DNA from: a virus | Lineage: Duplodnaviria > Heunggongvirae > Uroviricota > Caudoviricetes | Length of the DNA: 5,039 bases | Reading direction: 5' to 3' (one strand) | IMG/VR virus record: IMGVR_UViG_2778261066_000006 | Shown: positions 1 through 5,039 of the stretch, piece by piece | Position numbering within the stretch: the stretch's first letter is position 1 | How the letters are laid out: every line of letters begins with the position of its first letter | Notes under the pieces: model-generated | What the model saw: only the letters and a program-made list of their open reading frames with translations | Database searches by the model: none | What the model was told of the DNA's origin: nothing | Program-made: the position numbers and the translations under genes

Positions 1-279
1 ATGCTTCCATCGGAAACGATGATCTGGCAGCCTGAGTTCACAGATAAAACACTCTCCAGGAAACCCGGGGCGGTTCAGTTCGCCCCAAAAAAGCGAATCT
101 TTATCCGTTTTGGCAAAGGCTTTGACGAGTACCTCATCATTACCTTCTTCCCAAATTTTTTCCGCCGTTTTTTCGTCGTACCCGGCAATTTCAAAAATGG
201 CCTCGGCTATTTCTGGCGACGTATTACGCAGAGATGCCCATTCACCTACGTGATGAGCTTTCGCTTCTTGAGTTGGCAT
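1..279 (-). CDS. yccJ: YccJ-family small protein; frame stays open to the window edge
   Basis: Minus-strand translation from ATG (revcomp of 277-279) gives [67 protein letters not shown]..., matching E. coli YccJ as I recall it. It lies immediately downstream of wrbA in the same orientation, as in E. coli. No stop codon is reached before position 1, and the tail after WGE differs from the YccJ C-terminus I remember. Confidence 0.8.
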
Positions 280-299
280 GCGTATCCTCCTGTTGAAGA

Positions 300-866
300 T
301 TAGCCGTTAAGTTTGACTGCCAGACCAGCAACATATTCCCCCTGATAACGTGCGATCGACAGCTCTTCCTGGCTGGGCTGGCGTGAACCGTCACCGCCTG
401 CGATGGTGGTTGCGCCATATGGCGTTCCGCCGCGAACCTGCGAAACGTCAAATAACTCCTGGGCCGCGTAGCCAATAGGAACAATTATCATGCCGTGGTG
501 AGCAAGGGTCGTCCAGGTTGAAGTAATGGTCTGTTCCTGGCCGCCGCCGGTGCCGGTAGAGCTAAAAACGCTCGCCAGTTTGCCGTATAGCGCACCGGAA
601 GCCCACAGGCCGCCAGTCTGATCCAGGAAGGTACGCATCTGCCCTGACATATTGCCAAAGCGGGTCGGAGTACCAAAAATAATGGCATCGTAATCTGCCA
701 GTTCTTGCGGAGTTGCAACGGGGGCAGTTTGCGTTTTACCGCCTGCTTTTTCGAATAATTGCGGCTGCATGGTTTCCGGTACACGCTTAACGACAACTTC
801 CGCGCCATCAACTTTGCTTGCACCTTCAGCGACTGCGCGCGCCATCGTTTCAATATGTCCGTACAT
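300..866 (-). pseudogene. wrbA: wrbA NAD(P)H:quinone oxidoreductase (flavodoxin-like), 5'-truncated by insertion of foreign DNA; residues ~11-198 retained
   Basis: Minus-strand translation reproduces WrbA from [33 protein letters not shown]... to ...[13 protein letters not shown], with TAA stop at 300-302. The first ~10 codons (MAKVLVLYYS in E. coli WrbA as I recall it), the RBS and the promoter are absent. Sequence above 866 is AT-rich and unrelated, with an in-frame TGA at 867-869. Confidence 0.9.
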
Positions 867-2793
867 TCATTGTGGCATTGTTAAACAATTCACCCATTGA
901 ACTAAAAATTCTACTCCATCCTTCGTTAATCATATTCGGTTTATTAGGGTCACCAGAATACACAGGATTAAAGTCACTACCCACACCTACCCCAGATGGA
1001 TGCATATTAGCGTTTTTGACTACTTCCTGATTCATAAAATCCAGTGCTTTCTTCAATGCATATAAACCAAGAGTGACGCCTCTGATTTGTGGAATCATTG
1101 AAGCTAATGCTAACGCTGTTTCATAACCGTCATCAGCATAACCAATTGCAAGAGCACTACCTACACCACCAGCTACACCTTTCAGTTTTCCACCACCTTT
1201 ACCAGTAGCTACCTGACCAGCCACCTGATTAGCTCTTGTACCTAACGTTGTGATTGCTCTTGTCAGGTTCATAACCCCTGTAGTAGCACTGAATAGTGTC
1301 TTTGCAGATAACGCTATAGCAAGACCTTTGACAAAATTGATAAAACCATCACCGACTTCATCAAGTAGTTTTCGTTTAGTGTCATCAAGGCTGTAATAGG
1401 TCTTCTTAATCTGTAGAATCCAGCCTTCAAGGTGATTGTTAAAGATACGGATGTCATCTACACCAGCTTTAAGCATGTCGATAAGTCCACCGATAGCATC
1501 ACCAGCGATAGAAGAACTCATCCCCATTTCACTAAGCAGGTTACTCAGGCTGGATAAGAAGCCGTTTAACTCATCCTGTGAACCTGAGAAGATTTTCACC
1601 ATCGTATCATCCCAGTTGTTAGCCAGTTTCCCTAAAGCTGTCTGAGTGCTCTTAGCGACTTCAGCCCAGCCACCTGCTTTATCAATCATCAAGCCCATCT
1701 GTTTAGCGACTTTAGGGAGAGTATCAGCGGAAAGAATCTTCCCGTTTTTCATGGCTGCATCAAGCTCTGTAGCAGTCATACCCAATGCTTCAGCGAATAG
1801 TTTAAATGCACCTGCCATACGGTCACCTAACTGACCACGAAGTTCTTCAGCCTGAATCTTGCCCTTGCTCGCCATCTGCTCAAAAGCTTTCAAAATGCCG
1901 TTTAGCTCGTCGTTAGAAAGCCCCATTAAGCGACTCATAGCCGTTGCATTACCAAATAGCTCCTGTGTCTGTTCCTGTGACATAGAACCCTGAGCACCTG
2001 CTGCAAACTTAGCGTAGCTTGATAGCCCTTCAGAGATATTAAGACCTGTCTTGTCTGCTAAATTTCGAATAAATACCTCAGCTTCAGAGGCTTTATCACC
2101 AAGTACAAACTTAGCGGCTCTCTGTGCGGAATCTCGTTTAAGACCTGCATTCATAATGGCCTTGTAAGCGTTAAGAGCACCCATCACAGAGTAAAATGCA
2201 CCAGATAATTTAATCGCATTGCTTGCAAGATTATTAAATGCGTCGCTTGTATTGTTAATGCTGGCGGTCTTTGTCTGTGACCTGAGTTTATTCAACGTTT
2301 CACGAAGAGATTGATTTAATTTTGCAAGTTCAGCGTTAAACTTTTCACTTCCAATATTACCAGCCTTACCGCTTAAGCTGTAATACTGTGCTTTAAACAT
2401 TTTAGCCATCAGCGGATTAATATCACCAAGCTTAGACATATTCACGCTATGCGCTGCTGTGATTGCTCTGTTTCCGCTAATTCGTGGCTGTCTTGGTTGT
2501 TTTGGAGGATTAACAGTGTCATTAAATCTGGTGGTAAACTGGAAAGCTTTAGTATTTCTTGCTCTCTGTTCAATCTTGTCAAAGGTCTTATTAAACTTCC
2601 TTTCAAGCTGCCCTAAAGAAGCCGTTAAATTACTATCAAGCTGCTTTGTATTAATCCTGAAACCTTTGTTAAGGTTCTTTTCAATTCTTTGTGCTGACTG
2701 CAAAGCTGCCTTTTCAACTCTTTGCAAGCCCTTAATAACGTCCTCATTGAAGCTTAGCTCAACGATAAAACTATCAACTGTGAATTTGCTCAT
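850..2793 (-). CDS. phage tail tape measure-like protein (647 aa)
   Basis: Long ORF with SD AAGAGGTGA (revcomp of 2801-2809) 7 nt upstream of the ATG. It is alpha-helical, Ala/Lys/Gly-rich and of low complexity. The internal segment ...[57 protein letters not shown]... resembles the conserved tape-measure N-terminal-type domain. Gly-rich hydrophobic stretches near the C-terminus ([48 protein letters not shown]) are typical of tape measure proteins. Domain assignment is by recognition, not by search. Confidence 0.6.
853..870. other. Host/foreign junction inside wrbA (putative att core/boundary); exact crossover not determinable from one junction
   Basis: wrbA identity ends at ~866/867, and composition changes abruptly from GC-rich to AT-rich across this point. 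Confidence 0.6.
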
Positions 2794-2823
2794 TCATATT
2801 TCACCTCTTAAGTGTTCATATAC

Positions 2824-2875
2824 AAAAAAGGGAGAAACTACCGATATCACTCGATAATCTCTCCCGTTGATTTTT
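2824..2875 (-). terminator. Weak hairpin between the 69-aa ORF and the tape-measure-like ORF (GGGAGA/TCTCCC stem, 24-nt loop, T-runs on both sides); possible attenuator or partial terminator
   Basis: 6-bp stem 2830-2835/2860-2865, flanked by AAAAAA (2824-2829) and TTGATTTTT (2867-2875). The large loop makes it a weak candidate. Confidence 0.25.
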
Positions 2876-2892
2876 ACCCAACCAATTCTTTT

Positions 2893-3102
2893 TTAATGTC
2901 TGACAAGATAATGTAATTCCGTTTCACCTATGATTTGAGCATCAGAAGGAATACGGTCAATACACCACTTTGGAATCTTGCGTGTTTTTGGTTTGTGTGA
3001 GGTGATAACTTGACGTTTGTTTTTAATTCTTAAGGCTGGATTGGCTTGTAACTTTAAGTTTTCACAAACAGACCGAATAGTCTCTAGACGCTCTTCAAAC
3101 AT
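2893..3102 (-). CDS. hypothetical protein (69 aa), basic
   Basis: ORF with strong SD AAGAGGTGA (revcomp of 3106-3114) 3 nt upstream of the ATG, starting 23 nt after the stop of the upstream 236-aa ORF (operon-like). No recognisable domain. Confidence 0.55.
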   Translation of the reverse strand: MFEERLETIRSVCENLKLQANPALRIKNKRQVITSHKPKTRKIPKWCIDRIPSDAQIIGETELHYLVRH

Positions 3103-3125
3103 TAATCACCTCTTTTAATTCATAG

Positions 3126-3836
3126 TTAAAGTGTCTTGCTATACTTCTGAGAAATCTTAGTAAGCTGCTCAATATCAGCCTGCATAGCAATCTTCTTCTG
3201 CGTTTCATAGTCACTGATTAGTTGCTTCATAGCTCTAAGCTGGTTAGCAAGCTCTTGCTTAAATCTGTTTAATTTTTTGCTATGACGCTCAAGTAGATTC
3301 TTTTCAGCTAACTGACAAATCTCTTCATCTGTTTTATCAGACAGTAAAATATATGAACCTGTACCGCGTGAAGCTGGTCTAACATCAATTAAACGGAATC
3401 CTTCAGGGATGTTTTGAAGAACTTTTGAGATATTCTCTCTTGCTGTACCAAAACCATCATTATCTTCAACTGAGTAATATACGAATGGATTTTGTCTAAT
3501 TTCCACTTCAATATCAAAATCAGTTGGCTTTTCAGTCTCTTCAAAGTTCTTCACATTGTCGTAAGCGTCATCTAATCTAAGGCGCTGTGCTTTTAACTGT
3601 GGGTAATATTCACGCTCAAGATTAAATAGTGCTTCAGTTTTACCAATATCGGGCATCTCTTGAGGCTCAGGCGTCACAAAGATGATTTCCTTTGGTGACA
3701 TCTTTAGCGATTGCTCAAGCTTAATTCTTTCATCGTGTTCTTTACGCTGAATAGTGATAGCTGGATGTTCAGTCTGTGGCGACCAGTCACCGAAGCTATC
3801 AATCTTTTTACCGTTAATGTAAATATCGTTTGTCAT
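3126..3836 (-). CDS. hypothetical protein (236 aa), acidic/charged with predicted coiled-coil C-terminus
   Basis: ORF with SD AAGAGGA (revcomp of ~3844-3850) ~7 nt upstream of the ATG. Same AT-rich composition as its neighbours. First gene of an apparent 236aa-69aa-(tape measure) transcription unit. No recognisable domain. Confidence 0.7.
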   Translation of the reverse strand: MTNDIYINGKKIDSFGDWSPQTEHPAITIQRKEHDERIKLEQSLKMSPKEIIFVTPEPQEMPDIGKTEALFNLEREYYPQLKAQRLRLDDAYDNVKNFEETEKPTDFDIEVEIRQNPFVYYSVEDNDGFGTARENISKVLQNIPEGFRLIDVRPASRGTGSYILLSDKTDEEICQLAEKNLLERHSKKLNRFKQELANQLRAMKQLISDYETQKKIAMQADIEQLTKISQKYSKTL

Positions 3837-3865
3837 TGTTTTTTCCTCTTCTAAGCTAAAGTATT

Positions 3866-3951
3866 TCAGTTTTTAAAAAGCACACCTGACAGCCTACAAA
3901 CTTAGAAGAGACTTAAAAGGCGGTTTGCCAAGTATGCTTTTTAAAAACTGA
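3866..3951. repeat. Perfect 17-bp inverted repeat pair (TCAGTTTTTAAAAAGCA at 3866-3882; TGCTTTTTAAAAACTGA at 3935-3951) flanking a 52-bp spacer; candidate operator or regulatory element upstream of the 236-aa gene
   Basis: Directly read: the two arms are exact reverse complements. Each arm also contains the palindrome TTTTTAAAAA. The pair sits 30-115 bp upstream of the 236-aa ORF start. Confidence 0.5.
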
Positions 3952-3986
3952 ATAGCCCTAGATAATTTCTTATAAAGGGCTATTCA
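3949..3986 (-). terminator. Candidate intrinsic terminator (11-bp stem TGAATAGCCCT/AGGGCTATTCA, 16-nt loop) followed on the minus strand by G+UUUUU
   Basis: Perfect 11-bp stem read directly. On the minus-strand transcript the stem is followed immediately by GTTTTTAAAAAGC. Could terminate transcripts from the 107-aa gene, though it lies ~330 nt downstream of that stop. Confidence 0.4.
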
Positions 3987-4315
3987 TAAGGTGAAGAAAT
4001 TAAAAAAAACATCTGAAGGATTCAATAACGAATGAACAAGAGTACTTTTCGAGATGACCTCTCAGACTAACCTGAAAGGCCATGTAGCGAAAAGCATTGC
4101 ACCTTTCCAACTCAGAATATAGTTATCATCGATGTAGAGACGATTAATAGTTTAATTCAGGAAGAATTGCTCTCCCCTATATACAATCTTCTCATGCTTA
4201 AGGTTATTTGTCAACAGCTTTTTAACAGATTGGTAACATCAATTCTTATTTACTGTGTTACCCACCCAGCAACCAACAAATAGCCCTAGCAACGTCCAAG
4301 CAATTATTAAACCCA

Positions 4316-4639
4316 TTAGTGAACCCTCACAGAATCCGTAACCAGAATATTGTCAGCGTGCAAAATTACTATAGCCGCCTTGAGATATTGTTCAGGGCTA
4401 ACACTGTATTTGTTCGTTTCTTCGATAATAATACGCTTCATGTTTGAGTCTGTAATTGGTAGCATCATTCGAGGCTCGTTAAACTCCACCGACTGAATAA
4501 AGTCAGAGATGCTTTCCGCATTATCAGCCATTAACTCTAACAACTTATCAAAGTCAATGATAATACCTGCATCAGTGAAAGCCTGAATCATCATGGTGGT
4601 GTCGCTATCAACGAAAATCTGTAATTCGTAATTATTCAT
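4316..4639 (-). CDS. hypothetical small acidic protein (107 aa; ~18 Asp/Glu vs ~7 Lys/Arg)
   Basis: ORF with SD AGGAGA (revcomp of 4649-4654) 9 nt upstream of the ATG, TAA stop at 4316-4318. No recognisable domain. Confidence 0.65.
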   Translation of the reverse strand: MNNYELQIFVDSDTTMMIQAFTDAGIIIDFDKLLELMADNAESISDFIQSVEFNEPRMMLPITDSNMKRIIIEETNKYSVSPEQYLKAAIVILHADNILVTDSVRVH

Positions 4640-4910
4640 TTCTTAAAATCTCCTTTTTACCAGACCTCCTCAATCGCTCTGTAACGAGCTAAACAGTCTT
4701 TTTCAGGGGTAGCCTGTACAGTGGTATTACCCACCCTAAAATAAGGTAGTTTTTTGCGTTAGAATGCGATTGAGAGCGTCTGAGAAGCTGTTTTTCTAAT
4801 TTCTCTTAAAGTCTCGGACTTGCATAAGATTTTTTGGTCTGGTATCGGCTCTGTTACCATTTCGATGGATAATTTGCTTGTTGGATTGATAGCCATGATA
4901 AAGGAACCAG

Positions 4911-4933
4911 GGTGATGCTGCCAACTTACTGAT
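4911..4933 (+). repeat. IS1 left terminal inverted repeat (IRL)
   Basis: GGTGATGCTGCCAACTTACTGAT is the canonical IS1 terminal repeat. Confidence 0.85.
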
Positions 4934-4965
4934 TTAGTGTATGATGGTGTTTTTGAGGTGCTCCA

Positions 4966-5039
4966 GTGGCTTCTGTTTCTATTAGCTGTCCCTCCTGTTC
5001 AGCTACTGACGGGGTGGTGCGTAACGGCAAAAGCACCGC
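4966..5039 (+). CDS. insA: IS1 InsA (N-terminal 24 codons; partial at window edge), GTG start
   Basis: Translation from GTG at 4966 gives (M)[24 protein letters not shown], the InsA N-terminus including its CxxC motif. Confidence 0.85.
   Translation, partial: [24 protein letters not shown]

Follow-up and report, generated by a model that had tools for sequence, protein, structure and literature searches.

The junction at positions 866/867 of the window, the 5,039-nucleotide stretch of DNA that was analysed, is in all likelihood a secondary deletion within a decayed serine-recombinase element that had inserted into wrbA, and not an integration junction. The evidence comes from a comparison with intact copies of the same element in E. 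coli, above all the copies in strains I2 and J31, and the features of the window are compiled in Table 1. The case as a whole is one of ordinary mobile-element decay.

Table 1. Features of the window (positions counted from its first nucleotide; TMP, tape-measure gene)
Feature	Position	Strand	Basis or remark
Terminal 77 bp of an IS629/IS1203-type element (IS3 family)	1..77		Contig ends inside the IS
yccJ, final ~9 codons removed by the IS629-type insertion	78..279	(-)	Translation equals K-12 YccJ up to ...DSLFWGE, then IS
wrbA remnant	300..866	(-)	Codons 11-198 and stop; start region, RBS and promoter lacking
Truncated TMP	850..2793	(-)	Pfam TMP_3, TIGR02675, PHROG 4036
Probable deletion junction	865..867		wrbA sequence to 866, TMP sequence from 865/867; blastn segments overlapping by 2 bp and base-by-base comparison
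Predicted terminator-like hairpin, 15-pair stem followed by a T-run	2830..2865	(-)	Between the 69-aa ORF and the TMP start; consensus scan
Conserved 69-aa element ORF	2893..3102	(-)	Position constant in all intact copies inspected
Conserved 236-aa element ORF	3126..3836	(-)	RefSeq label "transposase" (see text)
Conserved 107-aa element ORF	4316..4639	(-)	Position constant in all copies; no family match
3' fragment of an HNH endonuclease gene, interrupted by IS1	4796..4910	(-)	Weak Pfam HNH_3 match
IS1 end	4911..5039		99% identity to IS1 of phage P1 and other records; contig ends inside

The remnant of wrbA encodes 188 amino acids, and these align over their full length with residues 11-198 of E. 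coli WrbA (PDB entries 2R96 and 3ZHO; E ~1e-120, two substitutions). The collinear similarity to the wrbA loci of K-12, I2 and other Escherichia ends exactly at position 866, and the GC content is 0.552 over positions 300-866 versus 0.393 over positions 867-4910. Alignment and base composition thus agree with the observation of an earlier note, made from the letters of the window, that the frame is kept from about residue 11 to the stop and that its 5' part has been exchanged at 866/867 for AT-rich foreign DNA. The window contains neither the promoter nor the RBS of wrbA, nor its first 10 codons, and upstream of Met11 a consensus scan found no sigma-70-like promoter and no Shine-Dalgarno sequence. 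With beta-strand 1, Ser10 and every expression signal lost, the remnant is very probably a non-functional, 5'-truncated pseudogene, as the note had supposed from the missing first strand; the reading frame does begin at residue 11. Low-level translation from Met11 may occur, possibly coupled to the overlapping TMP reading frame, the stop codon of which lies at 850-852.

The DNA that follows wrbA at the junction is the interior of a phage-type TMP, so that codon 11 of wrbA is joined to an ordinary internal coding position that is identical in the I2 and J31 copies. The dinucleotide AT at 865-866 is common to both parents, which leaves the breakpoint ambiguous by 2 bp, and is the sole microhomology. 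A hexamer, CAATAT, is also present in both parents and was considered as a longer endpoint homology, but it is out of register with the junction, so that AT alone is shared. In blastn comparisons, positions 75-866 of the window are collinear with 5998-6789 of the I2 locus and positions 865-4650 with 9717-13484 (91% identity for the latter block), and 2,927 bp of I2 are left unmatched between the two. This unmatched segment, which is observed directly together with both of its breakpoints, contains the 5' end of a 201-aa wrbA gene, the genes for a recombinase of 547 aa and a baseplate protein of 262 aa, and the 3' part of TMP. In comparison with intact copies, the window thus lacks codons 8-10 of wrbA, the replacement 5' end of the gene, the recombinase, the Dit-like baseplate gene and 83 codons at the 3' end of TMP (full-length product, 726 aa). 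What remains of TMP are 643 native codons, after which four codons of wrbA are read out of frame (VRTY) up to a stop; intact copies read ...NNATMN-IARFNHPE...EDD*, and it is there that the C-terminus encoded in the window departs.

The intact family to which the window can be compared consists of elements of about 11.5 kb that are present in 404 of the 5,426 complete E. coli genomes (about 7%) and also occur in Shigella, Salmonella and Citrobacter. The gene order is large serine recombinase, Dit-like baseplate gene, TMP, small ORFs, replication initiator (O-like) and Dam, and iteron-like repeats are present as well. The recombinases of the intact relatives have 507-547 amino acids, are located at one end of the element and are exchangeable, being specific for either wrbA or yecE; that of I2 has Resolvase, Recombinase and Zn_ribbon_recom domains, belongs to PHROG 95 (integrase) and resembles the phiC31 integrase. 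The window shares the collinear gene set (TMP, the 69-aa, 236-aa and 107-aa ORFs and HNH) with these wrbA- and yecE-targeting elements, including I2 and J31, and its TMP is 95% identical to that of J31. At least 13 E. coli genomes contain the full element within wrbA, and wrbA is annotated as intact in them: the wrbA-type element replaces the N-terminal MAKV- by MSVKARI-, and the 201-aa WrbA is thereby intact. Comparison of both I2 junctions with the empty K-12 site defined a 7-bp core, AAAGCAC, at codons 6-7, and the intact recombinase-proximal junction reads ...GGAATAATAAAGCAC joined directly to TAGTATTC... This core sits 8 bp beyond the junction of the window, in the direction of the wrbA start. 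These 8 bp are found in neither of the two flanking pieces, and therefore simple integration cannot account for the junction. The element family is apparently undescribed in the searchable literature.

The following sequence of events would explain the present arrangement. An element of about 11.5 kb would have entered wrbA at the core with the help of its large serine recombinase, and its recombinase-proximal end would have provided a new RBS and N-terminus, leaving wrbA as a complete reading frame of 201 codons. An illegitimate deletion of about 2.9 kb at the 2-bp microhomology, which may have arisen by replication slippage or by end-joining, would then have fused codon 11 of wrbA with the interior of TMP, taking away the replacement 5' end together with its promoter, codons 8-10, the recombinase, the Dit-like gene and the 83 TMP codons. 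Insertions of IS1, two IS21-family elements and one IS629-type element would have come later. The ancestral state, including codons 8-10 in the E. albertii lineage (see below), would be that of the E. coli copies, which are 88-95% identical; no intact copy from the window's own species or lineage was recovered.

The opposite end of the element was observed directly. A genuine junction between element and wrbA is located about 13.5 kb away in the lineage of the window and carries the wrbA promoter and codons 1-7; in the long contig L015 (positions 230-251) it reads ATGGCTAAAGTTCTGGTGCTTT, followed by element DNA, and the core AAAGCAC and the arm sequence are as in the E. coli copies. The core is thus present at the far junction and absent from the junction of the window. 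Beyond the window the element stays collinear with J31 in contigs L005 and L015. The earlier note had expected a second junction with the missing 5' fragment of wrbA, and exactly this was found, with the normal core. Its further expectation of an integrase flanking that junction was not borne out: the large serine recombinase of this site normally lies at the window-side junction, where it has been deleted, and the sole recombinase-type gene near the far end encodes an unrelated small resolvase of 182 amino acids. No large serine recombinase gene is present in the window or in contigs L004, L005, L014 and L015. Its absence from the end next to the body of wrbA fits a deletion, and therefore the window copy would be a defective member of the family, which, with one att site and the recombinase gone, is presumably unable to excise.

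The lineage is probably Escherichia albertii. The flanks of the window are about 91% identical to E. coli, and the record CH991859/GCA_000155105.1 is one that we take to be E. albertii TW07627. This strain has been assigned to E. albertii, with the WGS accession ABKX. A scan of genome contigs with a 25-mer from the wrbA side yielded E. coli, S. flexneri, one Escherichia sp. and unrelated MAGs and no representative of E. albertii, and therefore no empty site of the same species was at hand for comparison.

Three other explanations of the junction have to be weighed against a deletion. The earlier note had taken it to be the attachment junction of a Stx2-converting lambdoid prophage of the 933W/Sp5 type. 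It is true that wrbA is the site of Sp5 in O157 Sakai and that the break made by Sp5 also falls among the first ~14 codons, but the breakpoints differ: Sp5 departs from native wrbA after ...TTTCAA(C)ATGTC (about position 3673 of the K-12 locus L003), 6 bp inside the breakpoint of the window (3679/3680) and about 15 bp from the serine-recombinase core. In Sakai a tyrosine integrase gene, int (ECs_1160), adjoins wrbA, whereas the window has a truncated TMP at this place and no adjacent tyrosine integrase. In addition, a megablast search of positions 860-5039 against 50,697 phage records returned IS1 and a stretch of about 150 bp of Felixounavirus TMP alone, and no Stx or lambdoid phage. An origin from such a prophage is thus highly improbable and, as far as comparison of the sequences can tell, already refuted. 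From the more general claim that wrbA is split at an integration site, the horizontal acquisition of the DNA and the existence of a real attachment locus in the 5' region of wrbA stand; the identification of 866/867 as an att junction does not, with the core 8 bp away.

This short distance also lends some weight to the idea that the serine recombinase of the element itself made the junction, at a variant attP within TMP or by deleting the DNA between its att site and a pseudo-site within that gene. The att sites of large serine recombinases usually span about 40-50 bp, so that a breakpoint merely 8 bp from the core lies inside the presumed footprint, and these enzymes are able to act on pseudo-sites. 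Strand exchange, however, occurs at the central dinucleotide of the core, whereas 8-15 bp separate the junction from AAAGCAC, which is itself missing on the window side; moreover, the normal core was used at the far junction in the same genome, and the TMP side has nothing but the ordinary coding sequence also seen in I2 and J31. Site-specific recombination therefore appears improbable as the origin of the junction, a little less so than a Stx2 prophage. The least plausible explanation, which can practically be dismissed, is a chimera assembled from repeats in a short-read draft contig. The window is indeed a 5-kb contig with IS copies at both ends, but the junction itself contains no repeat, and the exact junction 40-mer (847-886) was observed in five independent assemblies, among them two records of more than 4.6 Mb and one assembly with an intact yccJ, and is therefore not an assembly artefact. 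A contiguous match across the junction was found in none of the 5,426 complete E. coli genomes. A secondary deletion is thus the explanation that accounts best for the junction.

The remaining features of the window add to the picture of decay. Positions 1..77 match the end of an annotated IS1203/IS629 copy of O157 Sakai (97.5% identity over 80 bp), and the long contigs L014 and L015 have a complete IS3-family transposase at this position. Among the assemblies with the same wrbA junction, L006/L016 have an intact yccJ (75 aa), and therefore the IS629-type insertion came later. At the other end, the translated HNH fragment equals the last 38 of the 95 residues of the HNH protein of J31, and a complete IS1 is visible in L015. 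The 69-aa ORF has no family match in Pfam, NCBIfam, PHROG or PADLOC. The same is true for the 236-aa ORF, so that its RefSeq label "transposase" is unsupported; none of its more than 3,000 homologue clusters has a Pfam domain, its AF2 model consists mostly of long helices (pLDDT 70), and a fold search against BFVD gave nothing significant (best E = 0.07). Neither Rfam, at the gathering threshold, nor a tRNA search had a match in the window or in the I2 locus, and the PADLOC defence models gave no credible match among the element proteins.

It should be noted that an occupied wrbA in Escherichia does not imply the presence of a Stx phage, which matters for correct annotation, and that "wrbA occupied" calls by PCR or in silico in STEC typing can be triggered by an unrelated element. 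On the explanation favoured here, wrbA would have become a pseudogene through the secondary deletion and not through the integration, and an element that preserves its target gene by a replacement 5' end could thus still destroy this gene once the element decays.

The comparison with Sp5 and 933W shows likenesses in the target gene and in the gene end that is used, in the position of the foreign DNA between the body of wrbA and ymdF, and in that the phage end, too, supplies an alternative short N-terminal coding stretch (MINHILR-HVETMA...). In contrast, Sp5 is a lambdoid phage of about 62 kb with a tyrosine integrase and an excisionase beside wrbA, and it shares no sequence with the insert of the window. 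Further counterparts are the integrative elements and prophages of the phiC31/Bxb1 type: one end of the intact relatives carries a recombinase that has Resolvase, Recombinase and Zn-ribbon domains, attL and attR have 7 bp in common, and the insertion site is within a coding sequence, whereas the window copy lacks the recombinase and one att site. By rebuilding the 5' end of its target gene, the wrbA-type element resembles phage 21 and e14, which restore the 3' end of icd. The window copy is also like other cryptic prophages and islands of Escherichia and Shigella, with a deleted integrase, a truncated structural gene and insertions of IS1, IS21-family and IS3-family elements; its sole particularity would be that the deletion destroyed a host gene that the element had preserved.

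The intact family is common; besides its serine integrase it has two genes for tail assembly, both borrowed from phages of a strictly virulent group. Its Dit-like protein is about 70% and its TMP about 33% identical to the products of adjacent genes of Felixounavirus, and in a tblastn search of all element ORFs against one complete Felixounavirus genome the matches were TMP, Dit or ORFs overlapping them in other frames or strands. Head, capsid, terminase or lysis genes are not annotated in the intact relatives and had no Pfam or PHROG match among the 10 proteins scanned. The IMG/VR matches to the element are prophage calls of about 25 kb in isolate genomes and not virome particles, and therefore give no evidence of packaging. 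To our knowledge no described satellite has a TMP and Dit pair, and the literature yielded neither such a satellite nor anything relevant on a satellite of Felixounavirus or on wrbA as the site of a serine-recombinase element; the Tai "tail assembly inhibition" proteins, considered as a counterpart, are different, small proteins. Satellite hallmarks (psu, delta and sid of P4, alpA, pri-rep and ppi of PICIs, PLE genes) were not matched among 10-11 element proteins with general Pfam, PHROG, NCBIfam and PADLOC models, and no sequence relationship to such genes was found. The family shares with PLE, the Vibrio cholerae satellite of the virulent myovirus ICP1, a size of about 11.5 kb, a large serine recombinase as integrase, its own replication initiator, iteron-like repeats, the lack of capsid, terminase and lysis genes, and, in its case, two genes homologous to a group of virulent myoviruses; these likenesses hold for the intact family only. 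It is tempting, if rather speculative, to regard the intact family as an undescribed satellite or anti-phage island directed against FelixO1-like virulent myoviruses (Felixounavirus). In that event, the TMP and Dit proteins of the element could either join the tail-initiation complex of the helper phage or poison it, and the family would be a parasite that is PLE-like in mechanism and acts on tail assembly.

The window (5,039 bp) is identical to contig PTRT01000178.1 (GCA_002965745.1) in reverse orientation. Over its whole length, its wrbA remnant matches residues 11-198 of E. coli WrbA (E ~1e-120), with two conservative substitutions relative to the solved structures (2R96, 3ZHO), and thus the reading frame is unbroken between codon 11 and the stop codon, as the earlier note had stated. 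Nucleotide comparison with K-12, E. coli I2, S. flexneri and an Escherichia sp. showed that yccJ-wrbA collinearity stops exactly at position 866. The GC content falls from 0.552 at 300-866 to 0.393 at 867-4910, in agreement with the claim that AT-rich foreign DNA has replaced everything upstream.

Coordinates of features in the window and, where indicated, on the long contig of the same lineage (L015)
Feature	Position	Strand	Remarks
IS629/IS1203-type (IS3 family) end	1-77		abuts yccJ (78-279)
wrbA remnant ORF	300..866	-	188 aa
Truncated tape-measure protein (TMP) ORF	850..2793	-	647 aa; Pfam TMP_3, TIGR02675, PHROG 4036 (E = 7e-92)
236-aa ORF	3126-3836	-	RefSeq 'transposase'; no Pfam, NCBIfam, PHROG or PADLOC match
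HNH endonuclease fragment	from 4796		38-residue C-terminal piece left by IS1
IS1 end	4911-5039		interrupts the HNH endonuclease gene of the element
Small resolvase/invertase gene	L015 819-1367		182 aa; near far end of element

The first base past the junction falls within the phage TMP ORF. A megablast comparison of positions 860-5039 with 50,697 phage records matched only IS1 and a ~150-bp stretch of Felixounavirus TMP, and no lambdoid or Stx phage; the search of 5,426 complete E. coli genomes recovered a small chromosomal element that is collinear with the window at 88-94% identity. An intact copy of ~11.5 kb occupies positions 6880-18000 of the wrbA locus of E. coli I2 (L001), where the gene order is yccJ, wrbA (201 aa), a 'recombinase family protein' (547 aa, opposite strand), a 'phage baseplate protein' (262 aa), TMP (726 aa), ORFs of 69, 236 and 107 aa, small ORFs, an HTH/replication protein, a Dam methylase, ~1.3 kb without genes, and ymdF. 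The 547-aa protein is a large serine recombinase, with Resolvase, Recombinase and Zn_ribbon_recom domains, a match to PHROG 95 ('integrase'), and phiC31 integrase structures as closest solved relatives. Family profile searches identified the 262-aa protein as Dit-like and a 325-aa element protein as resembling O-type replication initiators. Intact copies with a fixed gene order were observed in wrbA or yecE at five loci (L001, L002, L023, L024, L025); in yecE (DUF72) of J31, RM9154-C1, AR434 and SEV4, gene order and size are unchanged, and the serine recombinase (507 aa) is 35% identical to the wrbA-type one. Of the 5,426 genomes, 404 have TMP-level matches, all of them chromosomal.

The genuine crossover core was defined by comparing the empty K-12 site (...GTACATGGAATAATAAAGCACCAGAACTTTAGCCAT...) with both I2 junctions, ...GGAATAATAAAGCAC joined to TAGTATTCTTGCC... 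at one end and ...GCTATGTAAAAGCAC joined to CAGAACTTTAGCCAT... at the other. Common to the sites compared is AAAGCAC (plus strand), that is, wrbA codons Val6-Leu7. At the recombinase-proximal junction, the element contributes AGGAGAACAATGAT-ATG AGT GTT AAG GCA AGA ATA CTA GTG CTT..., so that I2 encodes a complete WrbA of 201 aa (N-terminus MSVKARILVLYYSMYG...), annotated as wrbA in RefSeq; the annotation is also kept in the listed E. coli genomes with a match across both wrbA and the element. The rebuilt 5' end (L001 6790-6880), with MSVKARI- for MAKV- and its own AGGAG RBS, thus leaves the target gene a complete ORF. The yecE-type element cuts its target mid-gene, yielding two fragments annotated as partial pseudogenes.

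Window positions 75-866 correspond to I2 5998-6789 and positions 865-4650 to I2 9717-13484, and the intervening 2,927 bp of I2 have no counterpart in the window. The missing segment comprises, on the wrbA side, the final 8 bases of native wrbA ahead of the core (codons 8-10), the core itself, and the replacement N-terminus with its RBS, and on the element side, the recombinase gene, the Dit-like gene and the 3' 252 bp of TMP. The intact TMP reads ...NNATMN-IARFNHPELNN...EDD-stop; in the window, 83 residues are gone and the ORF continues out of frame into wrbA. The breakpoint parents, ...GTCCGTAC-AT followed by GGAATAA... and ...CTTGCAAT-AT followed by TCATTGTGG..., have AT alone in common. A search for the other junction located the wrbA 5' fragment and promoter region: L015 1-251 holds the ymdF-wrbA intergenic region, the wrbA promoter region and ATGGCTAAAGTTCTGGTGCTTT, joined to an I2-type element arm at the normal core, and the ORF there reads MAKVLVLLHS-stop. 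In this assembly (GCA_022833075.1), a 13.5-kb insert separates wrbA codons 1-7 from codons 11-198, and the 8 bp between the core and the window breakpoint are in neither piece, a pattern that integration by itself cannot yield. Judged from these alignments, 866/867 is the scar left by a secondary deletion in what is a defective copy of the serine-recombinase element, an ordinary outcome of mobile-element decay. No large serine recombinase was found in the 20 kb inspected of the window's lineage; near the far end there is only the 182-aa small resolvase. Because the recombinase and one att site have been lost, the element would be unable to excise precisely, and precise excision would still leave wrbA unrestored.

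The earlier note had read 866/867 as an integration junction in wrbA, citing the gene as the classical integration site of Stx2-converting lambdoid prophages. The premise holds, in that wrbA is a Stx2 prophage site: in O157:H7 Sakai, Sp5 likewise breaks the gene close to its 5' end, and the genes adjoining wrbA encode a tyrosine integrase (ECs_1160) and an excisionase. However, native wrbA sequence in Sakai ends with ...CGTTTCAA(C)ATGTC, near codons 13-14. This point is 6 bp inside the window's breakpoint, which matches neither Sp5 nor the serine-recombinase att site. Together with the lack of any lambdoid or Stx match among the phage records, the use of the normal core at the far end and the bases missing relative to I2, this renders such a prophage junction extremely improbable; the locus is indeed occupied, but neither by a Stx/lambdoid insert nor through an integration junction at this position. 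Sp5, the window deletion and the serine-recombinase core thus define three distinct breakpoints within ~20 bp. In the Sakai locus (L022 11140-11200), the targets of Sp5 and of the serine-recombinase element are ~15 bp apart, both in wrbA's first 14 codons. The Sp5 junction creates an in-frame alternative start (MINHILRHVETMA...), and RefSeq calls that wrbA a pseudogene.

The residues missing from the remnant, 1-10, comprise the first beta-strand and Ser10, with which the conserved SMYGH stretch of WrbA begins; in flavodoxin-like folds, a stretch of this type would be expected to serve as the FMN phosphate-binding loop. A scan of the window revealed neither a Shine-Dalgarno sequence nor a sigma-70-like promoter upstream of Met11. 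The TMP ORF overlaps Met11, its stop lying 14 nt downstream, and therefore weak re-initiation coupled to TMP would be conceivable, although a folded enzyme is unlikely. The loss of the first beta-strand suspected earlier is real, and we infer that wrbA is probably dead in the window's lineage.

A junction-spanning 40-mer is exactly conserved in five assemblies (GCA_000155105.1, GCA_022833075.1, GCA_027566015.1, GCA_002965745.1 and GCA_012532395.1). No contiguous match across the junction exists in the 5,426 complete E. coli genomes, where the TMP halves of the matches all start at window position 865. yccJ is intact in GCA_027566015.1 and GCA_012532395.1, which have the wrbA junction; in the window and two other assemblies it is cut by an IS629-type element, whose end takes the place of its last ~9 codons. 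Therefore, the wrbA deletion is older than this insertion. The 13.5-kb insert holds two IS21-family elements and one IS1, with one IS21-family element after IS1 on L015 and the second copy further on; IS copies at both sides probably explain the contig break of the window. At ~91% identity to E. coli, the chromosomal flanks suggest a sister species, and CH991859/GCA_000155105.1 is presumably E. albertii TW07627. A published paper gives TW07627 as E. albertii (WGS accession ABKX), and the window's lineage is probably E. albertii.

Directly upstream of the TMP start, a strong terminator-like hairpin (2830-2865, minus strand; 15-pair stem, then TTTTTT) suggests that TMP/Dit expression would need a separate promoter or antitermination. 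Upstream of the 236-aa ORF, a non-coding gap of 480 bp contains an inverted repeat (3865-3952, 27-nt arms 34 nt apart) and a 17-nt palindrome (3949-3986), neither with an Rfam match. The 69-, 107- and 236-aa proteins have no family match in Pfam, NCBIfam, PHROG or PADLOC, defence models included. The 236-aa protein is a member of >3,000 clusters and is widely labelled 'transposase'; its AF2 model consists mostly of long helices (pLDDT 70) and gave no significant match in a fold search, and 'transposase' is apparently a misannotation that has spread. On L015 (2367-2404), the 12-bp unit GTCGGTTAAGAA occurs three times in tandem without mismatch at a 13-bp spacing, immediately preceded by a fourth, degenerate copy; these repeats resemble iterons and may mark a replication origin.

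The deletion scar itself is of low interest, but the intact element family, possibly an undescribed satellite or defence island, is worth following up. The replication initiator, the TMP/Dit homology and the absence of head, terminase and lysis genes would be compatible with a satellite or tail-assembly-interfering island aimed at FelixO1-like phages, a specific and rather doubtful reading; no description of such a Felixounavirus-directed element was found in the literature searched. Felixounaviruses are FelixO1-like, strictly virulent myoviruses of ~87 kb. A complete Felixounavirus genome contains no homologue of other element ORFs, save those overlapping the TMP/Dit genes. The TMP and Dit-like genes of the element are syntenic with their Felixounavirus homologues: across its entire length, the Dit-like protein of intact copies shows 67-73% identity to the product of the gene directly downstream of the Felixounavirus TMP, and the two TMPs share ~33% identity across 500 residues, one stretch being ~80% identical at the DNA level.

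Follow-up and report, generated by a model that had tools for sequence, protein, structure and literature searches.

Felix O1-like phages (Ounavirinae) are used in the biocontrol and typing of Salmonella and E. coli. In these virulent myoviruses, for example, Escherichia phages HMD-P10 and SUSP2, a gene for a tape measure protein (TMP) of 742 to 746 amino acids is followed by a gene for a Dit-like baseplate protein. PLEs, the islands of Vibrio, integrate via a large serine recombinase, and we know of no PLE with TMP or Dit homologues. The P4-like, PICI, and cf-PICI satellites of Enterobacteria use tyrosine integrases and carry sid, psu, delta, and alpha (P4), alpA and pri-rep (PICI), or capsid and packaging genes (cf-PICI); to our knowledge, none of them has a tape measure gene. 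Stx phages, which are lambdoid and ~60 kb in size, have tyrosine integrases. One of their known integration sites is wrbA, and deletion and insertion sequence (IS) decay that leave chimeric open reading frames (ORFs) are the typical pattern for decaying prophages and islands at this locus. Two papers describe PLEs as small chromosomal islands that parasitize a lytic phage and excise upon infection (PMC7145576, PMC9410903). Tail-assembly interference, in which a chromosomal or mobile-element protein blocks the tail assembly of an invading phage, is an established defense strategy represented by Tab (PMC10884400) and Tai (PMC11364771).

The window (the whole stretch of 5,039 nucleotides analyzed here) holds a TMP ORF that ends within the host gene wrbA. 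We conclude with high confidence that this chimeric gene end is the scar of a deletion in an ~11.2-kb element integrated into wrbA, in one lineage of Escherichia albertii. The features of the window are as follows.

1-74, no strand: end of an IS3-family insertion sequence, which removes the last ~7 yccJ codons and causes the contig break
75-279, minus: yccJ, 3' end cut by the IS (yccJ is annotated at 5975-6202 in intact relative L001, to which the window aligns from 75)
300-866, minus: wrbA without codons 1-10, its own start, and its promoter (ORF list, Pfam, empty site L007 versus occupied site L001)
850-2793, minus: chimeric 647-aa TMP ORF (ORF list, Pfam, PHROGs, BLAST, protein alignment)
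865-866, no strand: deletion junction, with a 2-bp microhomology, AT, common to the wrbA and TMP sides (BLAST alignment, both breakpoints read)
2830-2865, minus: terminator-like hairpin with a T-run, directly upstream of the TMP ribosome-binding site
2893-3102, minus: 69-aa element backbone gene
3126-3836, minus: 236-aa element gene (RefSeq label "transposase")
3865-3986, no strand: inverted repeats with 27-nt and 17-nt arms, in the 480-bp noncoding gap upstream of the 236-aa gene
4316-4639, minus: 107-aa element backbone gene
4796-4910, minus: 3' part (~38 codons) of an HNH endonuclease gene that belongs to the element and is interrupted by IS1
4911-5039, no strand: IS1 end, the other contig break (homology to intact elements ends at 4910)

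Intact relatives of the element measure 11.15 to 11.2 kb and present the gene order TMP (~726 aa), Dit-like baseplate gene, large serine recombinase, and att core GTGCTTT, together with small unknown genes, an HNH gene, a Rep-like gene, Dam, and a small resolvase. The recombinase, which serves as the integrase, carries the Resolvase, Recombinase, and Zn-ribbon domains (PF00239, PF07508, and PF13408) and matches phrog_95 at 2.6e-78. Of the complete E. coli genomes, 7.4% carry the element, and Shigella, Salmonella, and Citrobacter appear as further names in the NCBI records of its genes. E. coli strains I2 and J31 are examples with an intact copy. Among its proteins, Pfam and PHROGs revealed no capsid, portal, terminase, sheath, tube, chaperone, or hub genes; the intact relatives lack the gene set of a complete tailed prophage, and the only tail partner of the TMP gene is the Dit-like gene, present in intact elements and deleted in the window. 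The host object is not the siphovirus prophage assumed by the original prediction; it is what remains of an ~11-kb element in which genes for capsid, terminase, sheath, and tube are all absent. A literature search returned no functional description of the element; one paper on a Shiga toxin-producing E. coli (STEC) strain that carries it merely counts unnamed "integrative elements."

The closest likeness is to the Ounavirinae, whose TMP-then-Dit-like order recurs in the element. The 726-aa element TMP and the phage TMPs align end to end and have in common the first ~47 residues, the central TMP_3 domain, and a C-terminal tip motif, with an overall identity of only 30 to 36%. Two oddities raised by the original prediction, namely, a length too short for a siphovirus tape measure and a central rather than N-terminal domain, are no anomalies: the full-length protein matches the 742-aa TMPs of Felix O1-like phages along their entire length, and these contractile-tailed phages share the domain layout. 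The Dit-like protein is mosaic in its similarity, its N-terminal domain being 84 to 94% identical to the phage proteins and its C-terminal ~75 residues 31 to 47%; the N-terminal domain of the element Dit is nearer to that of Felixounavirus or Suspvirus than to that of sister elements. Unlike in the Ounavirinae, these genes lie in an 11-kb integrating unit without capsid, portal, terminase, sheath, tube, or other baseplate genes, and the window copy additionally lacks the last 83 TMP residues and the Dit gene.

The element resembles PLEs in its large serine integrase, replication-initiator-like gene, proven circular form, and exchange of sequence with virulent phages; PLEs belong to a different host genus. 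With the P4-like, PICI, and cf-PICI satellites it shares the ~11-kb size class, site-specific integration, and a partial virion gene set; searches of its proteins against Pfam and PHROGs found none of their hallmark genes, and its integrase is a serine recombinase. With Tab and Tai the element would share only the concept; in the Tai paper (PMC11364771), Dit and serine recombinases go unmentioned, and tape measure appears in the reference list only. Compared with the Stx phages at the same locus, the element is 11 kb long, uses a serine recombinase, and has a GTGCTTT core at wrbA codons 6 to 8; tyrosine integrases were also seen clustered with wrbA fragments.

Read on the minus strand, the TMP ORF closes with AAT (867-865, N), GTA (864-862, V), CGG (861-859, R), ACA (858-856, T), TAT (855-853, Y), and TGA (852-850, stop), and the stop overlaps wrbA codons Ile15 and Glu16. 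Both this direct reading and the ORF list bear out the original prediction that the ORF ends N-V-R-T-Y-stop inside wrbA in a different frame. By BLAST, homology switches at 865/866: codons 1 to 643 (865-2793) are the 5' part of a tape measure gene of ~726 codons, and codons 644 to 647 with the stop (850-864) are wrbA sequence, out of frame. HMM searches confirmed the TMP domain, with TMP_3 (PF20155) matching residues 234 to 398 of the 647-aa protein (6.7e-21; 75.3 bits against a cutoff of 41 bits) and phrog_4036 (tail length tape measure protein) matching at 6.6e-92; a full-length relative also matches TIGR02675 at 1.8e-15. In the alignment with 726-aa homologues, N643 is the last common residue and is followed by VRTY-stop, at which point the homologues read IARFNHPEL...LLSSSFPEDD and extend 83 residues beyond the 643-residue shared part. 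This length is general: the 120 best homologues in a 5.8-billion-protein database are all 722 to 729 aa long, and the other members listed in the protein's own 90% cluster have 723 to 726 aa, with one exception of 602 aa. The tip motif, [LI][LI]SS[SA][FY]PE[DE], persists in divergent variants of the element (TMPs 44 to 50% identical) and in the TMP of phage HMD-P10; it is part of the 83 C-terminal residues missing from the window protein.

Comparison with intact relative L001 located both breakpoints. Window positions 75-866 correspond to L001 5998-6789 and positions 865-4647 to L001 9717-13481, so that L001 6790-9716 (2,927 bp) is missing. The serine recombinase gene lies in this interval at 6880-8523, followed by the Dit-like gene at 8520-9308 and, at 9465-9716, the 3' end of the TMP gene; the att core and wrbA codons 1 to 10 are lost as well, and the wrbA endpoint of the deletion lies 8 bp host-ward of the core. 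The ancestral state is reconstructed here from E. coli relatives with 91 to 95% DNA identity, no intact E. albertii copy having been recovered. The retained wrbA frame starts at an ATG (866-864) that is the native Met11, and the N terminus is missing, because matches to FMN_red and Flavodoxin_1 (Pfam) begin only at profile positions 17 and 6, respectively. An adjacent deletion mediated by an IS was considered and rejected: wrbA is joined directly to the TMP gene at 865-866, with no IS end closer than those at 74 and 4911.

The att site itself was delimited by comparing empty site L007 with occupied site L001, where the intact element spans 6805-17957; this gave a 7-bp core, AAAGCAC/GTGCTTT. 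Contig L020 carries both wrbA joints and is an integrated copy, in which the element provides a replacement wrbA start, MSVKARILVLYYS. The predicted attP was found in three metagenome contigs, one of which (L022; 11,233 bp) has a 55-bp terminal overlap, indicating a circle. The L022 recombinase is 100% identical to that of strain I2, its TMP stop is at 2793, and its attP is at 5443-5478. In sample ERZ506742 the circle has a coverage of 14.7x, and a 23-kb contig, OOBX01000469.1, may be a dimer or concatemer. In contrast to L022, Logan contigs L017 and L020 were rejected as circles, as neither has any terminal overlap and L020 is bounded by the wrbA joints. In the family as a whole, then, the GTGCTTT core with both joints (L001 and L020) and an attP circle (L022) are all present; the window itself has lost attL and does not reach as far as attR. 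An attP search of IMG/VR found no matches and hence no sign that the element is packaged into virions, and an Rfam scan of the circle gave nothing above noise. Recovery of the circle, a check proposed by the original prediction, settles where the TMP gene ends relative to the att site, namely, ~2.65 kb from attP. Two suggestions thereby fall: the core is not at the 3' end of the TMP gene but ~2.65 to 2.9 kb past its stop, beyond the Dit-like and serine recombinase genes, and the C terminus does not span the att junction, since the junction in the window lies 8 bp inside wrbA from the core position. The alternative offered alongside, a later deletion that cut a longer gene and left host sequence to supply a chance stop, is the part that stands, given the homologues' 83 additional residues.

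Four independent NCBI assemblies share the junction and an identical 647-aa protein; in two of the four, the scaffold concerned exceeds 4.6 Mb (4.67 and 4.69 Mb). NCBI records of the exact protein name E. albertii, including type strain NBRC 107761. None of the 5,426 complete E. coli genomes has the junction, and an exact search of GTDB species-representative genomes found no match. Nor was a large serine recombinase found in the window or within 10 kb on either side in L003 to L005, where further IS insertions interrupt the remainder of the element. At the left edge of the window, E. coli homology begins at 75-78; in L003 the yccJ remnant adjoins an IS3-family element of ~1.3 kb with HTH_Tnp_1 and rve ORFs (genes at L003 12759-13972), and the copy at window positions 1-74 presumably resembles IS629. 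L005 lacks this IS and has an intact yccJ of 75 aa together with the junction, which makes the deletion older than the yccJ insertion. At the right edge, where the terminal repeat GGTGATGCTGCC... is what we take to be IS1, a DDE_Tnp_IS1 gene lies directly beyond the corresponding position in L003 and L004. The window up to 4910 corresponds to L002 up to 12144, within an HNH gene (12030-12317; HNH_3 domain), whose other half resumes in L003 once the ISs end, accompanied by a duplication of 9 bp.

The remaining genes of the window belong to the element. The 69-aa protein is 63 to 94% identical across variants whose TMPs share only 44 to 47%. For the 236-aa protein, Pfam, PHROGs, PADLOC, NCBIfam, and tblastn against phages gave no match, so that the label "transposase" is unsupported; it has 3,087 homologue clusters, is predicted to consist mainly of long helices (AF2 pLDDT 70), and returned only coiled-coil noise (E ≥ 0.02) in a Foldseek search against BFVD. 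The inverted repeats upstream of its gene are possibly regulatory or a terminator; an Rfam scan of the window found nothing above noise and gave only subthreshold noise at these repeats. PADLOC-DB 2.0 yielded no defense match, the 107-aa protein reaching a nonsignificant 0.0043 against a restriction-enzyme model. The hairpin upstream of the TMP gene is conserved in 10 of the 10 element variants compared. Since phage HMD-P10 has an analogous terminator before its chaperone and TMP genes, we do not take the hairpin as specific evidence of a helper-controlled switch.

In the sequence of events that we propose, an ~11.2-kb integrative element would have inserted into the 5' end of wrbA, and a single illegitimate deletion of ~2.93 kb, mediated by the 2-bp microhomology AT, would have taken the last 83 TMP codons, the Dit-like gene, the recombinase, the attL core, and wrbA codons 1 to 10 in the ancestor of one E. 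albertii lineage. The cut TMP frame now runs 4 codons into wrbA, out of frame, to a chance TGA, and the remnant would afterwards have gained IS1, IS21-type, and other IS insertions, with an IS3-family element adjoining in yccJ. The order of these steps and the mechanism of the deletion are probable reconstructions, and two shared bases are at best a faint pointer to any particular mechanism. Without integrase and att site, the remnant cannot excise; because it is immobile and carries IS insertions, the 647-aa ORF is most likely a decaying pseudogene that has lost its function, and wrbA was probably inactivated too. The 643 retained codons contain no internal stop or frameshift and encode a protein 93 to 96% identical to the intact copies, and as far as can be judged from such an open frame, continued expression or some residual function is possible.

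The same open frame, identical in four assemblies, would also fit a shortened TMP that is functional and under selection, for instance as an immobile defense gene whose product poisons tail assembly in a dominant-negative way; the N-terminal 47 residues and the central domain, the parts most like phage TMPs, are retained, and tail-assembly interference is established elsewhere (PMC10884400, PMC11364771). We consider this very unlikely, since the conserved tip and the Dit partner are lost, the surrounding element is full of IS insertions, identity among four closely related assemblies is uninformative on selection, PADLOC gave no matches, and the conserved upstream terminator argues for low basal expression. 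A site-specific event, either truncation at integration or action of the recombinase on a pseudo-att site inside the TMP gene, might be suspected from an endpoint only 8 bp from the att core, and serine recombinases are able to use pseudo-sites. However, neither breakpoint resembles the attP or attB arms when compared by eye, the wrbA endpoint lies outside the 7-bp core with only AT shared, and the hybrid core expected after recombinase action is absent, which renders such an event highly improbable.

The local look of the junction is all that would speak for a normal, full-length TMP gene with the core at its 3' end, whose last codons are always swapped for host sequence upon integration, apart from the general point that gene-integrating elements often bring a replacement gene end, as this family does for the 5' end of wrbA. 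There is next to no chance that this is correct: in integrated copies and circle alike, GTGCTTT lies past the recombinase, 2.65 to 2.9 kb from the TMP stop, the homologous proteins have another 83 residues that end in a conserved tip, and the window has no core at all. Since this 5,039-bp contig has IS copies at its two ends, an assembly or scaffolding artifact could be suspected, but the junction is in midcontig, far from the IS ends, and recurs in four independent assemblies, including the 4.67- and 4.69-Mb sequences; an artifact is practically inconceivable.

Under the deletion scenario, little is at stake in the truncation itself, and the intact parent element is the more interesting object. 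Two E. albertii annotations are corrected, since a single deletion truncated both products: RefSeq WP_024164773.1, labeled "tape measure protein," and the 188-aa "NAD(P)H:quinone oxidoreductase." The junction can also serve as a lineage marker in this species. The parent element is a common, demonstrably excising 11-kb island whose sole structural genes are those for TMP and Dit-like protein; it may act as a satellite or interfere with phage tails. For the satellite reading, the circular form in a metagenome and the closeness of the Dit N-terminal domain to that of Felixounavirus or Suspvirus offer indirect support only. By analogy with known tail-assembly interference, a TMP-Dit cassette that mimics phage proteins could possibly act in this way. 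Tentatively, and as a possibility rather than our settled view, the window might be a dead copy of an integrating and excising ~11-kb family whose only virion genes form a diversifying TMP-Dit cassette that repeatedly swaps sequence with virulent Felix O1-like phages. The family would then be either a satellite of strictly lytic coliphages that supplies its own tail-initiation proteins or a mobile defense based on tail-assembly interference, an enterobacterial counterpart of the Vibrio PLEs acting via tail components. If the element does hijack or block the tail assembly of Felix O1-like phages, it would affect host range in phage therapy and represent a new satellite or defense strategy.

The window is identical to the whole of contig PTRT01000178.1 (NCBI assembly GCA_002965745.1), and three other assemblies contain the same DNA. 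The exact 647-aa protein and the exact 188-aa WrbA fragment are both listed by NCBI under Escherichia albertii, with the type strain NBRC 107761 = DSM 17582 among the records, in keeping with a host flank that is only ~91.5% identical to each of 5,416 E. coli genomes. The 5,039 bp comprise the following features.

Features of the window
1-74: end of an IS3-family insertion sequence (IS)
75-279, minus strand: yccJ without its last ~7 codons
300-866, minus strand: wrbA, beginning only at the native Met11
850-2793, minus strand: the 647-aa ORF
2830-2865, minus strand: terminator-like hairpin
2893-3102, minus strand: 69-aa gene, function unknown
3126-3836, minus strand: 236-aa gene, function unknown
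4316-4639, minus strand: 107-aa gene, function unknown
4796-4910, minus strand: 3' part of an HNH endonuclease gene
4911-5039: end of an IS1

Pfam finds a TMP_3 domain (PF20155, 6.7e-21) in the 647-aa ORF, which among PHROGs hits tape-measure families (6.6e-92). Its last codons read N (867-865), V, R, T, and Y, followed by TGA (852-850). The wrbA frame begins at ATG 866-864 in a different frame, so that the ORF's stop overlaps wrbA codons 15 and 16; codon positions and frames thus bear out the original prediction that the ORF ends out of frame within wrbA. Close relatives of the foreign part in complete E. coli genomes hold ~3 kb extra between wrbA and the tape measure protein (TMP) gene. BLAST breakpoints against E. 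coli I2 (L001), which carries an intact element in wrbA, equate window 75-866 with L001 5998-6789 and window 865-4647 with L001 9717-13481. The window therefore lacks L001 6790-9716 (2,927 bp), which contains the 252 bp at the 3' end of the TMP gene, the Dit-like baseplate gene, the recombinase gene, and the wrbA start. The two sides of the junction have only the dinucleotide AT (865-866) in common. In protein alignments, N643 is the final residue shared with 726-aa homologues, which continue IARFNHPEL...LLSSSFPEDD where the window has VRTY-stop.

Two explanations had been offered for this end: an attachment core at the very 3' end of the gene, or a later deletion with a fortuitous stop supplied by the host. 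Comparison of I2 with the unoccupied wrbA of strain BL12 (L007) revealed a 7-bp overlap, AAAGCAC (GTGCTTT on the wrbA coding strand, codons 6-8), and an element of 11,153 bp (L001 6805-17957). Both joints are present on one Logan contig (L020), where ATGGCTAAAGTTCTGGTGCTTT abuts TACATAGC... and ...AAGAATACTAGTGCTTT abuts ATTATTCCATGTACGG. The element provides a replacement wrbA start, MSVKARILVLYYS..., in place of MAKVLVLYYS..., giving a 201-aa product (L001 6790-6828; last 70 bases of L020), so that integration normally restores the full-length reading frame. Since the window's wrbA sequence ends 8 bp host-ward of the GTGCTTT core, attL itself has been deleted, and the junction is not an att junction as had been proposed. 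The attP sequence predicted from the joints was then searched for and found in three metagenome contigs. One of these, L022 (ERZ506742 NODE-633; 11,233 bp), recovers the element family in its excised, circular state: its ends share a 55-bp direct overlap, as is usual for circular assemblies, L001 6798 is joined to L001 17964, and the recombinase it encodes matches that of I2 at 100% identity. Its TMP gene is complete (688 aa, stop at 2793); the Dit-like and recombinase genes separate it from attP (5443-5478) by ~2.65 kb, which places the core away from the TMP end and disposes of the first explanation. With 2,927 bp absent relative to L001 and homologues that continue past N643, the second is right: the junction is a deletion with a fortuitous host stop, an ordinary decay product. 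attP is also found within L023 (OOBX01000469.1; 23,009 bp, of which 6 kb were examined), a contig of roughly twice the unit length that could be a dimer or concatemer.

The best 120 matches to the TMP in a 5.8-billion-protein database are all 722-729 aa long. As an outgroup among free phages, TMPs of 742-746 aa from virulent Felix O1-like myoviruses (Ounavirinae) can be aligned with 100% coverage of the 726-aa protein and ~30% identity. The proteins are most alike in their N-terminal ~47 residues, in the central domain, and at the extreme C terminus (LLSSSFPEDD in the element versus LLSSSYPEEE in the phages), and the tip motif (...LISSAYPEE) is retained even in element variants with TMPs only 44-50% identical. 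The window copy has thus lost an end that is conserved and presumably functional. In tail assembly, the C terminus of a TMP occupies the tail tip or the hub of the baseplate. These results bear on several points of the original prediction. Profile searches confirmed the tape-measure domain, and it was alignment to homologues that revealed the missing C-terminal end; free-phage homologues run on to the conserved tip rather than ending where the window ORF does; the short length and central domain, taken as anomalies, are the normal layout of this family; and the presumed siphovirus context gives way to contractile relatives and an element in which Pfam and PHROGs domain searches found no capsid, terminase, sheath, or tube genes.

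In I2, the intact element lies between wrbA (201 aa) and ymdF. From the wrbA side it encodes, in order, a large serine recombinase (547 aa), a protein annotated as "phage baseplate protein" (262 aa; Pfam Dit_like, 3.3e-19), the TMP (726 aa), and the 69-, 236-, and 107-aa proteins, and then other small proteins, a Rep-like protein, and a Dam methylase. In strain J31 (L002), the same element is located in yecE. Among 5,426 complete E. coli genomes, 404 have a match to the TMP gene, in every case chromosomal, and the 236-aa gene is also present in Shigella, Salmonella, and Citrobacter records. The large integrase flanks attP on one side; a second, small serine recombinase (182-183 aa; Resolvase and HTH_7 domains) adjoins it on the other (L017 191-739; L020 571-1122; L022 5981-6529) and might be a resolvase, invertase, or directionality factor. 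In some variants, the Dam and Rep-like genes found in the I2 type give way to 1.9-2.8 kb without any ORF above ~70 aa (L022 6530-8413; L002 13365-16172); this region includes a 48-nt direct repeat (L022 7672 and 7767), matched nothing in Rfam, and could be an origin or encode RNA.

The identical junction occurs in four assemblies; searches of complete E. coli genomes and of GTDB species representatives did not find it. In the window's strain, L003, and L004, yccJ has lost its last ~7 codons to an IS3-family IS. As L005 has the junction with an intact yccJ (4632-4859), the deletion predates this insertion, which marks further IS-driven divergence within the deletion-bearing lineage. L003 and L004 still have the remainder of the element beyond IS1, broken up by IS1, an IS21-type element, and one further IS. 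IS1 splits the HNH endonuclease gene (window 4796-5039; L003 7009-7883), with a 9-bp target duplication (L002 12136-12144) on both sides. Both window ends are IS copies, which accounts for its assembly as a separate 5-kb contig. Having lost the integrase, attL, and the Dit partner, the remnant can no longer move and is in decay, and its 647-aa ORF has most likely become a nonfunctional pseudogene. The wrbA fragment, without its first 10 codons and matched by Pfam profiles only from positions 6 and 17, is N-terminally short and hence probably inactive. Its 90% protein cluster is represented by 436-aa tyrosine integrases, presumably Stx-type prophage integrase ORFs at wrbA that run into wrbA sequence; this looks like a database clustering oddity, not biology of the window.

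Upstream of the TMP gene, a strong hairpin with a T-run (2830-2865, minus strand) lies ~25 nt before the ribosome-binding site and is kept, with some compensatory changes, in all 10 element variants compared; the Felixounavirus HMD-P10 has an analogous terminator ahead of its chaperone and TMP genes. The 480-bp noncoding gap upstream of the 236-aa gene contains inverted repeats (3865-3986) with 27-nt arms (3865-3891/3926-3952) and 17-nt arms (3949-3965/3970-3986), for which Rfam returned only subthreshold noise. RefSeq names the 236-aa protein (3126-3836, minus strand) "transposase" in hundreds of records. This label looks unsupported: Pfam, NCBIfam, PHROG, and PADLOC gave no match, and the predicted fold, mostly long helices (pLDDT 70), has no significant structural neighbor.

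Across variants, gene order is constant (107-, 236-, and 69-aa genes, TMP, Dit, recombinase), and the variants are mosaics: HNH and the small gene p71 reach 97-100% identity and the 69-aa gene 94%, with TMP only 44-47%, Dit 57%, and recombinase 34% identical. Between the TMPs of I2 and the variant contig L012, identity is about 78-94% over the N-terminal ~160 residues and drops to 13-26% in the C-terminal part. We compared Dit-like genes from elements (L001 8520-9308, L002 6804-7592, L012 4902-5672, L022 2967-3740) and phages (L008 6980-7777, L024 2980-3777). Over Dit residues 1-185, the J31-type element is 94% identical to HMD-P10 and the L012/L022 type 83% identical to Suspvirus SUSP2, versus 69-76% between the two element types, so that each type's N-terminal domain is nearer a virulent phage genus than the other type. 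About 500 bp of the Dit gene are 81-84% identical to Felixounavirus genomes at the DNA level; the C-terminal ~75 residues of Dit and most of the TMP are element specific. This identity pattern suggests that the element family has repeatedly exchanged genes with the strictly virulent Ounavirinae.

Our literature search found no functional description of the element; one STEC genomics paper does no more than tally "integrative elements" in a strain carrying it. PADLOC returned no defense match for the element. Our preferred reading is that the element would interact with infecting Ounavirinae via tail initiation. It could be a satellite with a lifestyle comparable to that of the Vibrio PLEs, which are parasites of the lytic phage ICP1. 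Alternatively, it could be a tail-assembly-interference defense, conceptually comparable to Tab and Tai. While the truncated ORF is itself an ordinary product of decay, the parent family is more worth attention.

Follow-up and report, generated by a model that had tools for sequence, protein, structure and literature searches.

A decayed insertion in wrbA of Escherichia albertii points to a family of small islands, putative satellites of Felix O1-like phages

Described satellites exploit their helper phages in various ways. PLE remodels capsids (TcaP) and, to our knowledge, encodes neither a tape measure protein (TMP) nor a tube initiator; we know of no phage satellite that supplies its own TMP. 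The cf-PICIs encode capsid and packaging functions and borrow tails, and the P4-like satellites, integrated elements of Enterobacteria of about 10 kb, depend on a myophage, the temperate P2, and often bring defence cargo. The Ounavirinae, Bas63 and the Felix O1-like phages among them, are strictly virulent myophages, and wrbA is the classical integration site of Stx phages. The DNA analyzed here (the window, 5,039 bp in its full length) is an E. albertii contig with IS copies at both ends. With a reasonable degree of confidence, we interpret positions 867-4910 as the surviving middle of a small island inserted in the 5' end of wrbA and the island as a member of an undescribed family of satellites, or hitchhikers, of Ounavirinae. 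A literature search found no paper describing these islands.

The segment 867-4910 is foreign, AT-rich DNA, with a computed GC content of 39.3% versus 52.7% over positions 1-866 (37.1% for 2794-4910 and 41.6% for the TMP gene). An earlier note on this DNA had recognized the AT-richness, and its estimate in the mid-30s was too low. The host flank starts with the end of an IS3-family insertion sequence (1..77), at which yccJ is cut after codon 67. The 3'-truncated yccJ (78..279, minus strand) was identified by its translation, and its frame diverges from the E. coli protein past ...SLFWGE. A 404-aa HTH_Tnp_1/rve transposase gene lies at the yccJ break in longer E. albertii contigs, and in one other assembly yccJ is unbroken (75 aa). 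Similarity to E. coli yccJ/wrbA (approximately 91.5% nucleotide identity) begins at window position 75, and the thousands of further places matched, some of them on plasmids, would fit IS sequence at 1-74. Next comes wrbA (300..866, minus strand), the gene of the NAD(P)H:quinone oxidoreductase, deprived of its first 10 codons and left with a 188-aa ORF that starts at MYGHIETM. The opposite end (4911..5039) is the end of IS1, which runs to the window edge. It was recognized from the neighboring gene domains in loci L012 and L013, where the gene adjoining 4911 encodes Zn_ribbon_InsA (InsA), HTH_Tnp_IS1 and DDE_Tnp_IS1 domains; the inverted repeat we take to be that of IS1.

Comparison of wrbA with the empty site (locus L022) and with an intact insertion (locus L001) demonstrated that attL is missing from the window together with another 15 bp of wrbA, hence the junction at 866 is a deletion junction and not an att site. 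The alignment showed the wrbA sequence GGAATAATAAAGCAC to be missing from the window. When aligned with strain I2, the window follows wrbA up to 866 and the interior of the TMP gene from 865 onward, which leaves a 2-bp AT overlap (865..866). A single deletion of approximately 2.9 kb with 2-bp microhomology thus took everything from attL through the C-terminal ~80 residues of the TMP, that is attL, the integrase gene, the tube initiator gene and, from the 3' end of the TMP gene, 254 bp (~80 codons), as compared with the intact copies. The earlier note was right that the TMP gene reads across the junction into wrbA and wrong in taking the junction for an att site. Five E. albertii assemblies share the identical wrbA/TMP junction, and IS1 and two IS21-family elements are inserted further along in the E. 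albertii copy. No integrase gene was present among the ORFs of the window; the family has its own integrase and defined att sites, both deleted in this copy. The window copy is therefore an immobile fossil, incapable of the life cycle proposed below. The earlier note had placed IS1 near a prophage end remodeled by deletion. The remodeling is real and an IS1 end does lie nearby, at 4911, whereas a link of IS1 to the deletion did not hold, since 866 has no IS and the gene broken by IS1 is that of the HNH endonuclease, at the opposite end of the window.

The first gene inside the junction (850..2793, minus strand), noted before as tape-measure-like, encodes a truncated TMP of 647 aa versus 726 aa and matched Pfam TMP_3 (E 6.7e-21), TIGR02675 (E 6.7e-16) and phrog_4036 (E 6.6e-92). 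The scores exceeded the curated cut-offs (75.3 bits vs. 41 for TMP_3 and 58.4 bits vs. 21.35 for TIGR02675), and the predicted product belongs to the genuine tape measure proteins. The final four codons of the ORF and its stop are antisense wrbA sequence. Windowed alignment with the intact island and phage TMPs showed that the protein ends at residue 647 of 726 and that the SSFPEDD end is missing. The C-terminal 25 residues of the TMP are the part modeled in the baseplate hub of Bas63 (PMC12609058). The C-terminal ~80 residues, with the predicted hub-binding part, are gone from the window TMP, and the predicted product falls short of a full-length functional protein. The exact 647-aa sequence is deposited as WP_024164773.1 under E. 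albertii names; among the cluster members listed with it, most of the others have 726 aa.

Of 5,426 complete E. coli genomes, 480 matched the segment and 570 (about a tenth) the full 11.2-kb element. The E. coli matches to the element lay in chromosomes only, as mosaic pieces at 80-95% identity, and a plasmid search with the segment gave no matches. Four matches in IMG/VR of 24-26 kb bear UViG identifiers in the style of isolate genomes; the identifiers and the size suggest that these are probably predicted proviruses rather than virion-derived DNA. Intact members of the family have about 11 kb (11-12 kb without IS insertions). In strain I2, compared with the empty site, the element has 11,159 bp, and its removal restores a 201-aa wrbA. 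The same gene order was found in at least three integration sites, i.e., wrbA, a yecE/DUF72 gene (L004) and tonB-yciI (L005). It starts with a large serine integrase gene at attL and continues with the genes of the tube initiator, the TMP and the 69-, 236- and 107-aa proteins, followed by variable small genes (HTH, HNH, AP2-like). The integrase of intact relatives (547 aa) contains Resolvase, Recombinase and Zn_ribbon_recom domains and matches phrog_95 (E 2.6e-78). In one subtype (I2, OkiPb01716, EC361), a lambda-O/DnaD-like replication initiator, matching phrog_8102, 428 and 678, and a Dam methylase are encoded past the small genes. The window belongs to the HNH subtype, which has there a 185-aa protein and then about 2-3 kb without long ORFs and in which no replication initiator was recognizable. 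A small resolvase/invertase gene occupies the distal end in some members. The TMP and the tube initiator are the only structural proteins encoded: genes for capsid, portal, terminase, sheath, tube and baseplate wedge are absent from the islands, and no capsid-remodeling, small-terminase or other known hijacking genes were recognized in them. In size and gene content, the islands fall short of what a virion requires. The suggestion of the earlier note that a different, possibly uncharacterized element uses wrbA was thus borne out, the relatives being serine-integrase islands of about 11 kb and not lambdoid prophages. As the end has also been remodeled by deletion, its two alternatives are partly true together.

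The remaining genes of the window are all on the minus strand. An intrinsic terminator-like hairpin (2830..2865, minus strand), with a 15 bp stem followed by UUUUUU, separates the 69-aa gene from the TMP gene and folds at -23.6 kcal/mol (z -5.4); in four other elements, the equivalent position is occupied by a hairpin whose inner-stem sequence is different. The 69-aa basic protein (2893..3102) is encoded at the same position adjoining the TMP gene in L001, L002 and L004-L006; it had no match in Pfam, PHROGs, NCBIfam or PADLOC and does not resemble the phage chaperone SFPB_010. The gene of the 236-aa helical protein (3126..3836) is a hallmark of the family. Searches with its product in Pfam, PHROGs, NCBIfam, PADLOC and PDB yielded no match, nor did a tblastn search of phages; the protein falls into 3,087 clusters at 90% identity and only 19 at 50% identity. 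AlphaFold predicted long helices for it (pLDDT 71), and the predicted fold had no significant match in BFVD. In the 480-bp gap just upstream, two adjacent inverted repeats with 27-nt and 17-nt arms (3865..3986) form a candidate operator or terminator region; in Rfam this stretch had sub-threshold matches only, reflecting hairpins. The 107-aa acidic protein (4316..4639), kept across the family, has 3,315 clusters, in Escherichia, Shigella and Salmonella, and no match to a Pfam, PHROGs or NCBIfam family; its AlphaFold model is unusable (pLDDT 45). The 236- and 107-aa proteins have homologues in E. coli, Shigella, Salmonella, Citrobacter, E. fergusonii and E. albertii. Of the last gene (4796..4910), which encodes an HNH endonuclease and is interrupted by IS1, the window has the 3' fragment, called as a 42-aa product with a weak HNH_3 match. 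The remainder picks up past IS1 and ISEc12 in L013, and the unbroken gene in L002 and L004 encodes 95 aa (HNH_3, E 1.8e-8). A PADLOC scan of ten island proteins returned a single, chance-level match (E 0.004).

The two tail proteins link the islands to phages. Both are homologues of Bas63 proteins, gp17 for the TMP and gp18 for the tube initiator, and the phage gene order is retained. The island tube initiator matched PDB 9ndy_A (Bas63 gp018) with E 1e-115 and shares 76% identity over the full length with those of Felix O1-type phages and 94% over 174 aa with that of MET-P1-301. Its N-terminal domain is 59-86% identical to the Felixounavirus and Mooglevirus proteins and its C-terminal extension is divergent; the matches listed for it were all of the Ounavirinae type except a weak one to Pseudoalteromonas phage H101 (30% identity). 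The intact island TMP matched PDB 9ndy_F (Bas63 gp017) with E 5e-75. It shares with the phage TMP the N-terminal 40 residues (88% identity), one central window of 40 columns (80%) and the C-terminal SS(F/Y)PED motif, and the remainder has diverged to 10-40% identity. A tblastx search against a whole Mooglevirus genome detected the TMP and gp18 regions only. The element DNA also resembles phage SFPB at 74,536-74,616 (82-87%) and 65,914-66,044 (75-77%), the latter patch being present in 253 Ounavirinae records, as unannotated DNA in nearly all cases listed. The distal non-coding DNA of the islands is thus homologous in stretches to non-coding DNA of Ounavirinae. The shared patches could not be placed in the phage terminal repeat: the KMM2 ends overlap by only 64 bp, and two other records have no end repeats. 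Altogether, protein and non-coding homology to the candidate helper is almost wholly confined to Ounavirinae.

These homologies suggest that the two tail genes of the island are copies of those in lytic Felix O1-like phages, and they point to Ounavirinae as its likely helper partner; the island would probably act as a parasite of Felix O1-like phages. According to the model proposed, infection by an Ounavirinae phage would switch the island on, after which it would excise via its own serine integrase and replicate from its own initiator. The TMP and the tube initiator made by the island would enter the baseplate hub of the helper and seed the assembly of the tail tube, so that the island DNA could exit in particles built by the helper, at a cost to the phage.

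The same tail genes might instead serve mainly in anti-phage defence, with the diverged TMP and tube initiator poisoning tail assembly of Felix O1-like phages and the island itself remaining unpackaged. We regard this reading, which is compatible with the satellite one, as rather unlikely to be the main explanation. A TMP that is phage-like at the N terminus, in the core and in the C-terminal hub motif and has otherwise diverged would suit a subunit that binds its partners and behaves differently, and so would a tube initiator combining a near-identical, tube-like N-domain with a divergent C-terminal extension. The conserved terminator before the TMP gene suggests conditional expression, and interference with tail assembly encoded by a mobile element has a published precedent (PMC11364771). 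However, no PADLOC model fits any island protein scanned, and the island has the marks of a self-mobilizing element, more than mere cargo, in its serine integrase, its precise att sites, its replication initiator and its phage-like non-coding DNA. It is still less probable that the DNA represents a random leftover of a full-size temperate Felix O1-related myovirus prophage, shrunk by deletions. Two contiguous tail genes in phage order would be expected from such a remnant, and the window copy has demonstrably been hit by a deletion and IS insertions. Yet one layout of 9-11 kb with exact ends recurs in hundreds of genomes, in at least three sites and with an integrase in each case, and the E. 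coli matches to the element are all short and island-sized. Moreover, sheath, tube, baseplate wedge, capsid, portal and terminase genes were seen in none of them, tblastx found nothing of Mooglevirus beyond the TMP and gp18, and the matching phage records are all annotated as lytic Ounavirinae.

The remaining two readings have hardly any probability left. For the remodeled end of a lambdoid Stx prophage of the 933W/Sp5 type, the location in wrbA is all that speaks in favor. Megablast of the segment against 50,697 phage records yielded nothing beyond stretches of 130-156 bp at 79-83% identity, which lie inside the TMP genes of Felixounavirus and Mooglevirus, and there was no nucleotide similarity to deposited Stx or lambdoid phages. 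The TMP is of the Ounavirinae type, the integrase of the intact relatives belongs to the large serine recombinases and not to the tyrosine type, and among phages the 236-aa protein has no homologue. A lambdoid Stx prophage end is refuted by the phage megablast, the integrase and the TMP type, and the opinion of the earlier note that the segment does not look like the end of a canonical Stx2 prophage proved correct; no characterized wrbA prophage has a terminus that the segment matched in full length. The idea of a transposon, just as improbable, stems from the name 'transposase' given by NCBI/RefSeq to the 236-aa protein in most records. This protein has no transposase domain, nor any other, in Pfam, NCBIfam or PHROGs and no relative in PDB, and its predicted structure consists mostly of long helices. 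Neither a DDE, HUH or serine catalytic domain in it nor terminal inverted repeats with target duplications were seen, and the ends of the element are serine-integrase att junctions. The lack of domain support and the att-type ends contradict the transposon reading.

Considered as satellites of Ounavirinae, the islands can be set against the described systems. With the Stx prophages 933W and Sp5, they have the wrbA locus in common, and the sequence, size, integrase family and gene content are unrelated. They resemble the P4-like satellites as integrated elements of similar size in Enterobacteria that would depend on a myophage, whereas their helper would be a virulent Ounavirinae phage instead of P2. 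No tyrosine integrase, primase or named P4 function appeared in Pfam and PHROGs scans of the element proteins searched, and none of the PICI, cf-PICI and P4 hallmarks (AlpA, primase-replicase, small terminase, capsid, Psu/Sid/Delta) in Pfam, PHROGs and NCBIfam scans of the searched proteins. The likeness to PLE lies in the small size and chromosomal location, in a large serine recombinase and, in some members, a replication initiator of their own, in an apparent partner that is a strictly virulent myophage (as judged here from homology), in signs of sequence exchange and in homing-type HNH genes. No Pfam or PHROG family ties the island proteins to PLE; the host and the helper lineage are different. 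The tail module of Felixounavirus and Mooglevirus (PDB 9ndy) contains direct homologues of the island TMP and tube initiator in the same order, just these two genes and short non-coding patches being common, and the islands have nothing else of the 85-90 kb phage genome. Like the cf-PICIs, they are satellite-type islands with some of the structural genes of a virion, for the remainder of which they would need a phage. Their integrase type and gene content are unlike those of cf-PICIs, and the division of labor is reversed: in place of capsid and packaging genes, none of which is recognizable, the islands encode two proteins of the tail core.

The window opens with the end of an IS3-family insertion sequence (1-77), which cuts yccJ (78-279, minus strand) after codon 67, followed by wrbA without its first ten codons (300-866), a lower-GC block (867-4910) and the end of an IS1 copy (4911-5039). 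It represents the entire 5,039-bp contig PTRT01000178.1 in reverse complement, is identical to a stretch within two multi-megabase contigs, and is short because repeated IS copies flank it on both sides. By exact sequence matches it belongs to Escherichia albertii (TW07627; NBRC 107761 = DSM 17582), in keeping with its wrbA and yccJ being ~91.5% identical to their E. coli counterparts. The minus strand carries every long ORF of 867-4910: those of 647 aa (850-2793), 69 aa (2893-3102), 236 aa (3126-3836) and 107 aa (4316-4639), plus an HNH endonuclease gene of which only a 3' fragment is present (4796-4910). Matches of the 647-aa product to TMP_3 in Pfam (E 6.7e-21), TIGR02675 (E 6.7e-16) and phrog_4036 (E 6.6e-92) identify it as a genuine tape measure protein (TMP). 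The ORF calls and profile matches thus bore out the earlier note, which had described an AT-rich segment with a TMP-like gene first inside the wrbA junction, although its estimate of GC content (mid-30s %) was a few points below the measured 39.3% (52.7% for 1-866).

Homology to the intact TMP gene begins at position 865, 254 bp before the 3' end of that gene, and wrbA homology ends at 866, the two deletion ends having only two bases (AT) in common. Compared with an intact insertion, ~2.9 kb is missing in total, comprising 15 bp of wrbA (GGAATAATAAAGCAC), attL, the integrase gene, the gene of a 262-aa protein and the final ~80 codons of TMP; the truncated TMP frame enters wrbA in antisense for four codons and then meets a stop. 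On these alignments the wrbA/TMP boundary is an illegitimate deletion junction and not, as had been proposed, an att site into which the TMP gene reads. The suspected remodelling by deletion was confirmed; IS1, to which it had been tied, was rejected as the cause, the junction being free of any IS sequence. Five E. albertii assemblies share this junction, with 0-1 differences across ~4.8 kb. Since yccJ is intact in a sister E. albertii assembly, the IS3-family insertion in this gene is younger than the wrbA-TMP deletion. At the far side of the window the HNH gene is split by IS1 and then ISEc12. Past both of them the E. albertii element goes on, includes a third IS and reaches a small resolvase gene that lies ~13 kb from the junction. 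The window copy cannot excise, because integrase and attL are both gone. It is a dead remnant fixed in one E. albertii lineage and, taken by itself, a modest result: one dead copy of a wider island family.

Comparison of 867-4910 with 50,697 phage records gave only matches of 130-156 bp (79-83% identity), in the TMP genes of Felixounavirus and Mooglevirus, and plasmids gave no match. The end of a Stx prophage was excluded, given phage matches limited in this way, and the doubt already raised about a lambdoid Stx prophage was upheld by the lack of a full-length match to any characterised wrbA prophage terminus among these records. The relatives of the segment are ~11-kb serine-integrase islands, hence a different element using wrbA, as had been suggested. 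They were found at 85-93% identity in 480 of the 5,426 complete E. coli genomes, in chromosomes only; the whole element matched 570 of these genomes (~10%), in mosaic pieces spanning 9-11 kb. The alignments place the segment as a deleted, IS-ridden member of this widespread family.

In E. coli I2 (locus L001), 2013C-3492 (L002) and EC361 (L006), the islands are located between wrbA and ymdF, and comparison of I2 with an empty site gave an element of 11,159 bp. The crossover in I2 follows ...AAAGCAC at codon five or six of wrbA; a 201-aa wrbA is rebuilt with an island-supplied start and N terminus, MSVKARILVLYYS..., replacing MAKVLVLYYS... (L001 16505-17110; L002 and L006 likewise). The rebuilt protein is probably still functional in island carriers, and the deletion in the window has abolished the rebuilt start. 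The same layout was observed within the yecE/DUF72 gene in J31 (L004) and between tonB and yciI in OkiPb01716 (L005), both with an annotated large recombinase gene at the element end, interrupted by ISEc12 in OkiPb01716. The intact element encodes a 547-aa large serine recombinase (Resolvase, Recombinase and Zn_ribbon_recom domains; phrog_95, E 2.6e-78), followed by the 262-aa 'baseplate' protein with a Dit-like domain, the 726-aa TMP, the 69-, 236- and 107-aa proteins and variable small genes. The distal part comes in two forms: one subtype has a lambda-O/DnaD-like replication initiator and a Dam methylase; the other, to which the window belongs, has an HNH gene together with three small ORFs, the gene of a 185-aa protein and a 2-3-kb region free of long ORFs. 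Shigella and Salmonella are also among the named sources of homologues of both the 236-aa and the 107-aa protein, as is Citrobacter for the former and E. fergusonii for the latter.

A further serine recombinase, a small Hin/Gin-type invertase of 182-189 aa (phrog_125), is encoded at the distal end of some islands (L002 27311-27880, L005 18910-19452 and 16-564 of L013, a longer E. albertii contig overlapping the window), the E. albertii remnant being among them. The ORF-poor distal stretch of 2-2.8 kb (L004 16363-19170; L002 ~25350-27311; L013 beyond the IS copies) has no ORF >72 aa in any frame, is 76-92% conserved between E. albertii and E. coli copies and holds direct repeats ~95 and 192 bp apart. 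Neither an Rfam family nor a tRNA gene was found in it; possible roles are those of an origin, a packaging region or a long non-coding RNA.

The connection with Felix O1-like phages came from the tail proteins. The 262-aa protein matched PDB 9ndy_A, the 'tube initiator protein (gp018)' of phage Bas63 (E 1e-115), and the intact island TMP matched 9ndy_F, gp017 of the same structure (E 5e-75). In the Mooglevirus phage SFPB the TMP and tube-initiator genes are adjacent and ordered as in the islands. The I2 tube initiator is 59% identical to SFPB_012, and those of J31 and OkiPb01716 are 85-86% identical to the SFPB protein across the N-terminal 176 residues; identity reached ~76% over the full length with Felix O1, wV8 and EC6, and 94% over 174 residues with phage MET-P1-301. 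Among the listed hits of 301 phage matches, all were of Ounavirinae type except a weak one to Pseudoalteromonas phage H101 (30% identity). Gp18 of Bas63 is described as a tube-like hexamer with a C-terminal extension of ~100 residues (PMC12609058), in agreement with the island protein, in which the N-domain is conserved and the C-tail divergent. Between island and phage TMPs identity is ~28% overall and patchy: of the 40-column windows, the N-terminal one has 35 identical positions and a central one 32, and the others are at 10-40%. The motif LL(S/N)SS(F/Y)PED is retained at the C-terminal end of TMP, whose final 25 residues lie in the Bas63 hub against the puncture apparatus (PMC12609058). 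Homology to the island TMP sets in 84 bp before SFPB_011 is annotated to start (5556-5640 in the SFPB record, L020), with an in-frame ATG at 5556, so this phage TMP gene is probably annotated too short. When four whole elements were compared with the SFPB genome (88.5 kb) by tblastx, no other shared genes were detected; shared 12-mer counts between the elements and one phage genome were at noise level.

Two segments at the ORF-poor distal end of the islands also match non-coding DNA of SFPB (L001 27245-27307; L005 ~18453-18740; L004 ~18296-18430). One corresponds to SFPB 74,536-74,616 (82-87%), is flanked by divergent operons and contains the palindromic GGATATCC...GATATC, and the other corresponds to SFPB 65,914-66,044 (75-77%); they are 8.5 kb apart in the phage versus ~100-160 bp in the island. 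An identical terminator hairpin of 23-24 bp (AGCCTCCTTAATTGGGGGCTTTTT) is common to island and phages. The region carrying the segments has counterparts in 253 phage records; one is from a Staphylococcus phage, and in almost all of them the name is of Ounavirinae type. In nearly all records listed the match falls in unannotated DNA, within a ~1.6-kb ORF-free gap. The independently deposited records of KMM2, JLBYU28 and Seyj1-1 all open inside this gap, and comparison of both ends of these three records revealed an overlap of only 64 bp in KMM2 and none in the other two. Direct terminal repeats were assigned to Felixounavirus with PhageTerm in a genome announcement (PMC11737134), and the record openings are suggestive, though only that, of a patch near the phage terminal repeat. 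Altogether, the shared non-coding DNA and the patches of ~80% nucleotide identity in the TMP gene indicate repeated exchange between the islands and Ounavirinae.

The 236-aa hallmark protein gave nothing in Pfam, PHROGs, NCBIfam, PADLOC, a PDB sequence search or tblastn against phages. An exhaustive HMMER search of 1.84 billion proteins yielded no more than 19 clusters at 50% identity, and none of these was informative. Separate scans of genome contigs and viral contigs added only one and four close relatives. Its AlphaFold model (pLDDT 71) consists mainly of long helices and had no significant fold match in BFVD (best E 0.09). A tail chaperone or scaffold would be a guess; the protein is unlike the phage chaperones encoded upstream of the TMP gene. 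Hundreds of NCBI/RefSeq records name it 'transposase', a label that is unfounded, because no transposase or other domain is detectable, and that looks like a propagated annotation error. A transposon reading of the segment was excluded. The 69- and 107-aa proteins had no Pfam or PHROGs match; the former shows no similarity to a phage chaperone, and the latter has a poor model (pLDDT 45) and one UniRef name mentioning DUF2590, for which the Pfam scan gave no match.

Between the 69-aa and TMP genes, on the minus strand, the window contains a strong hairpin of terminator type with a trailing U-run (2830-2865; -23.6 kcal/mol, z -5.4). Hairpins occupy the equivalent place in four other elements (L001 ~21950-22010; L002 ~21940-22010; L004 ~13010-13075; L006 ~12950-13020), where the inner-stem sequences vary yet still pair, which argues that the structure is maintained. 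This conserved terminator suggests that expression of TMP and the tube initiator is gated via read-through or antitermination. Just upstream of the 236-aa gene, a 480-bp gap holds two neighbouring inverted repeats (3865-3986; arms of 27 nt with 89% and 17 nt with 88% complementarity), which probably form an operator or a terminator. Rfam returned only sub-threshold chance matches for the window, including 3865-3986, and none for the intact element; no tRNA genes were found in the elements.

The islands carry what are, by homology, Ounavirinae TMP and tube-initiator genes along with Ounavirinae-like non-coding DNA, and we infer that the family lives as satellites of virulent Felix O1-like myophages, or at the least as hitchers. 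Tentatively, they may be undescribed Enterobacteriaceae satellites of these phages, whose own TMP and tube initiator would place island DNA in hybrid-tail particles and which would be recognised or activated via the phage-copied non-coding DNA. Infection by a Felix O1-like phage would activate the island, which would then excise and replicate; its TMP and tube initiator would join the helper tail assembly and its DNA would depart in helper particles. The main rival is a defence island poisoning tail assembly; this reading also fits these data and may hold alongside a satellite lifestyle. Origin from a large prophage decayed at random is made unlikely by the uniform compact architecture at several sites.

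In the full-text literature, mainly open-access, nothing was found linking satellites to Felixounavirus or Ounavirinae, nor any account of a serine-integrase island at wrbA other than a generic tally of 'integrative elements' in 2013C-3492, so the novelty of the family as further phage satellites or hitchers is provisional. Insertions in wrbA of Escherichia ought not to be presumed to be Stx prophages. Felix O1-like phages are widely used in Salmonella typing, biocontrol and therapy cocktails. A common chromosomal island parasitising or blocking them would alter predictions of phage efficacy and host range. To our knowledge, no described satellite supplies its own TMP and tube initiator. If the satellite reading is true, the islands would be an E. 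coli/Salmonella counterpart of the Vibrio PLE/ICP1 system with a new satellite strategy: in contrast to capsid remodelling, they would supply tail-core proteins.

Follow-up and report, generated by a model that had tools for sequence, protein, structure and literature searches.

The Vibrio cholerae PLE builds chimeric tails together with the lytic myophage ICP1, for which it encodes a tail assembly chaperone (TAC), a tape measure protein (TMP), and BhuB (Mathur et al., Nature 2026, PMC12987554). In PLE11, an 80-aa protein, Rta, blocks helper tail assembly via the phage TMP. The choice of the satellite TMP over that of the helper is a step that PLE research has yet to explain. We analyzed a 5,039-nt stretch of viral DNA (here called the window) in which two adjacent orphan genes, p236 and p69, precede a TMP gene. 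PLE appears to be the closest paradigm for the element to which these genes belong. Both are small chromosomal elements with a large serine recombinase and their own replication initiator, and both carry a TMP and a central baseplate/hub protein with homologues in a strictly lytic myophage (33% and 69% identity, respectively, in the present element versus 20% and 41% in PLE). The TMP gene is directly preceded by one or two small genes in both, and the element is approximately 1/7 to 1/8 the size of the helper genome. However, the two have no sequence relationship, the host here is a member of the Enterobacteriaceae and the presumed helper is Felixounavirus, and the genes upstream of the TMP gene do not appear to encode chaperone-fold proteins, whereas the PLE chaperone (5IR0) has the canonical HK97-like fold. 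The present element, in addition, is a putative satellite. P4-like elements, PICIs, and cf-PICIs resemble the element in host range and size (P4, 11.6 kb) and are likewise integrative and replicative, but they use tyrosine integrases and temperate helpers and lack both the Felixounavirus-type TMP/hub pair and the p236, p69, and p107 families. No earlier description of the element family was found in the searchable literature, which misses most subscription journals.

The gene order (i.e., p107, structured leader, p236, p69, terminator, TMP, Dit-like protein, and large serine recombinase) was the same in 17 of the 17 related loci compared, and p236 and p69 are the invariant core pair of this family of approximately 11.25-kb integrative elements. 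Elements with this order, equipped with different recombinases, occupy at least four sites in the chromosome. One circular contig of 11,253 bp corresponds to the element assembled as an excised circle; its attP holds a 13-bp core, CAATGACCCTTGA, identical to attL and attR of an integrated copy. Most of the examined elements also carry a lambda-O-like replication initiator and a Dam methylase, and the only structural genes are those for the TMP and the Dit-like protein. Of 5,426 complete E. coli genomes, 471 (approximately 9%) carry the pair or its relatives, and the hosts of the elements include Escherichia, Shigella, Salmonella, Citrobacter, and Kluyvera. The p236 gene is exclusively chromosomal, at one to three places per genome, each within an element, and the IMG/VR matches to the element are provirus calls in isolate genomes rather than virion DNA. 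These elements are discrete and integrative, with a recombinase (lost from the window copy) and a circular form; they have no full virion gene set and carry parts or signals derived from the presumed helper. They are probably phage satellites, which would be induced by Felixounavirus and packaged into virions.

As judged by sequence similarity, the element acquired its TMP and Dit-like genes from lytic myophages of the Felix O1 type (Felixounavirus). The Dit-like protein shares approximately 69% identity with the corresponding protein of about 220 Felixounavirus genomes, its gene reaching 92% nucleotide identity over 518 nt, and the TMP is homologous to the Felixounavirus TMP with conserved termini (33% protein identity; approximately 80% over the N-terminal 45 aa). 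In locus L002, the phage-like sequence reaches 41 nt into the 3′ end of the chaperone gene that precedes the TMP gene in the phage. In L001 and L003, stretches of 63, 42, and 25 nt that match phage noncoding regions lie upstream of the element's Dam/Rep genes. The Felixounavirus order is TAC (132 aa; PF21822, Phage_TAC_15), TAC (79 aa), TMP, and baseplate protein, and p236 and p69 fill the slot of the two chaperone genes. No homologue of these helper chaperones was seen in any element; their relatives were found on phage-length or short unplaced contigs, except for one 46%-identical chromosomal match in Buttiauxella. The first-pass annotation had placed the pair where chaperones sit in a siphovirus tail module. 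The chaperone slot is supported by the Felixounavirus gene order, but the relatives are contractile-tailed lytic myophages, and the setting is an approximately 11-kb serine-recombinase element with only the TMP gene and one baseplate gene, not a prophage tail module.

Table 1. Features of the window (positions counted from its first nucleotide)
Feature	Position	Strand	Remarks
wrbA remnant	300-866	(-)	Lacks first ~10 codons
TMP gene	850-2793	(-)	647-aa ORF, truncated after ~codon 642, runs into wrbA
Deletion junction	865-866		2,927 bp missing compared with the intact element of E. coli I2
Intrinsic terminator between p69 and TMP gene	2824-2865	(-)	15-bp stem, 6-nt loop, TTTTTT
p69, 69-aa orphan protein	2893-3102	(-)	Intact ORF
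p236-p69 spacer	3103-3125	(-)	23 nt, holds p69 Shine-Dalgarno site (AAGAGGTGA)
p236, 236-aa orphan protein	3126-3836	(-)	Intact ORF
Structured leader upstream of p236	3837-4179	(-)	~345 nt
Conserved sigma-70-type promoter toward p236/p69	4186-4214	(-)	Sequence read
p107, 107-aa orphan protein	4316-4639	(-)	Third conserved core gene
Probable IS1 end	4910-5039	(+)	Interrupts the element's variable region

The copy in the window has been truncated and is joined to wrbA, the gene into which elements of this type integrate (Table 1); this remnant state of the whole module had escaped the first-pass annotation. The deletion removed the 5′ end of wrbA, attL, the genes for the serine recombinase and the Dit-like protein, and the last ~80 codons of the TMP gene (726 aa in full-length elements). 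What is left of the latter encodes a true tape-measure homologue (PF20155, E=7e-21; phrog_4036, E=7e-92), as had been supposed for the gene downstream of the pair. The p107 gene invariably lies upstream of the leader. No related locus aligns past position 4910, from which the sequence is presumably an IS1 end, as judged by its inverted repeat; a repeat query, which also spanned wrbA and did not localize the repeat, matched every E. coli genome at a median of 16 places, a number expected of a multicopy insertion sequence. As the window element is dead, the pair, if it retains any activity, could only interfere with phages and not bring about transfer.

The two ORFs of 236 and 69 aa and the 23-nt gap between them were confirmed on the minus strand, both with strong Shine-Dalgarno sites (AGAAGAGGAAAAAACAATG and AAAGAGGTGATTAATG), and their AT-rich composition was borne out (37% G+C versus 56% in the adjoining wrbA remnant). 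Homologues form 3,087 (p236) and 110 (p69) clusters at 90% identity and maintain their length down to 24% identity, with median gene-wide dN/dS values of 0.33 and 0.27, respectively; thus, p236 and p69 are real genes and not chance ORFs. No sign of positive selection was seen at this gene-wide resolution. No site resembling a promoter or a terminator was seen in the spacer, which is consistent with co-transcription, and these adjacent genes are probably co-transcribed. The p69 protein is far better conserved than p236: it carries a conserved basic stretch and stays 99-100% identical between elements whose recombinases share just 30-38% identity. In p236, residues 1-92 and 203-236 are constant across alleles, and residues 93-200 form an allelic cassette.

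Database searches agreed with the first impression that neither protein has a recognizable domain. There were no matches in Pfam, PHROGs, NCBIfam, or PADLOC, among PDB sequences by phmmer, or in 50,697 phage genomes by tblastn, and megablast of the window region against phages returned nothing for either gene. A p236 profile gave a single marginal match among PDB sequences, to a designed repeat protein (E=0.0011), and all 19 matches from an HMMER scan of 1.84 billion representatives lay inside the family itself. The checks proposed at first pass, profile searches (HMMER and hhalign) and structure prediction (AlphaFold2 with Foldseek against BFVD), matched no outside family and no known fold, respectively; for the predicted p236 fold, nothing was returned at E<=0.001, nor indeed below E=0.15.

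These searches bear directly on whether p236 and p69 are highly diverged canonical tail assembly chaperones of the gpG/gpGT type. The pair is the exact positional equivalent of the Felixounavirus chaperones relative to the TMP and baseplate genes and shares their two-gene layout, but this identity is scarcely credible: there is no Phage_TAC Pfam or PHROG chaperone match, BLASTP against the helper chaperones found nothing, and hhalign against the PF21822 profile gave probabilities of 0.3% (p236) and 0.2% (p69). Family HMMs of the pair, run on the complete set of 1,263 ORFs from one Felixounavirus, gave no score better than E=0.87. The lengths (236 and 69 aa versus 132 and 79 aa) and the predicted architecture, a coiled-coil hairpin in p236, also differ. 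Finally, the absence of an overlapping -1 frameshift arrangement, already remarked on at first pass, was upheld by the 23-nt gap, by stops 2 and 5 codons upstream of the ATG in the p69 frame, and by the lack of a slippery heptamer near the p236 end. The first-pass annotation had named homology to a tail or chaperone family, combined with synteny confined to tail modules, as what would refute its view of the pair as unexplained; synteny with the tail genes is indeed strict, but no such homology was detected. Strict synteny fits a pair that works with the TMP and a pair that simply belongs to the element core equally well.

The suggestion that the pair is accessory cargo (e.g., a toxin-antitoxin or generic defense system) did not survive the comparison of loci, nor did the related reading of p236 as a transposase, the name that PGAP gives to many p236 alleles; both are hardly believable. 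The pair always occurs inside a serine-recombinase element and never elsewhere, as part of the core in 17 of 17 loci and outside the variable region, and no transposase, toxin, or defense family was matched in Pfam, NCBIfam, or PADLOC. A scan of 11 diverse p236 members found no transposase family in Pfam or NCBIfam, and no catalytic domain (DDE/RNase-H, HUH, serine, or tyrosine) was matched. The predicted p236 fold is not RNase-H-like but a coiled coil with an alpha/beta tip of about 60 residues, and terminal inverted repeats with multiple copies at unrelated sites were not found. The RefSeq name "transposase" is accordingly unsupported.

In the AlphaFold2 model of p236 (pLDDT 79), helices 66-101 and 170-219 form an antiparallel coiled-coil hairpin that bears a small alpha/beta domain (residues 106-166) at its tip; this domain contains the invariant residues D127-G128-x-G130 and P144-E145-G146. 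In the predicted p69, an N-terminal helix (residues 2-17) is joined through a basic disordered linker to a C-terminal beta-alpha-beta-beta mini-domain (residues 40-68). The mostly long helices of the p236 model recall the capsid-size-redirecting scaffolds Sid of P4 and TcaP of PLE, which are likewise satellite encoded, largely helical, orphan-like, and approximately 240 to 300 aa long, and which act on helper structural proteins. Its length is close to that of Sid (244 aa); TcaP is 53 aa longer than Sid. A scaffold would also suit an element of 11.25 kb that is about one eighth of the 88-kb helper genome and has no recognizable capsid-remodeling gene, and the diversification of p236 alleles independently of the element TMP fits a helper-encoded target. 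Nevertheless, we consider a scaffold function unlikely. The predicted p236 forms a closed hairpin capped by a globular domain rather than an extended filament, and its gene is located in the tail block. Furthermore, the PDB profile search at E<=10 returned no scaffold protein from a library that may lack Sid and TcaP, and the BFVD search likewise gave no significant match. Some satellites (PICMI) manage without capsid remodeling.

Homology offers no support for any biochemical function of the pair. Our preferred, if tentative, reading is that the element is a PLE-like satellite of Felixounavirus and that p236 and p69 together form a satellite-specific factor for diverting the virion assembly of the helper, with the tail step as the most probable point of action. 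The element would build chimeric tails, placing its own TMP and hub inside helper-made tails. The p236 protein would serve as an adaptor or holdase: its constant base (the N-terminal 92 and C-terminal 35 residues) may dock on a conserved partner, and its coiled-coil tip (residues 93-200), which is exchangeable, may contact a target that varies and is probably encoded by the helper. In this scheme, p69 may be a small conserved basic co-factor. The p236 model, with its constant ends and variable middle, is counted in favor of the adaptor. Counted against the proposed role are the HK97-like fold of the PLE chaperone, of which the pair shows no sign, the terminator after p69, which sets the pair at least partly apart from the TMP gene in transcription, and the lack of co-variation between p236 and TMP alleles. 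A more specific form, in which the pair is a non-chaperone-fold system that puts the satellite TMP and hub into the contractile tail of the helper, is rather doubtful. The pair is nevertheless the obvious candidate for the choice of the satellite TMP over that of the helper, since nothing else in the tail block is both conserved and specific to the element.

We found no co-variation of p236 alleles with those of the TMP, Dit-like protein, p69, p107, or recombinase, and one p236 allele group occurs with TMPs just 43-55% identical to one another. Such a pattern speaks against a chaperone that recognizes the variable TMP region, and it is weak counterevidence to allele-specific TMP binding. The lack of co-variation weakens not only the idea of a dedicated chaperone but also the idea that the pair supplies the excisionase, or recombination directionality factor, of the large serine recombinase. 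Excision by serine integrases requires such a factor, the known ones are unrelated orphans of about 60 to 255 aa, and none is annotated in the element. However, p69 is nearly invariant across recombinases with divergent sequences and different att sites, and p236 alleles ignore recombinase type; a directionality factor is therefore very improbable. The PLE directionality factor is helper encoded.

The persistence of an intact pair in the window despite the loss of the recombinase, the hub gene, and the TMP C terminus fits a benefit independent of transfer. One or both proteins might thus be pure anti-helper inhibitors like PLE11 Rta, protecting the host population and dispensable for transfer. 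By description, p69 resembles Rta, a small satellite-restricted orphan with no predictable fold or function that is tied to the TMP pathway; the cassette-like variable tip of p236 and the pair's own promoter and terminator would also suit an inhibitor. Yet Rta is a lineage-specific accessory encoded outside the PLE tail cluster, whereas p69, adjoining the TMP gene, and p236 are universal core genes inside the tail block. With the gene-wide dN/dS values (0.27-0.33), no sign of positive selection, and no PADLOC match, a purely inhibitory role also seems unlikely.

The terminator between p69 and the TMP gene, which had been overlooked at first pass, ends approximately 30 nt ahead of the TMP ATG within the 99 nt that separate the two genes. 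It was kept in all 16 related loci in which it was compared, with at least five different stem sequences and compensating changes, and the pair is thus at least partly a separate transcription unit. Upstream, the promoter combines a -35 TTGACA (4214-4209) with an extended -10 (TGAGAAGAT) across a 17-nt spacer; its sequence is TTGACA-N17-TATAAT in L008, and the -10 is CATAAT in L002 and L005. The leader is strongly structured (MFE -114 kcal/mol, z = -6.9), with a terminator-like hairpin (3986-3949), a hairpin with 27-nt arms (3952-3865), and a 10-nt segment (3910-3901) complementary to the p236 Shine-Dalgarno region (3855-3846). Rfam returned only two sub-threshold chance matches for it, and leader or antisense matches to the phage genome were at chance level. 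Under the preferred reading of a tail-redirecting factor, transcription would start at the conserved promoter, pass the terminator-containing leader, and stop at the conserved terminator after p69, so that the TMP and hub would be made solely by read-through.

The same signals could instead indicate that the pair is itself regulatory, with p69, alone or with p236, controlling read-through of the leader terminator and the pre-TMP terminator or activating late genes, as a timer for the TMP and hub. Conserved terminators bracket the pair, the TMP gene in the window has no room for its own promoter (~30 nt), the leader can sequester the p236 Shine-Dalgarno site, and the conserved linker of p69 is rich in arginine and lysine. 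We regard this as quite unlikely: no helix-turn-helix, zinc-finger, or known RNA-binding fold was predicted, a 236-aa coiled-coil protein with a hypervariable tip would be an odd regulator, and the leader sequence differs between elements with near-identical p69. A conserved TTTTTGTAT stands after the p69-TMP terminator; it was considered as a helper late-promoter motif and rejected, as the motif is not enriched in the phage.

If the more specific, non-chaperone-fold form of this role is correct, the pair would correspond to the "unknown and probably conserved mechanism" by which TMPs are selectively incorporated, which the PLE work did not resolve, the exchangeable p236 tip would set helper specificity, and a formerly unrecognized family of satellites of Felix O1-like lytic phages would be present in approximately 9% of complete E. 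coli genomes. Under the preferred reading, common PLE-like satellites in E. coli and Salmonella would target Felix O1-type lytic phages, which serve in Salmonella typing, biocontrol, and therapy and of which the efficacy and host range could be altered by these elements, and chimeric-tail assembly would become open to study in the best available genetic system. Whatever the mechanism of the pair, thousands of RefSeq proteins called "transposase" appear to be misnamed.

Judging from related loci in complete E. coli genomes, the context of the p236-p69 pair (ORFs of 236 and 69 aa) is an ~11-kb mobile element and not a prophage tail module. The first-pass annotation had likened the position of the pair to that of tail assembly chaperones in siphovirus modules; the adjacency to a tape measure protein (TMP) gene stands, and the setting is a compact serine-recombinase element. 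The element contains, in order, a large serine recombinase gene (convergent with the rest), a gene for a Dit-like baseplate protein (262 aa; PF21821), the TMP gene (726 aa at full length), p69, p236, an RNA leader 5' of p236, p107 (a 107-aa ORF), a variable block of small ORFs, a lambda-O-like replication initiator gene, and a Dam methylase gene. A comparison of gene neighborhoods, as the annotation had proposed, showed that the order p107, leader, p236, p69, TMP was kept in all 17 independent loci examined. Insertions were found at wrbA, at yecE, in the tonB-yciI interval, and near mdtH/lpxL, each site having its own recombinase type (30 to 38% identity between types). The pair or a relative occurs in 471 of 5,426 complete E. 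coli genomes, always on the chromosome and in no more than three places per genome. Direct sequence evidence for the excised form is a circular contig of a related element (L021 1-11280; Logan SRR22802630; 11,253 bp, with a 27-nt terminal overlap), whose attP core, CAATGACCCTTGA, matches the attL and attR cores of an integrated copy (L019 4432-15697) of exactly equal length; the element therefore excises. A small resolvase/invertase-type serine recombinase (183 to 191 aa) lies near the end opposite the large recombinase in L003, L006, L008, and L017-L021. The distant element L008 has an extra 91-aa gene between p236 and p69 (10697-11184), and its p69 homolog, 68% identical, was missed by the source annotation.

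On sequence evidence, p236 and p69 are real but orphan genes. Most of what had been noted from the DNA alone held up: the ORFs are adjacent, with a 23-nt gap; both have Shine-Dalgarno sites, reading AGAAGAGGAAAAAACAATG and AAAGAGGTGATTAATG; the pair is AT rich (37% G+C, versus 56% in the wrbA part of the window); the overlapping -1 frameshift arrangement is absent, the p69 frame having stops 2 and 5 codons upstream of its ATG; and neither protein matches a domain in Pfam, PHROGs, NCBIfam, or PADLOC. Homologs of p236 form 3,087 clusters at 90% identity and those of p69 form 110 (every one "hypothetical"), all enterobacterial, with median dN/dS values of 0.33 and 0.27, respectively. An HMMER scan of 1.84 billion representatives with p236 returned only 19 hits, the full-length relatives being 54, 36, 30, 28, and 25% identical; PDB sequence searches with the pair gave no meaningful hit, and tblastn against 50,697 phage genomes gave no match. 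Many p236 alleles bear the NCBI (PGAP) name "transposase," and others in the family are called "hypothetical protein." We found no evidence in support of the former name, and it is hardly credible that p236 is a transposase or that the pair is cargo. The AlphaFold2 model of p236 (mean pLDDT, 79; >85 for residues 65 to 215) predicts an antiparallel coiled-coil hairpin (helices 66 to 101 and 170 to 219) tipped by an alpha/beta domain of ~60 residues with invariant D127-G128-x-G130 and P144-E145-G146 motifs; a Foldseek search of this model against BFVD found nothing below an E value of 0.15.

Features of the window, whose relevant genes are all on the minus strand
Feature	Position	Strand	Remarks
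wrbA remnant	300-866	-	Flavodoxin-like FMN reductase domain; first ~10 codons missing
TMP homolog ORF, 647 aa	850-2793	-	PF20155 (E=7e-21); TIGR02675; phrog_4036 (E=7e-92)
Terminator (hairpin and T-run)	2865-2824	-	After p69
p69, 69 aa	2893-3102	-	
p236, 236 aa	3126-3836	-	
Noncoding stretch, 479 nt	3837-4315		Between p236 and p107
Leader region	3837-4214	-	~345-nt leader after the promoter
Terminator-like hairpin	3986-3949	-	In the leader
TTGACA promoter element	4214-4209	-	Aimed at the pair
p107, 107 aa	4316-4639	-	
Apparent IS1 end (probable left end)	4910-5039		Identified by the IS1 inverted repeat; no related locus aligns past 4910

The conserved promoter aimed at the pair consists of TTGACA, a 17-nt spacer, and TGAGAAGAT, the -10 element being TATAAT or CATAAT in relatives. 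The leader that follows has a predicted folding energy of -114 kcal/mol, versus -76 +/- 5.5 kcal/mol in shuffled controls (z = -6.9), and contains, besides its terminator-like hairpin, a second hairpin with 27-nt arms and a stretch of 10 nt that is complementary to the Shine-Dalgarno region of p236. The leader matched no Rfam family and may act as an attenuator or as a regulatory small RNA, in the manner of SviR of PLE (a Vibrio cholerae satellite) and the CI RNA of P4. An intrinsic terminator (-16 to -24 kcal/mol) follows p69 in all 16 loci inspected, where its stem takes five or more sequences with compensating changes. Together with the promoter and a p236-p69 interval free of promoter-like or terminator-like sites, this makes the pair plausibly a single transcription unit. 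The terminator ends ~30 nt before the TMP ATG in the window, leaving no room for a TMP promoter there, and expression of the TMP and Dit-like genes appears to depend on read-through. That the pair itself regulates read-through is quite improbable.

Several lines of similarity connect the element to Felix O1-like phages. Its Dit-like protein is ~69% identical over the full length to a protein of ~220 such phages (Felixounavirus and other Ounavirinae), which are ~87-kb strictly lytic myophages infecting Escherichia, Salmonella, Citrobacter, and Erwinia. In L002 (18807-19592), the Dit-like gene shares 91.9% nucleotide identity over 518 nt with Felixounavirus phage HMD-P10 (7837-8354), implying that element and phage have recently exchanged genetic material. 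The TMPs are also homologous (33% overall, ~80% in the N-terminal 45 residues) and have a C-terminal LLSSS(F/Y)PE motif in common. Upstream of the Dam/Rep genes in the intact reference element L001 (22977-23233) and in L003 (27455-27588), matches of 63 nt (86%), 42 nt (83%), and 25 nt (100%) to phage noncoding DNA (HMD-P10 74749-74809 and 66038-66202) may represent borrowed regulatory sequence, such as phage promoters or other helper signals.

The phage gene order is sheath, tube, tail assembly chaperone (TAC; 132 aa; PF21822), second TAC ORF (79 aa), TMP, and baseplate protein; thus, the pair occupies the exact slot of the phage chaperones. Position, for which the first-pass annotation had invoked such chaperones, agrees, and the other features that could be tested do not. 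The order with TMP was conserved, but no homology to tail or chaperone families was found. BLASTP of the pair against the helper (presumed Felixounavirus) chaperones gave nothing, hhalign of the family profiles against the Felixounavirus chaperone profile gave probabilities of 0.3% and 0.2%, and HMMs of p236, p69, and p107 matched none of 1,263 phage ORFs (best E value, 0.87). The architecture predicted for p236 is a coiled-coil hairpin; the helper chaperone is a Phage_TAC_15 protein in Pfam, and the PLE chaperone has an HK97-like fold. A diverged canonical chaperone is extremely improbable. No relative of the helper chaperone was detected in any element examined; those found lie on phage-length or short unplaced contigs, with the exception of a 46%-identical chromosomal hit in Buttiauxella. 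The elements therefore seem to lack a canonical chaperone, and their TMP would be handled by the highly conserved chaperone of the helper or by something else. In L002, phage similarity extends 41 nt upstream of the TMP start, into the 3' end of the second chaperone gene, indicating that the captured block began inside that gene and that the chaperones were not retained.

Pairwise identity matrices of 12 to 13 loci revealed reassortment of discrete alleles in every module of the element. p236 varies most (24 to 89% identity to the window copy), and p69 remains 87 to 96% identical where p236 is only 24 to 25% identical. One p236 allele group (82 to 89% identical internally) pairs with three TMP types that are 43 to 55% identical to each other, and a single TMP type (95 to 96% identical) pairs with three p236 groups; this argues against p236 reading the variable middle of the neighboring TMP. 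Nor did p236 co-vary with Dit, p69, p107, or the recombinase in these loci, which argues against a recombinase-specific excision factor and leaves a recombination directionality factor very unlikely. Within p236, residues 1 to 92 and 203 to 236 are conserved (78 to 93% mean pairwise identity), and residues 93 to 200, i.e., the tip domain together with the distal coiled-coil half, form an exchangeable cassette (55 to 72%), a pattern consistent with an adaptor whose docking end is constant and whose recognition end varies. p107 also belongs to the invariant core, as its third gene, and its alleles fall into groups of their own (26 to 100% identity); in family searches, p107 gave only a PADLOC match to a restriction enzyme model, weak and below threshold (E=0.004).

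The closest documented system is PLE, which is integrated by a large serine recombinase, parasitizes the lytic myophage ICP1, and has its own genes for TAC, TMP, and baseplate hub; its chimeric tails exclude the phage TMP and hub, and the selective incorporation of its TMP is still unexplained (PMC12987554). On other elements, that paper says no more than that tmp genes occur in some cf-PICIs and Vibrio elements (PMC12987554). The E. coli element follows the same logic with unrelated sequences. Its biology as an element is well supported, and from the shared logic we infer a life cycle as a PLE-like satellite of Felixounaviruses. We tentatively favor, at less than even confidence, a role of the pair in diverting the assembly of helper virions, the tail being the likeliest stage; p236 would act as a noncanonical adaptor or holdase and p69 as a small cofactor. 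PLE11 has in addition an 80-aa orphan, Rta, that acts via the phage TMP to block phage tail assembly; a purely inhibitory, Rta-like pair is unlikely, as is a capsid scaffold resembling Sid of P4 or TcaP of PLE. Satellites with a tail module are already known. The literature searched, which included LeGault et al. and lay mostly outside subscription journals, contained no description of this element family or its proteins, and the family, its helper, and the nonchaperone pair appear to be new.

The window itself holds a remnant. In an alignment with E. coli I2, positions 75 to 866 match the yccJ-wrbA flank and positions 865 to 4650 match the element, starting inside the TMP gene; 2,927 bp have therefore been lost. 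This clean deletion (865-866) joins the TMP gene after approximately codon 642 to codon ~10 of wrbA and removed the 5' end of wrbA, attL, the genes for the recombinase and the Dit-like protein, and the final ~80 codons of TMP, so that the 647-aa "TMP" ORF is a fusion artifact with a 4-residue foreign tail. On the other side, similarity to L001 ends at 4650 and the element is broken by what we take, from its inverted repeat, to be the end of an IS1 copy, probably inserted in the variable region. p236, p69, and p107 are intact in a copy that, as predicted from these losses, is immobile and unable to produce a full-length TMP. The yccJ-wrbA flank shares only ~91% identity with E. coli, and across the 5,426 E. 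coli genomes no match to the whole window exceeds 94%; a non-coli Escherichia or a close relative is a possible host.

Follow-up and report, generated by a model that had tools for sequence, protein, structure and literature searches.

A long inverted repeat ahead of a tail operon is best explained as the stem of a cis-regulatory leader RNA hairpin in a mobile island

A perfect 17-bp inverted repeat lying upstream of a 236-aa gene in the window (the whole 5,039-nt stretch of DNA that was analysed, from virus record IMGVR_UViG_2778261066_000006) is best explained as part of a new RNA motif of a familiar kind, a cis-regulatory leader RNA with an anti-RBS loop. The repeat is very likely an RNA structure and not a set of operators. 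In the reading we prefer, held with somewhat better than even confidence, it forms the stem of a leader RNA hairpin that would control translation of the tail operon in cis, probably with processing by RNase III. The full mechanism set out below stands at about even confidence.

Results

The inverted repeat and the strand on which it folds

The perfect 17-bp pair reported by the sequence-only reading was confirmed. TCAGTTTTTAAAAAGCA occupies 3866-3882 on the plus strand and its exact reverse complement 3935-3951, with 52 bp between the arms and their centres 69 bp apart; TTTTTAAAAA is present inside both 17-mers. With up to three mismatches tolerated, these two sites were the only matches to the 17-mer in the window, and 200 dinucleotide-preserving shuffles of the window gave a mean of 0.07 matches, with two copies in none of them (0/200). 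The pair is the longest inverted repeat of the window. It lies within a 479-bp gap (3837-4315) upstream of the 236-aa ORF, the left arm being 30 nt from the ATG.

The repeat extends to 27-nt arms (3865-3891 and 3926-3952) with 89% complementarity. All three DNA mismatches in these arms are G.U pairs on the minus strand, the coding strand for all genes here, and A.C on the plus strand, and the minus-strand stem therefore runs to ~25 contiguous pairs in the window, G.U pairs counted. This structure, termed hairpin B, is made up of a 5' arm (3926..3952, minus strand; UUCAGUUUUUAAAAAGCAUACUUGGCA) that holds the right-hand 17-mer and pairs, with covariation, with 3865-3891, an apical loop of 34 nt (3892..3925, minus strand), and a 3' arm (3865..3891, minus strand; UGUCAGGUGUGCUUUUUAAAAACUGAA) that holds the left-hand 17-mer. 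Folding of 3837-4010 gave -63.2 kcal/mol for the minus strand (z = -8.3) and -44.8 for the plus strand (z = -3.5). Hairpin B alone was at -41.4 kcal/mol, to which the AU-rich lower 13 bp contribute ~-17.4.

The same strand preference was found in relatives. For the comparison, 81 related loci were collected from E. coli genomes, one other Escherichia genome, viral contigs and metagenomes, and 62 distinct leaders, reaching from the terminator 3' arm to the ATG, were cut from them; six further type-4/5 leaders from E. coli genomes brought the number of distinct leaders to 68. The sense strand was the more stable in 62/62 distinct related hairpins (mean -35.1 vs -23.7 kcal/mol), and the non-Watson-Crick stem cells comprised 162 G.U vs 26 A.C, the 26 being essentially one polymorphic position. 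Strand, covariation and folding evidence thus favoured the large RNA structure that the sequence-only reading had offered as its secondary suggestion; that reading mentioned neither the complementarity of the loop to the RBS nor the terminator hairpin just before the structure. Hairpin B was also considered as a terminator, possibly a bidirectional one, and rejected: its loop is 30-36 nt long, no U-run follows the full stem, and the terminator scan did not call it. A5/U5 tracts beside the upper stem were seen in type 1 alone.

Conservation of the stem by covariation

A stem of 21-29 bp was present in all leaders of the first set (62/62) and one of 25-27 bp in 6/7 type-4/5 leaders, L208 giving no usable automatic stem count. 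The arm-to-arm complementarity of the repeat was kept in homologues, and the sequence of the arms was not. The perfect 17-mer is peculiar to the variant in the window; in the commonest related type-1 variant, position 5 of the arm is C and an A.C mismatch results, and other relatives have wholly different arm sequences. The first 62 leaders contained 16 distinct arm pairs in four families, and the six additional type-4/5 leaders (beside L080) contributed one more lower stem (L208) as well as a fifth family (L209), so that at least five arm families exist whose lower-stem sequences are unrelated and always paired. The lower stems by family include CAGUUUUUAAAAA/UUUUUAAAAACUG, CUUAAUAGA/UCUAUUAAG, UUUUCGUCAAGUA/UACUUCACGAAAA and AAUUCAUAAAA/UUCUACGAAUU.

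RNAalifold predicted 19 contiguous pairs, with compensatory changes in 13/23 predicted pairs. In helix 1, the stem, 97.8% of cells were paired and both sides had changed in 11/26 pairs. For the whole tested structure, the observed pairing or covariation score was reached in 0/500 column shuffles, a count that overstates independence and partly reflects relatedness, since the stem covariation consists of a handful of allele replacements (~five families) with few independent substitutions. Two other observations are free of this weakness, namely the strand asymmetry and the slide control, in which moving the 3' partner by one column lowered pairing from 94.7% to <=56%.

A covariance model built from the alignment recovered one copy per island at 96-126 bits, with an antisense echo of just 25-42 bits. 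As a negative control served the loci from a scan of viral contigs for the gapped DNA pattern CACTTGG...CTGAGTGT, which was too loose; the model found no match in 928 kb of these unrelated contigs (100/120 loci from the scan). Rfam was searched in full, with the window at E <= 1 and the complete leader of a relative at E <= 5, and no family matched. The sub-threshold matches (rhtB sRNA, plant or animal miRNA precursors and unrelated small-RNA models) reflect a generic long hairpin.

Complementarity between the apical loop and the ribosome-binding site

The RBS region of the 236-aa gene (3845..3856, minus strand; GCUUAGAAGAGG) has the Shine-Dalgarno sequence GAGG/AGGA and is followed by the ATG at 3836-3834. 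It is complementary to a segment of the hairpin B loop (3900..3911, minus strand; UCUCUUCUAAGU), and the predicted duplex is at -17.9 kcal/mol. Every leader had 9-13 contiguous loop-RBS pairs over the Shine-Dalgarno sequence, with duplexes of -14.5 to -19.6 kcal/mol vs ~-6 to -7 for the 16S anti-SD at the same sites. The duplex was better than those of 1000 shuffled loops in all types (p 0 to 0.015; p=0.003 for the window segment). By our own calculation, chance would produce an exact 9-nt match between a loop of ~33 nt and an RBS region of ~25 nt ~once in 600 cases. An apparent pairing of the loop with codons ~97-103 of the 236-aa gene (21 nt, 90%) was set aside as chance, the best loop-CDS duplex site differing in each relative.

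In the alignment, helix 2 (loop-RBS) was 88.8% paired. Its changes were mainly one-sided (U-A/U.G/C-G), both sides having changed in 3/13 pairs of the main alignment, and the deviations in its core were G.U on the sense strand. Types 1-3 have a common loop core, and the specificity classes are few. Loop CCUCUUCUAAGU goes with RBS ACUUAGAAGAGG, and loop UCUUCUAAGUGU with ACACUUAGAGGA. The pairing is best supported by the type-4 and type-5 leaders, whose register differs: RBS AGAGGUGAA accompanies loop UUCACCUCU in five E. coli genomes as well as in L080, and L209 combines loop AUUCACCUC with RBS GAGGUGAAU.

The stem could nevertheless serve as structure only, either as an mRNA-stabilising 5' stem-loop or as a plain RNase III site, the loop-RBS match having no regulatory role. 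Such a reading shares all the structural evidence described above, and hairpins are common in phage polycistronic mRNAs (the T7 R sites, the lambda N leader); the limited covariation of the loop-RBS helix also speaks for it. It leaves the loop to be accounted for, however. The 3' part of the loop varies freely among relatives, with indels, while the anti-RBS segment is its most conserved stretch; leaders with a different RBS carry a matching, different loop; and the complementarity beats shuffled loops in every type. We consider a purely structural role unlikely.

Layout of the leader

An alignment of the 620 nt upstream of the ATG from 13 diverse relatives revealed a common order along the mRNA, which runs from a 25-aa ORF through a promoter, a structured leader, one or more terminators, hairpin B and a linker to the RBS and the ATG. 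The promoter of the relatives is nearly invariant, with TTGACA-17-CATAAT and an upstream TG (11/12 consensus matches in L003). Its counterpart in the window (4186..4214, minus strand) has TTGACA at 4214-4209, a 17-nt spacer and GAAGAT at 4191-4186, and this -10 looks degenerate because most relatives have CATAAT with the upstream TG. The distance from promoter to ATG is ~250 nt in the window and ~450 nt in L003. A scan of the minus strand over 3837-4315 called no sigma-70-like promoter, at the repeat or elsewhere, and inspection of the hairpin by eye found neither a P2/P4-type late-promoter dyad (TGT-N12-ACA) nor sigma-70 hexamers.

Between the promoter and the terminator lies the structured leader (3987..4185, minus strand), with a 5' stem-loop (GGGGAGAGCAAUUCUUCC) and a conserved block (beginning GAAAGGUGCAAUGC). 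The block holds a covarying hairpin (GGCCUUUCAG/CUGAGAGGUC) and is kept in all 478 island-bearing E. coli genomes. The leader is followed by hairpin A (3949..3986, minus strand), a GC-rich stem (AAUAGCCCU...AGGGCUAUU) and then CAGUUUUU, which is the window's version of an intrinsic terminator. Such a terminator precedes hairpin B in every relative, with the canonical AGGGCUUUUUU in most, and hairpin A has the features of a terminator in most relatives. Each leader contains one or two GC-rich hairpins with T-runs, and L003 has three terminator-like sites vs 0.3 expected. Hairpin B always starts within the T-run of the last terminator, which supplies the first bases of its 5' arm.

The same leader was found ahead of proteins just 25-29% identical to the 236-aa protein, which makes the leader the better conserved module. 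In relatives, the near-consensus promoter is followed by ~150-250 nt of conserved structured non-coding RNA that ends at the terminators (L003 5519-5900). The terminated product would be a small RNA, in a layout comparable to lambda 6S RNA or StxS.

The start of the hydrophobic 25-aa ORF (MGLIIAWTLLGLFVGCWVGNTVNKN; 4239-4316, minus strand) overlaps the 107-aa gene's stop codon (TAATG). Diverse relatives conserve this ORF, which carries no RefSeq annotation and may encode a small membrane peptide.

Proposed working of the leader RNA

From the sequence we infer transcription through hairpin B, cleavage by RNase III and the direction of the effect on translation. The leader would be transcribed from the near-consensus sigma-70 promoter ~250-450 nt 5' of the ATG, and the transcript would pass through the structured RNA and one or two intrinsic terminators, so that hairpin B would be present solely in RNAs reading past the last terminator. 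In these RNAs the loop could pair with the RBS of the 236-aa gene and block initiation, because the duplex is ~three times as stable as the 16S anti-SD pairing.

The geometry of the region bears on how such pairing could take place. The linker between hairpin B and the RBS is only 4-10 nt long, too short to span an intact helix of 25-29 bp (~70 Å), and a cis pseudoknot with an intact stem is therefore sterically implausible; this argument is our own geometric estimate. Pairing in cis would then need the lower stem to be opened or cut. The energy of the lower 13 bp (~-17.4 kcal/mol) is near that of the loop-RBS duplex (-17.9), and hairpin B offers the dsRNA stem of ~20 bp or more that is typical of an RNase III-type substrate, duplexes of such length being substrates of E. 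coli RNase III. In the most economical model, cutting of the read-through RNA by RNase III would probably determine if the operon mRNA keeps the anti-RBS attached, and thereby if the 236-aa gene is translated.

The short linker, which by our inference hampers pairing in cis, could also point to a processed antisense RNA that acts in trans in the manner of P1 c4, with hairpin B binding the RBS on its own transcript and on those of related elements that share the host or newly enter it. The usual design of antisense RNAs, with the recognition sequence on the apical loop of a stable stem, is present, the RBS-overlapping target is part of the same transcript, and different loop/RBS classes exist. 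Two of them co-occur in E. coli GPEC1035 (NZ_CM142796), which has two islands, L004 and L210, with leaders of type 1 and type 4; two classes in one genome would make sense if the loops acted in a class-specific way. Against this, no Rfam family, not even C4, matched the window or the full leader of a relative, and types 1-3 have the same loop core, which leaves few specificity classes. We regard action in trans as improbable. The more specific version, in which hairpin B is cut from the read-through RNA, probably by RNase III, and its loop acts in trans on tail-operon RBSs of its own class, likewise seems improbable. Were it true, the element would be an RNA-based, class-specific switch with which a small tail-gene island, perhaps a phage satellite of a new kind, controls its tail genes or shields them from co-resident relatives and helper phages.

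Readings of the repeat as a DNA element

As its main reading, the sequence-only reading had taken the repeat for an operator pair of a dimeric repressor. In its fuller form, the arms would be double-stranded DNA sites for a repressor dimer or tetramer that controls a promoter of the 236-aa gene by looping out the 52-bp spacer. The perfect 17-bp inverted pair and the 10-bp palindromic core of each arm are what such sites would look like, and the complete island encodes an HTH-domain protein (a weak HTH_Crp_2 match). The comparison with relatives did not bear this reading out. A search for further copies of the 17-mer in 33-49 kb loci with complete islands found one pair in each and nothing more. 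In relatives the arm sequences have been swapped for unrelated ones with their complementarity kept, a pattern not expected from selection by a conserved DNA-binding protein. The commonest variant breaks the 17-mer by its A.C mismatch, the mismatches are strand-asymmetric, with G.U on the sense strand alone, and no sigma-70-like promoter was predicted at or after the repeat, the conserved one lying ~250-450 nt upstream. An operator pair is thus very unlikely. Annotation should accordingly not treat a perfect inverted repeat ahead of a gene as an operator by default.

Scarcely credible is a DNA-level site, be it a cruciform or hairpin that serves packaging (cos/pac), recombination or the start of replication, or a MITE's terminal inverted repeats: a long inverted repeat does lie in a large non-coding gap, and many islands have an HNH endonuclease gene two genes upstream, such genes often adjoining cos sites, but the strand-asymmetric G.U pairs indicate RNA, a median of one place per genome at a constant island position does not fit a dispersed repeat, the attachment sites of the island are at the wrbA or yecE junctions beside the recombinase, and the loop-RBS complementarity would be left unexplained. 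MITE or IS terminal inverted repeats do not fit, as there were no dispersed copies and every examined locus has the repeat in the same island gap.

Discussion

Comparison with known systems

The cis-acting leader proposed here combines features that are known separately. The RNase III hairpins of T7 (R0.3-R1.3), the lambda N-leader and lambda sib are, like hairpin B, long untranslated dsRNA stems in phage-type polycistronic RNA, with a stem of two or more helical turns directly upstream of an RBS. Access to the following RBS changes on processing in T7 0.3 and in the lambda N leader. The full hairpin of lambda sib exists solely in RNA that reads through a terminator, and hairpin B would by analogy be confined to read-through transcripts too. 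Hairpin B differs from all of these in having no sequence or Rfam relation to them, an almost perfect stem of up to 29 bp, a loop of 30-36 nt, and an RBS that is complementary to the apical loop instead of lying inside the stem. The proposed leader would also work like leaders that sequester an RBS.

The c4 RNA of the P1/P7 immI operon and the related P4 CI and N15 CB RNAs resemble the leader in that a loop is complementary to a downstream target on the same transcript. RNase P releases c4 as a multi-stem RNA of ~77 nt that has two target boxes. In P1 its target overlaps the RBS of icd, the first gene, and c4 thereby blocks both translation and expression further downstream; matched changes in loop and target distinguish P1 from P7 c4. 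The hairpin B loop likewise complements a downstream gene's RBS within one transcript; the Rfam C4 covariance model gave no match. Regulation of ant by c4 is stated in a passage of PMC8201110 that cites Citron and Schuster (1990). Unlike c4, the island leader has a single long hairpin with one target, and the genes it precedes form a tail module, not an antirepressor.

With the lambdoid PR'/6S/tR' late leader, the island leader shares a strong, constitutive-looking sigma-70 promoter, a non-coding leader, an intrinsic terminator and structural genes in this order, and the analogy suggests that expression of the operon depends on terminator read-through. No Q-like antiterminator gene or qut-type element was identified. 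The leader sequences are unrelated, and lambda has no anti-RBS hairpin after tR'.

Fold-back inhibition of the IS10/IS50 transposase mRNAs provides the fourth comparison. Transcripts that enter these elements from upstream carry an extra RBS-complementary segment, and translation of the read-through RNA is blocked. Hairpin B similarly places an RBS complement in read-through RNA; in IS10 the complement pairs with the RBS as a simple stem, whereas in hairpin B it is on the loop of a separate long hairpin. An internal promoter that bypasses hairpin B was not found.

To our knowledge, no description exists of an arrangement that joins terminator read-through, a long RNase III-type duplex and an apical-loop anti-Shine-Dalgarno. 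The unusual point is that the anti-Shine-Dalgarno lies on the apical loop and not in the stem. If the cis reading is true, the leader is an undescribed cis-regulatory RNA motif, absent from Rfam and with unusually clear covariation; it would show how a compact mobile island turns on its tape-measure and distal-tail genes, and stem and loop mutants would offer a handle on the biology of the island.

The mobile island and its degraded copy in the window

The window contains a small mobile island in degraded form. Positions 75-866 are a wrbA/yccJ region 91% identical to E. coli, and from 865 on the sequence lies inside the tape-measure gene. Compared with the intact island L002 (12072-14998), ~2.9 kb have been deleted at the junction 865-867, which removed the attachment site, the 5' end of wrbA, the large serine recombinase, the Dit-like gene and the 3' end of the tape-measure gene. 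The deletion joins wrbA (without its first ~39 nt) to the tape-measure interior and creates an artificial ORF of 647 aa at 850-2793. At the other end, 4911-5039 is the left end of an IS1, 98% identical to copies in 4,963/5,426 E. coli genomes whose insertion lies upstream of the 107-aa gene region, and L002 has nothing that corresponds to 4648-4910. With its degenerate -10 and an island truncated by both the deletion and IS1, the leader element in the window may no longer be functional. The host is probably another Escherichia lineage, because wrbA/yccJ shares just ~91% identity with E. coli and the island had no match at >95% in any E. coli genome, although the nearest cluster of the 236-aa protein bears the label Shigella sonnei.

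Intact relatives of ~11-12 kb were found between wrbA and ymdF in 480/5,426 complete E. coli genomes (~9%), at 85-93% identity. The integration site is wrbA (loci L001, L002, L082 and L203), and a second lineage with its own serine recombinase is in yecE (L204). The repeat and leader occurred at 527 places in 478 genomes, all chromosomal, with a median of one place per genome, and the leader motif was also present in Shigella, Salmonella and Citrobacter. On one strand, the island carries a methyltransferase or small recombinase gene, the HTH protein, small ORFs, sometimes the HNH endonuclease, the 107-aa ORF, the ~480-bp gap, the 236-aa and 69-aa genes, a terminator, the tape measure and the Dit-like protein; the large serine recombinase is on the opposite strand. 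No capsid or terminase genes were found in the island. Among 50,697 phage records, neither the 236-aa protein nor the leader had a match, the matches to the window being short tape-measure stretches alone, and no description of the island or the leader was found in the literature. The island may represent an as yet undescribed type of phage satellite or of tail-module parasite.

The tail operon

The 236-aa gene (3126..3836, minus strand) is the first of the operon and is followed by the 69-aa, tape-measure and Dit-like genes. Its product had no match in Pfam, PHROGs, NCBIfam or the phage records. Comparison with PDB sequences gave weak matches, the best at E = 1.5e-5 to RPB_PLP3_R6 over query residues 148-210, which were judged uninformative. 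An AlphaFold model of mediocre confidence (pLDDT 68) has long coiled coils and a small beta domain and no BFVD match at E <= 0.001. The closest cluster, at 94% identity, is labelled Shigella sonnei. RefSeq labels the protein 'transposase' in hundreds of genomes; no domain library backs this label, and it looks like an unsupported propagated annotation.

Between the 69-aa and tape-measure genes lies a strong intrinsic terminator (2830-2865, minus strand) with a 15-bp stem and T6, so that expression of the tape-measure and Dit-like genes would also need read-through or a separate promoter. Within the tape-measure gene, a stretch of ~150 bp (1732-1887) shows 79-83% DNA identity to the tape-measure genes of Felixounavirus-type virulent phages from Citrobacter, Escherichia, Shigella and Salmonella. 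This similarity hints at possible partners of the island in an exchange of tail modules.

Follow-up and report, generated by a model that had tools for sequence, protein, structure and literature searches.

The stretch at positions 3987 to 4315 of the 5,039-nucleotide DNA analysed here (the window) is, on our best reading, a control region between two gene blocks of a mobile element, and we regard this reading as probably correct. The most economical mechanism, which we likewise consider rather likely, is a conditional-termination leader that gates a downstream block of tail genes and whose terminated product is a small RNA. Comparison of related sequences showed conservation of a small gene, a promoter, strand-specific RNA pairing, a terminator, and covariation between an anti-Shine-Dalgarno (anti-SD) sequence and the Shine-Dalgarno (SD) region of the next gene.

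The window derives from Escherichia albertii and contains the decayed remains of an 11-kb integrative, phage-satellite-like element; the genes of this element that are present here all lie on the minus strand. Positions 1-866 contain yccJ and wrbA, the latter without its first 10 codons, whereas the DNA between about 867 and 4910 has a low GC content (39%; 39.2% for the whole element). Read in the direction of transcription, the 107-aa gene (4316-4639, minus) is separated by a gap of 479 nt (3837-4315) from the 236-aa gene (3126-3836, minus; ATG at 3836-3834), which is followed by a 69-aa gene and by a truncated tape-measure gene (850-2793, minus; PF20155, and phrog_4036 at 6.6e-92). The tape-measure ORF is 647 aa long, against 694-726 aa in complete relatives, and continues straight into wrbA; this fusion by deletion indicates that the genes for the Dit-like protein and the recombinases are gone from the window copy. 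From 4911 to 5039 lies what we take to be an IS1 end, identified by eye, and it truncates the upstream genes on the HNH side. With a degraded -10 element (see below), an operon cut short at wrbA and upstream genes interrupted by IS1, the copy in the window is probably no longer active or functional. A protein identical to the 107-aa one has been recorded for Escherichia albertii NBRC 107761. The stretch had been singled out as AT-rich; its GC content is low indeed (36.2% over 3987-4315) but not distinctive, the flanking genes being at 37.6% and 38.6%, and its AT-richness simply reflects that of the element as a whole.

The comparison set consisted of 136 related loci, drawn from 20 annotated E. 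coli regions, 1 Escherichia sp. contig, 12 IMG/VR contigs and 102 metagenome contigs. Those relatives that are complete measure 10-11 kb and are integrated, with a large serine recombinase gene and a small, invertase-type recombinase gene at their ends; the integration sites lie within wrbA, in the interval from tonB to yciI, or beside yecN. The genes of these elements are arranged in the order 185-aa, 93-aa, HNH, ~66-aa, 107-aa, gap, 236-aa, 69-aa, tape measure, Dit-like. The element is present in 474-478 of 5426 complete E. coli genomes (about 9%), and its proteins have recorded homologues in Shigella, Salmonella and Citrobacter. At the position of the gap, 470-590 bp are without annotation in all relatives, and in RefSeq this holds for 60 of the 60 matches listed. 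No counterpart of the element was found in 50,697 phage records, whether by near or distant DNA similarity or by tblastn with the 236-aa protein, nor did these records contain any sequence similar or complementary to the leader described below. A scan of a genome collection with the 236-aa protein returned a single locus, and a literature search yielded nothing relevant describing the element. The element is apparently undescribed, though common.

Several observations bear on the nature of the element. In one related locus (L008), the tape-measure protein (2562-4646, minus) is about 30% identical over its full length to tape measures of FelixO1-like myoviruses and the gene of the Dit-like protein lies at 1557-2327 (minus); capsid genes are absent from the element. 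The 93-aa protein bears a weak likeness to P27-family small terminases (E = 0.004), and its gene adjoins that of the HNH endonuclease. Tape-measure and Dit-like proteins without capsid genes, together with a terminase-like protein beside an HNH gene, suggest a phage satellite. One metagenome contig (L073; ERZ506742 NODE_633, 11233 nt) contains the whole element with a terminal overlap of 55 nt, which indicates a circular assembly (L034 is also listed); in L073, the genes of the large serine recombinase and the small recombinase are adjacent, with the junction of the circular form between them. These features suggest that an excised circular form of about 11.2 kb exists. Several further metagenome contigs are 11-12 kb long.

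The proteins around the gap offered little by way of annotation: the 236-, 107-, 69-, 185- and 66-aa proteins received no assignment from Pfam, PHROGs, NCBIfam or PADLOC. RefSeq names many homologues of the 236-aa protein "transposase", a name for which these same sources (Pfam, PHROG, NCBIfam, PADLOC) give no domain support. Its predicted fold consists mostly of long helices, and a BFVD fold search returned no structural neighbour at E <= 0.001; the AlphaFold models of the neighbour proteins are poor (pLDDT 62 and 71.5). Since its gene lies upstream of the tape-measure gene, the 236-aa protein could be a tail-assembly or chaperone protein.

The original prediction called the stretch ORF-free and stated that no ORF with a credible ribosome-binding site was present. 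Neither statement survives comparison with relatives. A 25-codon ORF on the minus strand (4239-4316; ATG 4316-4314, stop TGA 4241-4239) encodes the hydrophobic peptide MGLIIAWTLLGLFVGCWVGNTVNKN. Stop codon TAA of the 107-aa gene and start codon ATG of the ORF overlap in the sequence TAATG, and an SD-like GAGGG (4324-4328, minus), located within the 3' end of the 107-aa gene, stands 7 nt 5' of the ATG; relatives have GGTGG, GAGG or GAGGT at the equivalent place. The ORF is intact and in frame in 131 of the 133 loci for which the region is available. The 25-aa type occurs in 41 peptide variants of fixed length, and an alternative type of 21 aa is found at the same TAATG junction: in 30 loci, the hydrophobic peptide MELVIICFVLIGMIAGASIKV or a close variant replaces the 25-aa type. 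Of the first 33 loci, 25 have the 25-aa type, in 24 different nucleotide sequences that are free of indels. Their variable sites are distributed 13/9/20 over the three codon positions, i.e. with an excess of variation at the third, and the pooled pN/pS is 0.29. The gene is without annotation in the RefSeq relatives, including all 60 of the matches listed, and an exact look-up in a collection of 15 billion proteins found neither peptide type. Judged from its sequence conservation, the small ORF is a real, unannotated gene for a predicted single-helix (single-pass) membrane peptide, and is predicted to be translationally coupled to the 107-aa gene via TAATG. The peptide represents a new small-protein family, albeit of a familiar kind.

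Directly 3' of the stop codon of the small gene lies a promoter block of 53 nt, P2, which in relatives has the form TGTTAccaatcTGTTAaaaagcTGTTGACA-17 nt-CATAAT. In the window, this predicted sigma-70 promoter (4186-4214, minus) is composed of a -35 element TTGACA (4214-4209), a 17-nt spacer and a -10 element GAAGAT (4191-4186). The perfect TTGACA had been pointed out before; it is kept in all related loci but one, which has TTGATA (L114). It had also been said to lack a well-spaced -10 element, and it is true that the GAAGAT of the window matches the consensus at only 3 of 6 positions, with A2 and T6 kept; the spacing, however, is exactly 17 nt, and about 85% of relatives have CATAAT at this place (17/21, 12/12 and 85/102 loci), matching TATAAT at 5 of 6 positions. 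GATGAT (2 and 15 loci), TAAGAT and the GAAGAT of the window are minor variants. A consensus scan made no call at P2 because the -10 element of the window falls under 4 of 6 matches. Between loci, the block retains an identity of 0.88-0.90 where that of the flanking genes drops to 0.73 and 0.63.

Three direct repeats TGTT(A/G) precede the promoter with a spacing of 11 nt (4238-4234, 4227-4223 and 4216-4212, minus), the last overlapping the -35 element, and form a putative binding site for a regulator. A paralogous promoter, P1, lies about 2 kb upstream, before the 185-aa gene, in 55 of the 81 loci with enough sequence (L008 8140-8240, minus; also L001, L003, L007, L073 and L107). Its layout is TGTTA-N6-TGTTA, 7-8 nt, TTGACA, 17 nt, TAGTAT, then TGTATATATA; P2 has an identical layout of repeat, -35 element, spacer and TGTATATATA. 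P1 is followed by a short 5' UTR, the long leader being found only at P2. The two promoters share operator-like direct repeats at an equal distance from the -35 element, which points to a common regulator: P1 and P2 are probably bound by the same protein.

An inverted TGTTA pair is located just 3' of P1. The roughly 2 kb that separate P1 from the small recombinase gene contain no ORF of more than 64 codons and no annotation (L008 8136-10146; equivalents at L001 9336-11297 and L002 9739-11365). In L008, they include an 83-nt unit, repeated twice with about 90% identity and a spacing of 95 nt, and several copies of TCTTTAGCAnTTnGTGCTA, both direct and inverted; Rfam gave no match. This stretch might serve as an origin or give rise to another non-coding RNA.

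From P2, with the start predicted from its spacing to the -10 element (4180-4177) and the 3' end in the T5 tract at 3947-3943, a primary transcript of about 235 nt is predicted (3943-4179, minus). Its minimum free energy is -69.1 kcal/mol (z = -4.9), 16 kcal/mol stronger than that of the opposite strand (-52.7 kcal/mol, z = -3.1). A 5'-terminal hairpin, SL1 (GGGGAGA/UCUUCCU, 4160-4177, minus), is likely to act as a 5' stabiliser: near the predicted start, all loci have 5-13 predicted pairs at this place, in 39 sequence variants, with 61 of 352 pairs G:U. Further downstream, the SL3 domain (4044-4107, minus) is composed of an invariant hairpin of about 20 nt (GAAAGG-UGCAAUG-CUUUUC, 4107-4089, minus), a variable stem of 12-13 bp, SL3b (4083-4054, minus), and a lower-stem partner CUCGAAAAGU (4053-4044, minus). 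In SL3b, the sequence is free and the pairing is kept. Over its 26 distinct sequences, 304 of 307 pairs are canonical on this strand versus 258 of 307 on the opposite strand, and 46 of the pairs are G:U. In 13 representative sequences, 5 of the 12 pairs show compensatory double changes and 97.4% of cells are paired, a value reached by none of 500 shuffles; slid controls gave 31-51%. Since many pairs of SL3b and SL1 are G:U, only an RNA of the minus strand fits. A small hairpin, SL4 (UUCA...UGAA, 4019-4037, minus), is predicted in most loci.

The leader contains no conserved ORF. A 36-codon ORF starting with TTG (4110-4000, minus) and two conserved AUGs in SL3 were examined, and coding potential was rejected on account of a 2-nt indel and of early stops in other variants; with such indels and with variable loop lengths, no reading frame survives. 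Rfam gave no family match for the window, for three complete relatives or, at E <= 10, for the region by itself, returning only generic hairpin matches (miRNA precursors) and a sub-threshold rhtB match on the terminator. A partner for SL3b was sought among all 250-nt modules within 2.6 kb on either side; none was associated with SL3b class (adjusted mutual information at most 0.11). The leader has a modular, mosaic make-up and constitutes a new RNA family of a familiar kind. Between the promoter and SL1, 23 loci (L006, L009, L012, L014, L015, L033 and others) have a 31-nt insertion with a hairpin GGAUAG-UCUU-CUAUCC, and a subset of loci has a 28-nt insertion (GGUGAGGUAUGUUCUAUACCGAACAUUCU) upstream of SL3. 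The CUUUUC at 4094-4089 can pair with the upstream GAAAGG or with a downstream GAAAAG (within 4107-4044, minus), and its preferred partner switches with a G/A polymorphism (CGAAAAG vs CAAAAAG); these alternative pairings may amount to a structure switch.

At its end, the leader has a hairpin resembling an intrinsic terminator, AAUAGCCCU(16-nt loop)AGGGCUAUU, after which come CAG and U5 (3943-3984, minus). The 9-bp stem, AATAGCCCT/AGGGCTATT, lies at 3984-3951 and the T5 tract at 3947-3943. This hairpin was noticed in the original prediction and its presence is confirmed, with a homologous GCCC..GGGC hairpin and T-rich tract in 121 of 123 loci. In the window, the loop is 16 nt and U5 is offset by 3 nt from the stem, which gives the RNA its length of about 235 nt; a simple terminator scan made no call here. 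Many relatives have a canonical tail, AGGGCUUUUU or GGGCGUUUCUUU, directly after the stem, and at least 48 loci carry two such terminators. The median distance of the first 3' end from the predicted start is +211 (range 178-309).

Between the terminator and the start codon of the 236-aa gene, the transcript would form a second, long hairpin (3865-3952, minus) with perfect outer arms of 18 bp. Its apex, CUCUUCUAAG (3910-3901, minus), is an anti-SD sequence: it is complementary to CUUAGAAGAGG at 3855-3845, within the SD region of the 236-aa gene (CUUAGAAGAGGA, 3844-3855, minus). Complementarity is uninterrupted over 8-13 bp in 121 of 123 loci and falls into four covarying classes, CUCUUCUAAG with CUUAGAAGAG, UCUAAGUGU with ACACUUAGA, UUCACCUCU with AGAGGUGAA, and AUUCACCUC with GAGGUGAAU. 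This covariation indicates that the leader continues functionally into the downstream gene. The leader is also always followed by the 236-aa gene, even where a homologue of 22-30% identity replaces that gene. Covariance and conservation analysis, which had been suggested as a check, found that SL3b and the anti-SD:SD pairing covary and that promoter and terminator are conserved among relatives.

A small non-coding RNA or a long 3' UTR had been envisaged for the stretch. As to the former, a conserved promoter, a covarying RNA of about 235 nt and a conserved terminator do extend from TTGACA to the hairpin; the upper 78 nt, however, are coding, and the RNA is better called a regulatory leader, the small RNA being its terminated form, since it is tied both physically and by covariation to the downstream gene. 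A long 3' UTR is not the main story, as a promoter lies in the middle of the stretch.

We therefore favour a conditional-termination leader, with the following proposed sequence of events. P2 would produce a strongly folded, untranslated RNA with its 5' hairpin, invariant hairpin and pairing-constrained stem, and this RNA would meet an intrinsic terminator, or two of them, after 180-310 nt (after about 235 nt in the window). By default, most transcripts, including those reading through from the upstream genes, would stop there and yield the small RNA. Expression of the downstream block, which encodes the 236-aa, 69-aa, tape-measure and Dit-like proteins, would need read-through of the terminator or terminators and, as a second need, release of the ribosome-binding site from the apex of the long hairpin. 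We infer that termination is both efficient and conditional. The block might be relieved by an antiterminator encoded by the element or by a helper phage, and RNase III cleavage of the long duplex could free the SD. Searches of the neighbouring proteins with Pfam, PHROG, NCBIfam and PADLOC, and their structure models, revealed no antiterminator.

The same features can be accommodated in other ways. A stand-alone small RNA gene would look exactly the same, with a near-consensus promoter and a terminator behind it, and the RNA might be a free-standing, trans-acting sRNA of about 190-240 nt that pairs with mRNAs of the host or of a helper phage, with SL3b as the specificity determinant and the position beside the tail block incidental. 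Its strong, constitutive-looking promoter, its 5' hairpin, its U-run terminator and its strong structure would all suit such a gene, and SL3b, hypervariable yet always paired and falling into three main classes, is reminiscent of antisense specificity loops. No sRNA family was matched, however, and no complementary target emerged from seven elements with long flanks, where the search returned only the arms of local hairpins and a weak match of 16-21 nt inside the 236-aa gene, in one gene class. Moreover, SL3b class assorts independently of every module within 2.6 kb (the values of at most 0.11 given above), the invariant parts are stems and not an exposed seed, and the RNA is never found apart from its downstream gene, the anti-SD hairpin continuing the same leader. 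We consider this possibility unlikely, although it deserves to be taken seriously. Another reading is a simple operon boundary that lacks any conditional step: the terminator would only end the upstream operon, P2 would restart transcription constitutively, termination would be leaky and the leader would stabilise the mRNA. SL1 is a classic stabiliser, the terminator of the window is imperfect, and no antiterminator came to light. Yet one or two canonical terminators after the promoter, as many relatives have, would be pointless for constitutive restart; an invariant hairpin of about 20 nt and a pairing-constrained stem of 12-13 bp exceed what stability needs; and the SD is masked by the anti-SD. 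A mere boundary appears distinctly improbable to us.

Two further readings fare worse. That a single-helix hydrophobic peptide of 21-25 aa adjoins a structured small RNA with its own promoter brings to mind a type I toxin-antitoxin locus, with the 25-aa peptide as membrane toxin and the RNA as antitoxin. Complementarity and translational coupling both speak against it, and we give it very little credence: the peptide gene has no promoter or leader of its own and is coupled to the 107-aa gene by TAATG, while the RNA is co-directional with the peptide gene, does not overlap it and has no conserved complementarity to its mRNA, the single match of 11 nt being same-sense and confined to one variant. 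Alternatively, the strong sequence conservation seen in this non-coding part of a mobile element, one moreover that circularises, as a circular contig suggests, might reflect a site acting as DNA, such as a replication origin or a packaging or recombination site, and not an RNA. This reading fails on the strand-specific G:U pairs, since the opposite strand, or a cruciform, would have A-C mismatches in place of the 46 in SL3b and the 61 in SL1; in addition, the iteron-like repeats of the element are located elsewhere, in the 2-kb ORF-free stretch, and the circular form has its junction between the two recombinase genes and not in the present stretch. Of all the readings, we find a DNA site the hardest to credit.

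The conditional-termination leader has parallels in known systems. In the late leader of lambdoid phages, transcription from PR' yields the 6S RNA, ends at tR' and is read through by the action of Q. As there, a near-consensus, constitutive-looking sigma-70 promoter directly follows early or regulatory genes and, in architecture only, a non-coding transcript of about 200 nt and an intrinsic terminator precede virion (tail) genes; the promoter spacer is conserved too, which would suit the loading of a factor at that site. The two differ in that no Q-family protein was found next to the leader (Pfam, PHROG and NCBIfam searches of the 107-aa and other upstream proteins) and no sigma-dependent pause element was identified within it, whereas TGTTA repeats common to a second promoter and an additional SD-masking hairpin are present here, and in that the host element is an 11-kb satellite-like island and not a lambdoid phage. 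The lambda N leader and T7 early mRNAs contain RNase III sites, with a long hairpin by the ribosome-binding site. The long, near-perfect duplex upstream of the start codon described above (18-bp arms, about 30 pairs), with its occludable SD, resembles these, but here the SD would pair with the apex of the hairpin in a pseudoknot-like manner, and cleavage by RNase III would be no more than a possible step. 

P4 immunity (PLE leader, CI RNA; Rfam C4, RF01695) is likewise found on a satellite-type element and involves a constitutive promoter, short terminated transcripts and control of downstream genes by transcription termination via a structured RNA, as is proposed here. In contrast to P4, there is no match to the C4/CI covariance model, even for the isolated region at E <= 10, no seqA/seqC-type complementary repeats and no similarity to P4 genes; a search for complementary target repeats of the C4 type found no consistent complementarity outside local hairpins. 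With neither a Q-like protein nor a C4/CI-type RNA detectable, the leader is not a member of the lambda or P4 systems. Finally, type I loci such as Ibs/Sib, ShoB/OhsC and Zor/Orz also place a gene for a very small hydrophobic peptide beside a small RNA gene; here, the peptide is coupled to the preceding gene, and the RNA is neither antisense nor complementary.

A more far-reaching version, which we put forward tentatively and regard as rather unlikely, is that the leader is a new antitermination or sensor RNA of an undescribed family of E. coli phage satellites with their own tape-measure and distal-tail proteins, gated by a helper. A factor from the helper phage or the element would then recognise the invariant hairpin and the pairing-only stem or, alternatively, the leader would act on RNA polymerase directly, as does the put RNA of HK022. 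If so, the tail-tip genes would be on only during helper infection, and the terminated RNA would be abundant in uninfected cells.

About one in eleven complete E. coli genomes carries this element, as do strains of Shigella, Salmonella, Citrobacter and E. albertii, and all annotations checked leave its central 0.5 kb blank. That blank now has a testable anatomy: a missed gene for a small membrane protein, a promoter pair with an operator-like repeat, and a leader RNA proposed to place two layers of control in front of the tail genes. The regulatory principle itself is not new. Annotation pipelines gain one RNA family and one small-protein family to recognise, and the region provides an entry point to how a compact, capsid-less mobile element carrying tail genes is switched on.

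Follow-up and report, generated by a model that had tools for sequence, protein, structure and literature searches.

Positions 4796-4910 (minus strand) of the window, the 5039-bp stretch of DNA that was analyzed as a whole, almost certainly represent the 3′ third of an HNH_3-family gene that was split by the insertion sequences IS1 and ISEc12, and the longer minus-strand frame that overlaps this piece is a +1 frame that is open by chance. The gene, of 95 codons, belongs to a phage-derived integrative element of ~11 kb residing at wrbA, and was inactivated in this lineage by two independent transpositions that left it in three pieces. IS1 (768 bp) entered nucleotides 174-182 of the gene, with duplication of 9 bp, and ISEc12 (2581 bp) entered nucleotides 76-80, with duplication of 5 bp. 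Such an event is ordinary IS-mediated pseudogenization, of a kind that is already known.

The window corresponds to a whole short-read contig (PTRT01000178.1, assembly GCA_002965745.1), whose reverse complement served as locus L006. Two chromosome-scale loci, L003 (GCA_000155105.1, a 4.67-Mb scaffold) and L004 (GCA_022833075.1, 4.69 Mb), contain it with 100% identity at positions 14639..9601. Since a short-read contig breaks in repeats, the window holds only the last piece of the gene and the first 129 bp of IS1. Loci with the window's own context were collected by exact-protein match to the neighboring 107-aa gene, and the IS-free E. coli elements L001, L002, and L010-L014 were used for comparison. 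The following features were assigned.

1-77: end (77 bp) of an IS3-family element of 1310 bp that interrupts yccJ
300-866, minus strand: wrbA, first ~13 codons missing
850-2793: tape-measure gene, 3′-truncated (Pfam TMP_3)
between the tape-measure gene and the intergenic block: three small genes of 69, 236, and 107 aa, no family match
4640-4795, minus strand: intergenic block, 156 nt, between the HNH stop and the 107-aa gene
4759-4908, minus strand: open frame of the preliminary description, 45 aa from the ATG at 4896, in the +1 frame over the HNH 3′ end plus 37 nt of intergenic sequence
4796-4910, minus strand: 3′ remnant of the HNH gene
4796-4924, minus strand: chimeric 42-aa ORF with a TTG start inside IS1 (MAASP followed by HNH residues 59-95)
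4895-4924, minus strand: fusion-promoter-like site, with -35 TTGGCA in the IS1 end (4924-4919) and -10 TATCAT in the HNH remnant (4900-4895)
4902-4910: one copy of the IS1 target-site duplication, AGGAACCAG on the plus strand and CTGGTTCCT on the gene strand
4911-5039, plus strand: left end of IS1, 129 bp, terminal inverted repeat from 4911; the contig ends inside IS1

Boundaries of the insertions and reconstruction of the gene

The IS1 boundary was placed at 4910/4911. The letters from 4911 onward read GGTGATGCTGCCAACTTACTGAT..., and insA starts with a GTG at 4966, which places the coding sequence for the InsA N-terminus within the window. When 5426 complete E. coli genomes were searched, the element-side matches all ended at window position 4910, and more than 5000 E. 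coli records gave a best match of at least 99% to a query that included the 4911-5039 stretch. IS1 copies are ~768 bp long, carry imperfect terminal inverted repeats of ~23 bp, and produce target duplications of 8-10 bp, typically 9 bp. The complete copy in L004 spans 8962-9729 (768 bp; window 4911-5039 is the reverse complement of L004 9601-9729), its imperfect terminal inverted repeats (GGTGATGCTGCCAACTTACTGAT / GGTAATGACTCCAACTTATTGAT) agree at 18 of the first 23 positions, and its products match the Pfam families Zn_ribbon_InsA, HTH_Tnp_IS1, and DDE_Tnp_IS1 (PF03811, PF12759, PF03400). The element was identified as IS1 because of its length, its terminal inverted repeats, and the InsA/InsB Pfam domains. 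It shares with the family the size of 768 bp, the imperfect repeats, the insA-insB′ genes, the perfect 9-bp duplication, and an AT-rich-flanked target, and this insertion shows no difference in kind.

In L003 and L004, 9 bp are repeated on both sides of the element (CTGGTTCCT-IS1-CTGGTTCCT), and a single copy is present in the IS-free L001. The junction was read directly as ctggttcct-GGTAATGACTCC...(768 bp)...GGCAGCATCACC-ctggttcct. A target duplication had been predicted in a preliminary description of this DNA, and on the plus strand exactly AGGAACCAG was found at both ends of IS1 in the two loci. Aligned to L003/L004, the IS-free L001 is divided into three blocks; neighboring blocks share 9 bp at IS1 and 5 bp at ISEc12. 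Their positions in L004 are as follows.

L004 9730-10440: block 1, on one side of IS1, containing the remnant seen in the window
L004 8855-8961: block 2, between IS1 and ISEc12
L004 5484-6273: block 3, beyond ISEc12

The remnant begins with the third base of codon 58 and continues through codons 59-95 to the TAG at 4798-4796. Its translation, WFLYHGYQSNKQIIHRNGNRADTRPKNLMQVRDFKRN followed by the stop, is identical at 37 of 37 residues to the C-terminus of the 95-aa protein of L001 and L002; in all of the IS-free relatives (L001, L002, L010-L014), this position is occupied by a 288-bp gene annotated as 'HNH endonuclease'. The 5′ part of the gene does lie beyond IS1, as had been expected, but it is not contiguous, for ISEc12 interrupts the gene a second time 97 bp further upstream. 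This element lies outside the window, measures 2581 bp, and is flanked by a 5-bp duplication, TGCTG, its junction reading tgctg-TGCGTATTACC...(2581 bp)...AAAATACGCA-tgctg. It is 100% identical over its full length to copies that PGAP calls ISEc12 (IS21 family) and carries istA (rve) and istB (IstB_IS21), thus sharing with the named element its gene pair, size, duplication length, and sequence. A protein-database entry, P0017, consists of HNH residues 1-26 running into ISEc12.

Removal of both elements, together with one copy of each duplication, restored an intact ORF of 95 codons without a frameshift (MKPWHEDVRRYFTEHLIYDESSDSLCWSDGESVTINTDDYGNKTFNIGRYTFYVKYVVWFLYHGYQSNKQIIHRNGNRADTRPKNLMQVRDFKRN, then a stop), in which window 4796-4910 was joined to L004 6194-6273 and L004 8860-8961. 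The pieces have no other lesion, and therefore the insertions are either recent or the sole damage. The reconstructed protein is the L013/L014 allele, and the DNA differs from that of L014 at one of 288 nucleotides, synonymously. Among eight alleles, 17 sites were variable, distributed 5/0/12 over the three codon positions of the HNH frame, and only three amino acid positions varied. The remnant itself is probably non-functional. These results bear out the proposal of the preliminary description that IS1 had truncated a minus-strand gene of the element: homology stops at 4910, the 9-bp duplication is present, and the gene continues beyond IS1 in its true frame.

Alternative readings of the junction and its surroundings

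The contigs that carry the exact 107-aa neighbor each have the same IS1 junction or stop at it. The junction was absent from the 5426 complete E. coli genomes, a 49-nt sequence spanning it had no exact match in the GTDB species representatives, and a protein-guided search for the locus in the same representatives returned no relatives; the insertion is lineage-specific. A window that is a complete 5039-bp contig with insertion sequences at both ends is typical of repeat-broken assemblies, and a false join of a short-read contig to a repeat would give the appearance of an insertion. The probability of such an artefact is negligible, because two independent chromosome-scale assemblies hold the same junction, the full IS1, the second copy of the duplication, and the rest of the gene, and further contigs reach or cross the junction.

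The identity of the truncated frame had to be corrected. In the preliminary description, the cut gene was taken to run on the minus strand from the IS1 boundary to a TAA at 4759-4761. That frame is open over 4759-4908 and translates as quoted, GSFIMAINPTSKLSIEMVTEPIPDQKILCKSETLREIRKTASQTLSIAF and a stop, but it is not the frame of the cut gene. The 4759-4910 interval does not divide evenly into codons, translation from 4910 meets stops, and the quoted frame begins at 4908; the gene ends at the TAG at 4796-4798, and 4759-4795 belongs to the conserved intergenic block. In the reconstructed IS-free sequence, the quoted frame extends beyond the IS1 site for four codons (NMLS) and then reaches a stop. 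When continuation beyond IS1 and duplication of the target are used to decide, the quoted frame falls, as it has no continuation, while the insertion event stands, with its duplication and its continuation in the true frame. That the frame could nevertheless be real, either as a small gene of 45-50 aa or as the C-terminus of a gene ending at 4759 and cut by IS1, is scarcely credible. It is open in the window, and in eight of eight alleles no stop interrupts it between the one lying four codons upstream of the IS1 insertion point and the shared TAA, but continued openness is expected at 97-100% nucleotide identity, and its length occurs at the chance rate: the window contains 28 open stretches of at least 50 codons, compared with 27.6 +/- 4.0 in shuffled sequences. 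Four of the variable sites fall inside the remnant, and each of them is synonymous when read in the HNH frame but non-synonymous in the quoted frame. The internal ATG at 4896 is preceded by no purine-rich Shine-Dalgarno sequence (GCAGCATCACCCTGGTTCCTTTATC-ATG), in agreement with the earlier remark that it lacks a good ribosome binding site. The 45-aa peptide, which reads MAINPTSKLSIEMVTEP..., has no Pfam or PHROG match, and its ORF is annotated in no homologous element examined. In a collection of 5.8 billion proteins, it was found elsewhere only as the tail of P0005, a frameshifted HNH variant. This reading is effectively already refuted; the frame is not a gene and encodes nothing.

A remnant that still works was also considered, either through production of the 42-aa chimera, with its H-N-N motif, or through a junction promoter that re-drives the downstream genes, and is judged improbable. 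The chimeric ORF exists and is called by annotation pipelines in L003, L004, and L006 with a weak HNH_3 match, and is identical to P0007; the public 42-aa 'HNH' ORF of the contig is this chimera of IS1 and the gene. Residues 1-58, and with them the entire beta-rich N-terminal half, are missing from it, however, and its TTG at 4924 has no Shine-Dalgarno sequence and overlaps the -35 hexamer of the promoter-like site, so that its expression appears unlikely. IS1 is documented as a source of fusion promoters in a review (PMC9330008, citing Prentki et al. 1986). The site at the junction, which scored 10/12 in a sigma-70-like consensus scan and points into the downstream genes, resembles them in having an outward -35-like hexamer in the IS1 end and a -10-like hexamer in the target, 18 nt apart. 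It differs in that it was recognized by a consensus match alone and that its 18-nt spacer lies near the upper limit of functional spacer lengths. Promoter-like sites numbered four in the 540-bp region, against 0.8 expected. Transcription would be predicted to start near 4888, downstream of both the TTG at 4924 and the ATG at 4896; thus, the transcript could not encode the chimera and could serve only the 107-aa gene and the genes beyond. The genes to be re-driven after the polar insertions would be those for the 107-aa, 236-aa, and 69-aa proteins and the tape measure. Selection to keep this module expressed is doubtful, given that the large recombinase and the Dit-like gene are lost and the tape-measure gene is truncated. 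The junction site is offered only as a lead, a putative fusion promoter.

The HNH_3 protein and its relatives

The reconstructed 95-aa protein matched Pfam HNH_3 (PF13392) over residues 53-89 with 34.3 bits (E = 1.8e-8), above the curated gathering cut-off of 24.8 bits, and also matched several PHROG families of HNH endonucleases; the remnant by itself gave only a weak HNH_3 match. NCBIfam and PADLOC gave no match for the protein, and a PDB sequence search returned chance matches to scFv chains only. A HMMER scan of 1.84 billion representatives yielded one close cluster with fragments and ~190 distant relatives, mostly of 150-360 aa. Close relatives occur only in E. coli and E. albertii, one close HNH cluster being named E. 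albertii, and a tblastn search of 50,697 phage records (E <= 1e-5) gave no match. The full-length gene was found in 226 of the 299 matching E. coli genomes.

Free-standing phage homing endonucleases of the HNH_3 type (PF13392) usually combine HNH_3 with an AP2-type DNA-binding domain (PHROG 99, 59, 959). When the protein was aligned with 16 relatives and the L015 paralogue, H73, N75/N77, the NGN turn, and N85-L86 fell in conserved columns, so that it shares with these enzymes the HNH_3 core, the histidine, the NGN, and the Asn-Leu pair. It differs from them in its length of 95 aa, in lacking the C-terminal AP2-like extension (60-100 aa in the longer relatives), and in having Ile for Asp: the consensus IDHINGN reads IIHRNGN here, with Ile72 replacing the Asp before the catalytic His, and the Asn of the 'DNR' motif is Thr81. 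Apart from HNH_3, no domain was found in the 95-aa protein when DNA-binding modules (AP2, NUMOD, IENR1, and the like) were sought. The L015 paralogue (L015 4530-4802; compare L001 6496-6783) has 90 aa, is 40% identical, and carries Phe in place of the catalytic His. An AlphaFold2 model, built from a three-sequence alignment and of low confidence, had a mean pLDDT of 56 and values below 50 over residues 65-95, too low to establish a beta-beta-alpha-metal fold. Because of the missing Asp, the missing AP2-like extension, and the Phe-for-His paralogue, the label 'endonuclease' applies by homology only, and endonuclease activity of the 95-aa protein is uncertain.

The distribution of the gene also resembles that of free-standing homing endonuclease genes: it is a small gene between conserved genes that shows polymorphism of presence, absence, and position. 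In L015, the gene is absent from the site and homology resumes 25 nt before the HNH stop; in some other related elements that lack the gene, it resumes just after the stop, and other wrbA elements have unrelated genes in the HNH position. Some elements, L015 among them, have an HNH_3 paralogue one gene further upstream; the elements are otherwise syntenic, with HNH cassettes shuffled between them. Frameshifted or truncated versions of the gene were seen in other assemblies (P0004, P0005, P0006, P0008, P0009, P0015); these are damaged at other positions, and therefore the HNH gene has been inactivated recurrently. We infer, with moderate confidence, that the intact gene is a dispensable and selfish homing-endonuclease-like cassette, often degenerating.

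The HNH gene of the window's lineage differs by one of 288 nt from that of the E. coli locus L014, but the wrbA-yccJ flank (window 75-866) is only 90.9% identical to E. coli. A near-identical gene beside such a flank suggests recent horizontal exchange of the cassette, or of the element, between Escherichia species. In view of the flank identity and of the close HNH cluster named E. albertii, the window's lineage is probably E. albertii.

The integrative element and its decay

The gene belongs to a family of integrative elements of ~10-12 kb that are integrated at four or more chromosomal locations in E. coli and E. albertii; the members compared were L001, L002, and L015-L021. The sites and the gene order are as follows.

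Integration sites: wrbA-ymdF; yciI-tonB; msyB-lpxL; near yecN
First part of the gene order: small resolvase (where present), Dam-type methylase, genes for proteins of 184, 92, and 71 aa
Second part of the gene order: HNH, 107-aa, 236-241-aa, and ~70-aa genes, tape measure, Dit-like gene, large serine recombinase

Capsid, terminase, and replication genes were not recognized in these members, and the searchable literature yielded no description of the family. The elements contain unusually long unannotated gaps of ~0.9 kb. The 236-aa protein (3126-3836, minus strand) is named 'transposase' by PGAP in E. coli relatives; it had no match in Pfam, NCBIfam, PHROGs, or PADLOC, and the name looks unsupported. 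The 63-nt inverted repeats of L001 were considered as the borders of an invertible segment for the small resolvase, and this idea was rejected, as L001, L002, L004, and L015 showed no inversion and module replacement only.

The intergenic block downstream of the HNH stop (4640-4795) is 98-99% identical in L001, L002, and L015, compared with only 78-90% for the flanking genes. High conservation also extends into the last 25 nt of the HNH gene (4640-4820, minus strand). The block folds as a long imperfect hairpin (-51.5 kcal/mol, z = -2.9), which is preceded by a small hairpin, AAGTC-CGA-GACTT, and whose arms contain inverted motifs of ~21 nt (CTYCTCA.ACGCTCT...). The IS-free elements have a second copy of the block, of 70-73% identity, upstream of the methylase (L001 9934-10054, L002 15253-15351, L015 1499-1620), and none was detected in L004. 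A structured RNA was considered for the block; RNAalifold on the two copies gave a positive, that is unfavourable, covariation term, which leaves this reading unsupported, and Rfam had no match in 4640-5039. A further strong hairpin, with 27-nt arms (TTCAGTTTTTAAAAAGCACACCTGACA and its complement), lies at 3865-4002, where 480 bp separate the 236-aa gene from the 107-aa gene, and is 93% identical in L001; Rfam returned two sub-threshold matches for it only (rhtB and MIR9563).

Relative to L002, the lineage has lost 2927 bp at a junction located at window 865/866. The deletion removed the large serine recombinase, the Dit-like gene, the 3′ end of the tape-measure gene, and the 5′ end of wrbA, and the tape-measure ORF, now fused to wrbA, runs across the junction to a stop at 850. 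L005 (99.96% identical) has the same deletion as well as the IS1 junction, and its yccJ is intact. The yccJ element, which we take to be IS629/IS1203-sized from its 1310 bp, is found in only some members of the lineage, and the intact yccJ of L005 therefore makes its insertion the most recent event. A further IS21-like element is located nearby, at L004 3531-5332. The earlier suggestion that IS1 marks decay of the element is well borne out by the second insertion sequence in the same gene, the 2.9-kb deletion, and the third insertion sequence.

Because the element is bounded by two recombinases, carries only tail genes together with a Dam-type methylase, and contains palindromic blocks, it could be a tail-hijacking phage satellite. 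A wider scenario built on this idea would make HNH_3 a mobile and catalytically degenerate cassette of such a satellite, within a possibly undescribed ~11-kb Escherichia family, and would have an IS1 fusion promoter keep the downstream module transcribed in spite of the two polar insertions; taken together, this combination is a long shot.

The split of the HNH_3 gene has little significance beyond annotation hygiene. It illustrates that a correct structural inference, here the IS1 truncation with the right duplication, can become attached to the wrong frame when the sequence alone is read. Separate study may be worthwhile for the element family, in which tail genes alone are accompanied by two serine recombinases and by HNH cassettes that have been shuffled. 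For the wrbA-integrated element, the finding means stepwise decay in one Escherichia lineage, in which two insertion sequences entered one 288-bp gene, a 2.9-kb deletion removed the integrase, and a third insertion sequence entered yccJ, leaving the element immobilized.
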